Below are positions 1-64,000 of a stretch of DNA of 64,000 nt, piece after piece. Every line of letters starts with the position of its first letter. Position 1 is the stretch's first letter. Source of the DNA: Paragordius varius (taxonomy: Eukaryota; Animalia; Nematomorpha). Position numbers and translations under genes: made by a program. Under the pieces are notes generated by a model that saw only the letters and a list, made by a program, of their open reading frames with translations, was not told the DNA's origin and did no database searches. Location of the stretch: assembly GCA_964247055.1 (NCBI GenBank), contig OZ176054.1, positions 2,232,001 to 2,296,000 of the forward strand, in the 5' to 3' direction.

Positions 1-298
1 AGATGAAATGGTTTAAACACTTTATATTTTACCAAATATTTGATTTTTAATCTGCATGAAGTGGTCAATTATCCCAATTTGTAGCGCATATAGACATAAA
101 TGTTTCAACTATAATTACTTGATGAATATATGTTCCACGTTCCATTGGCTAGTTTTTTTTATAAGCGATCACAGTTATGGATATAATCATAACTGGTGTG
201 TATAATATTTACTAAATGTGCTTAAAAAATTAAATTAGGTTTAAAAATACAGCTCTGTCTACAAAATTGCTAGGTTAAATAAATAGTTTTGGATAAAA

Positions 299-505
299 CA
301 GTCGTACTGAAACCACGGCCCCAAAATGCATTGTTATGGCCCTTAATCATTTATGAAAAATATTTTGATGTATATATTATGAGTAAAAATATCGGCAAAA
401 GGGCCAAACAGATATGAAATTCTAATCGGTTTTATATGGTGCACGGCGTTCCGAGACAAGATAGGGTTTTGCGGACCTTCAAAACTTTTTGTTATCACAC
501 CACTG
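299..505. mobile_element. hAT (Buster/Charlie-like) MITE, 207 bp
   Basis: Ends CAGTCGT...ACCACTG. Exact 8-bp direct repeat GGATAAAA on both sides (291-298, 506-513) with central TA, typical of Buster-type TSDs. Related ends occur at 4859, ~50007-50029 and 60798. Confidence 0.8.
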
Positions 506-2414
506 GGATAAAATATATATTTTCTCATATCAAGAAGATATGATTTAAATCTAAAAATAAATTATTGAACACCTCATCCATGAAGTATAACTTATTAGCT
601 TCGAACAAAGACTTAGGACATGACTGAGTACTTTTCTTTTTGACATAGAGCATATTCAGATTTATTAACCAATGTGCCAAATTATTTTATGAAAACATAC
701 CAATTAGTATTTAACTAAATATAGTGAGCTTTAACTTTCATTATTGTATCAATAAGATATTTATGCCAATATCTCGAATGCATTTTTAAATGTGTTCTGG
801 TTCTGGGGAAACATTATGTCAACTTAAATTTAAGTATTCAAAAACCATAAACTATAAAAACTTTAAATTACTAAACTTTGTCCACTAACTTTTTGTCCTA
901 AACAAGCCATGTGGGTAATTTCTTATTACAGTAACTATCAAGGTTTGTCATATAATTAAATGAGTTGAAACCTTATCCTGAAAATAAATTTCTATCTTGT
1001 ATACACAACTTTTAAATCGATTTTATATAAAAAAAGTGTGATCCGCATAAACATATCATTAAAGCATTATCAAATAGTCCGATATGTTAACTCTTTGAAT
1101 CATGCCCAAAAAATATTAACACCTGACTAAAGCCAATGATGAAATATTACTTGCTGTTTTTGCAATGGAAATTTAACCGGCTTTTTTTACTTTTAAACTT
1201 TATAAAATTAAACAGATTAAAAAATTGTTCTAAAAGATTTTTATTTCAATTAACCATGGTGTGTACTCTTTCGATTCTAAAAACTATGAAAATTAAAATT
1301 TGTCTCAAATTCCTAGAGAGGTCGTTAATTGGATAAATGATATGACAAAAATTTTTGATCTTACGGTCCTTAAAATTAATAATATCCATCAAATCAAACA
1401 CAAAATTAGATAATCTACTATCAATTATTTTATTTTTGATGGCAGAAATGTTACACAGTCTAAGAAAATATAATTAATAATTTTCAATCCACCAACAAAA
1501 TATTGTATTATCTTTTCAAATTTTTAAGTTCATCAAAAATTTTGAGACGAAAAATAGTGTTGATTAGAATCAATATCCAATATTTTTGACAATATCGCAT
1601 TCTCCAGAGATTTCTTTAAGCCATTCCAAGAAAACTTGAAGGAATCCTTAAAAATATATTTTTTAATAAAAAAATTTAAAAATTAATTGTAAATTTTTTT
1701 CAAAAAAAATACATCCAATTACAAAAAATGTGGCTTATTTAAACTTGTTTGTATTAATATTTTAAAAGTGGTCAATGTTTTCGGGTTGATATAAATTAAT
1801 CATTACTCTATAATTGAAAAATTTCGAATTCTGGGCAGATACTTTTTGAGGACGGGTCAAATTCTAATATTTCCTTTATAATTTGCAAACATAAATATGC
1901 ACCCGAAATATTTTTAATAATTATGTAAATAAAATTATATATATCTCAAAATCATAGGCCCCGATTATTTGTATTTTAATTTCAAAATATGCTTCACTTT
2001 TTCGTTAAACTTGTTGTCGGCAAATCTAATTTGAGGAATTTTTAATTTTATTAAGATTTTTTATTATAAAAAATTTAGATTATCAAAAGGGAAAATGGTG
2101 TGTTGATTGCTTTTTTATTGCGTTTATATGTCTCAGGTAAATTATATAAAAAATTAATTGTTACCATTAAAATTTAAAGTAAACCTTTATAAACTATATT
2201 TCGGGAAAATTTAATAAAATTATTTGCTTGAGGTAGAGATTTCTGACAGTTTCCTGGTATAAGGTAAACACACTATTAAGATGTTAAAATTTTATTATCT
2301 AGCTACTTCAGAATTTTTTATTTGAATTTTTATCTGTATATAGTCAATTTTACTCTTTGAATATAATTCTAACACAAATATTTTAAAACATTTTTAAGGG
2401 TTTAAATTGAAAAA

Positions 2415-2706
2415 AACGATTTTATTTATCTTTTACAGTAAAATTAAAATTATACGGACAAAATGTGAAAATATAAAGGCAAAATTTTTTTTCTAAAAGA
2501 CAACCATTTTTATATATAATTCCATGTAGCTTCAGGGTATGAAATAGAGATGTAAATTGGTAACACATTCAATTATATTTTATATTTGTAACTAATTATA
2601 AGGGAAAAAATAAGGTGTAAAATAGTTGTTTAGAAAATTTGTCTTTATATATATATGTTTTGTCCGTATAAATTCAATTTTCAAAGGTTTAAATTAAATA
2701 ATCGTT
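2415..2706. repeat. Imperfect inverted repeat (MITE-like foldback)
   Basis: Left arm AACGAT...TTATACGGACAAAA...TCTAAAAGACAACC mirrors right arm TAGTTGTTTAGAAAA...TTTTGTCCGTATAA...ATCGTT. Confidence 0.55.
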
Positions 2707-5337
2707 GTTGAATAACTGGTAAGAAAACAGAAAACCAGACACGTTTTTAAAACCGTAATTACGGTTGTTATATATATATATTTTTTTCAGAGAAATAGAT
2801 TAAAATAATTTGTGGCTAATATGTATATTTGCAGCTCCAAAAGCTAAGAGATTTTAATAAGTTAAAAAGTTTAAAATTAGAAGCATTTACCAATGAACGT
2901 GTAATTTATTTTTGCAATAAACAAATGGATTTTAACATTTCAGCGAAAAAGTTTTACTATTTTTTATTTTATTGTACGTTTAAAAATAAAAATCGAAGAT
3001 ATTAATAAATTTTAACAAAATAGTATTTTAGACCTAGTCTTCCCAAAAAATAGATAAACTATTTAATAAATTGATTTTCAAAATTTTAATTTCATTTAGG
3101 ACCTAAAAGTTATTCTATCTTGTCAATTTCGATCCCTCCAGTTAATACATATTTCAAGTAAAAATCTGCGTTTTACTAAACCTTTCAAATCATTGAAATG
3201 TATGCTTTTTTCAAAAAATATGGGGTCTAAAGGTTTTTATTAAGCTTTTTCGCTTCCAAGTTTCTCATAAATAATTTTGTAATTAATTAGGAAGCTATTG
3301 TCTAAATCTGTTAATAAATTTCATTTTTTTTTAAAAAAAATTAACTACCATAAATCATTTGGTTTTATATATTTATACAAAATTTCTTAACAAAACCAGG
3401 TAAAATGTATCATAGTGTTTATTTAAACCCATTGATTAATCTGTTATTTATATCATTAATAATTGAGTTTGATATATATATTATCAAAATTTTGGCAAAA
3501 ACTACATTTTTATTAATAACATATATAGACTAATATAATTATTATTATTAATTTATAAAGGATGCTAGTTAGGATTTGCAGTTATGGAGTAGTTTGTAAT
3601 ATAACAACAAAATTGATTAATAAGGTTGAGGCTTTCTTTTTCACTAATAATAAATACATGAAATCAAAAAATATGGAATTTATCATTTTTACTGTTTCCT
3701 CATTAATAAAAGTTATTAGTTATTATATTTTGATATTTTATAGAGTATCAGTCACAGTAAAATTTATATTTTTTTAACAAAATTAATATAGAGAGGAAAC
3801 CCCGAATAATTACGAATGTGGTGATCTTATTAATAAAGAGTGAATTTTTCGTCGTTCATGATCATTCTATATATATAAATAAATAGATAAATAATTTGAC
3901 CAATTCTCGTAATTTTTCATCACATTAATTTGTGAACAATATCATCGAAAATTATTATTTTTACACATCTTTTTACATAACAAAACAATAACATTTTTTT
4001 CTGTAGATCTTTTTTATTATATATATAATATATAATAACAAAATTGACCAATATCTAATATTTTATATTTTATACATTATTATTATTAATGATATTTCCA
4101 ATTAAGGTTTGTGTTTGTGGTTTTTTTTTTGAAGAGTGCTTAAATCCTCTATTCTAGCGCGGCTTTTATTTCTCGCCTATTGTGTTTTTATCTTATGACA
4201 ATTTTAGATTTTCCAACATATATAAAAGTAAAGACATAGTCGGCAAAAATAATGTTAATCAAATAAATAATCAAATAAATAAATTGATTAAATGGGAATC
4301 AAAATAAGAGGGGAACACACACACACTAAAAAAATTAAGAAAAATAGAGACAAATTCAACCAACATTTTCACGCATTTCAAAAATGCTCGCTTTTGAATC
4401 ACATTTCAAAAAACATTCTAAATAATTTGATTAAAAAGGCATTTAAGGATATTCTGAGAGATAGTTTTTATTTATTATTATAATTTTGCTTGTGGTGCTT
4501 TAATTTAAAATCATTGTGTGCGTTATCAAAGAGATTTTGATTTTTCGCCGCTCAATCATTTTAATGGGCAAAAACATGATTTTTACGAAAACCTTTTGTT
4601 AAAATTATAATTGGAAAATTTAAGAAACGAAAATCAATGACCCTAATTTAGAGTTGCCTCCTCATTCTTATTTTTTAATTAAAAATGAAAAGTATCTAAA
4701 AGATGGTTAGTTTATTTATGGATTTTTAAAACTTTTAATTGCTAAAATACTTTAAATTTTACAAATTTCAGTCTTGTATTGAAAATATATCAGTTATGAT
4801 TCATTGACTCTATCAATAACACAATTTACCTTTGGGCATCATCTTTAAATATTTAAACCAGTGATACTCAAACCGCGGCCCGCGGGCCGCATGCGGCCCT
4901 AAGAGTTCTTTAAAATTGCCCTATGACCATATTGATACTTATTATTTTTTTAACACATAAACGATTTTCGATCATTTTAATAATAATTTATTTTCTTTAA
5001 TTTAATTTTGGTAGTTTTTATTTTTTACCCAATTCGAAATGTAGAAAAATTTCCCTATATTAAAATAAGTTAAAAATTTTGGCCCACGTTGTTTCTGTTT
5101 CTGTTTTTTTTCTATTTTGAAATTTTTATTGCATTCCTTTTTTGTATTTAGGCAAGCCTTTCACCCAAACTTGCATATACATAATCTTTTCTATCCTGCC
5201 TCATTTTTTATAATTCCCCATAAAATATTTTTCAAACAAACATCATTAAATTCTAACTTGTTTTTTTATAGCGTAATTCAAATTATATTTGTATTTTTTG
5301 ATAAAATTTACATAATATTTAAATATAAATTCAAAGG

Positions 5338-6390
5338 ATGACATCTTATACTAAAATACGTAAATTATCCAATGAAAATCGCTCTTTAAAAAGAATGGGA
5401 AGAAAAATTCTTTGTCGTTTAAATAAAAATGTTGTTACCTGCCTTATATGTAAGGACAACATAATTATAAAAAATACAATATTGAAAAAAATTTTACAAT
5501 CCTTCTCATCTATTACCAGAAAATCATGAGGAAAAACGAAAAATATAAAAAGATTAAGGAATTATACTAGAGAGACCGCTGTAAATTCGAAAACCTTCTG
5601 AAAGATATCCACAGTGAGTTTTATTATATTCTTTTGTACACCGCTGTGAAATGGCTAAGCCTTAGCAAAGTATTAAATAGATTTTTTGTTTTAAGATATG
5701 AAATTCTATTATTTATAAAACAGAAAGTTTGACGAGGAAATTAATAGTGACATATGATGGGTTTTATTAGCCTACCTTTGCAACATTACTTATAAACTTT
5801 TTTAGTACGTCGTCAAGGAAGTTAAATAAAAACCCAATTTGCTAATCAAATATCTTTAAAAATTAATAATATAAACTAGATTTTATAAATTAAACACTCC
5901 TATATTTTCCAACACTTAAAACGATTCATGGAGAAAATATGGAATTTACCGTGGAGGTTATTTCACTAATAGACAATTATTTAACATTTTTATTTAATAA
6001 AAAATTCAGATTTAGGAATTAAGAAATATTAAAAATTGCTTAAAACTCGTTGAAAATCCATGATAGATATATTCAATATTAAACAACTTGAGCATTTCGG
6101 TTTTGATCAGGCGCATATCATTGAAGACTTCGTATGTTTTAAATATTCCAATTTTTTAAAGAGAATCGTAGAGAAGAAAGATATGTAGAGTTTTGGCAAG
6201 ATGTGCCAAATAAATATGAAAATATAAAAAAATGTGCTCAAGTTATCCTAACTCTTTTTCCCTCATTATACGTGTGAGACGTCATATTCAAAAATAAAAT
6301 ATGTCAAGAATACATACAGAAATCGCTTAACCGATGATCATATGGACGACGTATTAAGATTGGCCTGTCATGTGGTGAAACCGAATTTGT
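5338..6390 (+). pseudogene. Decayed, internally deleted Buster/GTF2IRD2-type hAT transposase
   Basis: N-terminal KIRKLSNENRS...VTCLICK matches the SPIN/Charlie zinc-finger region. The C-terminal end reads, across frameshifts, as TCETSYSKIKYVKNTYRNRLTDDHMDDVLRLAC (hAT dimerisation domain). Confidence 0.75.
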
Positions 6391-6950
6391 CAAAAAACAT
6401 TGGTTAATATCGAAATAAAAATTGTTATCAAAATATTTTAATTTAAATTAAATGGAAAATCTTAGCTGGTTTTACATGCGATCCGCAAAAAATTCATTGT
6501 GCTGATTTAAAGTATAAATATTTGCATATGTGTTAAATAGCTATGTATTTGCCATTATAAGGATCATGGCTAAGGTGACCAGACGTCCCGCTTTTGGCGG
6601 GACAGTCCCGCTTTTTCACACTTTGTCCCGCCTCCCGCTACGTTTTAAAATGTCCCGCTTTTTCACGATTATATAAAAAAAATTTTTTAATACAAATAAA
6701 TTTTTTTATCCGTTTAAATTTTAAATTAAAATTTTTTATTTTTATTTTAAAAATATTTATTTTTTTTCGAATTTATATCATATTATACACTTTGCTTCCT
6801 ACTACTACTGTCATCATTATCAAAAGCCAAGTTAATACCACAAATCGGTAGCTTAAAAGACAAATTGATACCACAAATCGGTACCTTACAAGTTTATTCT
6901 AGAAAATTAAGGTAATATAATATTTATTATACTAATAGTAGTTTATAAAT

Positions 6951-8720
6951 ATGAGCACAAAAAGAGGTAATTCAACGATGAATTAATGAAAGATTTTCCT
7001 TTAGCAAAAAAACGAAGAATGAATCATTTGTTAAATGTCTTATATGCGAGGGGGAATTCACCCTAGCACATGGAAGCATGATACTACAAAGCATATGGAA
7101 ACACAGAAACATAAAAAACGTTTATATATGGCGGCATCCTCTTACAAAATGAGCGATTTTTTTCGAAAAACCGCATTTGGAGTCTTTTCACGCCGTTAAT
7201 CACAATCATTCCTTTAGATCTATGGACTGTATCTAGGTTTTTCGCACATTATTCCATAAAAAATTTACATGTGCCCGTATAAAGGCCAAAGCCATTGTGT
7301 GCAATGTCCTTTCGCCACATGCATTTTGTGAAATACAAAAAGATTTGCTGAAAATTAATATCTTATCCCTATACTCTGATGCATCAAATCACCATGAAGC
7401 AAAATTATTTCCCAAAATTTCAGATTTAATTTCTCTACCCGGTGTAAATTCCGAAAGTATATTTACTCCAATAATGAATATTCTAGAAAAAAATAATTTA
7501 AAAGACAAAATTATCGCATATTGCGCTGACAACACCAATACGAACTTTGGTGGAAAAGCAAGGAGGGGAACAAAAAATACTTTTCATAAATTAACAGATA
7601 ATCTTAATCAAAACATTATTGGCGTAGGGTGTGCAGCGCATATAATACACAACGCTATTCAAACAGCTGCAGATTTGTTGCCCTTAGATGTGGAAAATGT
7701 AGTTGTTAAAATATATTCCTATTTTTATGTATACACGGTACGTGTTGAAACGATTAAAGAATTCTGTGAAAATGCAGAAATATCAAAAAATGCTTGGATA
7801 TTGTAAAACTCGTTGGTTAGCTTTTATGTCAGCTATCGAAAGTATTTTAAAAATGTATGATCCTTTAAAATTTTTTTTATCACGGGACAAATGTCCTTCA
7901 ACTTTAAAAAAGTTTTTTGAAAGTGATTCTTCAAAAATATGGTTATTCTTACATAATCAAGCTTCTCTGTTTCAAAATGTTATTAAATTTATAGAAGGTG
8001 ACAAAATCTCGGCAATCGAAGTAGCCAATGAAGTTAGTAACCTAAAATTCCAATGTCAAGAACGGTTAGAAAATAATTTTATACCATTAACCATCCGTAT
8101 TATAATAAATAATTTAGAAAAACAAGGCTTAATAAATCGCCAAGATATCCTGTACCATATAAAAATGTTTTATACTAACTGTAAAGATTATTTGGAAGAT
8201 TGGACGACGCAATTCAATGAAATTGATCATTTTCATTGGATAACATTAAAATCAGAATTTAATTGGTGCGATGTTCAGAAATCATGATTATATCTGCTCC
8301 CAAAAATTATCAAAAAGTAATCTTTCAGAAAATGATCTTTTTTCTAAACTATTAGTTAAAAGATATATTAATAATGAAAAACTTAAATTATGGACAAAAG
8401 AAAAATATACAGTAGAAAAGAAATGGTTGGAAATATTTCATCATTTTGAAGCCAACTATAATACATACAATAATATTTTAAAAATTGTGGAATTCGCACT
8501 ATCTTTACCTGGAACCAACGCTGCTACTGAGCGCGTTTTTTTCCACAGTAAATCAGGCGTGGACATTGGAAAAATCAAATTTAAATGTTGAAACTTTAAA
8601 GGCCGTCTTATCTGTCAAATATAATTTGACAAATTCTTGTAAAGACTTTTCTACAATATTTTAAAAAATGATGACAATCTGCTAAAACGCATTCGCTCAA
8701 AAAAATATACCAATGAATAA
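6951..8720 (+). pseudogene. Frameshifted hAT transposase of copy A
   Basis: ORF fragments carry hAT motifs: BED-like C2H2, LYSDASNH and YCADNTN (catalytic D residues), GCAAHIIHN (CxxH), KTRWLA, and PGTNAATERVF (catalytic E). Several frameshifts. Confidence 0.9.
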
Positions 8721-8774
8721 AATATTTTCTTATAATTAAGTTTTTTTGTTAAAAAATAAACAAAATTACTTAAA

Positions 8775-9585
8775 ATATTGTGTAAGTCTTCATAATTTGT
8801 CAAATTATATTTGAACACATAAAATGGTTTTTATTCAACATTTAAATTTGATTTCGTGTCCTTACTTAATTTACTGTGGAAAAACGCGTTCAATAGCAGT
8901 GGTTCAGGTAAAGATAATGCAAATTCTACATTAAAATATTGTATGGAACATAATTTGTTTAAAAATGATTATTTTAACCATTTCTATCCTACGTTTTTTC
9001 TGTTGTCCATAATTTAAGTTTTCATTCAATATATTTATTTAATAATGAAACTTCATAAAAAGTGTCATTGTGCACCGTCTTGTCTTCCAAATAATCGTCT
9101 CTGTTTGTATAAAACATTTTTATATTCTGGATATTCATTGAGCCTTGTTTTTCTGGATGTTTTATAATATTGCGATTAGGTAATGGTATATTTTCTAACC
9201 TTTTTTGACTTGGAATTTTGACCTTTGTCCTGTGATAAAAAATAGGATTCTAGGAGATCACATTTTTATAAATATTTCAATCGCTGGCAAAAGAGCTAAC
9301 CAACAGTTCTACAATATCCAAGCATTTTAACATCTATATTTTCTACATCCAGGGTTAACAAATCAGTAGCTGTCTGAATAGCGTTGTGTATCTGCCAATA
9401 ATTTTTTAATTAAGATTATTCGCTAAATTGTGAAAATATTTTTTGTGCCGCTTCTTGCATCACCCAGCGCACTTTGTGATGATTTCGTCTTTATTATTCT
9501 TTTCTAGAATATTACAATCACTTCACCCTTTGTTCGTGCACATGTAAATTTAATGAATAAGGTACAAACAACCTGTAAGGTACAA
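8775..9585 (-). repeat. Inverted, internally deleted duplicate of the transposase gene inside copy A
   Basis: The reverse complement of 8856-8930 matches 8485-8565, 9355-9395 matches 7645-7700, and 9520-9585 matches ~7225-7290. Segments are colinear, with many deletions. Confidence 0.9.
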
Positions 9586-9935
9586 ATTTTTTATTTTTAT
9601 AATGTATTTGTGTTAAAAATAAATAAATATTACAATAATTTTTTGTATAAAAATTATTGGTTGTACCCCCCAATGACCCCCTCTCAGATTTGTCCCGCTT
9701 TTTCCTTAAAAAAATCTGGTCACCTTAATCATGGCCCTCGAAAACAAAATATATTTTATTTGGCCCGTCAAATTTTTTTGGTGAGTACCACTGATTTAAA
9801 CCCCTAATTTTATTTCACCCTAAAATATTTCAAATTAATTATGTGTTTCTGTCCGTTGACCCATAAAATTTAAATATTTGACTTATAAAACTGTTTTATA
9901 TCGTAAAAGTTATAAAGTATATATATAAATATATG

Positions 9936-11056
9936 CCAGGTGTAATAAGATTTGACTGGTTTAATTTAGAGAATAATTTAGCGAAAAAGTGCGCAGGCGA
10001 TAAATTTATCCGGGCCCATTTTCTTTATTACTGAATTCCAAACACACACAATGTGCTTTCGCAAAGAACTAGCCTCTTGTTCTTACAGTTCAATCATGTC
10101 GATTGCCTGAAAGGAACAATGCGGATGCATTGCCATAACAAAAAATATTAAATTTTTATTTGTTGTTAGAAATATATGATGAACATGATCGATGAACACA
10201 TGTGACTACGCTTCGAAGTAATAAAAGTTGTGATTTCATGTAAAGTTTAAGCGCTCTGGTAGACCACACAAATAGAAAGAATGTGCAAGAGTTATTGGAT
10301 GATGCCCAACTCAAAATTAACAACAATTGGCTGAAGTATTATATATATCACAAAAAACAATTAATAGTTGATAACGAGCAATGGGTAGGACCAATAAACT
10401 CAGTAAATGGGTTTCACATAATTTAAAACGAATCGAGAATCGTAAAGTGACTTGTAGAATCCTCCTTCAAAGTCAGAAAAAGAATCATTTTGGCATTAAA
10501 TTGAAAGGGTGATAAGAAACAACTTTATTTTGTGATTCCAAAGAGAGAAAATTTTGACTTTCATCTTGCCAAGCCAGTCCATTACCACCGAGGCCAAATC
10601 GCATCGGCAAGGATACCGTGCTCTGTGTCTGATGGAATCAGAGCGATATTGTTTACTATTAACTTTTGAAACCCAGTTAAACCGTTTATACAGAGCGCTA
10701 TTGCCAAAAAATGATTAATTTGAACCATGCATTATTGAAAAAGAACCGGAACAGAAGACATAACAAAGTGATTTTGCTAAGCGACAATACGCCGTCTCAA
10801 AGAGCGAAACGAGTAATTTACCTTGAAATAAATAGTAAATTCTTTGTTAACCGTTGTCTCCTGACCTGGAACCATCTGACTAATACAATTTTGCATCAAT
10901 GAAGGAGCAGATTGAATAATTTTAATGGTTTGTCGCAAAAGTCAGTTTTTCTGGCACATTTATATGGTACTTTAGCGATAAGGAAATGTAGAGAAGCCGA
11001 TGTGCATTATTATGAATATGCTCAAATATTATTTATTACCAATATCATATACACAA
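9936..11056 (+). mobile_element. Decayed mariner (Mos1/mauritiana-like) element, copy 1
   Basis: Left end CCAGGTGTA resembles the Mos1 TIR. Remnants translate to RSGRP, KWVSHNL (WVPHEL), GDKK, TVLCV*WNQSDIVYY*LLKP, MINLNHAL, VILLSDNTPS, SPDLEPSD and WFVAK, colinear with Mos1 transposase. Many stops. Right TIR is only weakly recognisable. Confidence 0.85.
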
Positions 11057-14000
11057 AAATGTAAATTAACATTTATGATCAATGTAAGTTTTGGAATATC
11101 ACCCCTCTGTTGTCATTATACTTTGATTTAAAATGTGCTACTTCTCTTCTAAATATTTAAATTTACAATAAAATAAAACCCATATTGTAAATATATAAAG
11201 TTAAGGTTGTAATAAAAATCGTCATAGTCAGGAAACATATTTTTAAAATTGTTTGATCAGAGCCAAGAACAGTTTCAGCCATTTCTGTAATTTTGAGTTA
11301 CCCAACGGTTCAAGAAAAAGCAAATCAAATTGCGCATACACAATATCGTGCATGGAATTTTTAAGGTATACATATTAAAATATTAAAAAATTGCGCATAC
11401 AAGCATCACAGAATAAATCACTTATCGATGTGCCGCTAAATTTTAATATAATTGGATAATGTATTTCTATCTCACACAACAAATACATTAGTAAATTAAT
11501 GAATAAAATACAATATATATAATAATTTAAGAAAAAATATATTATTGCTTAAACAAACTGAAAAAAACTGTAAAAAAAATCCAAGTTGATTATCTCAAAA
11601 GCTTGAGAGGAGAGAACAGTTGATTTCCCCGCCAAATCAAAGAGTAACTATCTCGCTATATGTTTTTTAATCAATAAAATTAGTAAATTGATTAAATTAC
11701 ATTTTTGCTTTATATGATAAAATTATAAAAATTAATAAATAAATAAATAAAAAGTAAACTAAATAAAATATAAGATAATATAAATCTTCTTCGTTTTTAC
11801 AGAAACAAAACTGCGGTAAATTTAACGCGTTAACGAACATTTATTCTGAGGCAATAATTTTAAAAATATAAAGATAATACGCAAAAAAGGGCATTATAGC
11901 AATATTAGGAGTCTGACTTAGAGTTTGTTAAATCATGTGTAATAATTTGATTATCTTTTAACTTAATTAATGTGCTGTGTACAAAGAATAACGGTTGAAT
12001 GTACTTTTAACCTGTATACATTTTCAAAAAATATATAGTCAAGACTCTTTTTTTCCTTTTAGATTAAAGGGCAAGAACTTATATTGTATGATGACTTGTG
12101 ATAATTTAAGAAGACTCGTCCGCCCCAGGTGAACTAAATGAGAGTGATGATAGAAAAATTGCGCAGTTTCGGGTTAGAACTCTCGGCGCCCTATATATCA
12201 TCACGCTTTCTTTAATCCATTTACCTTAAAGGAAGTCAAATTTAATAATTAAAAGTTATAAAGTTAACCATGTATTTGTGTTATTACGAATTCATTTTTT
12301 AAGAGATGTAAGGATTGAAACCGAAACCGTTTTGGATAACGGTTCTAGATCTGAATGTTTTGAAAAAGGGGTTCTTGACAAAATATTTCAATTCTAAGAA
12401 TATTTTTAATTTTTATCTAAATTTACGGAAAGTCTCTTTAATTGTGTGGACAAAGTCGTAATAATATAAGCACATTTTAGCCACGAATTTAATCGTATTA
12501 ATTTACTTTTTGTTTGGATATTCAAATGCTTAAGGGAATAATATTATAAATAAATTCTATATTGTTAAATTTACTTTTTTAGGCTTAAACATTTCCAAAA
12601 AAAGTGATAATTTCGGTTGAATTTGCCGACTATCTGTTTATATGAAGCTTATAAGTCTTTAGTATTGTGACTTAAATGCGTTCGCGATCTATTTGGAAAA
12701 TCCATTCGCATAAAACATGTATGGAAAGACAATTTTTGGTCAGTTTTTGGTTTTTTAGACAGAAATATCGATATGTAATATCTTGGCGCTCACATTTTCC
12801 TTTAATTGATAACAAAGAGTAGTGCTTTTTCAGATAAAAAAAACGGATATTTCGATACTTGTAATCAAAAGATTCGTAGATGTAAGGGCGCATTTAGACA
12901 GGTCAGCGGTTCAAACACTAAAGCGTTTGATCCGTAGGTACTAAAGGGAAAATGTCCTAGTTATGAAATAGTATTACAAAAAAATTCCGCTTTAACAATG
13001 ACCTAAATTGTGTGAAATTTGTTGCGAAAAAATTAAAATAATTTAGTAAAATATTAAGTTAAGACGTTAAACAATTTTACGTATGAAAAAAAATGCTTTG
13101 ATTTTGAAGCATGTTACATTTCTTTCACAAAAGTTGAAGTGTTCGGGCAAGTCTAACAATTTAAGTATATATCAAAGTACAAACTGTCACATTAAAATAA
13201 AAAAAGTTTATTTTATATGGAGATTTAGAATGAAAACTATCCAATTTTCATCTTAAAAATCACACAGGTATTATGATATTTTGAACCAGTTCCACTTTAT
13301 GGGGCGGAATTCTAGACCAGTATATGGAAGCATTAGGGATAGTTTTAAATCCTTTTTCTATTTCTGTCACTAGGAATAATTATAGAAACTTTAACTATTA
13401 TTTAGAAAGAATTTCTTATTGCAAACTTGAGTACACAATTGTAATTATTAATCACTGCTTATTATGAGAAAATTTTTTATTTTAAATTACAAACTTATCA
13501 TCCCCCCAGAAAAGTTTAACATAAAATTGAACATTACTATAGCCATCAAAAAAAGATTTAAATTATAAGAATCCTAAAACAATGCAGTTGCCATTGTTAA
13601 AAAAATTTGAAACAATCGCTTGATATTGTAGATATGACCGATGAATCTTATGTGTGTGTGAAAGAATTATTTCACTAATAAATGTGTATTCTTGTTCCCT
13701 TTCCAAACTTAAAATAAAAAACTTACTTACAATAAGAGTGTACAAGGTGAAATGATGATGGTTTTAAATCCAAGTTTACTTTTAAAATTTTTTAAAAAAA
13801 ACATTTTATTTTTGTTTAGAAGTCAGAAACATACGATTTAAAGATTCAAAAAATGGCTTATATAAGAACAATGAAAGTCAATTCAATTCAGCTCAAATCC
13901 ATAACAAATGGATACAATTTCTATATTGATAATCGTATATGCATTTCAGGTATTAAAAGACAATGTATATATTTATCAGGATAAAATGTAAGATTAACAA

Positions 14001-14318
14001 ATTTCTTTCAAAACTTTTTTTGTCGTAAAATAAAAAGATTGACATCCATATTAAATATATAGTATATGTCTCAGAAATTGGTCTTTTAAAGTTCATATTC
14101 TCCAAAACAACATAATTCACGATTTTTTAAAATTTTGAAACATTTTTTGGCGCCAATATATTTCAATAAGTGAATTTCAAAAAACAAATTACCTATTTTT
14201 TGAAAGAAGCAATAATTGAATTGCAAATGCTAAAATGTTTCTTACTTAATGTACCTGTACCTGCGCACCACCTTAAATTATTTATAAGAAAATCCTTTTA
14301 AAACAAAACACAAAAAAT

Positions 14319-14320
<2 letters not shown>

Positions 14321-14357
<37 letters not shown>
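14321..14357. repeat. (AT)n microsatellite
   Basis: Perfect AT dinucleotide run. Confidence 0.95.
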
Positions 14358-14360
<3 letters not shown>

Positions 14361-17300
14361 GACTAAACATTTTTTTTCATACTACTTTTTGAGATGTTTT
14401 GTTGTTGCAATTTGCACTTAAAATTTTTAATGGCTCTCTACCTTGTCCAAGAATACTTATAAAAATATATATCTATCATGAATAAAGAGAATAAAAATCA
14501 ATCATATATTTTAAGAGCCAAATTGCGTAAATCAATCCTGGGAGTTTTTATTTTTTTTCAAAATCCATTAGTAAAAATATTTATTTATGAAAGATTGATT
14601 TAGTTTATGGATAGAAAATTTATTTTTATGGTTAATATATGAACAGAAAGGTTGAACCTCATATTTTTTCCAAGATTTCAATATTTTAGTATAGTCAAAT
14701 CTAATATGATTAAATTACTTTTTTAACAAGTTGCAAGTTATGTGGGGAGACATCTTTTAAAATGGCATTTGAATAAACTTACTTACATTATCTTTATATC
14801 TAATTACCTTACTAAAATACACCTTTCTAGCACTGGGGTATTTTCGAAAGGAGAAGGGATTTGGAAAAAAAAAGTAATATTATAGAATTTTAAAAAGTGA
14901 GAGAAAAAAAGTTTTTAAGTACAATATCCTGTTAATTATATAACTTTTATACTATGATAAAAAATGATTTCACTTTCAAGTATATATTAGTGTTTGAGTA
15001 TGGGAATTTTTTAGAAATTTTAATATATTTATTAAAATTAATTTTAAATATTTTGAGCCATTTTGACAAAATAAATCAAAAAACATTTTTGAGAATGTAA
15101 AGTAAGAAACTTAAACTCAAATCTTTTAGGAATTTTTTAATAAAATATATTTTATATGGCAATTTCTTATTCATCCCTCTTAGAATTTGGACCTATAAAT
15201 TTTTTAGACACTTTCCAGATCTCACAAATAATTATCATCTTTTATTAATTAATGATAATTACGATACAGCATTCACATATATTTTTGTGATTTTTATGGT
15301 GAATAAATCTAGAGGATTAACATGCCAAGAAAAAAAAATGTTTGTTTTATGAGAGACAGTCATAATGACACAGGTATAAAATCCATAATTAACTTTTACG
15401 CTCTGGACTCAGAAAACCAAATGAATAAAAAAATACTTGGCATCGTTTTTTAAAATACATATATTTATTTAATTGGAGATATTTGAAATGTTTCTATGAG
15501 TAAAGTAGTTAATAATAACTGTCTATCCTTTTTTTAAACTTTATCAAAATTATTTTAGAGTTAAAAAGAATTCTTTATAACATGAATGGAATAATTGTAC
15601 CGATATATCGATGATATTAAGCCTAATTTAAAATATACACATGACTTAAAATGTAAAATAAAAAACTATGATTTTTTCCTACTTTTAGATGCCAATTATT
15701 TACTTAGTTTGCATAAAAAAATATTTCAAACTTTAAATGTTTTTTTATAATATCAGAGCAATTTTATGAAATAAAGCCAGGATTCGGAATTTATATGGAT
15801 TTTAGACTTTTGAATTTACAAAAATTGTTAAAGGTGTGGGCTTCAAAATATAAGGATTTAATTATATTTACGCTAAAATAATTTTATATGGTAAATTTAT
15901 CGCTTCTTTACGTAAATTGAGGTATCTTGGTTAATTCAATTATACTGAATGCCCGAGGAACCCTATAACTATATGATTAATATTGGATTACTCTTAAAAT
16001 ATTTCCTTGAACTACTATGACAGAATTTCAAATTCAAAATGTTCAAATAGGTAAAAATAATTTAATAGTTTATAATTATGTTTCATAAATTGTAGCAATT
16101 TAAAAGTAAACCCTACTGTTTAATTTCTAAACTTTAGTTAAAAAACTTATCTTAAATTTGATAATCCAGATTTTGGAATATTGCTAAAGACTCAATTTGG
16201 ATTGGCTCCCCCAAAAAATTATCCAAATTTACAGGTAAATCAAGCAAGCTTATATGCCCAAAATTATAAACATATATAGATATATATGTAAATATGAATA
16301 CAAAAAACAATTCAGTATAACATATATGGGAAAACATTATGATATATAGAAAAGACAAATTGTGGGTATATCGTAGATAAATGTTTATATAAAAGCTTTT
16401 TTTTTCTGATGCGAAGACTCCTTACACATTCTAGCGTACCTTTTCTTGACAAATGGTATTTTTGCATAGGAAAACCAGCAAACATTATGCTAAAATATGT
16501 TTAAATATATTTTTTAGGGTTAAATTTTATTCTTTAAACAATTAATTTATCTTACAACAGGCAGGTAAATAATTTTATTGAGAGAGAGTATCTTTTATAA
16601 ATTACATATTTTCAATGTTACACCGTGTGAAAATGGACAATGATAATTATTATTAATATTTATTATATAATTTTTTTTTGTGTGAGTGTGTGGTCAGTAT
16701 TGTTAAATGTATAAAAATAAATTAAGGGATTTTCTATATACAATTTATTTTAATGGACACAGCATAGAGAGTGTCCACATTGTAAAAAGTCAATAATATA
16801 AATATGATTAATTTACACAGGTAAAAAATAAAATTATTAAGGTTTTTTTGTTACGGGGGGGTAAAAATTGAATAGCATTTGCAAGATATATATATTAAAC
16901 ATTATTGCTCCGTAATTTATGCAAAAACAACATTTTTTTTCCACACACACACACCTTGACAAATTTAAATGTAAAAAGTAAAAATTCTGATAATTGACAA
17001 ATTTTTCGCGCTAAAAATATAAATATCCATTTTCAATATTATTGTCCATCCGATTGAAAAGGATAAAAAATTCTCACACTTGCTTGATTTTCTTTACAAA
17101 TTCCATAGACAATTCTACTCACATGAATTATACTTATACTTATATATATAAATATACAGTGTTTATGAAAAAAACCTGTGAATTTACTTCCTGATTGACG
17201 TACGTTTTATTTGTAAGTAGTGGTTTTTTAGCAAATAAATTATTTTTCAATCCAATAATAATATTACGTTAATCCTAATATATATATGATTTTTTATGAC

Positions 17301-17560
17301 TTTTTCATTTTTCACACGCACAGAAATCGTTTCCTTTTTTTCTGCTTTCTGCGGCATTTTTTTCTGTAAATTTTTGCGCGCGCCTACTAAAAAATTAACA
17401 AAACATTCTGAAGGGAGAAATCATAATCTATGTTCGAAAAAATTTGGAAGCACTGATCAACAACTTGTTTTATGAAACCATTTTTTGAACATTTATCTAA
17501 AAATTGAAGTTTTAGTTACTTTTTGAGATCCATCTTTTACAAATAAGATCCAAATACTCA

Positions 17561-19484
17561 ATGATTTTCTCCTCGTATACAGAGTCAATAGTCAAAGACA
17601 AAATGAATGATTACCATACTGAGTTAATATCAGTAGAATCAAATAAACGTAAATTAAATAGCTCTGAATCTCAGACATTTAAACCTGGTAGCACAGAAGA
17701 GAAATCCTTACATGAAAAAAATATTTGGCAACTTAAAGAATATTATCCCGTCGAACAAAATATGGAAGTCTCATCCACAAACTTTACGAGTACCATCTGC
17801 TCGAATTCTCAGGACACAACTGTTTTAAAAGTTCTGACGACAGAAAAAAAGGATTCTTCAGATGATCAACAAAATTTTGATTTGTATTACAGAGCATACC
17901 ACAAATTATTTCAGGGTATGTTGAATGGTACATCTATGAAACAGGAAGAATCAAGCATAAATGATAACCTCATGTCCCAAAACATAGATACCAGAAAAAG
18001 TATTTCAAACAACAGTCCTTTAAATACTTTACGACCAAAAGATATTAGTCCACGTCAAACTAAAAGTTATTCCACTTCAACGATACTTAACCATAAACAT
18101 ATCGAATATGAAAAGGAACACCCTATGGGAAATGGCATCCTTAAACCTGAAAATTTTGATAAAGATATCGTCAATAATAATTATAAAAGCAACATCAATA
18201 CAACAAAAAGAAAAAAGTTTGAATTGACAGATAATTCAGCAATTTCGGATAAAACCGATTTAAATGGATCAACAGATAGACTTAATCATAATATGAATAA
18301 TGGATTCTGCATGGAAGAAACTAATATTTTAGATTACGGCCACCCTATGAAAGCCTCATACCAATACTTTCAAAGTTTAATGTTAATGAATAATCACATG
18401 AGGAATTTTTACAGCTACAATAACAATAAAAACAATCCGTTTAGGGACCAGAATGTCACGTTAAATAAATCCAAATATTTAAACGATGAAAGCTTTGAAA
18501 CAAAGTCCAAAAAACTTAAAATAGACCATAATTGTTCGCCCTCTTTAGAGGACAAAACGGATATTGTTCGGAAAGACGCCAAATTTACGATAACTAATAG
18601 TGATAGCTTGGTAGAGTCTAAAAACTTGACATCATCAAACCTTTCAACCTACTTTCCAATTTGGCACAAAATTGCTGAAACAACCAATTCAATGGTTTCA
18701 GATTCGACAGATCACCACATTTTGGAAAAAAATGACACCATGAATCATATAAAACCTTTAAGAAGCAATATTCCTTTCAGCGGGAAAATGGCGGCTGATG
18801 AATATAACACTATACTTGGATACAATACTCTTTTGAATATGTATACTCAACTAATTAATGCAAATAAGGATGTTTATATATTACCTCAAAACGAGTCAAA
18901 TACTCATAAAAGTGCTGATATTAGCCATGGAACATCTTCAGTAAAAAGGACCAACAAATCTTTCCACATAAAAGATATCGGAATTTGTAAAAATAACTTA
19001 ACCACAACCCCAAAAATTAATACGAGTTCGACTTTACCCTATCAATCATATGACACATTTAATGGTTTATGTCCTTCTTTACAAAAATATTTGCAAAATT
19101 TTTCAATTCTAATGAGCTCATCTACTCCCCACTTTACACCCACAAACTTGTATACCTCAACTTTAAACAGTTTAAACTTTAGTTGTAACAATGGTAATAT
19201 TAAACCTAAATTGGGTAATCATCAAAATTTTCCGCTACCTACTGAAAATTCTCAGATAACTGCAGTTAAAAGTTGGGACGGGGAAACAAATATTTCCAGA
19301 TATACAAATGGTTGCAAATCTCACTCTACTCTATACAATAATTATATACCCAAACAATGTTTAAATGGAAACAGTTATAATCAGACAGGCGGTACGCAAA
19401 CTAAAAAATTTCCTACGGCCGTCAGAGATTCCAAAGCCAAACTCAGGGATGAGTTAACAGCTTTGTATAGAAATCCCATTTCAA
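17561..19484 (+). CDS. pros: prospero/Prox homeobox transcription factor, large N-terminal exon (low-complexity, N/S/T-rich)
   Basis: A 647-codon ORF in very AT-rich DNA. Phase-1 GT donors at 19485 and 19494 join in frame to the homeodomain exon at 19822. The exact donor and the start codon are uncertain. Confidence 0.75.
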
Positions 19485-19821
19485 GTATATACAGTAAAAT
19501 TTGAAATTATATGGACAAAAAGTAGTGTAACATAAAGATCAATTTGTTCGAAAAGACAGGCAGCCATACATTTTTACACCTTGTTTTCTTAAATATAACT
19601 AACTAATTTATCATGGGTTGCAAAATTCAAACTCAATAATAATACATTTTATAATATAGTTTAAGTGAAATCAAGGTATGAAAAAGTATAGTTGTGTCTT
19701 TGCAAAAAAATGTATTTGTCTTTTAGATATTACATTTTGTCTGTAAAACTCCAATATTTTAATGCTTTTTGATAAGTAAATTAAAGACGTCTTTATGTTT
19801 TTTATATTTTTATAAAATTAG

Positions 19822-19972
19822 CAAGATTAACGCCCATTCATTTACGGAAAGCTAAACTGATGTTTTTCTATACGAGATACCCGAACTCAAATACGCTTAA
19901 AACGTATTTTGCCGACATAAATTTCAATAGAAACAATATTGCACAATTGGTTAAATGGTTCAGTAATTTCAG
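19822..19972 (+). CDS. pros: prospero exon 2 (homeodomain)
   Basis: AG acceptor at 19820-21, GT donor at 19973. Translates [50 protein letters not shown], the diagnostic Prospero atypical homeodomain. Confidence 0.96.
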
Positions 19973-21364
19973 GTAAAAACCTCATTAAACAATTAAATTT
20001 TATTTAAATTAGAGCAGTCAAATGGCGAATTATTACAATAAGAGCAAAGTAAGAAAGTATAATTATATAAAGATTGCAAAAATTAAGATTGATCGATCCA
20101 TATTTTGAAAACAATGCAAAAAGGCTTTCTTTATTACCAAAAAAATAATTATCCATTCTTTATTGTTAATGACCTTAATTAGTTGTGTTAATTGTCTCGT
20201 CGAGACTTTGAAAGACATTTAATAGTATTTTAAACAATTTGACCTAATTTATTAAACATTTTTCAAAAATTAAAACTAACTTGAAACAATTACACAAAAA
20301 AATTTTTTTTGTTCATTGATATTGAACAATATATACACCTAAGTAATTAAGGGGAGACACTTGCCTATATAATTATATGCTTTATATTTGCTCAATTTTG
20401 TGAATTTTTATCTTATCCTACATAATCTTGACTTGGCAATTCCTTTCATCTATAAATACTAATTATTATTCAATAATTTTACCCTTCTGTTGCAATGAAA
20501 TAAAAAAGATTAAATCTTAAATTTTTGCTTGATATATATTCAAATTATTTATATATTTACTGATAATTTTTATTAAATTATTGATGAAATATGGTGATTT
20601 TAGGGATATATATATATATATATATAATTAAAATTCATTTATTTTGTGTTTGGGATAGAGAATTGTATTGTGCAATATAGATATAAAATTATGATAATTA
20701 TGAAAAAAAATATATTTTTATAATATAATCTTACTTACACTGATCAAGGAAATAGATAAGATTTTTGCCGGGAAATAGGGGTTAATCTTTTTTTTCTGTA
20801 ACCCTATTTATGATCTATTGGATATCATAATATTGATATATATTTTGCTTTAAATTTGCATATATTATATTTTTGGGGGGGGGAGAAATAAAAATTATTT
20901 TTTTTAATAAATTTTTTAAATCTTGCACAAGAAATTATAAAATATATTGTTTGAAAGATTATTTTTATAATGACAAAAAGAAGTCATCCATTTCGTGGTT
21001 TCGCATTAATTTTTTTTTAATATAATTTAAATCAAAAATGTTAAAAATACGTGAAATTTTGATAAAATTAAAATAATTTTTTTAAAAAAAAAGAGTAGGT
21101 CTTAAGAAATCTAGAAACGTCAATCATTTATATAAGTTACATTTCTTAAAAATGTATACCTTAACATTGTATATATTGAGTATAAATTATATTATTCTGC
21201 ATTGTAAAGAGAGCTATATCATTTAAAAATATATCTAAAATATTTTAAAACTTAAAAATTTAAGGAAATATTTAATTGTTTAAGTTAATTATTTTATTAA
21301 TCATAAAATAAAAATTTTTTTAAAACTGACTATTGTTTTAAAATAATTTTTTTTTACTTTTTAG

Positions 21365-21506
21365 AGAATTTTTTTACATTCAAATCGAAAAATTTGCTCG
21401 ACAAGCCTTGATGGATAGCACCCCTGTAAATGCTTTATGCGTCATGGAGTCTGGAGAATTATATCGGAATTTGGTTACTCATTACAATCGAAATAATTAT
21501 ATTGAA
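21365..21506 (+). CDS. pros: prospero exon 3 (end of homeodomain, start of Prospero domain)
   Basis: TTAG acceptor, GTAAGT donor, phases compatible with neighbours. Translates EFFYIQIEKFARQALMDSTPVNALCVMESGELYRNLVTHYNRNNYIE. Confidence 0.96.
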
Positions 21507-21835
21507 GTAAGTTGGGCTAACTTTTTTAAAAATATATTATAATAAAAACTGAAATTATATGGACAAAAAAAGACAAATATTTCTTGAAAGGCGGCTATAC
21601 AAGATTTTTTAAAAATCAAACTCATTGTTTTAAACTGCAAAGTATGAAATAGACACGTAAATTGGTAGCATAAACATTTATAATATAATATAGTTTATAT
21701 GGAAAAAATCAAGATTAAAATAATCATGTTTGGAATTAAGTTTTAATTATCACCTTTTGTATGCATTATTTAAAATTTTTACTGTATAGTCGCATTTTTT
21801 TCGAATTATAAATATTATTGTTGTTTTTTGAAAAG

Positions 21836-22015
21836 GTACCATGTCATTTTTTGCAAGTGTGTCAAAAAACTTTAAATGAGTTTTTTCGCGCCATTTCAGT
21901 GGGTCGGGATAAGGAGCCATCTTGGAAAAAAGGAATCTACAAAATTATTGCACAATACGATCAACCTGTGCCTGAACAATTTAGATCACATAAATTTTTG
22001 AGACAGCTTGAATAA
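21836..22015 (+). CDS. pros: prospero exon 4 (Prospero domain C-terminus)
   Basis: AG acceptor at 21834-35. Translates [59 protein letters not shown], containing the PSWKK.IYK motif. Confidence 0.96.
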
Positions 22016-22038
22016 CAAAAACTATAATTTTTATTAAA

Positions 22039-22039
<1 letters not shown>

Positions 22040-22090
<51 letters not shown>

Positions 22091-22112
22091 TTATATATAT
22101 ATATATATATAT
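22040..22112. repeat. Interrupted (AT)n microsatellite in the prospero 3' region
   Basis: About 70 bp of AT repeat starting 25 bp after the stop codon. Confidence 0.95.
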
Positions 22113-23449
22113 AATGTATTGAATGTAATTATTATCAATAAATCAAATTTTACAACCAATTGAAAATTTATTCTTAATAATGTTCTAGAGATTTTTACCA
22201 ATAATACTTATAATAAACTTTTCCTTTTAAAGTATTTCAAGAGTTTTTTCAGAACCGTTTTAATTTTAAACAAAGCTTCCCAAAACGATTCGTATCCGCA
22301 GATACAAAAAAATATTTTTAAAATTTAATGTGATGTTAACCTTAATGATATGGATTAATCATGGAACAGATAATTGTATAAACATATATTCGTTAAATCA
22401 AAATTTAAAATTATTCTTAAAGTAACTGGGATCTGTGAAACCTTCGCCGTTCGTAAATTAATTTTTCTATTAGTTGAAAATCATGACAGAACTTTGGACT
22501 TGTGATTTTTCGTAACGATTTCAGATATACATCCAACATTTTGATTATCTTATAACATTTATAAATAACCATTGGACAAAAAAATTGAACCGGATCCTAT
22601 CATAAAAAAATACAAAGCAAAAAACCGACATTCTTTTGAAAAAAATTGTCAATTAAAACTGAAAATTTGTGGAAGAGAATGGTGGGGTTTTAATTTCAAT
22701 CCTTGGTTACCTAATTCATAGACTATATTTTAAAATATGTTTACTCACTATTTTTAACAATATTATTTTGTAAATCTTAATTTCATTTAATTTACTAATA
22801 TTTCTAACAAAAACACATTTTGATACTTCTTTTTGCGTTAACTCTTGTTTAATAAATCACTTGGTCTTTTTTTCTTTGAGCGCGCGCAATTTCGCCTCAT
22901 TGAAGTGATTTGTAAGAATACAGCTATGTTGTGACGATTCCTCTCTTCTATTATTAATTTATTTGGATTAGATCAAAGAATAAAATGTTTTGCAAAAATT
23001 TTACGGGAAAAAACATCAAAAAAGCAACGAAGCGGCGCTAAAACCCTGTTAATTTGATTATGTTTGTGTGTGTGTATGCTTTCTTCTACATTTAAGGACA
23101 TATCAATTCCTTTTTTATCCTTAAGTGTAACCGCTAAAACTTTTTAATCTGTGCTCTCTTTTTTTTGAAATAAAACAAGATTATCAATAAATTAATGTTT
23201 TGGAAAATATTAAAATTGAAATGATTTAATATGGCCTTAAAAATTGGGTGAACTTGTGAAAATTATCCTGTATAGGTAAGAAATATAATTTTCCTGGAAA
23301 GTATGTTTTAAGCAAATAAATATATAATATTATTAGACCATGCCAAGAGGTAACTTTATAAATGTAGACAGTTTAGGATTGTGATCAAAATTATTAATTG
23401 ATAAATTTCTTTAAGTTAAAGACAAATATATATCATAAAAACATTAGGG

Positions 23450-24100
23450 GATATTTTTAGAAATGATATGTTTGACAGGACAGGATGGATGGTAAAACAA
23501 TTGCGCAAATATTAATTCAAAGGAATCATGAGTTTGTTAGAATTATACAAAAAAGATTCACGAAAATTGTAAATTTTTTTGAAAATAACCATCTAAACAA
23601 GAGAATTTTGGTGTGACATTCAAAAATAATTAGGGGAGGATGTGTGAAAACTAAGGGTAAAATTTACAGGTAAGCACGGTCTAGATAGATAGATAAAACA
23701 TTGCTAAATCTGGGTAAAAAAACTTGATATAGTTAAAATTAAAATAAACCACTATAAAGGACATAAGATACTTACGAAAAAGACGGATTAATGAAATGAA
23801 TATAAATTTAAACATCAAAGAAAGAATGATTCGACATTACCTCTGATGCATTGATATTACAAGGGAAAACGGAAAATGCAATATAAAGAAAATATATAGA
23901 TATCAAAATTATACTAGCGAATAGGGTGTTGATTTTGATACAACTGCTTATAAAGGAAATTTTCAATTTATATAATAATAAGTACGGACAATCCCTGTTG
24001 GACCAAAGAAAAGATCATGTTTTCATTTTTAAGGGGAAGGAATAGAAATGATTACAATCACTAAAGAATGAAATTTAAGCCCCACAGGGTTTTTGAAAAA
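23450..24100 (+). mobile_element. Highly decayed RTE-type LINE C-terminal remnant
   Basis: Fragmentary matches to RTE C-terminal motifs (KTKGKIYR..R, NIKERMIRH.L.W). No intact ORF. Confidence 0.35.
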
Positions 24101-26241
24101 AAAATTAAAAGAAGACAGAGAAATAGTTTCAAGTGAAAATTAATTAAGTTGTGTACTCAGTTATTCCATAGTAATAATGATAAAAATTACATAGCTTAAG
24201 ACATTATGGTATAATTCAAATTCAAATCAGGTGGCAAAAATATCCAAGTTTTGACAGAACCCGTCGAAAACTAACAAGGAGGAATAATTAAACAACTTAT
24301 TTATGTATACATCGGGCCATTTATAAGAATGAGAATGCCAAATAAATATATTGTGTAACGGTATCGCTTTACAAATTTGCATTTGGTATCAGAAGATTGA
24401 ATATATGAGTTGTTTTATTGTTAAAAGGACATATGCTTAACCATGGGATTAATCTCGTTTAACTTGATAGTAGCTATCACTAATAAAATGAATATCATTT
24501 AGAGATTTGATTTAATCATTGCTAAAATAGTACCTATATTATTAATGTGTGGCATTATAATATTCAATTTTTTTACTCATTTTAAGCAAGACTGAAATTT
24601 TACCCGAAAACATCAAATACAAATGCCAATGAAATATTAATCGGTCTATTGCATAAGTATTAGTTTATAACAAAAAATTTCATTACCAAAAAATTAAACC
24701 CGCAAGTCGAGAGTAACATTAAAAAAAGTATTTAAAAGTTACAAAATTAATTGTAATTTCAAAATAAAAGTAATAAGTGTTAACCTTAAAATATTGTTTC
24801 CAATCTCTTATACTTTATAATGGTTAAGGTTATTTATTTGGAAAATAGAATTCAACAACTTTTAATATGAACATTCATAGTTTTGTTTTTTCTAAAATTG
24901 TATCAAATTATTCACATTTAACAGTTTAGATTGCCTTTAAGGTGGTTTTATAACCCAGATTAATATCAAATTTTTTAAATATGCATCATACTATAGCCCC
25001 ACATTATAAATATTAAAAAATTCAAACTGATATTATCCCTCCCTCGCTTTTTGGAGCCTAATTTTTGAATATAATATTGACGTGCTTAAATATACATATA
25101 AACACTTATGATTAAATAAAAACTAGTGAACTTAAAATGGTTTTGATTACACATTTTCACAGCCAATTTTCGATGTTATATATTTTATAATTAGTTGTTC
25201 GTTTTATTTCAATTAAACAACTATCCAATTTTAAATGCTATAACAAGTTATGAAACTGTTTAAAAAAAAGCTTTTTTAACTTGAGAATTATTCCACTATT
25301 TTTTAAAAAAATATTATGGTTTTTGTGAGAATCTTAGACTATAACAAAATTCATCTTAGTATTGAACCCTATAAAGAAACCAATTAAGTTTAAAAATGGT
25401 CTCTTCTTAGGGCATATTATGAACACAATAGGATAGAAAAAATATATATGCGACTTAATGATAAAAACAAAAAAATGTGATATTTTGATTTTTACCCGAT
25501 ATAAAAAGAAATAGCTACAAAATATAATTTGTGTTTCTAAAATAAACGTTTCTTGGAATCAAGTTGTAAGTTGTTTCATATCGTATAACACCGAGAGATA
25601 CGGTTAAAAATATGAATAAATTTTACGAAAATTGGTAAATATTTAACAAATTATTCAAATTTATCCGTGTGCATTTTTTAAAAAAAATTTGCTTTAAACT
25701 TAATTATTCTTCAGTAACCATAAAAAAATGATGATAAATTAGGAAAAAGCGAATAATTTAAATTATTATTATTAATTAGTTTACAAAAGGTATAATTCAT
25801 ACTATTTATCTATCTAAAATACCATATAACCAGCCACTAAATATTTTATTAAGATTTATGATTTTTTTATCCATATTGTAATGGTACTAAAATCAAAGAG
25901 ATATTGCTTTGAATTATATACAATTTAATAATATCGTATAATAAAATTAAAATGTTCTGTATGGTAAATTCTATCTATATCTAACGCTTTTCACCATTCT
26001 TTTTTGCGCGGGAAGGAAAAGAGATTTTCTCTTTTTTGAAATATAAATACATTTATACAAATTTGGATAAATTATAAGTCCCCATGGTGTATTTTAATAT
26101 CTAAATCCAAAAATACTATATTATATTATATCATATCATATACTACACAAGTATATGACAAAAAATTAAATATTTTTCTTGGATATTTTCTTTGATGTTT
26201 TCATTTTAATATTTGTAAAAAATATTTTTGAAAGTTCTTTT

Positions 26242-26244
<3 letters not shown>

Positions 26245-26276
<32 letters not shown>
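26245..26276. repeat. (AT)n microsatellite
   Basis: Perfect AT run. Confidence 0.95.
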
Positions 26277-26279
<3 letters not shown>

Positions 26280-27264
26280 TCATTGCTTTAAGAATTTATG
26301 GTTTTAGGAGCGCGCATTCCATCTTAACAACAAATTATTCAAATCTCTTTAGAGTTATTTTGGAAAAGGGCGACAAAAATTAATTTTTACATTTTCTTTT
26401 GATTTGTGCGCAAGACGCAATTTTAAAAAGACGCCAAAGTAAAAAATCATATTTTCTAATAAATTTTTTGTGGAATTCTATTTTTTCTAATATATTCTTT
26501 CTTTTCTTGTGACATGCTTGCATAGCTTTTTAAATAAATTAGAGTTAATTATTGATAAAATGATTTATAAAAAAATATAACATTACAAAAGATTCTTAAA
26601 TATATATACAAATATTATTACATCAAAAGAATTGTTAAAATTAAAATATAATGTGGCGTTTTTTCCCAATATTGTCTCACAGCTACACTTAAGTCAATAG
26701 TTTATTCATATGGGTATAGAGGGTGGCATATACAGACCAGGGAATTCGGAATATATAGAAAAAAACCGCATTTTTTTCCCCTTAACAAATGCTTTGAAGT
26801 TTAGAAAAGCATTTTTACATCAAAGAAGCCACACAACTATAAACTTCATAATAATAATAATAATGATTTATATATTTATTTGATTAATAAAAAATTTATG
26901 CGATTCTCTCAAATCAATGCTTCTTTGTTTTTTGTTCTTATTTTCGAGAAAATAGTTTATAAAAATTTTGTCATTTCTTCTAAAGATGTTCAGGGTATCA
27001 TTAATTTTCATTATCTACTATTAGGTTAATCCAATTCGGATTCGATTGCTAAACTATTTTATTTTATATATAATGAATAACCACATAAGGTCATTTTGAT
27101 ATTTTTAATTGGCTAAAAGGGTATATGATTAATTTACAAGTCTGTTTGTTGCTATGTAAGAGATTTTTTATTTTATTAGTTTCGTATTTAACACTGTATT
27201 TTTTCTCCAAACTTTCGAAAATGTAACTAATAAAAACGAAAAATTATCATTTCCTATAAAAGTC

Positions 27265-28075
27265 CCGTTTGTTGAATGAAAAGGGGCATTGCCATGTAGC
27301 AAAATCACTTTGCAGGCGTTCTGGCGAATTAGTCGTTTTTCGATCAATGCATGGTTTAAGTTGATCCTTTGTTGGCGATAGGGTTCTGTATAAACGGTTT
27401 GGGTTTTAAAGGTTCTTTTTCATAATACACAATATCGCTCGGGTCCTATCAGACGCAGATCACTATCATGCTAATGGACTCGCTTGGCAAGGTAAAAGTT
27501 AGGATTTTCCCGCTTTAGAATATCAAAATAAAGCCGTTTCTCATCTTACCAATTCAATGCGAAAATTTTCGTGACGCTGAAGCAGGATTTCACAGGCCAG
27601 TTTGCAATTTTCGATTCGACCTTCATTCCAATGTGTGACACCTATTTACCGAGTTTGTTGGTCTTTCAATTGCTCGTCGACATCCATTAATTGTTTTTTG
27701 TAATGTATATATATATATATATATATATAATACTCCCCCCAATTGATGTTAAGTTTGAGTTTCTATAACTCATGCACTGCGGTTTGACAGTTGTCTGGTC
27801 TCTACCAGAGTTACAATCTTTCACAGGAAATCACAACTTAAGTATTTCAAAACCATGTGTCGCGTGTGTAAATCGATAGAGCATGTTCACATATGTTTTT
27901 GCCCGAAAACAAACTCAACAACCTTTTTTCTGATGTATGGCAATGCGTGCCTCAAATCGTTTTTAGGCATAAATTCAACTTAATTACTGAATGATAAAAA
28001 TAAGCCTCTAGTTGGTGAATTTAGCTGCTATGGGTGTCGTTAAATGTCATTTGAACAAAATGGGGTTTTTAAATT
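27265..28075 (-). mobile_element. Decayed mariner (Mos1-like) element, copy 2
   Basis: The reverse strand reads LRHAL, SCDF, SGR, IENCKLACEILLQRH, DEKRLYF, DIVYYE, TVYTEPYRQQRINLNHALIEKR and KVILLHGNAP. It aligns at DNA level with 10050-10800. Confidence 0.85.
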
Positions 28076-31000
28076 AATGATCTGCATACTTTTCTCTGAC
28101 GTCTTATCTTTGTTAGGCCGGTAATAACTTGTCATTTGAAAAAAAACTAGATATTAATTGTAATACTAATTTAATTTGAATTTTTAGTCATTAAAGGGTC
28201 TTGATGCGGATAATGAGCCATGCAATTTCCTCACAATCAGGGTTGTCAGGGCGGTGTACTGCCAAGTACAAAGCTATAATATCATGATTAAAATATTCCT
28301 TAACCAAGCATTTATATCCATTTTTTAATCGTTTTTATGGGTATCATCCCCTAAAAGTAATTTAAATCGTGGAGAAGCCCAAAATTTTAACGGGTTTTAC
28401 TCTTTATGCTTTGTGTTTATGATTAATTTTTACTTGTTACATCATTTATTAAATATAATAATTTTATGCATGGCCAAAATTTGGTTTTATTCCATATTAT
28501 AAATATCACCTACATTTATCAGGCATAAATATCGATATTTTAATTTATTTAAATTAAAAATTTTAAAAGATCGTTTTTTATCTTAAAAACTCATTATTTC
28601 TACAGTTTTATATTTATATTTGGATACATATCTTTTAGCCTTTTTTGCTTCAAAAATTTTAGATTCAATGAATTTAGGTGCACTAAAAAGCTATATTTTG
28701 CTTTGTTATTTAGAGTTCGATTTTAATATTTTTTGAGATCATGTCTTTTGATTTGGTTTTTTTTGAAAGTTTTTATATGATAAATATAATTTTTGCGTAA
28801 TTAAACCGTTTAATAATTAACTGTATTTCATAATGATATTTTAATTGTATAATAATTGGTATCATACCTAAGTTATAGATCATTTTTCTTTGAAAATTTC
28901 AAAAATAATTGATTTGGCATTTGATGTTAGATGAAATATGACTTAAATGGTAAGTTTCTGATTAAGTATTTTTTTAAAGCCTAAATGTTTCTTACTAACG
29001 TTTTTCAGTTTCAAATGGTGTGGTCATTTGTGTCGCTTTGACAAAAACTTCTAAAAGACATGATGTTTAAAAAAATCGTTTCGTTTTTTAAAATCCTTTA
29101 AAATTGAAAATCAAAAAACCATTTTTTTTTTAATAAAAGTAATATTAATAATAACAATAATTTTTTTCAATTATATTTACAAATTTTGTGATGTTTGTAA
29201 AACAACAAACAAGCGATGACGATTTTTTTTGAAATTTTCTTTTGATCTGGTGATGATGAGACATAGGATAAGTGCTTAAGTTTATTTTTTAATTTATATA
29301 GTGTAAAAATCAACCAGCAACTTTTAATTTAAGTGTGTGTATGTTAGTCAAAAATTTAGAAATAGATTTTGGCGTTCAAAAATTTATGTAACTGCGGAAA
29401 AGAAATGTTTTTTAGGATTTTTTTTCAAAAAAAATTTTGTTGCTTTTGTCAACATTCTTTGACATATTCACCGTTAATTATTTCTCTTTTATAAATTTCC
29501 ATGTAATGAAAATGTAAACGAAAATGATGCCTACATTTTGTTAAGTGTCTTATAAGTAAAAAAAATAACGCTTGGTAGGGTTTAAAGACAAAAATTTTTA
29601 ATTAAAATTAATTTACACGTACGTATGTTAAGGGAAAATTTTGAAGTGTGTATTAAATAATATACTGTATGGTAGTTTCATACAGATTTTATGACACATT
29701 ACATATTTTTGAGTTGGTTTCAGTGAAATTTTAATAATCAAAGTGGTTAATAAAGGTCTACTATATAATTTTGTAAATATTTTTTATTGTTGTTTAAATA
29801 TGGGTTAAGAAAATGTTTCATATAATCAACTGATGATACCGCTAATCATGTAAAAGAGTTACCCTGAATTTATTATTTAAAATTGATTAAAAAAAATTTA
29901 TAGGTACATTTGAGTGGTTATGTGATAGACCGTATATTAAAATATAAATTAATATGAATATTATTGGGTATGGCGAAAACCCTACAAAAACACTAACGGT
30001 TGTTCTTAACCAATTTTGAAAAATCGCAGTTAAAGGCTCAAAAATTATAACTCAAACCAAATGCTAAATAAAAACCTACTTCTGGATCACATAAAATGAG
30101 AATTTCTAGACTTGGAACCCTTTCACATTTAAAAATTATTTTGGGAATCTTTTAGGCCAGATTTTAGGGGATATTAGCTTTAAAAATCATTTCTCTTAAA
30201 AGATTACATGTGCCATAATACTTAAGTGTTTATGTATCATTATTTATGAAGAAATACTTTTAAGCTATTGCAAATCTTGCTTAACAAAATTTAGTATCCA
30301 TATCCTTAAATAATCCATTTATTTTGCCTGCCTCACCATATTTATCACAAGCAATTTTAATTTGCTCGTCTCTATAATTAACAAGAAATGAAAAACAAGG
30401 TATACCTGTCTATTTTTGTGTTAAAAATATTTTTGGTAGGTTAAGAGGTCTAAAAGCATTTTCTTATAAATAATTCATTATCATTATTTTATATTAAGTT
30501 TTATCTATAATTGTCATTGAAGGTTCGTCTTAAAAGCTTTTATTCCAGCTAGCATTTATAATTACAACCTTTCTCATATAATTTATTTATATTAGGTATT
30601 TATAAATTCAAATTATACCATCTTTTCTCAAACTTGTCAAATGTAATTATTAATTTTCTGATGTACAATCTTAATTTATCTCTATTTTCACTCATATTAA
30701 TTACCACATTACTTTATTTTGTATGTTAACTCGATTGTCAAAGGCAAAATTCTAAACATATTTCGGAATATAGGACTTTCTTAAACGTATCCATAAAAGC
30801 TTATTTTTAGCTATTAAAAATTTATTTTCCAATTTAAACATGATCGAAAATCTTTTACGAATCGATCAAACATATCTGTTGGTTTAGTATTGGCCAAATT
30901 TTTTAAACTATAAGTAGGTTTTATAACTATTTTTGCGTTACGCTATTATATATATATATACTGATTACAGAAAATATTATGATAATATATATTGAAAAAT

Positions 31001-32149
31001 GTATTTGAGTATACAGAGTGTATTATTTTTGCGTTTTGGATTTATTTAAATATGACATTGGTATTTTTATTTATGAATATCAAATATTTTGTGCATATTT
31101 TTGTAAAAAGCTATGCCATTTTTGCAAGAAACCGTATCGCGCGGATGTGGTTAATACGTAAAACGGCGCGATTGCGCCTTCAAATTTCTAAATATAATTT
31201 GTAATCAAAAAATTCAAAAATAAGTTAAAAATTTGTTTGTAATTAAATAGCTCTATTAATACGTGATTGTTAATCAGCTGTTTTAATATAGGTCGCTGAA
31301 ATATCTAAAATTTGAACGCTTTTGATACAAAAAATCTTTCAATTATAGTTATAACTCTTTTTATTATTAATATCCACAAGTAAATTTCATAAGAAAAACA
31401 CCTTTCAAAATTAATATCATTATTTTAAACAACATTTTTCGTTAATTCTAAAAAGAACAAATGTTTAATCATAAGTTTTAATGTCAGCGACAAGATTTAA
31501 AAATGTCATTTTAATATTTGATATGCTGTATATTTGATTCTACCCATTTTAATGCTGATTTATCGTTCCGTTTCCTCGAAATACCCCAAAGTTGATTTGG
31601 CACCGAAAGCGTTTTTGTTTACAGTTATAATCCTTGCTTATGGGGAAAAACTTTAATTTCTTAACAGCCAGTAAATCATATTTTAGTTTTAAACAATGTT
31701 TGCTTTGTGCTACTATAGGAGCTATAAAAAATGTTTAATTACCACCCGTGCTCTTACCACTTAAAAATTAAACACAGCTGCGGTTGATGTTATATAAATT
31801 TTTGTGATTATTAATTAAAGATTACAAAAAATATAGCATTTTAGCCACATCATATGGGCGCATTTATATTTGCATAGAATATGTATTGTGCCAACGCCTT
31901 TCCGCTATTTGACCATAGATAGTTTGGCCAGGAGCCCCCAGAAAACAGTTACAGATCGATCATGTATAAAATCAAGCAAACTGCGCAGTGCTTTCACAAG
32001 TAGTCTTCATTGTTCGATAGGTTTAAAATAATTTAAACCTATTCGGTTCAGATCAATTTATTTAAAACACTCCTAATTTATCATGCGAGATTAGCCATAT
32101 AACTTAACAAGGCGGTGAAAGACGAACTCCATTAAAAATAATAGAAGCA

Positions 32150-33330
32150 AAATATTAATTCCAAAGTTAGTTCACGAACATTAGTACTTTGGCGGTATAA
32201 TCTCCATGCGCCCTGTAGATGCCAGAAAATCAATCGCTATAATGAGATAGGAGGTGGTCAATTATTTATTGTGTTGGATCTACAGGGATGCACATCCACT
32301 TTCAGGTAAGGAAATCACTATAACCGTTTTTACATATCTATGCACATCGGCAATTTTTGATGTACGACTTCCATTTCTAGCTCACTGCAACATTTGAGCG
32401 GCTGATGGGCGTTTTACAAAGTATAATGGCAATAAGGACGGGATATTGGACGATCTAATAGGCAAGAATAATCTTAAAACCCGAAAACGTCGGTTAAGAT
32501 TTAGCAACTTTAAAGCTACCCGGGACTAATAAATTTGTGTTGTTTCATGACAAGGGCCTTTCAAACGGAATTACAAATAACCATTTGATTTGAAATTCAT
32601 AAACTGTTTTGATTGATAATCAACAACTTATCATCTAAATCGAAACCGTCGAGGCTAAAAAAACGCAGATGGCGTGGGACGATATCGGCTCCTATCATGC
32701 CTTCCCAAATGCTACGATTTAGAAATTGAATATTTGCCAGGGGGAAGTGATGTAGTCGCAGTTGCTTTATAACTACTGCATTTACCACAACTCAGGGGAA
32801 CAAGGAGCCTTGAGAACGTGCTTAAGAAGCATCACTCTAGTAGATTATCCACCAAAGATTTTCGATTAGTGATCAAATTGTGACGTACAAATTTTAATGA
32901 TACTTCCCGAGCGCCAAGAGGCCATTACCTTTTAAAACGAAGCTAAAATATGGGGGTATATCATTGTATTTTAATAGCGATAGAAAAATCATTATCATAC
33001 CGAAATAATAAATTCGATTGTATTTGTTTCACACCAGTCATCCTGGAATGGTAGTGATCAAGTAATGAATGCGGGTATATGGGAAGTAAATATTGAAAAC
33101 AAATTAATGCAGTGTGAAGATACCAAATAACCTAGGACCTTACCCGGAATAACAAGATATTTGCTCACGTTAAAGATCCTGGCAAAGGGTACACATTAAT
33201 TTTGCAGGACCTCATTGATGCAAATCGGTGATGCCAAGAAGTTGTGGTGTTGGCAAGGGTTAATAAAACACAATGAACGTGTTCAATGCATTCAGGGTTT
33301 GAATTCTGGACACATACTGTTGGAAGATCA
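32150..33330 (+). mobile_element. Decayed Gypsy/Ty3 LTR-retrotransposon pol remnant
   Basis: YDLEIEYLPGGSDVVAVAL (RNase H end, 32713-32769), HTSHPGM (integrase zinc finger) and WQRVHINFAGP (integrase core start, 33179-33212), in Gypsy domain order. Confidence 0.7.
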
Positions 33331-35555
33331 CGGTTTTTGATTAACGTATAATCAGTTTCAAGCGGTTCTTTTAGGAACGCAGTATCAGTCACAAATTAAC
33401 GTCACCGTTTCCCCGCAGTCAAAATGATTAGTTTAAAAAAATAGAATAATATAAAACAAAAAGCAAGAGGATCGGATAAAAAATCCAGTTTTGAGAGATG
33501 CCCTCACCGCATGCCGGGCGAATTCACAGGGTGAGGTCTTTGGGTTTTGCATGGGATCTCAAAAGGATTTTGGAACTTCTTATAAGGGCACACAGAAGAA
33601 CCAAAGGACTGAACATAACAAATTAACGGCTTATAAGCCTATGATAAAAACTAATTCTAGTTTGGTTAAGACCAGAAAAAGCGATGCGACAGATTTTAGG
33701 ATACGGTTTTTATCGCAATTCAGGTCAGAAAACACAGGACACTCCGCTAAAGGTTAAAGAAAAATATATTTTTGCATTTTAAATTTTTGTTACATGTCAT
33801 TCTTTTTAAATATAATAAATTAATGGTTGCCTCCTTTTACCATAATTATTTGTATTAAACAGATTAAAGATAGTCATAGACATTCATAGCATATGGTTTG
33901 TTAAATTTGGGTCTGGTATGTTTTGAGAGAATCAATTTTAAATTAAGTAAATTTTTTCCGCTTTCGGCATCCAGAAATCGGTAACTAACACCTTCAAAAT
34001 TATTTAAGGAACTAAAACAGGTCAAACAGTTGATCTGTATTTTTTCCATAACATTTTAAGTAGAAAGCCTTAATTAATACTTAGAATATCGGGTTAGTAG
34101 AAAAATTAAAAGATAAAATGTAGCTTAAATTTCAAAATTATATAGAAAAAACGCTTTTGGTTTTGCAAATATAAATATAAAATTATGACAAATCCTCCCG
34201 TTAAAATCTTAGAAATAAATTATGCCAACTTTAGTATACCATAAAATTACTTTTTTACTTAATTACAAACCTACTTTTTCACTAATCGTCGCTAATAAAA
34301 TAATTTAATCAATTATTATTATAACTCTACATTTCAGACTTTATCATGAGAACCACATGAAATTTATAAGTGGATTGTAACTTAACCGTGATCCCTCATA
34401 CTTTTATACATTTACCGACCACCAAATTAGGAATTGAAAGAATTAAAACTGCAAAATTTTATTTTTTATAAAAAAAATGGTTGAATCACATTATTTTGTA
34501 CCATAAATGTTAGACAAATTTAACTTTTATACGCTTATGTATAGTTCATTGGGTCTTTTAATTTATAAATCTAATCTCTATCGAAAATATATTAATTTAA
34601 CGCATTTTTCTTGCCGCTCTTAACTAAGTTTATTTTTCATTTCTTTTATGATTTAATAATAATAATATTTGGCAGGCACACTTGTAAAAACAAACCACTT
34701 GTTAGCTATAGGATAAAAGAAAATAGTCTCTCTTGGTATCTTTATTTCTTCTGAAAAATCCTTTGTAATAAAAAAATTCTTATCATCGCCAATAAATCTT
34801 GTTTCGTTTTGTGTGCAGGATTTCCTTTTGATTTTTTAGCTCTAAAGATATCTATAATTAAATTTTTCATTTTTTTTCTTTGATATAAAATATTTATATA
34901 TATATACATCATATAAAATATCAATTCATTTACAATATGAAATATTATCAGATGTGATAGATAAGTCGGAAAAGGAGATAAGGAAAGGAAATATAAATTA
35001 ATTTTTTTGAAAATAAGATTACTGAAGCAGTATAAAGGAGCGAACGCGCAATCCCAAAAACCATAATAAATTTAATCTGCCCGTGTCTTTTGTATTGGTT
35101 AAAGAATTGTACTAATTTTTTTTAAAGCGTAAATTTTTTATTTTATTTAAAAAAATTAAATGCTTTCGCTTGTTGGTTTTGGAGACATCAAAGAAATTGT
35201 TGGATATTTTCTGCTGCTTTTGAACGAAAGCCAAAGAAATTCCTTTCACTTGGTTTGACAGGCTATTGAGAGCTATAAATCTTTTTGGTGTACTTCTGTA
35301 TGTGTTTTTGTAAGTTGTGCGCTACTCTGCGCATATTGGAATAATAATTTTATGCCTCATTCTTTATTTGTAAATGGGTTTTGAATCTAATTTGAACAAA
35401 TATCGAGAAATAAATATTTGGTGGCTGGTATTTTTAAAAATATAAAATGATGTAACTGTTCTTAAAAGGTAATAAAATCAAAAATTGGAAATAAACGGAT
35501 TTACAAGTTTTTTAGATTTATAAACAGCGTTCAAGATTTGGGGTATAAAAAATTA

Positions 35556-36682
35556 CCTGATAAAATATATATATTGTTATAGGAAAAGATATCCAGATAT
35601 CCTGATGCTTTTGGTTTTGGCTCTTATTAGTGATTTAAGATAGTTATTTACACTTTGTGGTAAGAGCTCATATCAGAAAATGGCAAAATTTGCCACATTT
35701 TTTTAAATAAAATCTTTTTGGTGACAGTTATTCCAAAAAACATCATCAAAATATATTATAAACTACATATATAAAGCAAAAAATATTTTCTAAAAAATAT
35801 GATTTTAGATGTGGGCTCCAAAAGTATCAAGATTTTTGCGGCCCCTTTGAATAAACGCATAAATGCCGGAATCACACGATAAAATTTTAAATATATGCTA
35901 AATGATATCAACTGAAAATATTAATTAAAAATGCAAACTTTTTTCAAAAAACAAATTTTTAAAAAAAATTTGAAGCTTACTTCATACTATTTTAAGTCAT
36001 GAACAGGGTTAAAAACGCTTTAATATTATAAAAACTATTTTCTATATAATTCGACGATGCTGAACATTTTTGTTGATTCAAAAATTTAATTTAAATGTTA
36101 CCTGAATTTTTGGTGCATTTTTGTAAAAAGCACATTTAATTTTAACATAAATTTGAAGACGAAAATATTTAATTAAAATGAAGTGATACAATTGTTGGGC
36201 AATGTTAAATTACATACAAATAGTATTATAATGTATTAAAGCGTTTTAAACCCTGTCCATCATGTCAAAAATATTTGAAGTTCTTCAATAAAATTTTGCT
36301 AAAAATAAATTTTTGATAAAGTGCATTTTTAAAAATATTTTTAGTTGATATCAAAATTTAACATATATTAAAAATTTTAATCGCGCGATTCCTGCATTTT
36401 TGCGTTTATTTTAAGATGACTAGCCCATTTTAGAAGAGCAAAAATATTTGGGACTTTCCGAGCACATATCTAAAAACATTTTTTTGGGAAATTTGCTTTT
36501 TAAATAGAGTTAATGATATATTTTAGTGCTAATTTAGACTCTTATCTTCACCAAAAAAATTATTGAAATAAATATGCGCAAATTTAGCCATATCCCGATA
36601 TGGAGCACTTACTACAGTGTAAATTACTTACCTTGATAAGTATGATACATTTTTTCTATCAGTATATATATTATTTATCAGG
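35556..36682. mobile_element. Long foldback (palindromic) non-autonomous element, ~1.1 kb
   Basis: Ends CCTGATAAAATATATATA / TATATATATTATTTATCAGG. Diverged arms mirror each other over ~450 bp (e.g. TTTTAGATGTGGGCTC vs GAGCACATATCTAAAA). Related copies at ~49430-49890 and ~56380-57150. Confidence 0.75.
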
Positions 36683-39479
36683 TTATTTTTTGTGAATGCT
36701 TAATAGGTTAAACATTTTTTAGTTTTTTCTAGAGTTAAATGGCTTGATGAGATAGAACTAACATATGCCTACCAATTATTACAAAATATATGCTGTCAAA
36801 ATGGAATCAAAAGCATATATATAACAGCACCTTTTATATTATACAACTAAAAGGCCGAAGAATGCATATTTTTTATATTAGCCTGATATCTTAGATCTTT
36901 AAATTACTAAAAAGCGGGTAAAAAATTACAATGGGCATGGAATGATAAAAGGGATAAGTCTCAAACGATAGTACCTTTACTTCGAAATTGTTGCTTATAG
37001 GTAAGCATCGATATTACAAAAGTTAAGCCAAACGAAATCCCTTACATATATTTCCATTTATGATCAATTTTTATTCGAATTAAATTTATTTAGTCATAAT
37101 AGTATAATATTTGGATGTATCACCAATTATGTTGGGCGCATATTTTACTACTGCGGTTGGTTTAAAATATTTGTCAATTAATACAAAATGTCTACAAATT
37201 TCACCTTTATGGCAATAGATGGTGGGTTTTAAGTTGGCTTGTCATGTTTAAAATTTGATAAATATTAAATTCTTGAGAATAGGAAAATAAAAAACCTATA
37301 TCTAAAAATAAAAGAATAAAATTTTTTTTAAAACTATAATTATCTATGCGCAATGAATTTTTGTTATTTAAACCAAATTTTATAATAGATAGTGTTAAAA
37401 ATATTTTACTCGAGAATATAAACTCTACATCAAGAGAATGTCTACAAAAACAATCAAACTAAAACACAATGCCTGATCTTGTTTATAATATTGCATATGT
37501 TGTACATTTAAAAATGCGTTTTTTTAAAAACCATGCCTTTTATACAAGTTTGATTAAAATAAATTTAGAATTTTGGCTTACCATATTATCCCATATGTCA
37601 AAGGCTTAGACATATTTTTAAAATTAATACTATCGGAATTATAGGACATATTGATATTGAAGGAAACATCTGGCAATTTAGTAAAGACCTATGTTTGAAA
37701 ACTAAAGTTCTTATGATAATATTATAGATTATAGAAACGTATTTATTGTATTCGCTATATTTAATAAATTTAACATCAAAAAGCCCTTTATATATTAAGT
37801 TCATATTAAAATAATATTCAGGTCCGCATATAACAATTATATCAATATATCAGACAATGGTAAGTTTAATGCAACAGTAAAATGGTCAAACATTCTAAAA
37901 TTTGAAAATACAGCTACAATATACGGTACACAGGGTCGTATTAAAGTATAATTCTTTATTTTTAATTTCAGTTACATTCTCCTTTTTGGCTCCCCTATAT
38001 TATGACAGTTAATAACGATTTCTTTGAATATCCCAAATTAGGTTATAATGATAATGTGTCATACACCCAACAAGAAATGAATTCATGCAAAGAATTGGGT
38101 ATTTTATATTTTCGTATCTACTAAATATATGGTAAACGGCTCTAAAATAAAATCGAAACAAATAAGTCTAGATATTTTGTAGACGTGTTATCCTTATAAT
38201 ATGTGGGGGTATATAGTACGTAATTAACTAGTAACGAAATAATTATTTCAACAAAAATTACTACCGGATGCAAATTCATTTGCAATTAACTTTTTAAAAT
38301 AAAATCATTTATCTTTTTATAGTTATAACTCCAAATACAGTAAGGATAAACCAAGGGCACTTATTAACTTTTTTGCCATAAACATTATATTTAACCATGA
38401 TTTATCATTTATACCGATAAAATTGGTTGATTCATTATTACACATAATTAGGACTAAATTATCTTTTGCAGTACTAAAGTTTTATTTCTAACCCTTACGT
38501 AATCTTTTTAATTTACCATTTAAATATAAGTTTCAAGATATTTTTCATTCATATTTATTATTTGTACTTATAGCATGCATATTATTGTATAGGACTTTTA
38601 GAATCTCCTAATTTTAAACACCAAACATATACCACAATCACTCAACTAATCGATGAAATAATGCACGAAATCAATAGAAATTCGGAAAAACTATAAAATA
38701 TTTTTATTTTGTTTATATGTTAATTAATTTTATATCAAATGAAATTGGTTATAAAATGTAGGCATTTTGGAATAATAATCTTGAACAAAAAAACATTTTT
38801 AAAAATGGTTTCCTTCCAGAACTGCGTCTTAAAACAACAATATTTAAATTTGGTAAAAAATATTTTGTATTGTAATTTAACATTTAAAATAATTTACAAT
38901 TATTTAAATACTAAAAGTAATACATAGCTTACAAAAAATATTTGCATTGTGTGGGTAATAAAATCGAAAATAAAACAGTGAGACAGAAATAATAATTTTA
39001 TAAACAAAAGATGATGGAGTCAGAACCCAACACTTTTTGTTTTTTTGCCGGTTCCGAAAACGGTTCTAGTTTCTATCATATAAAATTTTTGGGTTAATTT
39101 TGTTAAAATTTTACCTAATTGATTATTAAAAATGTGTTTAAAAGGATACAACCTCTATGGGCCCAGAGACCTAACTGAGTGTTTTTAATCCTTTATCTTT
39201 TTAAATCAACTTTTTTTGATATATTTGGTTTATCATCTTAAAGTTCCCTGCTACTGTATCGTTATGACTTCAGGAAACGTTAACTAATTGATGTCGTAAA
39301 AACATTTATCGCAAATATTTGCGGATATGGTTTAAATAGAAATAATATGTTTTAATAAAAATTAAAATCCTTAATTACCAATCAGTATAATAGTTAAAAA
39401 CAACTAAAACTGTTTTTTTTTTCAAACAAAACAATATTTTATCATCTAAACAATATCGCGCACCTTTTAACGAATGGTA

Positions 39480-40010
39480 GTATGAAAAAGGCTAAAGCGT
39501 CGACCATGATGGCGCCATATTGAATCATTTATGCCGATGATCTTTAAATAAAGCCAACAAACGAAAACGACCTGATATAAAAAATTAGCTTATGGAATTT
39601 GTTTTACGAACCTTTAAGCTTAAACTAAATTTCTCTAATCTGCCTTCTCTAAGTATCCTAGCAGCTTATTTGAATTATAAGTCAAATCTAACTCGGTGCG
39701 CTTTAATCAATTAAATTCCCTTCTACTCAGACTCAAACCTCTTCAATAAAACTCCCTTTGCTTATGTAATCTGATAATACAGGTGGTGGATCGGCTCGTT
39801 CCTAAATTAATATCACATTGAAAATAGAAATATCGTCAAACTAAAAGCATGTCTCCAACTATCTGTTCCATACTTACTTAGGCTCAGAAACCTAGCCAAT
39901 GTCAAAATTAATCAAAACTTCTACACGCTTAATCCAAATTATTGTAATATTATTTGCAATCCAAGTTACATCGAAACTACAAATTCATACTATGCCATTT
40001 GCACTTTAAG
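39480..40010 (+). mobile_element. Decayed L2/CR1-group LINE RT remnant
   Basis: IYADDL, LKLNFS, LRNLANV and LLHAL...YCN occur in the expected order. Confidence 0.5.
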
Positions 40011-41928
40011 AGTGTCCTTATAAACCTCTAGTTGGTCCTTTAACTATTTTGCTTTGTTTGTTTTTATCAATTATTAATCATTCATTAAAAATTATTTTAA
40101 ATATTTATAAGATTTTAAACATAATAAAAAAAATATATAAGTTTTCTGGGTTGGAAAAATTAGTTTTAAACAAAAAAGTGGTTTTTGAATAAAGAAACTT
40201 ATTTTTAAATAAATAAATTAAAATTTTAAGGAGTTAAGTGTTTAAAGATCTTGTTCAAGACCAACTTGAAATGTTGAAGAACCAATGAAGTCTTCAACTA
40301 CCAGCCTGAAATGATCAAAATCAAATTTGAGGTTTTTAAGGACACTCTTGCAAATGGTATATATTCCACACTAAATACCATAAAAAAATTATAGATCTCA
40401 TGGGCAGAAAATGGAAGACTAGAAGATAGGCATTTTCTTAAAAATAAAAAAATTTCAATAAAGCATCGAGTCAAATCAGATAAAACCTATACTACATCTT
40501 AAAACATGCTTTTTGGGGTATTTTTATACCCCAGGGCCATTTAAAATTAAAATATCTCTAAAAATATTTTACTATTGAGCCAAATTTACTAATATTTCTC
40601 AGCTTTTTAGGCGCATAGCAGAAAAATATTTTAAAAAATATGAAATTATAAAAATTTCCTCTCAACTTTTTCGCCGCTATTTTTTTCTTTATTTTTAAAA
40701 AATACAAATGCAATTAATTGTATGTTACGGTTGAAGAATCTAAATTAGCAACTCTGAAGCTTTCACATTACTAGCAGCAAATTATTAATATTTATTTTGA
40801 ATATCAGCTCAGTTTTAATCGTGTATCTGAATTCGGAACATAAGAAGTAAAATTGTAATTATTTTTAGTTATTTATATGAGGGTTGATAATTAAATTTAA
40901 ATCAAAACAAGTATTGGCTACTCTTAGATCAGAGGTAAATAGGCACCTTAAAATGTCATCGAGCACGTTAAAAATGATTGTGATCGGCCCATGTTTGAAA
41001 TTAAAAGATCTTTCATGCTATTTATGGACAGCCATTCCAAAAAGTGGCATGACTATGATCAGTGTATTTATAAAAAAATATGTGACAATTCAATTTTAAT
41101 AGTCCACACGTTTTTTTACAATAATGTTTATACGGTAACAAAATAAAGTCGCGTGAATCTATAAATAGGAACGAATTTGAAATAGGCCTCGACTTATCTG
41201 AGAGCTATTGAACCATTTCTAAATCAGATGGTTTAAATTTCCAGAAAATAATTAATATTTTTGGATTAGTATTTGCAAAATTAATTGGGATTGAAGGTGA
41301 ACATGGTGGTTCAAAAGGTGGGATATTAGTAGTGCATCGCAAATGGAATTAAATGCTGCCAAATTATAACTAATTGCATAAATTTTGTAAAATTCATATT
41401 TCAACAAAAATAACTTTTAATACAAGTTTTATTGGTATTATTTTTATATTTTAAATTCTCTTTTCCATCCAAATGTTATGATATTTTATTGTTTAAACCT
41501 AAATTTAGGTAAATGTGAATTTGCTATAAAGTGAGGAACATAAGGTTTTAAAATAAAAATTTGGGTTCAGTCAGGTTTTCAGCCCAGCGAATTTTACAAC
41601 GATTACGCTTTCTTTTACTTTCTGCTTGCTAAATTTTGAGTCCTCATGTTCTGTTTAAAAATCGATAACAATGGGCGGTTAGAACTATGGGATTTATTTT
41701 TAAAAAATCGAATTTTATTTGTATCGCTTTGTTATTTATAAAGCTTTTCGCTAGCATACCATAATTCAAATGTGTTTCCAAAAAAATAATTTAGAATATT
41801 CAATGTTTTAGAACTTCCTGGACAAAAAATATCCTAAATGTATTTTTCACAAAATAATTTGTAAAAATATGTGATTTTTACATAATTTTACCACTTTATT
41901 GTAAGTTCCACATGTCTCTTTATTAGCC

Positions 41929-42279
41929 ATGCTCTCATATTATTCACCTACTATTTTTTTGATACGGACACTTAAGTATAGAGCAGTGTTAGATTTGCGA
42001 TGTCGTTCATGTTACAAATATTTTAACAAAGATGATGGGCGCTATTACATTGGTTGTCATAAACATCCACGTCATAAACAGGCAACACTCAAAAAGTATT
42101 CTTTGGATTGGAATAATTTTCAATCATTTTCTCCGTCAGGATATAAGTACCCATACAAAACAGGCGTATATCAAAACTATAGATATGTTCTTCCCACATT
42201 AATAGATCGCTATTATGACAAAAATATGGAGATAAACAAATGGAAACTAAATTTTAAAGATGTCCCATTGTATAAATAA
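41929..42279 (+). CDS. MRPL36: Mitochondrial ribosomal protein bL36m (L36) with C-terminal extension
   Basis: 116-aa single-exon ORF. LKYRAVLDLRCRSCY...YYIGCHKHPRHKQ matches the L36 zinc ribbon (CxxC...C...H) and the HPRHKQ signature. Short presequence-like N-terminus. Confidence 0.9.
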   Translation: MLSYYSPTIFLIRTLKYRAVLDLRCRSCYKYFNKDDGRYYIGCHKHPRHKQATLKKYSLDWNNFQSFSPSGYKYPYKTGVYQNYRYVLPTLIDRYYDKNMEINKWKLNFKDVPLYK

Positions 42280-42479
42280 ATTAGAATTTTGGTGTATATT
42301 AAGGATGTTTTATAATAAACTTATTCAACGGGGAAATTAGGTTTTACAATGTATATTATTAAATGCAACATGGTGATACATTTTCATAGACAACTGGTTG
42401 GTTTGATTAATGTTCAAAGTATATATTTTTATTGCAAATAAAATTTATTAATTTGCATGGAAAATGTTAGAACCCCAGA

Positions 42480-43430
42480 TGTTTTGTGTCGACGAAGTAA
42501 TTCCCGCCATAACTTACGATCTTTGCGTTGTTCTGTGGTAAGGCTACGTTGTTTCAAGTCCATTTTATTATCATTATAAGAAAAGAGTGGTCGCCCCTTC
42601 TCTTTTCATCAATATTCATGTTTTCAACGGTTATTAAAGGATGGATGGCGTTTCTTCTCGAAGTATGACCGTAGGGATGCAATCTGTTAGTTTGGATGAT
42701 ATAATCGATTTTATCGGCTTTTTAATGAAAGTTGGCTATTTTGGTTTACGAAAGCAACTTTTAAGTATTCGGCTTTCAATAGTTGAGAGTTTTGTTTAAT
42801 GCCCAAGTTTCTGAACTATAGGTAAGAGCTGGTCATATTCCTGCTTTGTAAAGATACCATTTATTATTATTGTTAACATTTTTGTTTTGTAAAAAATATT
42901 TTAACTGATTATATTTTATCCAACCTTTTTGTATCTTCTTTTAATAGCTTTTTGTAGGCTGTCCTGAGATGATATGACATCTCCTAGGAAAACAAAAGAG
43001 TCTACCAACTCGATATTATGACCTTCAATGTTAAGTAACTTAGGTGGATTTAAATTATTATTACTGTGGTTCAAACAATTTAAACATTTAAAATTTATTG
43101 CATTTGTTAACTTGCCTTTTATGTTAGAGCACTTTTTGTGTACTCCCATTTGACATGATATGAATTTAATGGAATTCGACCGTACTTGCTTCCTGCAAAT
43201 GGAGCAGGGGTATCTGGGTGTTTCACTTTTACCCGTTATCATTATTTTTTTTTGTCGGGTTTATAATCATTCCACATTGCTTGCTCTAGGCATTTTTTCC
43301 ACTTGGTATAGTTATTTACCAGTAGATCCCATGATCGTGTCATTACCACGAGGTCGTCGGCGAATAACATTTTCCAAGAGCACTCGGTTCTTATATCTTG
43401 TGTTACATTAAATAATTATGGCGGTAACGA
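42480..43430 (-). mobile_element. 5'-truncated RTE-clade LINE remnant with a PHD-like finger
   Basis: The reverse strand reads WKMLFADDLVV (RT active site), then CSICRKQVRSNSI...HKKCSNIKG...CLNC, IELVDSFVFLGDVIS and LTYSSETWAL. Frameshifted. Confidence 0.8.
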
Positions 43431-43856
43431 CCATATGTTAAGATCTAAGGAAATTTTATCGCAACTTGTTAAAATTCTGTTAAGATGATTTTTAGGATAG
43501 TTTTAATGCGCCTATGATTGAATGTGTTAGGGTAATTAATAATATATATTTATAATGGACACCCACAGATTTCACATTTATTAAGCAAGAGTTTATTTGT
43601 GCTAAAACCCTTATCACTAAAAATAATGTAACCGTAAAATTGTTTCATTTTGTGGATAAAAGATATATATATATATATTTTAAAAGAGTAGGAGTTGCAG
43701 TATATGTATTAGTGGGCTATAATTCTCGAATGCAATCTCTTAATTCAAATGATTGAATCAAATTAAAACTATTGAACTATAAAACGTTGTAAACTTTACG
43801 GTCTCTCATTTAAAAAATAATATTCTATCAAAATTTTCACATATATTGGGTTCAAG

Positions 43857-44086
43857 CAGGGGTGTCCAATACAAATGGCTTCGCGGGCCGCATTTTGAAC
43901 TCAAAAAACCCTTTGGCCGCAATCGATATATATATATATATATGGACATTTATAATTAATTTATTAAATTTTAAACATAAAACAAAAAAATTTAATTTAC
44001 TGAGTATGTTTTTGCAAATTACAAATTTCCAAATTTTTCGCGGGCCGCACATCAAGTCTGGGAGAGCCGCGTGTTAAACACCCCCG
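43857..44086. mobile_element. hAT Charlie-like MITE
   Basis: Ends CAGGGGTGTCCAA / AACACCCCCG with internal CGCGGGCCGC motifs. TSD not clean. Confidence 0.6.
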
Positions 44087-44475
44087 GGGGGTTAGAGTAT
44101 TATTAAGCACAAGATATTTAGATTTATAATTTATAAACAATCCCTTATTCGCTACTACTGGTTTAAAACGATTATAACCTTGTTATGTATGAAAAAAATA
44201 GCCGAAATTACAAAATTAGCGAAAATTTCCCACTAGATTTCATTAGTAAGTATAAGCATAAAGCTTTTGCCAATGACCTTACTAATTATGTAAAATATAA
44301 TCACAGATGTATACACAGAATAAAATATATTTTATTATCGGTTTATCATAAAAATATTAATTTGGATCTAAAATATAATGTTCTATATTATATATTTTCA
44401 CATATATTATTGAAATAAAGTTTAAACATCAATTTGGTATCACAATTTTAAACTATACACACATAAGAATTTATA

Positions 44476-44810
44476 TTATTGGATATTTTCATTATCCATT
44501 TCCTCTAGCCTTAGTATGTAATTTAGTCGTTGTTTAGCATCAGTTCTTAATAAGGTTAAATTCGATCCAATCGAGTTTTCCGGGTTTTTTAAAGAACCAT
44601 CAGATTGATCATAGAAATCTTCAATAGCCACGTATTCGTGTTTAATAGTTTTGGGTCCAACACTTACTATTCTGAATCCTGATTTATCAACCCCTAATTG
44701 GGCTCCAATGGCAGAAGTAACAATCATTTCAATGTTACCTGATCCTTTTTTCCTAGGGTAAAATCCACCAGCATTTCTGTGATAATGACCGGCAAAGATA
44801 TGGCTAACAC
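44476..44810 (-). CDS. CPPED1: CPPED1-like metallophosphoesterase, last exon
   Basis: AG acceptor at 44812-44811. Translates VSHIFAGHYHRNAGG...EMIVTSAIGAQLGVDKSGFRIV...*, containing the GHYH motif. Confidence 0.93.
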
Positions 44811-45210
44811 CTATATATATATATATATAATTATATATATAATTTATATGAAAAATGAAAGCGTGGTTTGATATTAGTTATTGTACCAAAATTTATACAT
44901 TTGTTAAACCTTAAAATCCAATAATTATTAGACATTTTTAAATTTTTAAGATATGAATGGTAACAAAATAAAGAAATAGATGCAACTATTATATATATTT
45001 GATAAATTATCATCATCTCGATTTTAATGTCTGAAATTAAAATCATAGTTAAGCAATAATTTTAACCTAAATTGACCAAAAACCGCACAATATTGCATAT
45101 TGTAGTTTTAAGTATTTATCACCCATGTTAAATTTTTTCTTTAAAAATATAAAATATAAAAAAGACTTTCGAAATTTCGCATTTAAACAAAATATATGAA
45201 TTAAGCATAC

Positions 45211-45430
45211 CATATTCATCAAAAAGTGCCAATTTTTCATCCCTAATTGCTTTTGGTAAATTGTAGGAACCTTTAGATTCCTCAAAACTGTAATAATCCA
45301 TCGGCTCATCAGGTTCTTTAAGGAAAAATGGGTAATGTTGAAATACCATCATATGTTTGGCATTTTTATTTTTGCCATCAATTAATTCTTGTTTCAACCA
45401 TGTATTTTGATCCATGCTAAAATTTTTAAC
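45211..45430 (-). CDS. CPPED1: CPPED1-like internal exon
   Basis: CCAG acceptor, GTATGC donor. Translates VKNFSMDQNTWLKQEL...VFQHYPFFL...DEYG. Confidence 0.93.
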
Positions 45431-45446
45431 CTGGTAAAAATTTTAA

Positions 45447-46658
45447 TCTATATATTTATAAAAATGGAATCTATATATTTATAAAAATGGAAAATGCTGG
45501 CTTTGTGATCTGGTACAGGAAAACCGGTAAACCCAATCAAATCCAAATACCGAAAAAATATAATCATTAATAAATGTCCCGACAATAGCTTCGCCCTTTT
45601 TTTGAAATAGGCCCCCAGTTCGGGCCCACCCCGTATGAAAAACGGGGTTTTTTTTGAAAACAGAAGTCCACAAAATCGTGTTTTTGAGACAATTTTCCGG
45701 AGAACGTGTTGGACCATTCAATTTCAAATATGATTTTTGTTTACTTATTTTCGATTGCGCGGAACATAGTCGAGTCACTTTTTTGATTTAGGCCCTCATT
45801 TTACCCGCTCCACCCGTAAAATGCCATTTTTTTCAAAAAACAAAGTCCACAAAAATAATTTTCTAAATCGATTTTTCTCCCTAGGTCTGAGACCGTAAAA
45901 ATTGAATAAAGATTCCACGTATTCCCTGTTAAAAGGCAAAAATTTTAGTCCACCGTTTATTTGATGATAGCTGCTGGGTAAGGAGCTACCCGCTAAAAAC
46001 TGATTTTTCATATAACTTTGTGATCTGTTTCCGGAAAACCGGTGAAGCCATTCAAATCCAAACATCGAAAAAATTTAATCATTAATGAATGCCCCGACAA
46101 TAGCTTCGCCCTTTTTTGGAATTAGGTCCCCAGTTTGGGCCCACCCCGTGTGAAAAATGGGTTAAGTCAATTTTTTGGAGAACGTGTTGGACCATTTAAT
46201 TTCAAATATGATTTTTGTTTACTTATTTTCGATTGGGCCGAACATAGTCGAGTCACTTTTTTGATTTAGGCCCTCTTTTTACCCGCTCCCCCCGTAAAAT
46301 GCCATTTTTTTCAAAAAACAAAGTCCACAAAAATAATTTTTTAAATCTATTTTTCGCCCTGTATGAGACCGTAAAAATTCGAGAAAGATTTTTCGCATTG
46401 CCTGTTAAAAGGCAAAAATTTTAGTCAAGCGTTTCTTTGATGATAGATGCTGAGTAAGGAGTATCTATCATATGTATAGCATGTTAAAAGATATATGGAT
46501 ATTAATACATTATTTATGGTAATCTATATATTTATAAAAATGGAAAATGCTGGCTTTGTGATCTACAAGAAAAACGGTAGACCCATTCAAATCCAAACTT
46601 CGAACCCCCAGTCCGAAGGACTTCCTCGGGCTGCGTAGCAGCACGAGATTCACGCTAG
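45447..46658 (+). mobile_element. Composite non-autonomous Helitron inside a CPPED1 intron
   Basis: 5' TC termini (TCTATATATTTATAAAAAT) at 45447, 45470 and 46523, each preceded by A. 3' end has a GC hairpin (CCGAAGGACTTCCTCGG) and then CTAG (46655-46658) followed by T. Internal units of ~515-540 bp. Same family as 63092 onward. Confidence 0.75.
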
Positions 46659-46959
46659 TATACTTGATATAAATGTTTATTGCAATTATAAGGCATTGTA
46701 AATAATTTCAATATAACCTATATAAATTTTGATGATGATTTAACTTAAATATTTTTGTGTTAAATGCTCTGATTGATCCGTAGGTCTGCCGATAAAATTT
46801 TGAAACAAATAAACAAAAAATAATACTTTTTTTAAAAAAAGTAAGCATGGGTTAAAAATTTATTTAAAATTTTATTTAATGTACGCCACAGTAACATAAG
46901 GCACAAAACTATACATAAAAATATTTTTTACCTATACATATAAATAAATTAAAACGAAT

Positions 46960-47480
46960 ATCCAAAATAATTATATTCATATTTATGTACACCTATTAAA
47001 CATTTAAATTAAATACTTAACATTTGAGAAAATTATCAATTTAAAGCAGCTATTAAACCTAAATAAAAGTATTGAGAGAAATATTATATGTGTGCAGAAA
47101 AAATTTTAAGTCATAATCTAAATTCCTAATAAATATTATATTATTAAAATTAAAAATGTATTGTATGGTTGGTTATAAACAAGATTCGAATAAAATTGGG
47201 GTATCTAGAGACCCCATACTATATTAAAGTTGAATTTTTTTAAAACTATTGAAAGAAACGGTTCGAATTTAAATTTATAGTTCTATTCTAATAAAAATTA
47301 TATAAATAAGCCAAAATATTGAGATTAAATTAAGTTTTGAAAATTTTTCCAAAATATCGTAATTTGATGCTAACGCTAAAGTTAAAGCTTATTTTTTATT
47401 TATATCACATCTAACATTGATATAAACAAAAAAGGTAATTTATTTTGCTTTATTTTTATATTTAGCTGTTGGATACATAT
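46960..47480. repeat. Fragment of the foldback family also present at 61936-63091
   Basis: 47190-47340 is a reverse-complement match to ~62680-62830. Confidence 0.55.
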
Positions 47481-47962
47481 GATGTTGAATAACTTTTTGC
47501 CCTGAGTATTATTTATTAAATAAAAAATATCAAGTTTTTTTAAATAAATCTTTTGTTGTATTTCGGAGTATCATTGTTAAATAAGTGCAATTTTGCAATG
47601 GTTTTATTTGTTCCATAATTTTGGAAATACTTTTTAAAAAGGCCGCTGGGGTCCCCAAAGACCTTAATTTAAATCGAAGGACTAAAATGAAGGTGTTGTA
47701 TCCAAGTGTTAAGTAAATCAAGAATTTATTACATTAATTGTATTGAAAGACAATAATCATAAATAATTTATTTTTATCAATAATGATTATAAAAAATTTC
47801 TAATATTTGTTTAAAAAAAATATTTTGGAATAGTCCTCTTAGCGGTATAAAGTCAAAAAAAGTTTAATTAACAGTGATTCGGCACTATGCGTTTTAAAAA
47901 TATAGGCAGTTTTAATTTTAAAAAAAGAGACCTGCATGGATAAAATATATACAATGTCATAC

Positions 47963-48192
47963 CAAACTGTCATTGAAAAAGTATTGACTATTGAGTATGA
48001 TAAATTTGACTCCTTGAATCCAAAAACTGTAGTAATCGGGTCCAAAGTCTTTGCGATACTCTTTGATTGTTGTTTCCGTAGGTATATTGCCTACATCATG
48101 GTTGCCACAAACGCACAATAATTTAATGCGAGAATCAAGATTTTTTAGTGTATTTTTTAATGAGGATATCTGTTCAGCTTTATATTGCTGGG
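47963..48192 (-). CDS. CPPED1: CPPED1-like internal exon
   Basis: Translates QQYKAEQ...VCGNHDVGN...FGPDYYSFW.GVKFIILNSQ...DSL, containing the GNHD motif. GTATGA donor at 47962. Confidence 0.93.
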
Positions 48193-48217
48193 CTAAAATA
48201 TTATATTTTACAAGTAC

Positions 48218-48424
48218 TTGGATAAGCGTTAACCATATCTCCACAGATAATAAAAAACTTTGGGAGAGGAACCATATTATTTATTATATTAATCGCATGT
48301 TTTGTTAATGCTAGTTCAGCATCCCAATTGGAATTTGATGTATCATTATAAAACGTCTGAATCATGCCAAATTGGGTATCAGCGCCTTGGATAAAATTAA
48401 ACGAAGAATTCCATTTAGTATCAT
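48218..48424 (-). CDS. CPPED1: CPPED1-like exon (first two metal-binding motifs)
   Basis: TTAG acceptor at 48426-25. Translates DTKWNSSFNFIQGADTQFGM...PKFFIICGDMVNAYP. At least one further upstream exon is required. Confidence 0.9.
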
Positions 48425-49429
48425 CTAAGAATTAAAAATATGCAACCCATGATTGTATTTTGCCCCAAAACAACCATTAATCTCCATACAACCCAATATA
48501 CTTGAATAAGGTTTGAATTCAGGACTAGCGATGAAGGGGGCAATAATGATCAAATATAATTTTTAGTTTTTAAAAAAACTTATTATTAGCATTGGGCCAA
48601 ATTTAACAGTCGATGTTTCGGGGTAGTTTTATATCTCAAGTCTTTTATTAATAGGAGATGTTTGTTAAATATTCGTCTTCGCTGGCAATGTCCAAAAAAA
48701 TTCATTGAAAAATACTTGATTCGAAATTTAAATATCTTAAAAGTAAAGTAAGCCAAATTTAAAATATGCTTTTTTACTCATGGAAGCGCAGTGTACAAAT
48801 TTTTTTAAAATATGTATTGTAAAAAATCCTTAGAAACTTATTCGTCGCAATTTATTTCCTATTTTATACGCTATTGCTACAAAGAAAAGTATATGATATT
48901 TTCGACACTTCATGACTTTTGGGGAAGTTTCCTCAAAGCGATTTAAAATTTTAACATCTAAGAAGTATTTAAGGTATTAGTCAGATTTTAAAATATTTCT
49001 TTATCTTTTATGCGCATAATAAATCTTATTTTAAATATTTTAAATTGTAAAAAATCCTGATTTAAAACTTTTTTGCCGCCATTTTTGTCTTTAAATTTTA
49101 AAAACGTTAATACAATAAGTAAATAAATGTATATTATGGTTAAAAAATGTAAATAATTTGATATAAAAAATACAATTTGCAAGCAAATTTTTGATAGTTG
49201 TAGTGCTACTGAATTCGGGACTTTAGAACTGGAAAAAATTTAAAAGATCTTTTTACCTAATACTGGAAAACATTGTTTAATTATAAATTTCTAAAAACCA
49301 GTAGTGTTTTAAGTGTGGGATATAAAAATACCACATAATGCCATTGTGTACAAAGAAATAATATTGCAATGCAGTGTTATTAATTTTTAAACAATTGTTT
49401 AACTTTTCTAAGGTGATAGAAATGTTCAT

Positions 49430-49890
49430 CATCATCGAATTATTTATATAAAAAGGTTTTTTTATCCGTTAACTGTTTTATACCGTTTCCAGCATGCAGT
49501 AGAATATTTTGAAGTAAGCTCTAACTAAATTTTGCTATCATTTATGAATACATCATCCATTATTAACAATAAACTTTTGTCAAAATTTTGCATATATTCA
49601 ATTTTCTATTGCGCGGTCACGGCATTTTTGCGTTTATTTTAGAGATAGATGAAATAATTGAGATTTTTGGAGCCCTAATTTTTTAACTAAATATTCGTTT
49701 TTATATGTTTATTATACATTGTTTTAATGAGCATTATTTTGAAAAAATATTTAACAAAATGTGCGCAATTTTTTCCATTTTCTCATATGGAGTTACCATA
49801 AAAGTGTAAATATTCTTAAATCAGTCGCAAGAGCCAAAACCAAAAGCGCGATAATAATGCCGATACATTTTTTGTAATATCATATTTCAT
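49430..49890. repeat. Single arm of the 35556-36682 foldback family
   Basis: Shares GGCATTTTTGCGTTTATTTT, GTGTAAA and CCAAAACCAAAAGC segments with the arms at 35.6-36.6 kb and 56.7-57.1 kb. Confidence 0.6.
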
Positions 49891-52469
49891 CTGGAAATTT
49901 ATTTTAGACACCGTTCTACCGACAAATCAGCATAGCTATTTGAAACGTATATATATATATATATTTATATTATTACTTATATTCTAAAATAGTAGCATGG
50001 GATTAGCGGCCCGCGGTTTGAGTACGACTGATGGTGGCTAATTTTTCTTATGGGTAATTGATTGTCGACACCAGTTTATTTCCATATTAACGGATTGTAA
50101 AATTATTTATAGAACAGAAGTAAGGCATAACTTGGATTTTATCCCATTTGCCTTTTTTTCGTAAGCTATGATATTCCAACATATAATATTTGGTTTTTTG
50201 CCAAAATTTTCATTAATTAATTAGGTAATTGTTTATTAATGTAAAAAAATCACATAAATATTTATATTTGGGGTTTTTTTAAGGGTTAACGGTGATTTTT
50301 TAAAAAATGTTACTGTTACTATCGGAATTTCATTTCAATCGGGCATGAAAAACTGTTATCATATGATCGTTTTTTACAACAATAATAACAGAAAATCCTA
50401 AAATTAGGATGATCATTCCATTTTGATTAAAAAACCACAAAAATAGCACTCAATCAAAAATAATAATTTTAACAATAAATTTTATTTTTAATAGCAAAAA
50501 CATATGGAAACCACTTATTTTGGAACTGGAACCGAGCTGGTTCCTAAGAATTTAAAAATGGAACTAAGTTTCTAAAATTTAAAAATCAGGTTGATTCCAG
50601 TCCTACGGAAGCAGTTCCTAAAAATCCCAGGAACGGGTTCCGGTTCGAAGCCCTCTTAAATATACAGTGAGCAAAGATACATGCAACTTTTTCATCAAAG
50701 GGAATTATCATGTTTTAAACTAGTATTAGTTTATAATAATAATACCTTTGCTAAATATGCTATCTAGCAATATTTAATGAAAAATAGTATTGTATCCTTA
50801 ATCATACTGTACATTACTAGTTTTCTATTATTTGCCAGATAGCACACACAGTGAAGAGGAATTAGTTTTTTATCTTTACTTCTTGTTATTCACTAATAAT
50901 AACACTAGTCGACAAATTTGGACATTTTTGAGCACCACCACTCAAACTTTTAAGTTATGACTAATTTCAGTGTTTTAAACCCAAATGTGAATAAATTTTT
51001 GATCCCGCCAATCAGAATTTTGAAATATTATAGGTTTTTCAATTTTTCAAAAACAAGAGAAAATCGAGAGAAAATTAAATAACTTTATAATAAAATGTTA
51101 TTATATTATAAACTTAATATCATTTAATAAAGCGTTTTAAACTCTATCTTTTGAATATAAATATGTCATTTAAATATCAGAGAGAAAAAAATAGTACGGA
51201 CTTAAACGTCGAAATTTAGTCTTTTTCTTTCAAGTGAATTTTTAATACGTATAAAAAAATTTTAAAAAAATACTAAAAAAGGCATTCTATGGTTTAAACC
51301 TTCGGCTTTTAGATAGGCTATATTTTTTTGTTAGTTTTCGTCCTTTCGAGTACTTATTAGGCTTTTTTTCTTGAGTTGGTTCTTACAAAAAATCCTTTAT
51401 TTATACCTAGTGGATATACTTTATTTTTTAAAATTATTGATTGTTTTGTATTTTTAATTTCAGATGGATGTTGTGTAGCCACTTTTAGTAGAATTTACTA
51501 TTATGGGATTGGACCATTTGTATTTACCTAATCTTTTTATTCAATTTAATTGTAGAATTTATCTAACTTTATTCTGTAAATTGGTTAATTTGACATGTCA
51601 ATTTGCCACGATTTTGCTTGCAAGTCTCTCTTATCGGACTGTACGATTACTTATTGTTATTTGCCATATCTGGCATAATTGGATCGCTTGGGGATATGCA
51701 GAGCTTGTGCAGCCGCCCGGATCTATCACACTATACATAAGCCCCTTTTAGATTTTTAATACTTTGGCTCTTAGATTGTTTAGTATCTTATTAAATGCCT
51801 AGAATTTTGTTATTCATGCATGGAATATAACTTGTATCGACTTGTTCGTTTGAAATTTAAACATATGTACACGAGGAATGATTGTTATTTTTAAATTAAA
51901 TCCAAATTTAAAAATTAAATTTCGGAAAAATCCTATTGGTGGCCTCAATTTTCTTTTTTGTTTTGGCCTTTCCATGCCATTAGGTATCGGAAAATGCAAG
52001 AATAATGGGGTGGTGCAAAACCTTGTTGAGCAGTGTAATTCTCATTCATGTCTGCCAATATTTAATACAAAATTAGCAATAACTGGTGTCGTAAAAAAAT
52101 TTACAAACGCAACCTAATCAGGGTTGAGAAAAAAACCATCTTATATCACCAGTATTATTTTAAATCAATTGAAAAATGTGATGTATTAAAATGTATAACC
52201 GCATAAAAATAATTTTTTTTGTCGCACAATTTATTGAAATTCAATTAAAAATTAATTGTAAATTTAGCCCTGAATACTTTAAAAAAATGATATAAAATTT
52301 TACTACTACGTATGTAGTATACGTAAGGTGACCAGATTTTTTGAAGGATAAAGCGGGACAAATCTGAGAAGGGGGGGGGGGGGTCATTGGGGGGTACAAC
52401 CAAAAATTTTTATACAAAAAATTTATTGTAATATTTATTTATTTTTAACACAAATACATTATAAATATA

Positions 52470-53297
52470 AAATGTACCTTACAGGTTGTTTGTACTCTAT
52501 TCAATAAATTTACATGTGCACGAACAAAGGGTGAGTGATTGTAATATTCTAGAAAAAAAATAATAAAGACGAAATCACAAAGTGCGCTGGGTGATGCAAG
52601 AAGCGGCACAAAAAATATTTTTAACAATTTAGCGAATAATCTTAATCGAAACATTATTGGAAGATACACAACGCTATTCAAACAGCTACTGATTTGTTAC
52701 CCCTGGATGTGGAAAATATAGATGTTAAAATGCTTGGATATTGTAGAACTGTTGGTTAGCTCTTTTGCCAGCGATTGAAATATTTCTAAAAATGTGATCT
52801 CCTAGAATCCTGTTTTTTATCACAGGACAAAGGTCAAAAATCCAAGTCAAAAAAAGTTAGAAAATAATTTTATACCATTACCTAATCGCAATATTATAAA
52901 GCTCCAGAAAAACAAGGCTCAATGAATAGCCAGAATATAAAAATGTTTTATACAAACAGAAACGATTATTTGGAAGACAAGACGGTGCACAATGACACTT
53001 TTTGATGAAGTCTCATTATTCAATAAATATATTGAATGAAAACTTATATTATGGGCAACAGAAAAAAATACGTAGGATAGAAATGGTTAAAATAATCATT
53101 TTTAAACAAATTATGTTCCATACAAAATTATTTTAATTGTAGAATTTGGATTATCTTTACCTGAACCACTGCTATTGAACGCGTTTTTCCACAGTAAATT
53201 AAGTAAGGACACGGAATCAAATTTAAATATTGAATAAAAGCCATTTTGTGTGTTCAAATATAATTTGACAAATTATAAAGACTTATACAATATTTTA
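52470..53297 (+). repeat. Inverted, condensed transposase duplicate inside copy B
   Basis: Homologous to 8775-9585. AGACTTATACAATATTTT (~53280-53297) is the exact reverse complement of ~53405-53422. Confidence 0.9.
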
Positions 53298-53342
53298 CGT
53301 GATTTTGTTTATTTTTTTACACAAAAACTTTAAAGAAAATAT

Positions 53343-55002
53343 TTTATTCTTTGGTATATTTTTTGTTTGAGTGAATGCGTTTTGGCAGATTGTCATCATT
53401 TTTTAAAATATTGTATAAGTCTTCACAAGAATTTGTTAAATTATATTTGACATATAAAACGGCCTTTAAAGTTTTAACATTTAAATTTGATTTTTCCGAT
53501 GTCCACACCTGATTTACTATGGAAAAAACGCAGTAGCAGCGTTGGTTCCAGGTAAAGATAGTGCGAATTCCACAATTTTTAAAATATTATTGTATGTAAT
53601 ATAGTTGGCTTCAAAATGATGAAATATTTCCAACCATTTCTTTTCTACTGTATATTTTTCTTTGTCCATAATTTAAGTTTTTCATAATTAATATATCTTT
53701 TAACTAATGATTCTTCAGAAAAAAAGATCATTTTCTGAAAGATTACTTTTTGAGAATTTATGAGAACAGATATAATCAAATGATTTTTAAACATCGCACC
53801 AATTAAATTCTGATTTTAATGTTATCCAATGAAAATGATCAATTTCATTGAATTGCGTCGTCCAGTTTTCCAAATAATCTTTACAGTTTGTATAAAACAT
53901 TTTTATATGGTACAGGATATCTTGGCGATTTATTAAGCCTTGTTTTTCTAATTATTTATTATATTGCGGATGGTTAATGGTATAAAATTATTTTCTAACC
54001 GTTCTTGACATTGGAATTTTAGGTTACTAACGTCATTGGCTACTTCGATTGTCGAAATTTTGTCACCTTCTATAAATTTAATAACATTTTGAAAGAGAGA
54101 AGCTTGTTTATGTAAGAATTCTAACCATATTTTTGAAGAATCACTTTCAAAAAACTTTTTTAAAGTTGTAGGATATTTGTCCTGTGATAAAAAAAGATTT
54201 TAAATGATCATACATTTTTAAAATTCTTTCGATAGCTGGCATAAAAGCTAACCAACGAGTTTTACAATATCCAAGCATTTTTGATATTGAACTTCTGCAT
54301 TTTCACAGAATTCTTTAAGCGTTTCAACACTACCGTGTATATATAAAAATAGGAATATATTTTAACAACTACATTTTCCACATCTAGGGGTAACAAATCA
54401 GCAGCTGTTTAAATAGCGTTGTGTATTATATGCGCTGCACACCCAACGCCAATAATGTTTTGATTAAGATTAACTGTTAATTTATGAAAAATATTTTTTT
54501 TTCCTCTCCTTGCTTTTCCACCAAAGTTCATATTAGTGTTGTCAGCGCAATATACGATAATTTTGTATTTTAAATTATTTTTTTGCATTATTGAAGTAAA
54601 TATTATTTCGGAATTTTCACCGGGTAGGGAAATTAAATCTAATTTATTGAATAAGGTGCGAATAACCTGTAAGGTCCAGTCCATATATCTAAAGGAATGA
54701 TTGTGATTAACAGCGTGAAAAGACAACACGCCCTCAGCTAGTGCCAAATTCTTTTCTTCCTCTCCAAAAGGGGTTTTTCGAAAAATATCGCTCATTTTGT
54801 AAGATGATGCCGCCATATCTAAACATTTTTTATGTTTCTGTGTTTCCATATGCTTTGTAATATCATACTTGCCGCCATATGCTAGGGTGAATTCCCCCTC
54901 GCATTTAAGACATTTAACAAATGATTCATTCTTCGTTTTTTTAATAAAAGGAAAATCCTTCATTAATTCATCGTTGAATTTACAACCTCTTTTTGTGCTC
55001 AT
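53343..55002 (-). pseudogene. Frameshifted hAT transposase of copy B
   Basis: ORF 54409-55002 (MSTKRGCKFN...KCLKC...H..TQKH...YCADNTN...GCAAHIIHN) plus downstream fragments colinear with copy A. Confidence 0.9.
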
Positions 55003-55721
55003 ATTTATAAACTACTATTAGTATAATAATATTATATTAACTTAATTTTCTGGAATAAACGTGTAAGGTACCGATTTGTGGTATCAATTTGTCTTTTAAG
55101 CTACCGATTTGTGGTATTAATTTGGCTTTTTAATAATGTTGGCAAGTAATAAAACTAAAATATTAAATAAATATTATATTACCTTAATTTTGTGAAATAA
55201 ACGTGTAAGGTACCGATTTGTGGTATCAATTTGTCTTTTAATCTAGAGATTTGTGGTATTAACTTGGCTTTTTGATAATAATGACAGTAGTAGTAGGAAG
55301 TATAGTGTATAATCATTGATATAAATTCGAAAAAAATAAATATTTTAAATTTAAAATAAAAAAATTTAATTTAAAATTGAATAGATTTTAAAGATATTTA
55401 ATGATAAAAAATTTAAACGGACAAAAAAAATTTATTTGTATTAAAAAAAATTTTTTTTATATAATCGTGAAAAAGCGGGACATTTAAAAACGTAGCAGAA
55501 AGCGGGACAAAGTGTGAAAAAGCGGGACTGTCCCGCCAAAAGCGGGACGTCTGGTCACCTTAAGTATACGTTACTAGTTTTTCATTAATTATTGCAAAAT
55601 AGCATAAAGCATAGGGTACTATTAGTCTGTGTTGCTATTTTCGCTTTTTACGAAAATTAGCCCTCTTTGCTAAATTCGGATTTCTGGCAATGTTTAATCA
55701 CTAGCAACGTATATTTACTCA

Positions 55722-57249
55722 TACGGTGACCAGATAGGCTGTTTTTCGCAGTACAGTACTGGATTTTCAGAAAAAAACTGCGACTGTACTGCGCCCACTT
55801 TTGTACTGCTTTTTGAAATTAAAAGAATAATATTTTATAAATATATATTAATTACTTTTTATTTCTTCAAAAAAAATTAAATTTTGATATAGCACTGTAA
55901 AAATAACCCTATTGTAAAGAAATGGTTCATTTTGCGGTAAAAAACTAAGATTGGCCTATTTCTTGGGGTAAATATCTTATTTTCTCCTCGAATTAAACAT
56001 AAAATTGGATTTTGGATCGGTCAAACCGCTTATGATTGCAGCCTTTCGCCCAATTACGAACTATAAATCTCGGACTTTAATTCAGGCTAATGGCTCTTTC
56101 ACTCAGGGTTTCCGCAAAAAGAGGTGCCTCAAGATTTAATATTAAAAAAATTAATTTATGATATTTTAATAAGTGTTTGATCAAGTTTAGAAAGTTCATT
56201 TTTTGTTAGAATTATTAAAAAATTATATAGAACTATTATTCCCGTAACTATTATATTTAAAATTTATTATATATGGCATATGATTTCGAAATATTCTTTT
56301 TTGAAAAAATTAAGAATTTTTACGTTTTCTATACATATTAGGTGGGAGGTATATTACTTTATTTTTTTCCTAAACTTTAATTTTGATTAGTTTTCTTATT
56401 TTTTTGTATAAACAAATTTGAGTTTTGTTGAAGCGTACTTCAAACTATTTTGAAGCATGATGGAAACGGTATAACGCTTTAAGATATAATAAAACCCTTT
56501 TTCTAAATAATTTGATGATGGTGAACATTATTATAGGTTCAGAAATTTAATTTAAAGGTTTGTTTACCAGCAAATTCGGTGAATTCTTGTAAAAAAACAC
56601 AATTTTTATTTAACATAAATTTGAAAACGAATGAAGATTCTAAGCAAATTTTTGAGTGAGAAGAATTTCAATATTATCGAATTATATTTTTATAAAGTGT
56701 TATAACATCTCAACTGTTTATACCGTTTCCATCATAAAAATTAAATTTTTGAAAGTATGCCTTTTAAAAAAATATATTTAGTCGATATCAAAATTTAGCA
56801 TATATTTAAAATTATTGCACAATGTCGAAATTTTTGCGTTTATTTTAAGAGCAGTCCATTTTAAAAGACCCCAAAAATTTGGGACTTTTAGCCCACATCT
56901 AAAAATTTAAAATATTTAAAAATATTGTTTTACTTTTTATATGTAGTTTATGTTATATTTTAGTGATATCTTTTGAAATAAGGCATTTAGCTTTCACCAA
57001 ATTTATTTGAAAAAATTGTGCAACTTTTGCAATTTTATACGAAACACTTACCTTAAAAGTGTAAACTTTTTAATAACTCGCAAAGGTTAAAACCAAAAGC
57101 ACCATGATAATCCTGATATTTACCAATCAGAATATATATATATTTCATCAGGATATTTTTAAATTGTGTAACACCATACCGATGGTGTAAAAATAGGCAA
57201 AATATGTTTTAATTTTGTACTGCGTCAAAGCATAAAATATCTGGTCACA
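55722..57249. mobile_element. Older non-autonomous Blackjack-like element with GTACTG subterminal motifs
   Basis: Left end TACGGTGACCAGAT, right end ATCTGGTCAC at 57239-57248. Flanks TTTACTCA / TTTA-TCA look like a decayed TSD. Contains a nested foldback. Confidence 0.5.
56380..57148. repeat. Copy of the long foldback family (left arm truncated)
   Basis: GATGGAAACGGTATAA mirrors TTATACCGTTTCCATC. The right arm matches 36200-36680. Confidence 0.6.
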
Positions 57250-57699
57250 TTTATCATACGGTAATATTTTATAATAAATATTTTTACAAATTGTAGAATT
57301 TGTATTTACTATATATTCATTTCGCTGATCGCGCAAAAAACGCGGAGGGCCGCGTGTTACATATCCATGGTTTAAATTATATTAACGGTTCTTTTACTCT
57401 TTTGTAATTCTACCTATGTAAGCCTTATTTATAAAATCCAATTGTAACATATAAATTATTGATTTTAAAGACTTGCCATATGTATTTTAATTTTATATCT
57501 TTTTCAAATCATAGATATATTTGGCTGAAAAGGGTTCGACTAAAATTATTTAAAATGATTGATACATCTAAAAGATTATAGAAATCATATTTTTGTTGAT
57601 CCAACATAGTTTTTAGGATTCATTTACTCCTCAGAAAACTATACTAAAATTTGATTATAAATCCTTTGCCGTTAACGCGGATTAAAAAAATTTATATTT

Positions 57700-58260
57700 T
57701 TATAAATCTTTTAGCGCACATATCAATAATTATTAATAGGCAAAGCTTTCGTTGATTATAAAAATATTTGAAAAAAATACAATTTTTAGCACATAAAAAT
57801 AAATTAAGCCATGATAAATGTTGGCAGAGCTTTGATTTTTTTTGATTGGGAAGGCCACATTTAACGACGGCGAACTGATATTCACCTACAAATAACGCAA
57901 TCTTTCCGCACTCCAAGCTCGATACTGCCTTTAAAACCTGATCTTCTACAATCTCCAATAATTTAACCTTGCTGGACATGATACTTGAAGATGCAGGATG
58001 TAAAACCTATTGGAAATCCAAATCAAATCCTACCCTTGACTCAGCCACCTTCAATCTTGAAGAAAGGCGTTGGCGGAATATAAACAAGATATACATCAAA
58101 ATTATATTAAATGGCTCCCAAACATATGGAAAGTTTAAAAAAGGAGTTGAAAACATGGATCCTAGGAGAGGCGTAATAGATATCTTACTATTCATAGGCA
58201 AGTATCAAAATTATAACTTTGGGGAGGGGGCGATAAAAAATTGATAAGGGAAAATAGGCA
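57700..58260 (+). mobile_element. Decayed CR1/L2-type LINE C-terminal remnant
   Basis: SKLDTA and FNLEERRWRNINKIYIKIILNG resemble the CR1 motif L.SLE.RR.R.D....YKI.NG. Confidence 0.45.
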
Positions 58261-58928
58261 AAATGGTAGGAACCACTAAACAACGTTAGTAACCTAAAAT
58301 GGTTATATGATTGAAAAAGCCGTCTAGACATGATAACAATACTGCATTTATAATTACATAATTTATTTAATTTCTATGACTATATCAAACATTAATATAA
58401 TTTGATTTAAATTTGAATAAATCAATTAAAATTTGGATGGTTTAACAACAATTCTAATAAATTTTAATTAAATATAATAATTAAGTAGTCATAATTAAGT
58501 ATTAAAATGTGGCAGCTTTAAAAATTTTCTTTGCGTGTGTATATAAAAATAAAGAGGTGTCAATTTGCAATCATATTTTTTTTATGAGATCTTGTTGTAC
58601 ACATAAATTTAAATATAAAATAGAATAATTAAATTTGAGTCAAATTTTGTTGCGTATAATTTCGAATGATATCCAAAATCTGTTGTAATGAAGTACAATA
58701 TTCCAACAAATTTTTCGCATAATCTTCGGTTGTTCTAATAGATAAAAGTACCTTTAATTGGTTAAAAAATATTTATGAAACCTTATTCCCACCATCGCTC
58801 GATAAGGTACAAGTCAATTTTGGCTCCTTAATATAACTTTTTATCAGTTTGAATTCATCGTGATTCATTTGAAATTGAACCTCAATCAACAAATTGTTCT
58901 GTTTAGATAAAATTAAAAATATACCTGG

Positions 58929-59640
58929 ACACTATAATAACCAGTGCATAAAGTTTGGATGTTTTTTGACATTAAACAAATATTTTTTGTGATTAAACAA
59001 TGTAATTGAGTATGATTGTAATCGGTGGTGTCAATAACAGTTAATTCCTTGATATTTTTTGGGGCAGATAAATTGGTTGAATAATTTACATTGAGTGAAA
59101 CTGAAAAAACATGTTTTAACTATTGGTTAGTAATTAAAAAAATTTACTTTTGATAATAAGCTAATTTGATAGATCCAATCAGTAATTTTCAAAAATTTAC
59201 TAGCTTTAAACTTTAAGATAAATTGGAAGATCGGCTTAGTATTGACAAATTTAAAATTATATTCCATATTAGTTTTGTTCTATAAATAAGAATAATTAAA
59301 TAAGTTTACAAGTGTAAAAAGTTCCTTTAAAGCTATCAAGCTCAAATATTCCTCCTGCGTACCAATCGGTATAAGAACATACAGGTTAATTGGTTGAAAA
59401 CATCGTATAGTTTGTAACACATCTAAGAGACTCTTAGAATTTAACCCCTTAATGGTCACCTTAAAACAAAAGTTTGTATATTTAAAGGATATAAGCCAAA
59501 AATATATATTTCGATTCAATTTATTAAAAACCGTGTTGGACTTCAAAGGCGAACTTTTATTAATGTCAGGAAAATGGATTAGGCATTGAGTCGAATCCAT
59601 GATGTTTTGAATAGAATGACCAAATTTCCCTAAAACAGCG
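58929..59640 (-). mobile_element. Possible Tc1-like remnant (one end plus transposase C-terminus)
   Basis: End sequence CACTA...CCAGT..AAAGTTTGGA resembles Tc1 TIRs. The reverse strand has FPDIN...NKLNRNIY (SPDLNPIE-like). Very degenerate. Confidence 0.35.
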
Positions 59641-60797
59641 ATAAAAAATAAATTAAAACGAATTTAAGGTATAGTTTTATAAACAATCCATTATAATATA
59701 ATTACCTATTATGGCAGAATGCTTGGAATAATCAACATCAATAGTAAGTAACATGGATAAAATAATTTATAAAATGAAAATAATTTAATTTGGATATTAT
59801 GCAACACGGAAAATTATATAGGGTTACTATAAGATTAATGACGCCATTCCAAATTGTTCTGGCGAGTCCAAAATTTTATCAAAAATTATCGAATATATAT
59901 GTATCACACCCAAAACACTTTCTTTCTCCAAAAATTTAGCTCAGAAAAATGTTGAATTACTAGTAACTCGATCCAATCTGACAGTTTTTGACAAGTATTG
60001 TTAAACAATTATTGCAGCAAATTAATACAGTGAAAAGTTGGATTGTAGTTTTGCTTTTCGATTTTAGAAATGTGTTACATTTAATAAATGATTTATAGTT
60101 TTTGTTATTTTATATTCCCTTTCATTTTTATTGCCCAAGTCTAATTTTTATATTTCTCATATCATTTAAAATTTGCTTTTTTATTACGTGTTGTTATCAT
60201 TAGAAATTTTTTTTGATTCCCTTCATCATGAAAAACAAAATGAAAATCGGCATTTGCTTGTATCATCAGCGTTTTCCATAAAAAATAAAAAACAATAAAA
60301 AAAACTTGAAACAAATTAACGGTACTAATTTAATAATATTTTAATTATGAATTCTTTTAACAAATTTTATAGGCAGCGCCAAAACGATATCCTGGCAAAT
60401 ATTTTTTATTCAAAACAATTTTGTCTATGAATAAATTAAGAATCGAATTAAAATCAATAGTTGATTTTACCTAAAATATAAAACTATACCAATTATTTTA
60501 TATCTAAATTATAGATGTTCAACACGCTTTTTGCGGTGCGCACAATATAAAAATTTTCAAAAAATTAAAAATTTGGATTTTCAAGAATTCACCATTATAT
60601 AAAAAATATATCGTCCGAAATTGAGCTTAAAATAAATAAATAAAACCAATAGCGACCCGCGAAATATCTCTGTTAATACCCCTGATCTAAATGTATAAAC
60701 GAATGCTTGGTAGCCCCACACTCAAATATTTCCTTCAATATTAAAGTGGGGCCTTATCGGAAACTTCAATTTTAAGCAGCTAAGTGGAGATTTTTAT

Positions 60798-60984
60798 CAG
60801 TTGTATTCAAACCGCGGTTCTAAATGTGCTTTTTTATGGTCCTGAATTATTTATTAACTTTTTGATACATAAATATTTGTAAATGTGTCAAACAGCTATT
60901 TTATCGGTGTTATATGGTGCACGGTTTTTGAGACAAGATAAATATTTTTTGCGGCCTTTTAATATTTTTTGGTGAGAACCACTG
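60798..60984. mobile_element. hAT MITE related to 299-505
   Basis: CAGTTGTATTCAAACCGCGG ... TATATGGTGCACGG...GAGACAAGATA ... GAGAACCACTG. TSD not preserved. Confidence 0.7.
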
Positions 60985-61451
60985 TGTTAGATTCTTTATT
61001 TTTTACATCCACACATTAATGTTTGTTAATTCCCATTATTTTTGGCTATGAGCAACAGTAGCGAATGAGGAAAAAACAACCAATGGTTGAAGTTAAAATT
61101 TAATCTATCTAACATTATTAAATTTTACTTAATTATAGAGATTATTTGTTTTATAACTTACCCTACTGCATCACCAATTGGCCAACAATAATGTGATTTG
61201 ACAAACATTAATGTGCATACTTTAACATTAATATTATTGCCGTATTTCATTGTGAACAAGCACCACTGTATTTTTTTTCTCCACAATTTGAATTTAATAT
61301 GTAACTGATAAATAAAAAATCACACTTAACGGACATGTAACTTAAATGCCCTTTTATCTAATCAAAACCGAAATGATAACAATAAATCGCACAGCTCTAG
61401 GCCATATTTTTAAATGACTAAAGGGGTATTTAATTTACATTCCAGCAACTA

Positions 61452-61633
61452 CAGTAGCGTATGCAGTAAAAGATTGTTAGTGCAAAAAAATCTTAATGAA
61501 CACAAAGCAGGGGGACAATTTTCATATATTAATTATCATTCAGTCCTATTTATAAACATATCCATAATATCCCCCTGTTTTGTGTTCATTAAGATTATTT
61601 TGCACTAACAATCTTTTACTGCATACGCTACTG
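61452..61633. mobile_element. Young Tc1/mariner-pogo-type MITE, copy 1 (182 bp)
   Basis: 64-bp TIRs (2 mismatches) starting CAGTAGCGTATGCAG, flanked by TA on both sides. Confidence 0.92.
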
Positions 61634-61935
61634 TATATATGATATTTATATTTTATTGTCACATGTTTAATAACACATTTTTTCTCCACAAGTTTTAAAA
61701 TGTAACTAATAACAACGAAAATTTACATAGCTATACACATGTATATTATTTCAATAATTAGTTAAAATAATATCTATTAAAATAAATCCTGCTGATATGA
61801 TATTATTGAAGCTACTTTATTGAAAATGTCATCTAGATTTATTTTAAATTTGATATTACAGTAATTCATAGATATTAATACTGTTATTTTTTTTTAATAT
61901 TACATTTAAAAGTTGTTTTACAAGTATACAAACAA

Positions 61936-63091
61936 TTACATGTATATATACATATTTACATGTACATACATGTCCCTTTTCGGTACATATCTTATTAGAG
62001 AACTGGTAGCATTGCATATGTCTCGTGCCTACTTCGATAATTAATTTTTTAAGTTTGATATATACAGTAGCGTATGCAGTAAAAGATTGTTAGTGCAAAA
62101 TAATCTTAATGAACACAAAACAGGGGGACAATTTTCATATATTAATTATTATTCAGTCCTATTTAAACATATCAATAATATCCCCCTGTTTTGTGTTCAT
62201 TAAGATTATTTTGCACTAACAATCTTTTACTGCATACGCTACTGTAACATTTTATTTTTCATGAAAATTACCTAAATGTGAAATAATTAGGTTTTAATGT
62301 GTAAATATCTATTTACTTAAATACAACGCATTCATATCAGTGCTTCGATTCAAATTGGGGTAGTTAGATGCCTAAAATTAAATATTTTAAAATATTGAAT
62401 AAATTAAAACCATGGCAAATGTTTGCACCTATATGACTTATAACCGTAATATAATAAAATTATTCACAGAGGTAAAACCCAAAGCTAAAAATTTAGCCAC
62501 CATGACATGTGAGCATAAGCTAAATGTAAAAATAATGCAAAATATACCACTTTTACTGTTTATATCAATGTTAAAGATTTAAAAAAGTAATCTTAATTTT
62601 AGGCTTAGAATCATATAAACACGAGATTTTACGGAAATGTTTTAAAATAAAAATGGGTCCAACTGGTTTGATACGGAACTTTTTATCTAAAACTATTTTG
62701 ATATTTTGGCTTATATATATAATTTTTAATAGGATAGAAGCACTAATTTAAATTAAAACCGTTTGTTTCAGTATTTTTTCAAAAATTTCAACTTAAATAT
62801 TATCTGGCGTATACTACCCCAATTTGAATGAAGGACTGATATGAATGTGTTGTATCTAAGTGTTAAATAGATGTTTACACATTAAAACCTAATTATTTCA
62901 CATTTAGGTAATTTTCATGAAAAATAAAATATTATATATCAAACTTAAAAAATTAATTATCGAAGTAGGCACAACACTTGCCAGTTCTCCAATAAGATAT
63001 GTAAGGGACATATTGCAATGATATTATATCTCTCATATATGTGTACCGAAAAGGGACATGTAAGTACATATAAATATATGTGTACATGTAA
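61936..63091. mobile_element. Long foldback element with a MITE inserted in its left arm
   Basis: ACATGTCCCTTTTCGGTAC mirrors GTACCGAAAAGGGACATGT, and 62245-62400 mirrors 62770-62930. Confidence 0.8.
62065..62244. mobile_element. Young Tc1/mariner-pogo-type MITE, copy 2 (180 bp)
   Basis: Perfect 64-bp TIRs. The TA duplication is confirmed by the empty site in the opposite foldback arm (~62925-62945). Confidence 0.93.
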
Positions 63092-64000
63092 TCTATATAT
63101 TTATAAAAATAAAAAGTGGTGGCTTTGTGATCTGTTTCCGGAAAACCGGTAGACCCATTCAAATCTAAATATCAAAAAAATATGATCATTAATGAATGCC
63201 CCGACAATAGCTTCGTAAAAATTCTATAAGGATTTTAGGTGTTCCCTGTTAAAAGGCAAAAATTATAGTCAAGCGTTTCTTTGATGATAGCTGCTGGGTA
63301 GGGAGATACCCGCTAAAAACTGACCCGTCATATCGAAGCTTTTGGGGCTAAATTTTAAAAAACCTCTCAGGCCATATGAGTTCAATAACTGCTTAAAATA
63401 TTATCCGTAAAGCGCTTTTTTGTATCATGCCTCTGGGTAGGGAGCTACCTGCCTACAACTGCGCCACCATATTAAAATTGCGTTGTTTAGGAGTTAATTT
63501 TCAGAAAACTTATCAGGGGTAAGTTTTATAAGGGTCTGAAATATTACCCGTAAAAAGGCAAAAATTTAAGCCGAGCGCTTTTAAATTAGCGGTTAAATAG
63601 GCCCTTTACGCCCTAAAAAATGCGCTATCATTGAACTATTATTTAGTTTTGAAGCCATTTTTCCATAAACTATTAAGAGCATATGGAATGAATGATGATT
63701 CCAGGTATTCCCATAAAGGCTAGAAATATCGAACGTCTTTTTTATATTGGCCTCTGGTTAGGGAACTACCCGCCTAAAACTGCGCCACCATATCAAAATT
63801 GCGTTGTTTGGGAGTTAATTTTCAGAAATCCGGCCATATAAGTTTAAGGGCCTGAAATATTACCCGTAAAAAGGCAAAAATTTAGGTCGAGCGGATTTTT
63901 TAAATTAGCGGTTAATTAGGCTCTGGGAAGGGGGATACCCACGTAAAAATGTGTCACTATATCGATAAAGCATGCCTTTGGAGCCATATTTCAGGAAACT
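63092..64000 (+). mobile_element. Non-autonomous Helitron (5' part; runs off the window)
   Basis: A^TCTATATATTTATAAAAAT terminus, sequence shared with 45470-46455, and internal ~300-bp tandem subunits. Confidence 0.72.

What the first reader, a model, noticed from the sequence alone, without database searches (positions are those of the whole stretch)
6571..9727. hAT transposon carrying a built-in inverted copy of its own transposase (candidate self-silencing hairpin element)
Seen: ~800 bp (8775-9585) is a reverse-complement, colinear, deletion-condensed copy of the transposase region ~7225-8665. The two arms are separated by a loop of only ~100 nt, which contains the stop codon and two AATAAA hexamers (8716, 8755). 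The whole structure lies inside intact TIRs and TSD. Known: an inverted duplication of MuDR (maize Mu killer) makes hairpin RNA that silences its family in trans. Inference: read-through past the loop poly(A) signals would give long dsRNA against the catalytic core. Poly(A)-site choice could then act as a switch between transposase mRNA and silencing RNA, encoded in the mobile unit itself.
Basis: partly seen in the sequence, partly recalled or inferred. Interest (0 to 1): 0.82.

Follow-up and report, generated by a model that had tools for sequence, protein, structure and literature searches.

The report
hAT transposon with inverted self-copy
A cut-and-paste (hAT) jumping gene carries, inside its own ends, an old, shrunken mirror-image copy of its transposase gene and spread with it to over 200 places, but the mirror copy looks like decaying passive cargo, not a working self-silencer.

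Summary
Window 6571-9727 is a hAT element with a 13-bp TIR and an 8-bp TSD. Its 8771-9574 segment is a colinear, reverse-complement, deletion-condensed copy of 7235-8663 (69-78% identity). The loop is about 107 nt and holds the stop codon and two poly(A) hexamers.

The arm is family-wide. All 43 copies I read carry it, 29 have perfect and mutually different TSDs, and genome-wide markers count 221 ORFs against 222 arms. A consensus of 25 copies has 627 sense codons and no stop, so an autonomous ancestor already had the arm.

Sequence evidence argues against a working silencer:
- The arms differ by about 13% in substitutions plus many indels even in the consensus, while copies differ by about 5%.
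- The arm changed about four times faster than the ORF.
- Only 2.5% of the arm's 21-mers match the ORF perfectly.
- Related elements elsewhere lack the arm.
- The 77 best-scoring of 2033 candidate stretches yielded no full-length stop-free ORF.
- The window copy is a deleted, frameshifted derivative.

A roughly 50-nt direct repeat brackets the arm, which suggests a template-switch origin.

This scan had already found the same family at other loci (s1-257526), with the same conclusion. No RNA data could be examined, so function remains untested.

The parts
6563..6570 (.). left target-site duplication (ATCATGGC)
   Evidence: Read and identical to 9728-9735. One search confirms it for L001, which is this copy.
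6571..6583 (+). left terminal inverted repeat, 13 bp, starting TAAGG
   Evidence: Genome-wide, the 24-mer that includes it occurs 387 times at up to 2 mismatches.
6584..6941 (+). 5' subterminal region and leader, with GTCCCGC motifs in both orientations and two 33-nt tandem units (6822-6887)
   Evidence: (families D3 and D4). This copy lacks 147 nt that B-type copies have here.
6952..8720 (+). transposase gene remnant (hAT), broken by frameshifts and two internal deletions
   Evidence: ORF fragments. Weak Dimer_Tnp_hAT match on 8271-8591. The family consensus is colinear with P0001 and P0002. Indels are listed.
7235..8663 (+). left arm: the part of the gene that is mirrored downstream
   Evidence: blastn blocks and pairs I1-I20.
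8664..8770 (+). loop of about 107 nt with the stop codon (8718-8720) and poly(A) hexamers at 8716 and 8755; 8720-8769 is direct-repeat copy X
   Evidence: 27 of 35 copies keep two hexamers, and every copy keeps at least one.
8771..9583 (-). right arm: reverse-complement, deletion-condensed copy of the transposase gene
   Evidence: tblastn hits on minus frames cover P0001 residues 49-70, 203-228, 261-287 and 339-545. The arm-specific 24-mer occurs 222 times in the genome.
9584..9633 (+). direct-repeat copy X' of the 3' UTR start, with poly(A) hexamers at 9618 and 9622
   Evidence: D2; plus-strand hit, 78%. In the consensus the alignment score is 31, against a maximum of 22 in 2000 shuffles and a maximum of 20 in 159 AT-rich background windows.
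9634..9714 (+). 3' subterminal region with a GTCCCGC motif
   Evidence: (D4).
9715..9727 (-). right terminal inverted repeat
9728..9735 (.). right target-site duplication
52324..55562 (-). second copy of the same family in the window, also carrying the arm, with TSD CGTATACT and its own internal deletion

Best explanation
This is one copy of a hAT DNA transposon family whose master element once duplicated its own transposase gene in inverted orientation into its 3' UTR. The likely cause was a fold-back or template-switch error during repair or replication, which left a direct repeat of about 50 nt of the 3' UTR start on either side of the insert.

The insert sits between the gene and the 3' end sequences needed for transposition. 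It was therefore carried along at every jump. It has since decayed and shrunk like neutral DNA, while the transposase gene stayed intact under selection. The family then amplified to at least about 220 gene-bearing copies, plus about 165 further left ends. No copy read or scored has an intact frame.

The window copy belongs to a young subfamily with internal deletions. It was presumably moved in trans. A read-through RNA would fold into a long imperfect hairpin, but I take that as a by-product, not a maintained function.

Shown: the anatomy, copy numbers, TSDs, relative ages and the decay pattern. Inferred: the template-switch origin and the lack of present function.
For: Family and mobility:
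- hAT identity rests on 29 perfect 8-bp TSDs, all different, a TIR starting TAAGG, and Dimer_Tnp_hAT at 26.7 bits against a cut-off of 21.4. Relatives carry the same domain.
- The arm is present in 43 of 43 copies read.
- Genome-wide markers count 221 ORFs against 222 arms.

Age and ancestry:
- Copies differ by 1.5-7%, mean 4.7%.
- The consensus arms differ by 13.4% in substitutions, with 103 gap columns.
- The B-type consensus has 627 sense codons and no stop. Its one frame change lies in a T homopolymer of variable length.

Neutral decay of the arm:
- Polarised against outgroups, 44 amino-acid changes fall on the arm and 11 on the ORF, and the arm has 3 stops.
- Arm-versus-ORF differences by codon position are 15.5%, 9.1% and 15.5%.
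- Between the two subfamily consensuses, the arm differs by 1.8% and the dead ORF by 2.0%.
- Only 20 of 814 arm 21-mers match the ORF perfectly in the consensus, and 2 of 798 in the window copy.

Comparison and origin:
- Related elements with nearly the same TIR have 120-364 nt between the ORF end and the right TIR and no arm. Here that distance is 1028 nt.
- The direct repeat bracketing the arm is significant.
- Template-switch capture by animal TIR transposons, mostly hAT, is documented in PMC8277862.
Against: - The arm was kept in an autonomous lineage long enough to accumulate about 11% neutral change before most insertions, and no arm-less copy was seen. Some benefit, or at least tolerance under selection, is therefore not excluded.
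- The poly(A)-bearing segment is duplicated on both sides of the arm, which fits an alternative-polyadenylation design.
- The predicted hairpin is very stable, with MFE -827 against -437 +/- 9 kcal/mol in shuffles, and has five helices of at least 19 bp.
- One Dicer-type locus and two Piwi-domain loci exist in the genome, so RNAi is conceivable.
- Neutral decay measured in dead copies and in a non-autonomous subfamily cannot reveal selection that acted only on the active master.
- No RNA data were available.
Confidence: 0.62

Rival explanations
1. The arm is, or was, a working built-in silencer. Read-through past the proximal poly(A) signals yields a hairpin RNA that Dicer processes into siRNAs against the family's transposase mRNA. 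This would give copy-number-dependent self-limitation, in effect a mobile Mu killer.
For: - The inverted self-copy lies inside the TIRs in every copy.
- The ancestor was autonomous and already carried the arm.
- The predicted hairpin is strong.
- Poly(A) hexamers lie on both sides of the arm.
- Dicer-type and Argonaute-type loci are present.
- Inverted duplications of transposase genes silence MuDR and Ac in maize (PMC3440606; bioRxiv 10.1101/2020.01.07.897926).
Against: - The arms were only 76-79% identical when the family amplified.
- Only 2.5% of the arm's 21-mers match the ORF perfectly.
- There is no sign of concerted evolution or constraint on the arm.
- The family still reached more than 200 copies.
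- Relatives lack the arm.
- No RdRP was found that could amplify a weak trigger (a weak negative).
- Not testable here without RNA data.
Confidence: 0.17
2. The arm is not a self-duplication. It would be the remnant of a second, related hAT element that inserted or recombined tail-to-tail in inverted orientation and then lost its ends.
For: The arms are strongly diverged even in the consensus. Other first readers of this scan described the structure as tail-to-tail.
Against: - No internal TIR copies or 8-bp TSD lie at the arm's borders (one search finds only the terminal TIRs in most copies).
- The arm is bracketed by a direct repeat of about 50 nt of the host element's own 3' UTR. That is not what an insertion leaves.
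- Arm-versus-ORF differences show no excess at third codon positions, which two independently selected genes would show.
- No closer source family appeared among the genomic matches.
Confidence: 0.1
3. The palindrome is an assembly or sequencing artefact, such as a chimeric fold-back read.
For: None beyond the general fact that long-read assemblies can contain fold-back chimeras.
Against: The same structure, with the same internal deletions in the arm, recurs at 43 separate loci with different flanks and TSDs.
Confidence: 0.01

Closest known systems
Mu killer (Muk) of maize
   Same: A partial inverted duplication of a DNA transposon's transposase gene that can fold into a long hairpin RNA (PMC3440606, abstract seen).
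   Different: Muk is a single immobile locus, transcribed by read-through from a flanking gene. It has near-identical arms and genetically proven silencing. Here the duplication lies inside the mobile unit, exists in more than 200 copies in an animal genome, has arms only 76-79% alike, and has no functional evidence.
Ac/Ds composite insertions made by alternative transposition (maize)
   Same: Same superfamily (hAT). Inverted duplications of element sequence arise from the element's own aberrant activity and give dsRNA and siRNAs (bioRxiv 10.1101/2020.01.07.897926).
   Different: Those are composite, locus-bound rearrangements that involve the ends of two elements and flanking DNA. Here there are no extra termini or host DNA inside the element, and the unit remained transposable.
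Tam3 Stabiliser loci (Antirrhinum)
   Same: hAT derivatives with rearranged or head-to-head structure that produce small RNAs and suppress transposition (bioRxiv 10.1101/2024.06.24.600476).
   Different: Those are specific loci whose small RNAs come from the 5' terminal regions. They are not an inverted copy of the coding region carried by every family member.
Pack-TIR elements and template-switch capture in animal TIR transposons
   Same: An extra segment is acquired between the TIRs by template switching during gap filling or replication, then amplified by transposition with distinct TSDs. Most cases are hAT (PMC8277862).
   Different: The captured segment here is the element's own gene in inverted orientation, not host DNA. 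The copy number is also far higher than the multicopy cases described there.

Membership tests
hAT superfamily of DNA transposons | 8-bp target-site duplication | tested here: met
   29 copies have perfect 8-bp TSDs, all different, with target consensus NNYATRNN. The window copy has ATCATGGC on both sides.
hAT superfamily of DNA transposons | short terminal inverted repeats of the YARNG type | tested here: met
   The 13-bp TIR starts TAAGG and is present at both ends of 35 copies. That YARNG is the hAT consensus is from my own knowledge.
hAT superfamily of DNA transposons | transposase with the hAT C-terminal dimerisation domain (PF05699) | tested here: met
   The ORF in L025 scores 26.7 bits against a cut-off of 21.4. 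The window copy scores only 18.5 bits, below the cut-off. 7 of 9 relatives match.
hAT superfamily of DNA transposons | RNase H-like DDE catalytic core | tested here: inconclusive
   No Pfam model hit the core. Relatives at 43-59% identity include one that its source names 'Ribonuclease H-like domain'. Invariant D and E columns exist in alignment A1, but I did not assign them to the catalytic triad.
Mu killer-type hairpin silencer | inverted duplication of the transposase coding region | tested here: met
Mu killer-type hairpin silencer | arms alike enough to give siRNAs that match the target | tested here: not met
   Arms are 76-79% identical. 20 of 814 arm 21-mers are perfect in the consensus, and 2 of 798 in the window copy.
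Mu killer-type hairpin silencer | transcription through both arms, derived small RNAs, and silencing of active elements | not testable with these tools
   No RNA or small-RNA data were available for this genome.
Composite insertion by alternative transposition (Ac/Ds type) | extra element termini and/or flanking host DNA inside the rearranged unit | tested here: not met
   Only the two terminal TIRs are found in nearly all copies. The whole interior aligns to element sequence.
Pack-TIR / template-switch capture | extra segment between the TIRs, amplified with distinct TSDs | tested here: met
   Related elements have 120-364 nt where this family has 1028 nt. The census shows amplification.
Pack-TIR / template-switch capture | homology at the junctions that guided the switch | tested here: inconclusive
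   A significant direct repeat of about 50 nt brackets the arm. The exact original junctions are blurred by later decay.

The most novel reading that the evidence does not exclude
The inverted arm began as a perfect hairpin that throttled an autonomous hAT element from within. That would have let the element persist quietly for a long time. Only when the arm had decayed to about 80% identity did the brake fail, and the family then burst to hundreds of copies. On this reading the arm is a self-encoded, mutationally decaying timer of transposon activity carried in the mobile unit itself. A weaker form is that the remaining perfect helices of 19-22 bp still feed siRNAs.
Probability: 0.1. Interest if true: 0.8.

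Novelty: new variant of a known kind. Interest (0 to 1): 0.42.

Why it matters
Known transposase hairpins that silence DNA transposons (Mu killer, Ac composite insertions, Tam3 Stabiliser) are immobile, one-off plant loci. Here the same architecture sits inside the mobile unit of an animal hAT family and was copied more than 200 times from an autonomous ancestor.

My three full-text searches on hairpins and inverted duplications in transposons found no description of such a family.

If the arm ever acted, it would be a self-encoded regulator of a DNA transposon. If it never acted, it shows that a transposon can tolerate and spread about 0.8 kb of antisense self-sequence. It would also be a clear natural example of self-capture by template switching.

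Either way, small-RNA and long-read RNA data from this organism would settle the question directly.

Tried and rejected
Explanations tested and rejected:
- Alternative genetic code as the reason for the broken frames. All three stop codons occur, and frameshifting indels are present.
- Arm captured from a diverged family that was itself under selection. There is no excess of differences at third codon positions, and no closer source was found.
- Arm as a general feature of this hAT clade. None of nine full-length relatives in metagenome contigs has it. Four of these have recognisable ends and a short 3' region.
- Assembly artefact. The census of copies refutes it.

Searches that gave nothing:
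- Rfam on the whole window had no match.
- Pfam on the window's ORF fragments gave only a sub-threshold hAT domain.

Steps I could not run:
I used 24-mer marker counts instead.
I recomputed the same table from files.
- I did not test the host's identity. Other agents of this scan take it for a horsehair worm.
- I did not use the large protein search.

Full report
**1. Observation**

Window 6571-9727 is bounded by a 13-bp terminal inverted repeat, TAAGGTGACCAGA at 6571-6583 with its complement at 9715-9727. It is flanked by an 8-bp duplication, ATCATGGC, at 6563-6570 and 9728-9735.

- The repeat finder lists a chain of colinear inverted pairs.
- A sensitive blastn gives five colinear minus-strand blocks pairing 8771-9574 with 8663-7235. 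Identity is 69-78% with many gaps, and E-values reach 2e-52.
- Such hexamers occur about 2.9 times per kb per strand in this window.

The arms, however, are far from identical.

**2. What the element is**

The plus strand carries fragments of a transposase.

- In the window copy only a sub-threshold Dimer_Tnp_hAT match is left.
- In a better-preserved copy (L025) the domain passes Pfam's cut-off, at 26.7 against 21.4 bits.
- A 352-aa ORF from copy L007 finds 560-616-aa proteins of beetles, moths, ticks, aphids and a dragonfly at 43-59% identity. Sources name several of them hAT dimerisation or RNase H-like proteins. Seven of nine carry PF05699.

With the 8-bp TSD and the TAAGG end, this is a hAT element.

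**3. Census in the window's own genome (110.6 Mb, 44 contigs)**

- The element as a DNA query finds at least 40 near-full-length copies. All run through the arm to the right end.
- Twelve loci found independently with protein P0001 also all carry the arm.
- So does a second copy in this window, at 52324-55562 on the minus strand.
- In total, 43 of 43 copies read have the arm.
- 29 copies have perfect 8-bp TSDs, all different. A-T is invariant at positions 4-5, giving the target NNYATRNN. The arm-bearing unit is therefore what jumped.
- 24-mer markers at up to 2 mismatches count 387 left ends, 221 copies of a left-ORF-only marker and 222 copies of an arm-only marker. The reversed-pattern controls gave zero.

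**4. Coding state**

- Copies differ from each other by 1.5-7% in substitutions, mean 4.7%.
- None of the 35 extracted copies has an intact frame. The longest ORF is 352 aa.
- The 77 best-scoring of 2033 candidate stretches gave 91 protein matches. Every full-length match has stops of all three kinds, and the only stop-free matches are partial.
- The majority consensus of the 25 B-type copies reads 627 sense codons without a stop. It is colinear with P0001 and P0002. Its single frame change lies in a T homopolymer whose length varies among copies.
- The master that gave rise to these copies therefore encoded a complete transposase and already carried the arm.
- The window copy belongs to subfamily A (10 copies about 2% apart). 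This subfamily shares internal deletions, and even its consensus is out of frame.
- Against the B consensus, the window copy has 14 indels in the ORF, 9 of them not a multiple of three. It cannot make transposase.

**5. Age and mode of evolution of the arm**

- Even between the consensus ORF and the consensus arm, identity is only 73-82% per block. At gap-free sites 13.4% differ, and there are 103 gap columns. The arm is therefore several times older than the average insertion.
- Differences by codon position are 15.5%, 9.1% and 15.5%. This is not the third-position excess expected if the arm came from a separately selected gene.
- I polarised 276 gap-free codons with three outgroup proteins. 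In 44, the ORF keeps the outgroup residue and the arm has changed. In 11 the reverse holds. The arm has 3 stops.
- So the arm decayed about four times faster than the gene. The gene itself also changed after the duplication while staying open.
- Between the two subfamily consensuses, the arm differs by 1.8%, the (dead) ORF by 2.0%, and the ends by 1.4%.

Nothing indicates constraint or concerted evolution of the arms.

**6. Hairpin potential**

- RNA of 7225-9590 folds at -827 kcal/mol, against -437 +/- 9 for dinucleotide shuffles. It has 677 inter-arm pairs and five uninterrupted helices of at least 19 bp.
- The loop-proximal 739 nt give z = -23.7.
- Any inverted repeat would do this.
- Only 20 of 814 arm 21-mers match the ORF perfectly in the consensus, and 2 of 798 within the window copy.
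- The genome has one Dicer-type locus and two Piwi-domain loci. I found no RdRP, which is a weak negative.

**7. Relatives elsewhere**

- 36 metagenome contigs encode relatives. None has an inverted copy of its ORF.
- One relative (L059/L060) is a complete 2573-bp element with the TIR CAAGGTGACCA, an 8-bp TSD, and 364 nt from ORF end to right end.
- Three others with similar ends have 120-276 nt there.
- In this family the distance is 1028 nt, of which about 830 nt are the arm.
- The arm is therefore a lineage-specific addition.

**8. Origin**

- The arm is bracketed by a direct repeat of the first roughly 50 nt of the 3' UTR, at window 8720-8769 and 9584-9633.
- In the consensus this repeat scores 31. 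The maximum was 22 in 2000 shuffles and 20 in 159 AT-rich background windows.
- There are no internal TIRs and no 8-bp duplication at the arm's borders.
- This fits a fold-back or template switch during gap repair or replication, not a nested insertion or alternative transposition.
- Template-switch capture is documented for animal hAT elements (PMC8277862).
- Because the repeat contains the poly(A) hexamer, the hexamer now lies on both sides of the arm.

**9. Comparison with known systems**

The closest published cases are Mu killer (PMC3440606), Ac composite insertions (bioRxiv 10.1101/2020.01.07.897926) and the Tam3 Stabiliser loci (bioRxiv 10.1101/2024.06.24.600476). All are single immobile plant loci with experimental proof of small RNAs. 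My searches found no family in which the inverted self-copy is part of the mobile unit and amplified.

**10. Earlier notes of this scan**

- The same family was flagged at several other loci. One follow-up (s1-257526) reached the same conclusion: at least about 160 places, with the arm decaying as passive cargo. My own counts and tests agree and extend it.
- Other agents take the genome for a horsehair worm. I did not test that. Published hairworm assemblies are reported as 200-300 Mb (bioRxiv 10.1101/2024.06.11.598342), while this assembly is 110.6 Mb.

**11. Verdict**

This is a real, family-wide and unusual architecture. The best explanation is an old self-capture that now rides along as decaying cargo. 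A silencing role, past or residual, is not excluded, but it needs RNA data.

Noticed in passing
window 52324-55562 (minus strand): A second full copy of the same family, 3239 bp, with TSD CGTATACT. It carries the arm and its own internal deletion of about 200 bp in the N-terminal part of the gene.
   Followed up: partly
window 17561-19504 (+): A 647-aa open reading frame, by far the longest in the window, has no Pfam match. It could be a lineage-specific gene or the protein of another mobile element.
   Followed up: partly
G000 C2:3353388-3355921, C1:12319268-12327742 and C4:9128416-9128589: A six-frame search finds only two loci with Piwi domains and one with a Dicer dimerisation domain. No eukaryotic RdRP was found in the whole assembly. 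That is a lean small-RNA toolkit, if the counts hold.
   Followed up: no
TSDs of 29 copies (loci L001-L042 and the window): The family has a strict target preference. Positions 4-5 of the 8-bp duplication are always A-T, position 3 is a pyrimidine in 28 of 29, and position 6 is a purine in 26 of 29 (NNYATRNN). This differs from the nTnnnnAn consensus I recall for hAT elements.
   Followed up: partly
window 6822-6887; consensus positions about 265-533 in B-type copies: 33-nt tandem units lie upstream of the start codon, and B-type copies have a tandem duplication of about 146 nt in the 5' leader that subfamily A lacks. A similar short motif may also end the inverted arm (6875-6901 against 9563-9589).
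   Followed up: no
L059 666-3238 and L060 3408-5980 (metagenome contigs): A 2573-bp relative with only 37% protein identity has almost the same end sequence (CAAGGTGACCA) and an 8-bp TSD. The transposase-binding ends are much better conserved than the protein.
   Followed up: partly
genome-wide: About 165 more left ends than gene or arm markers. This suggests a population of short, internally deleted derivatives of the family, which I did not read.
   Followed up: no
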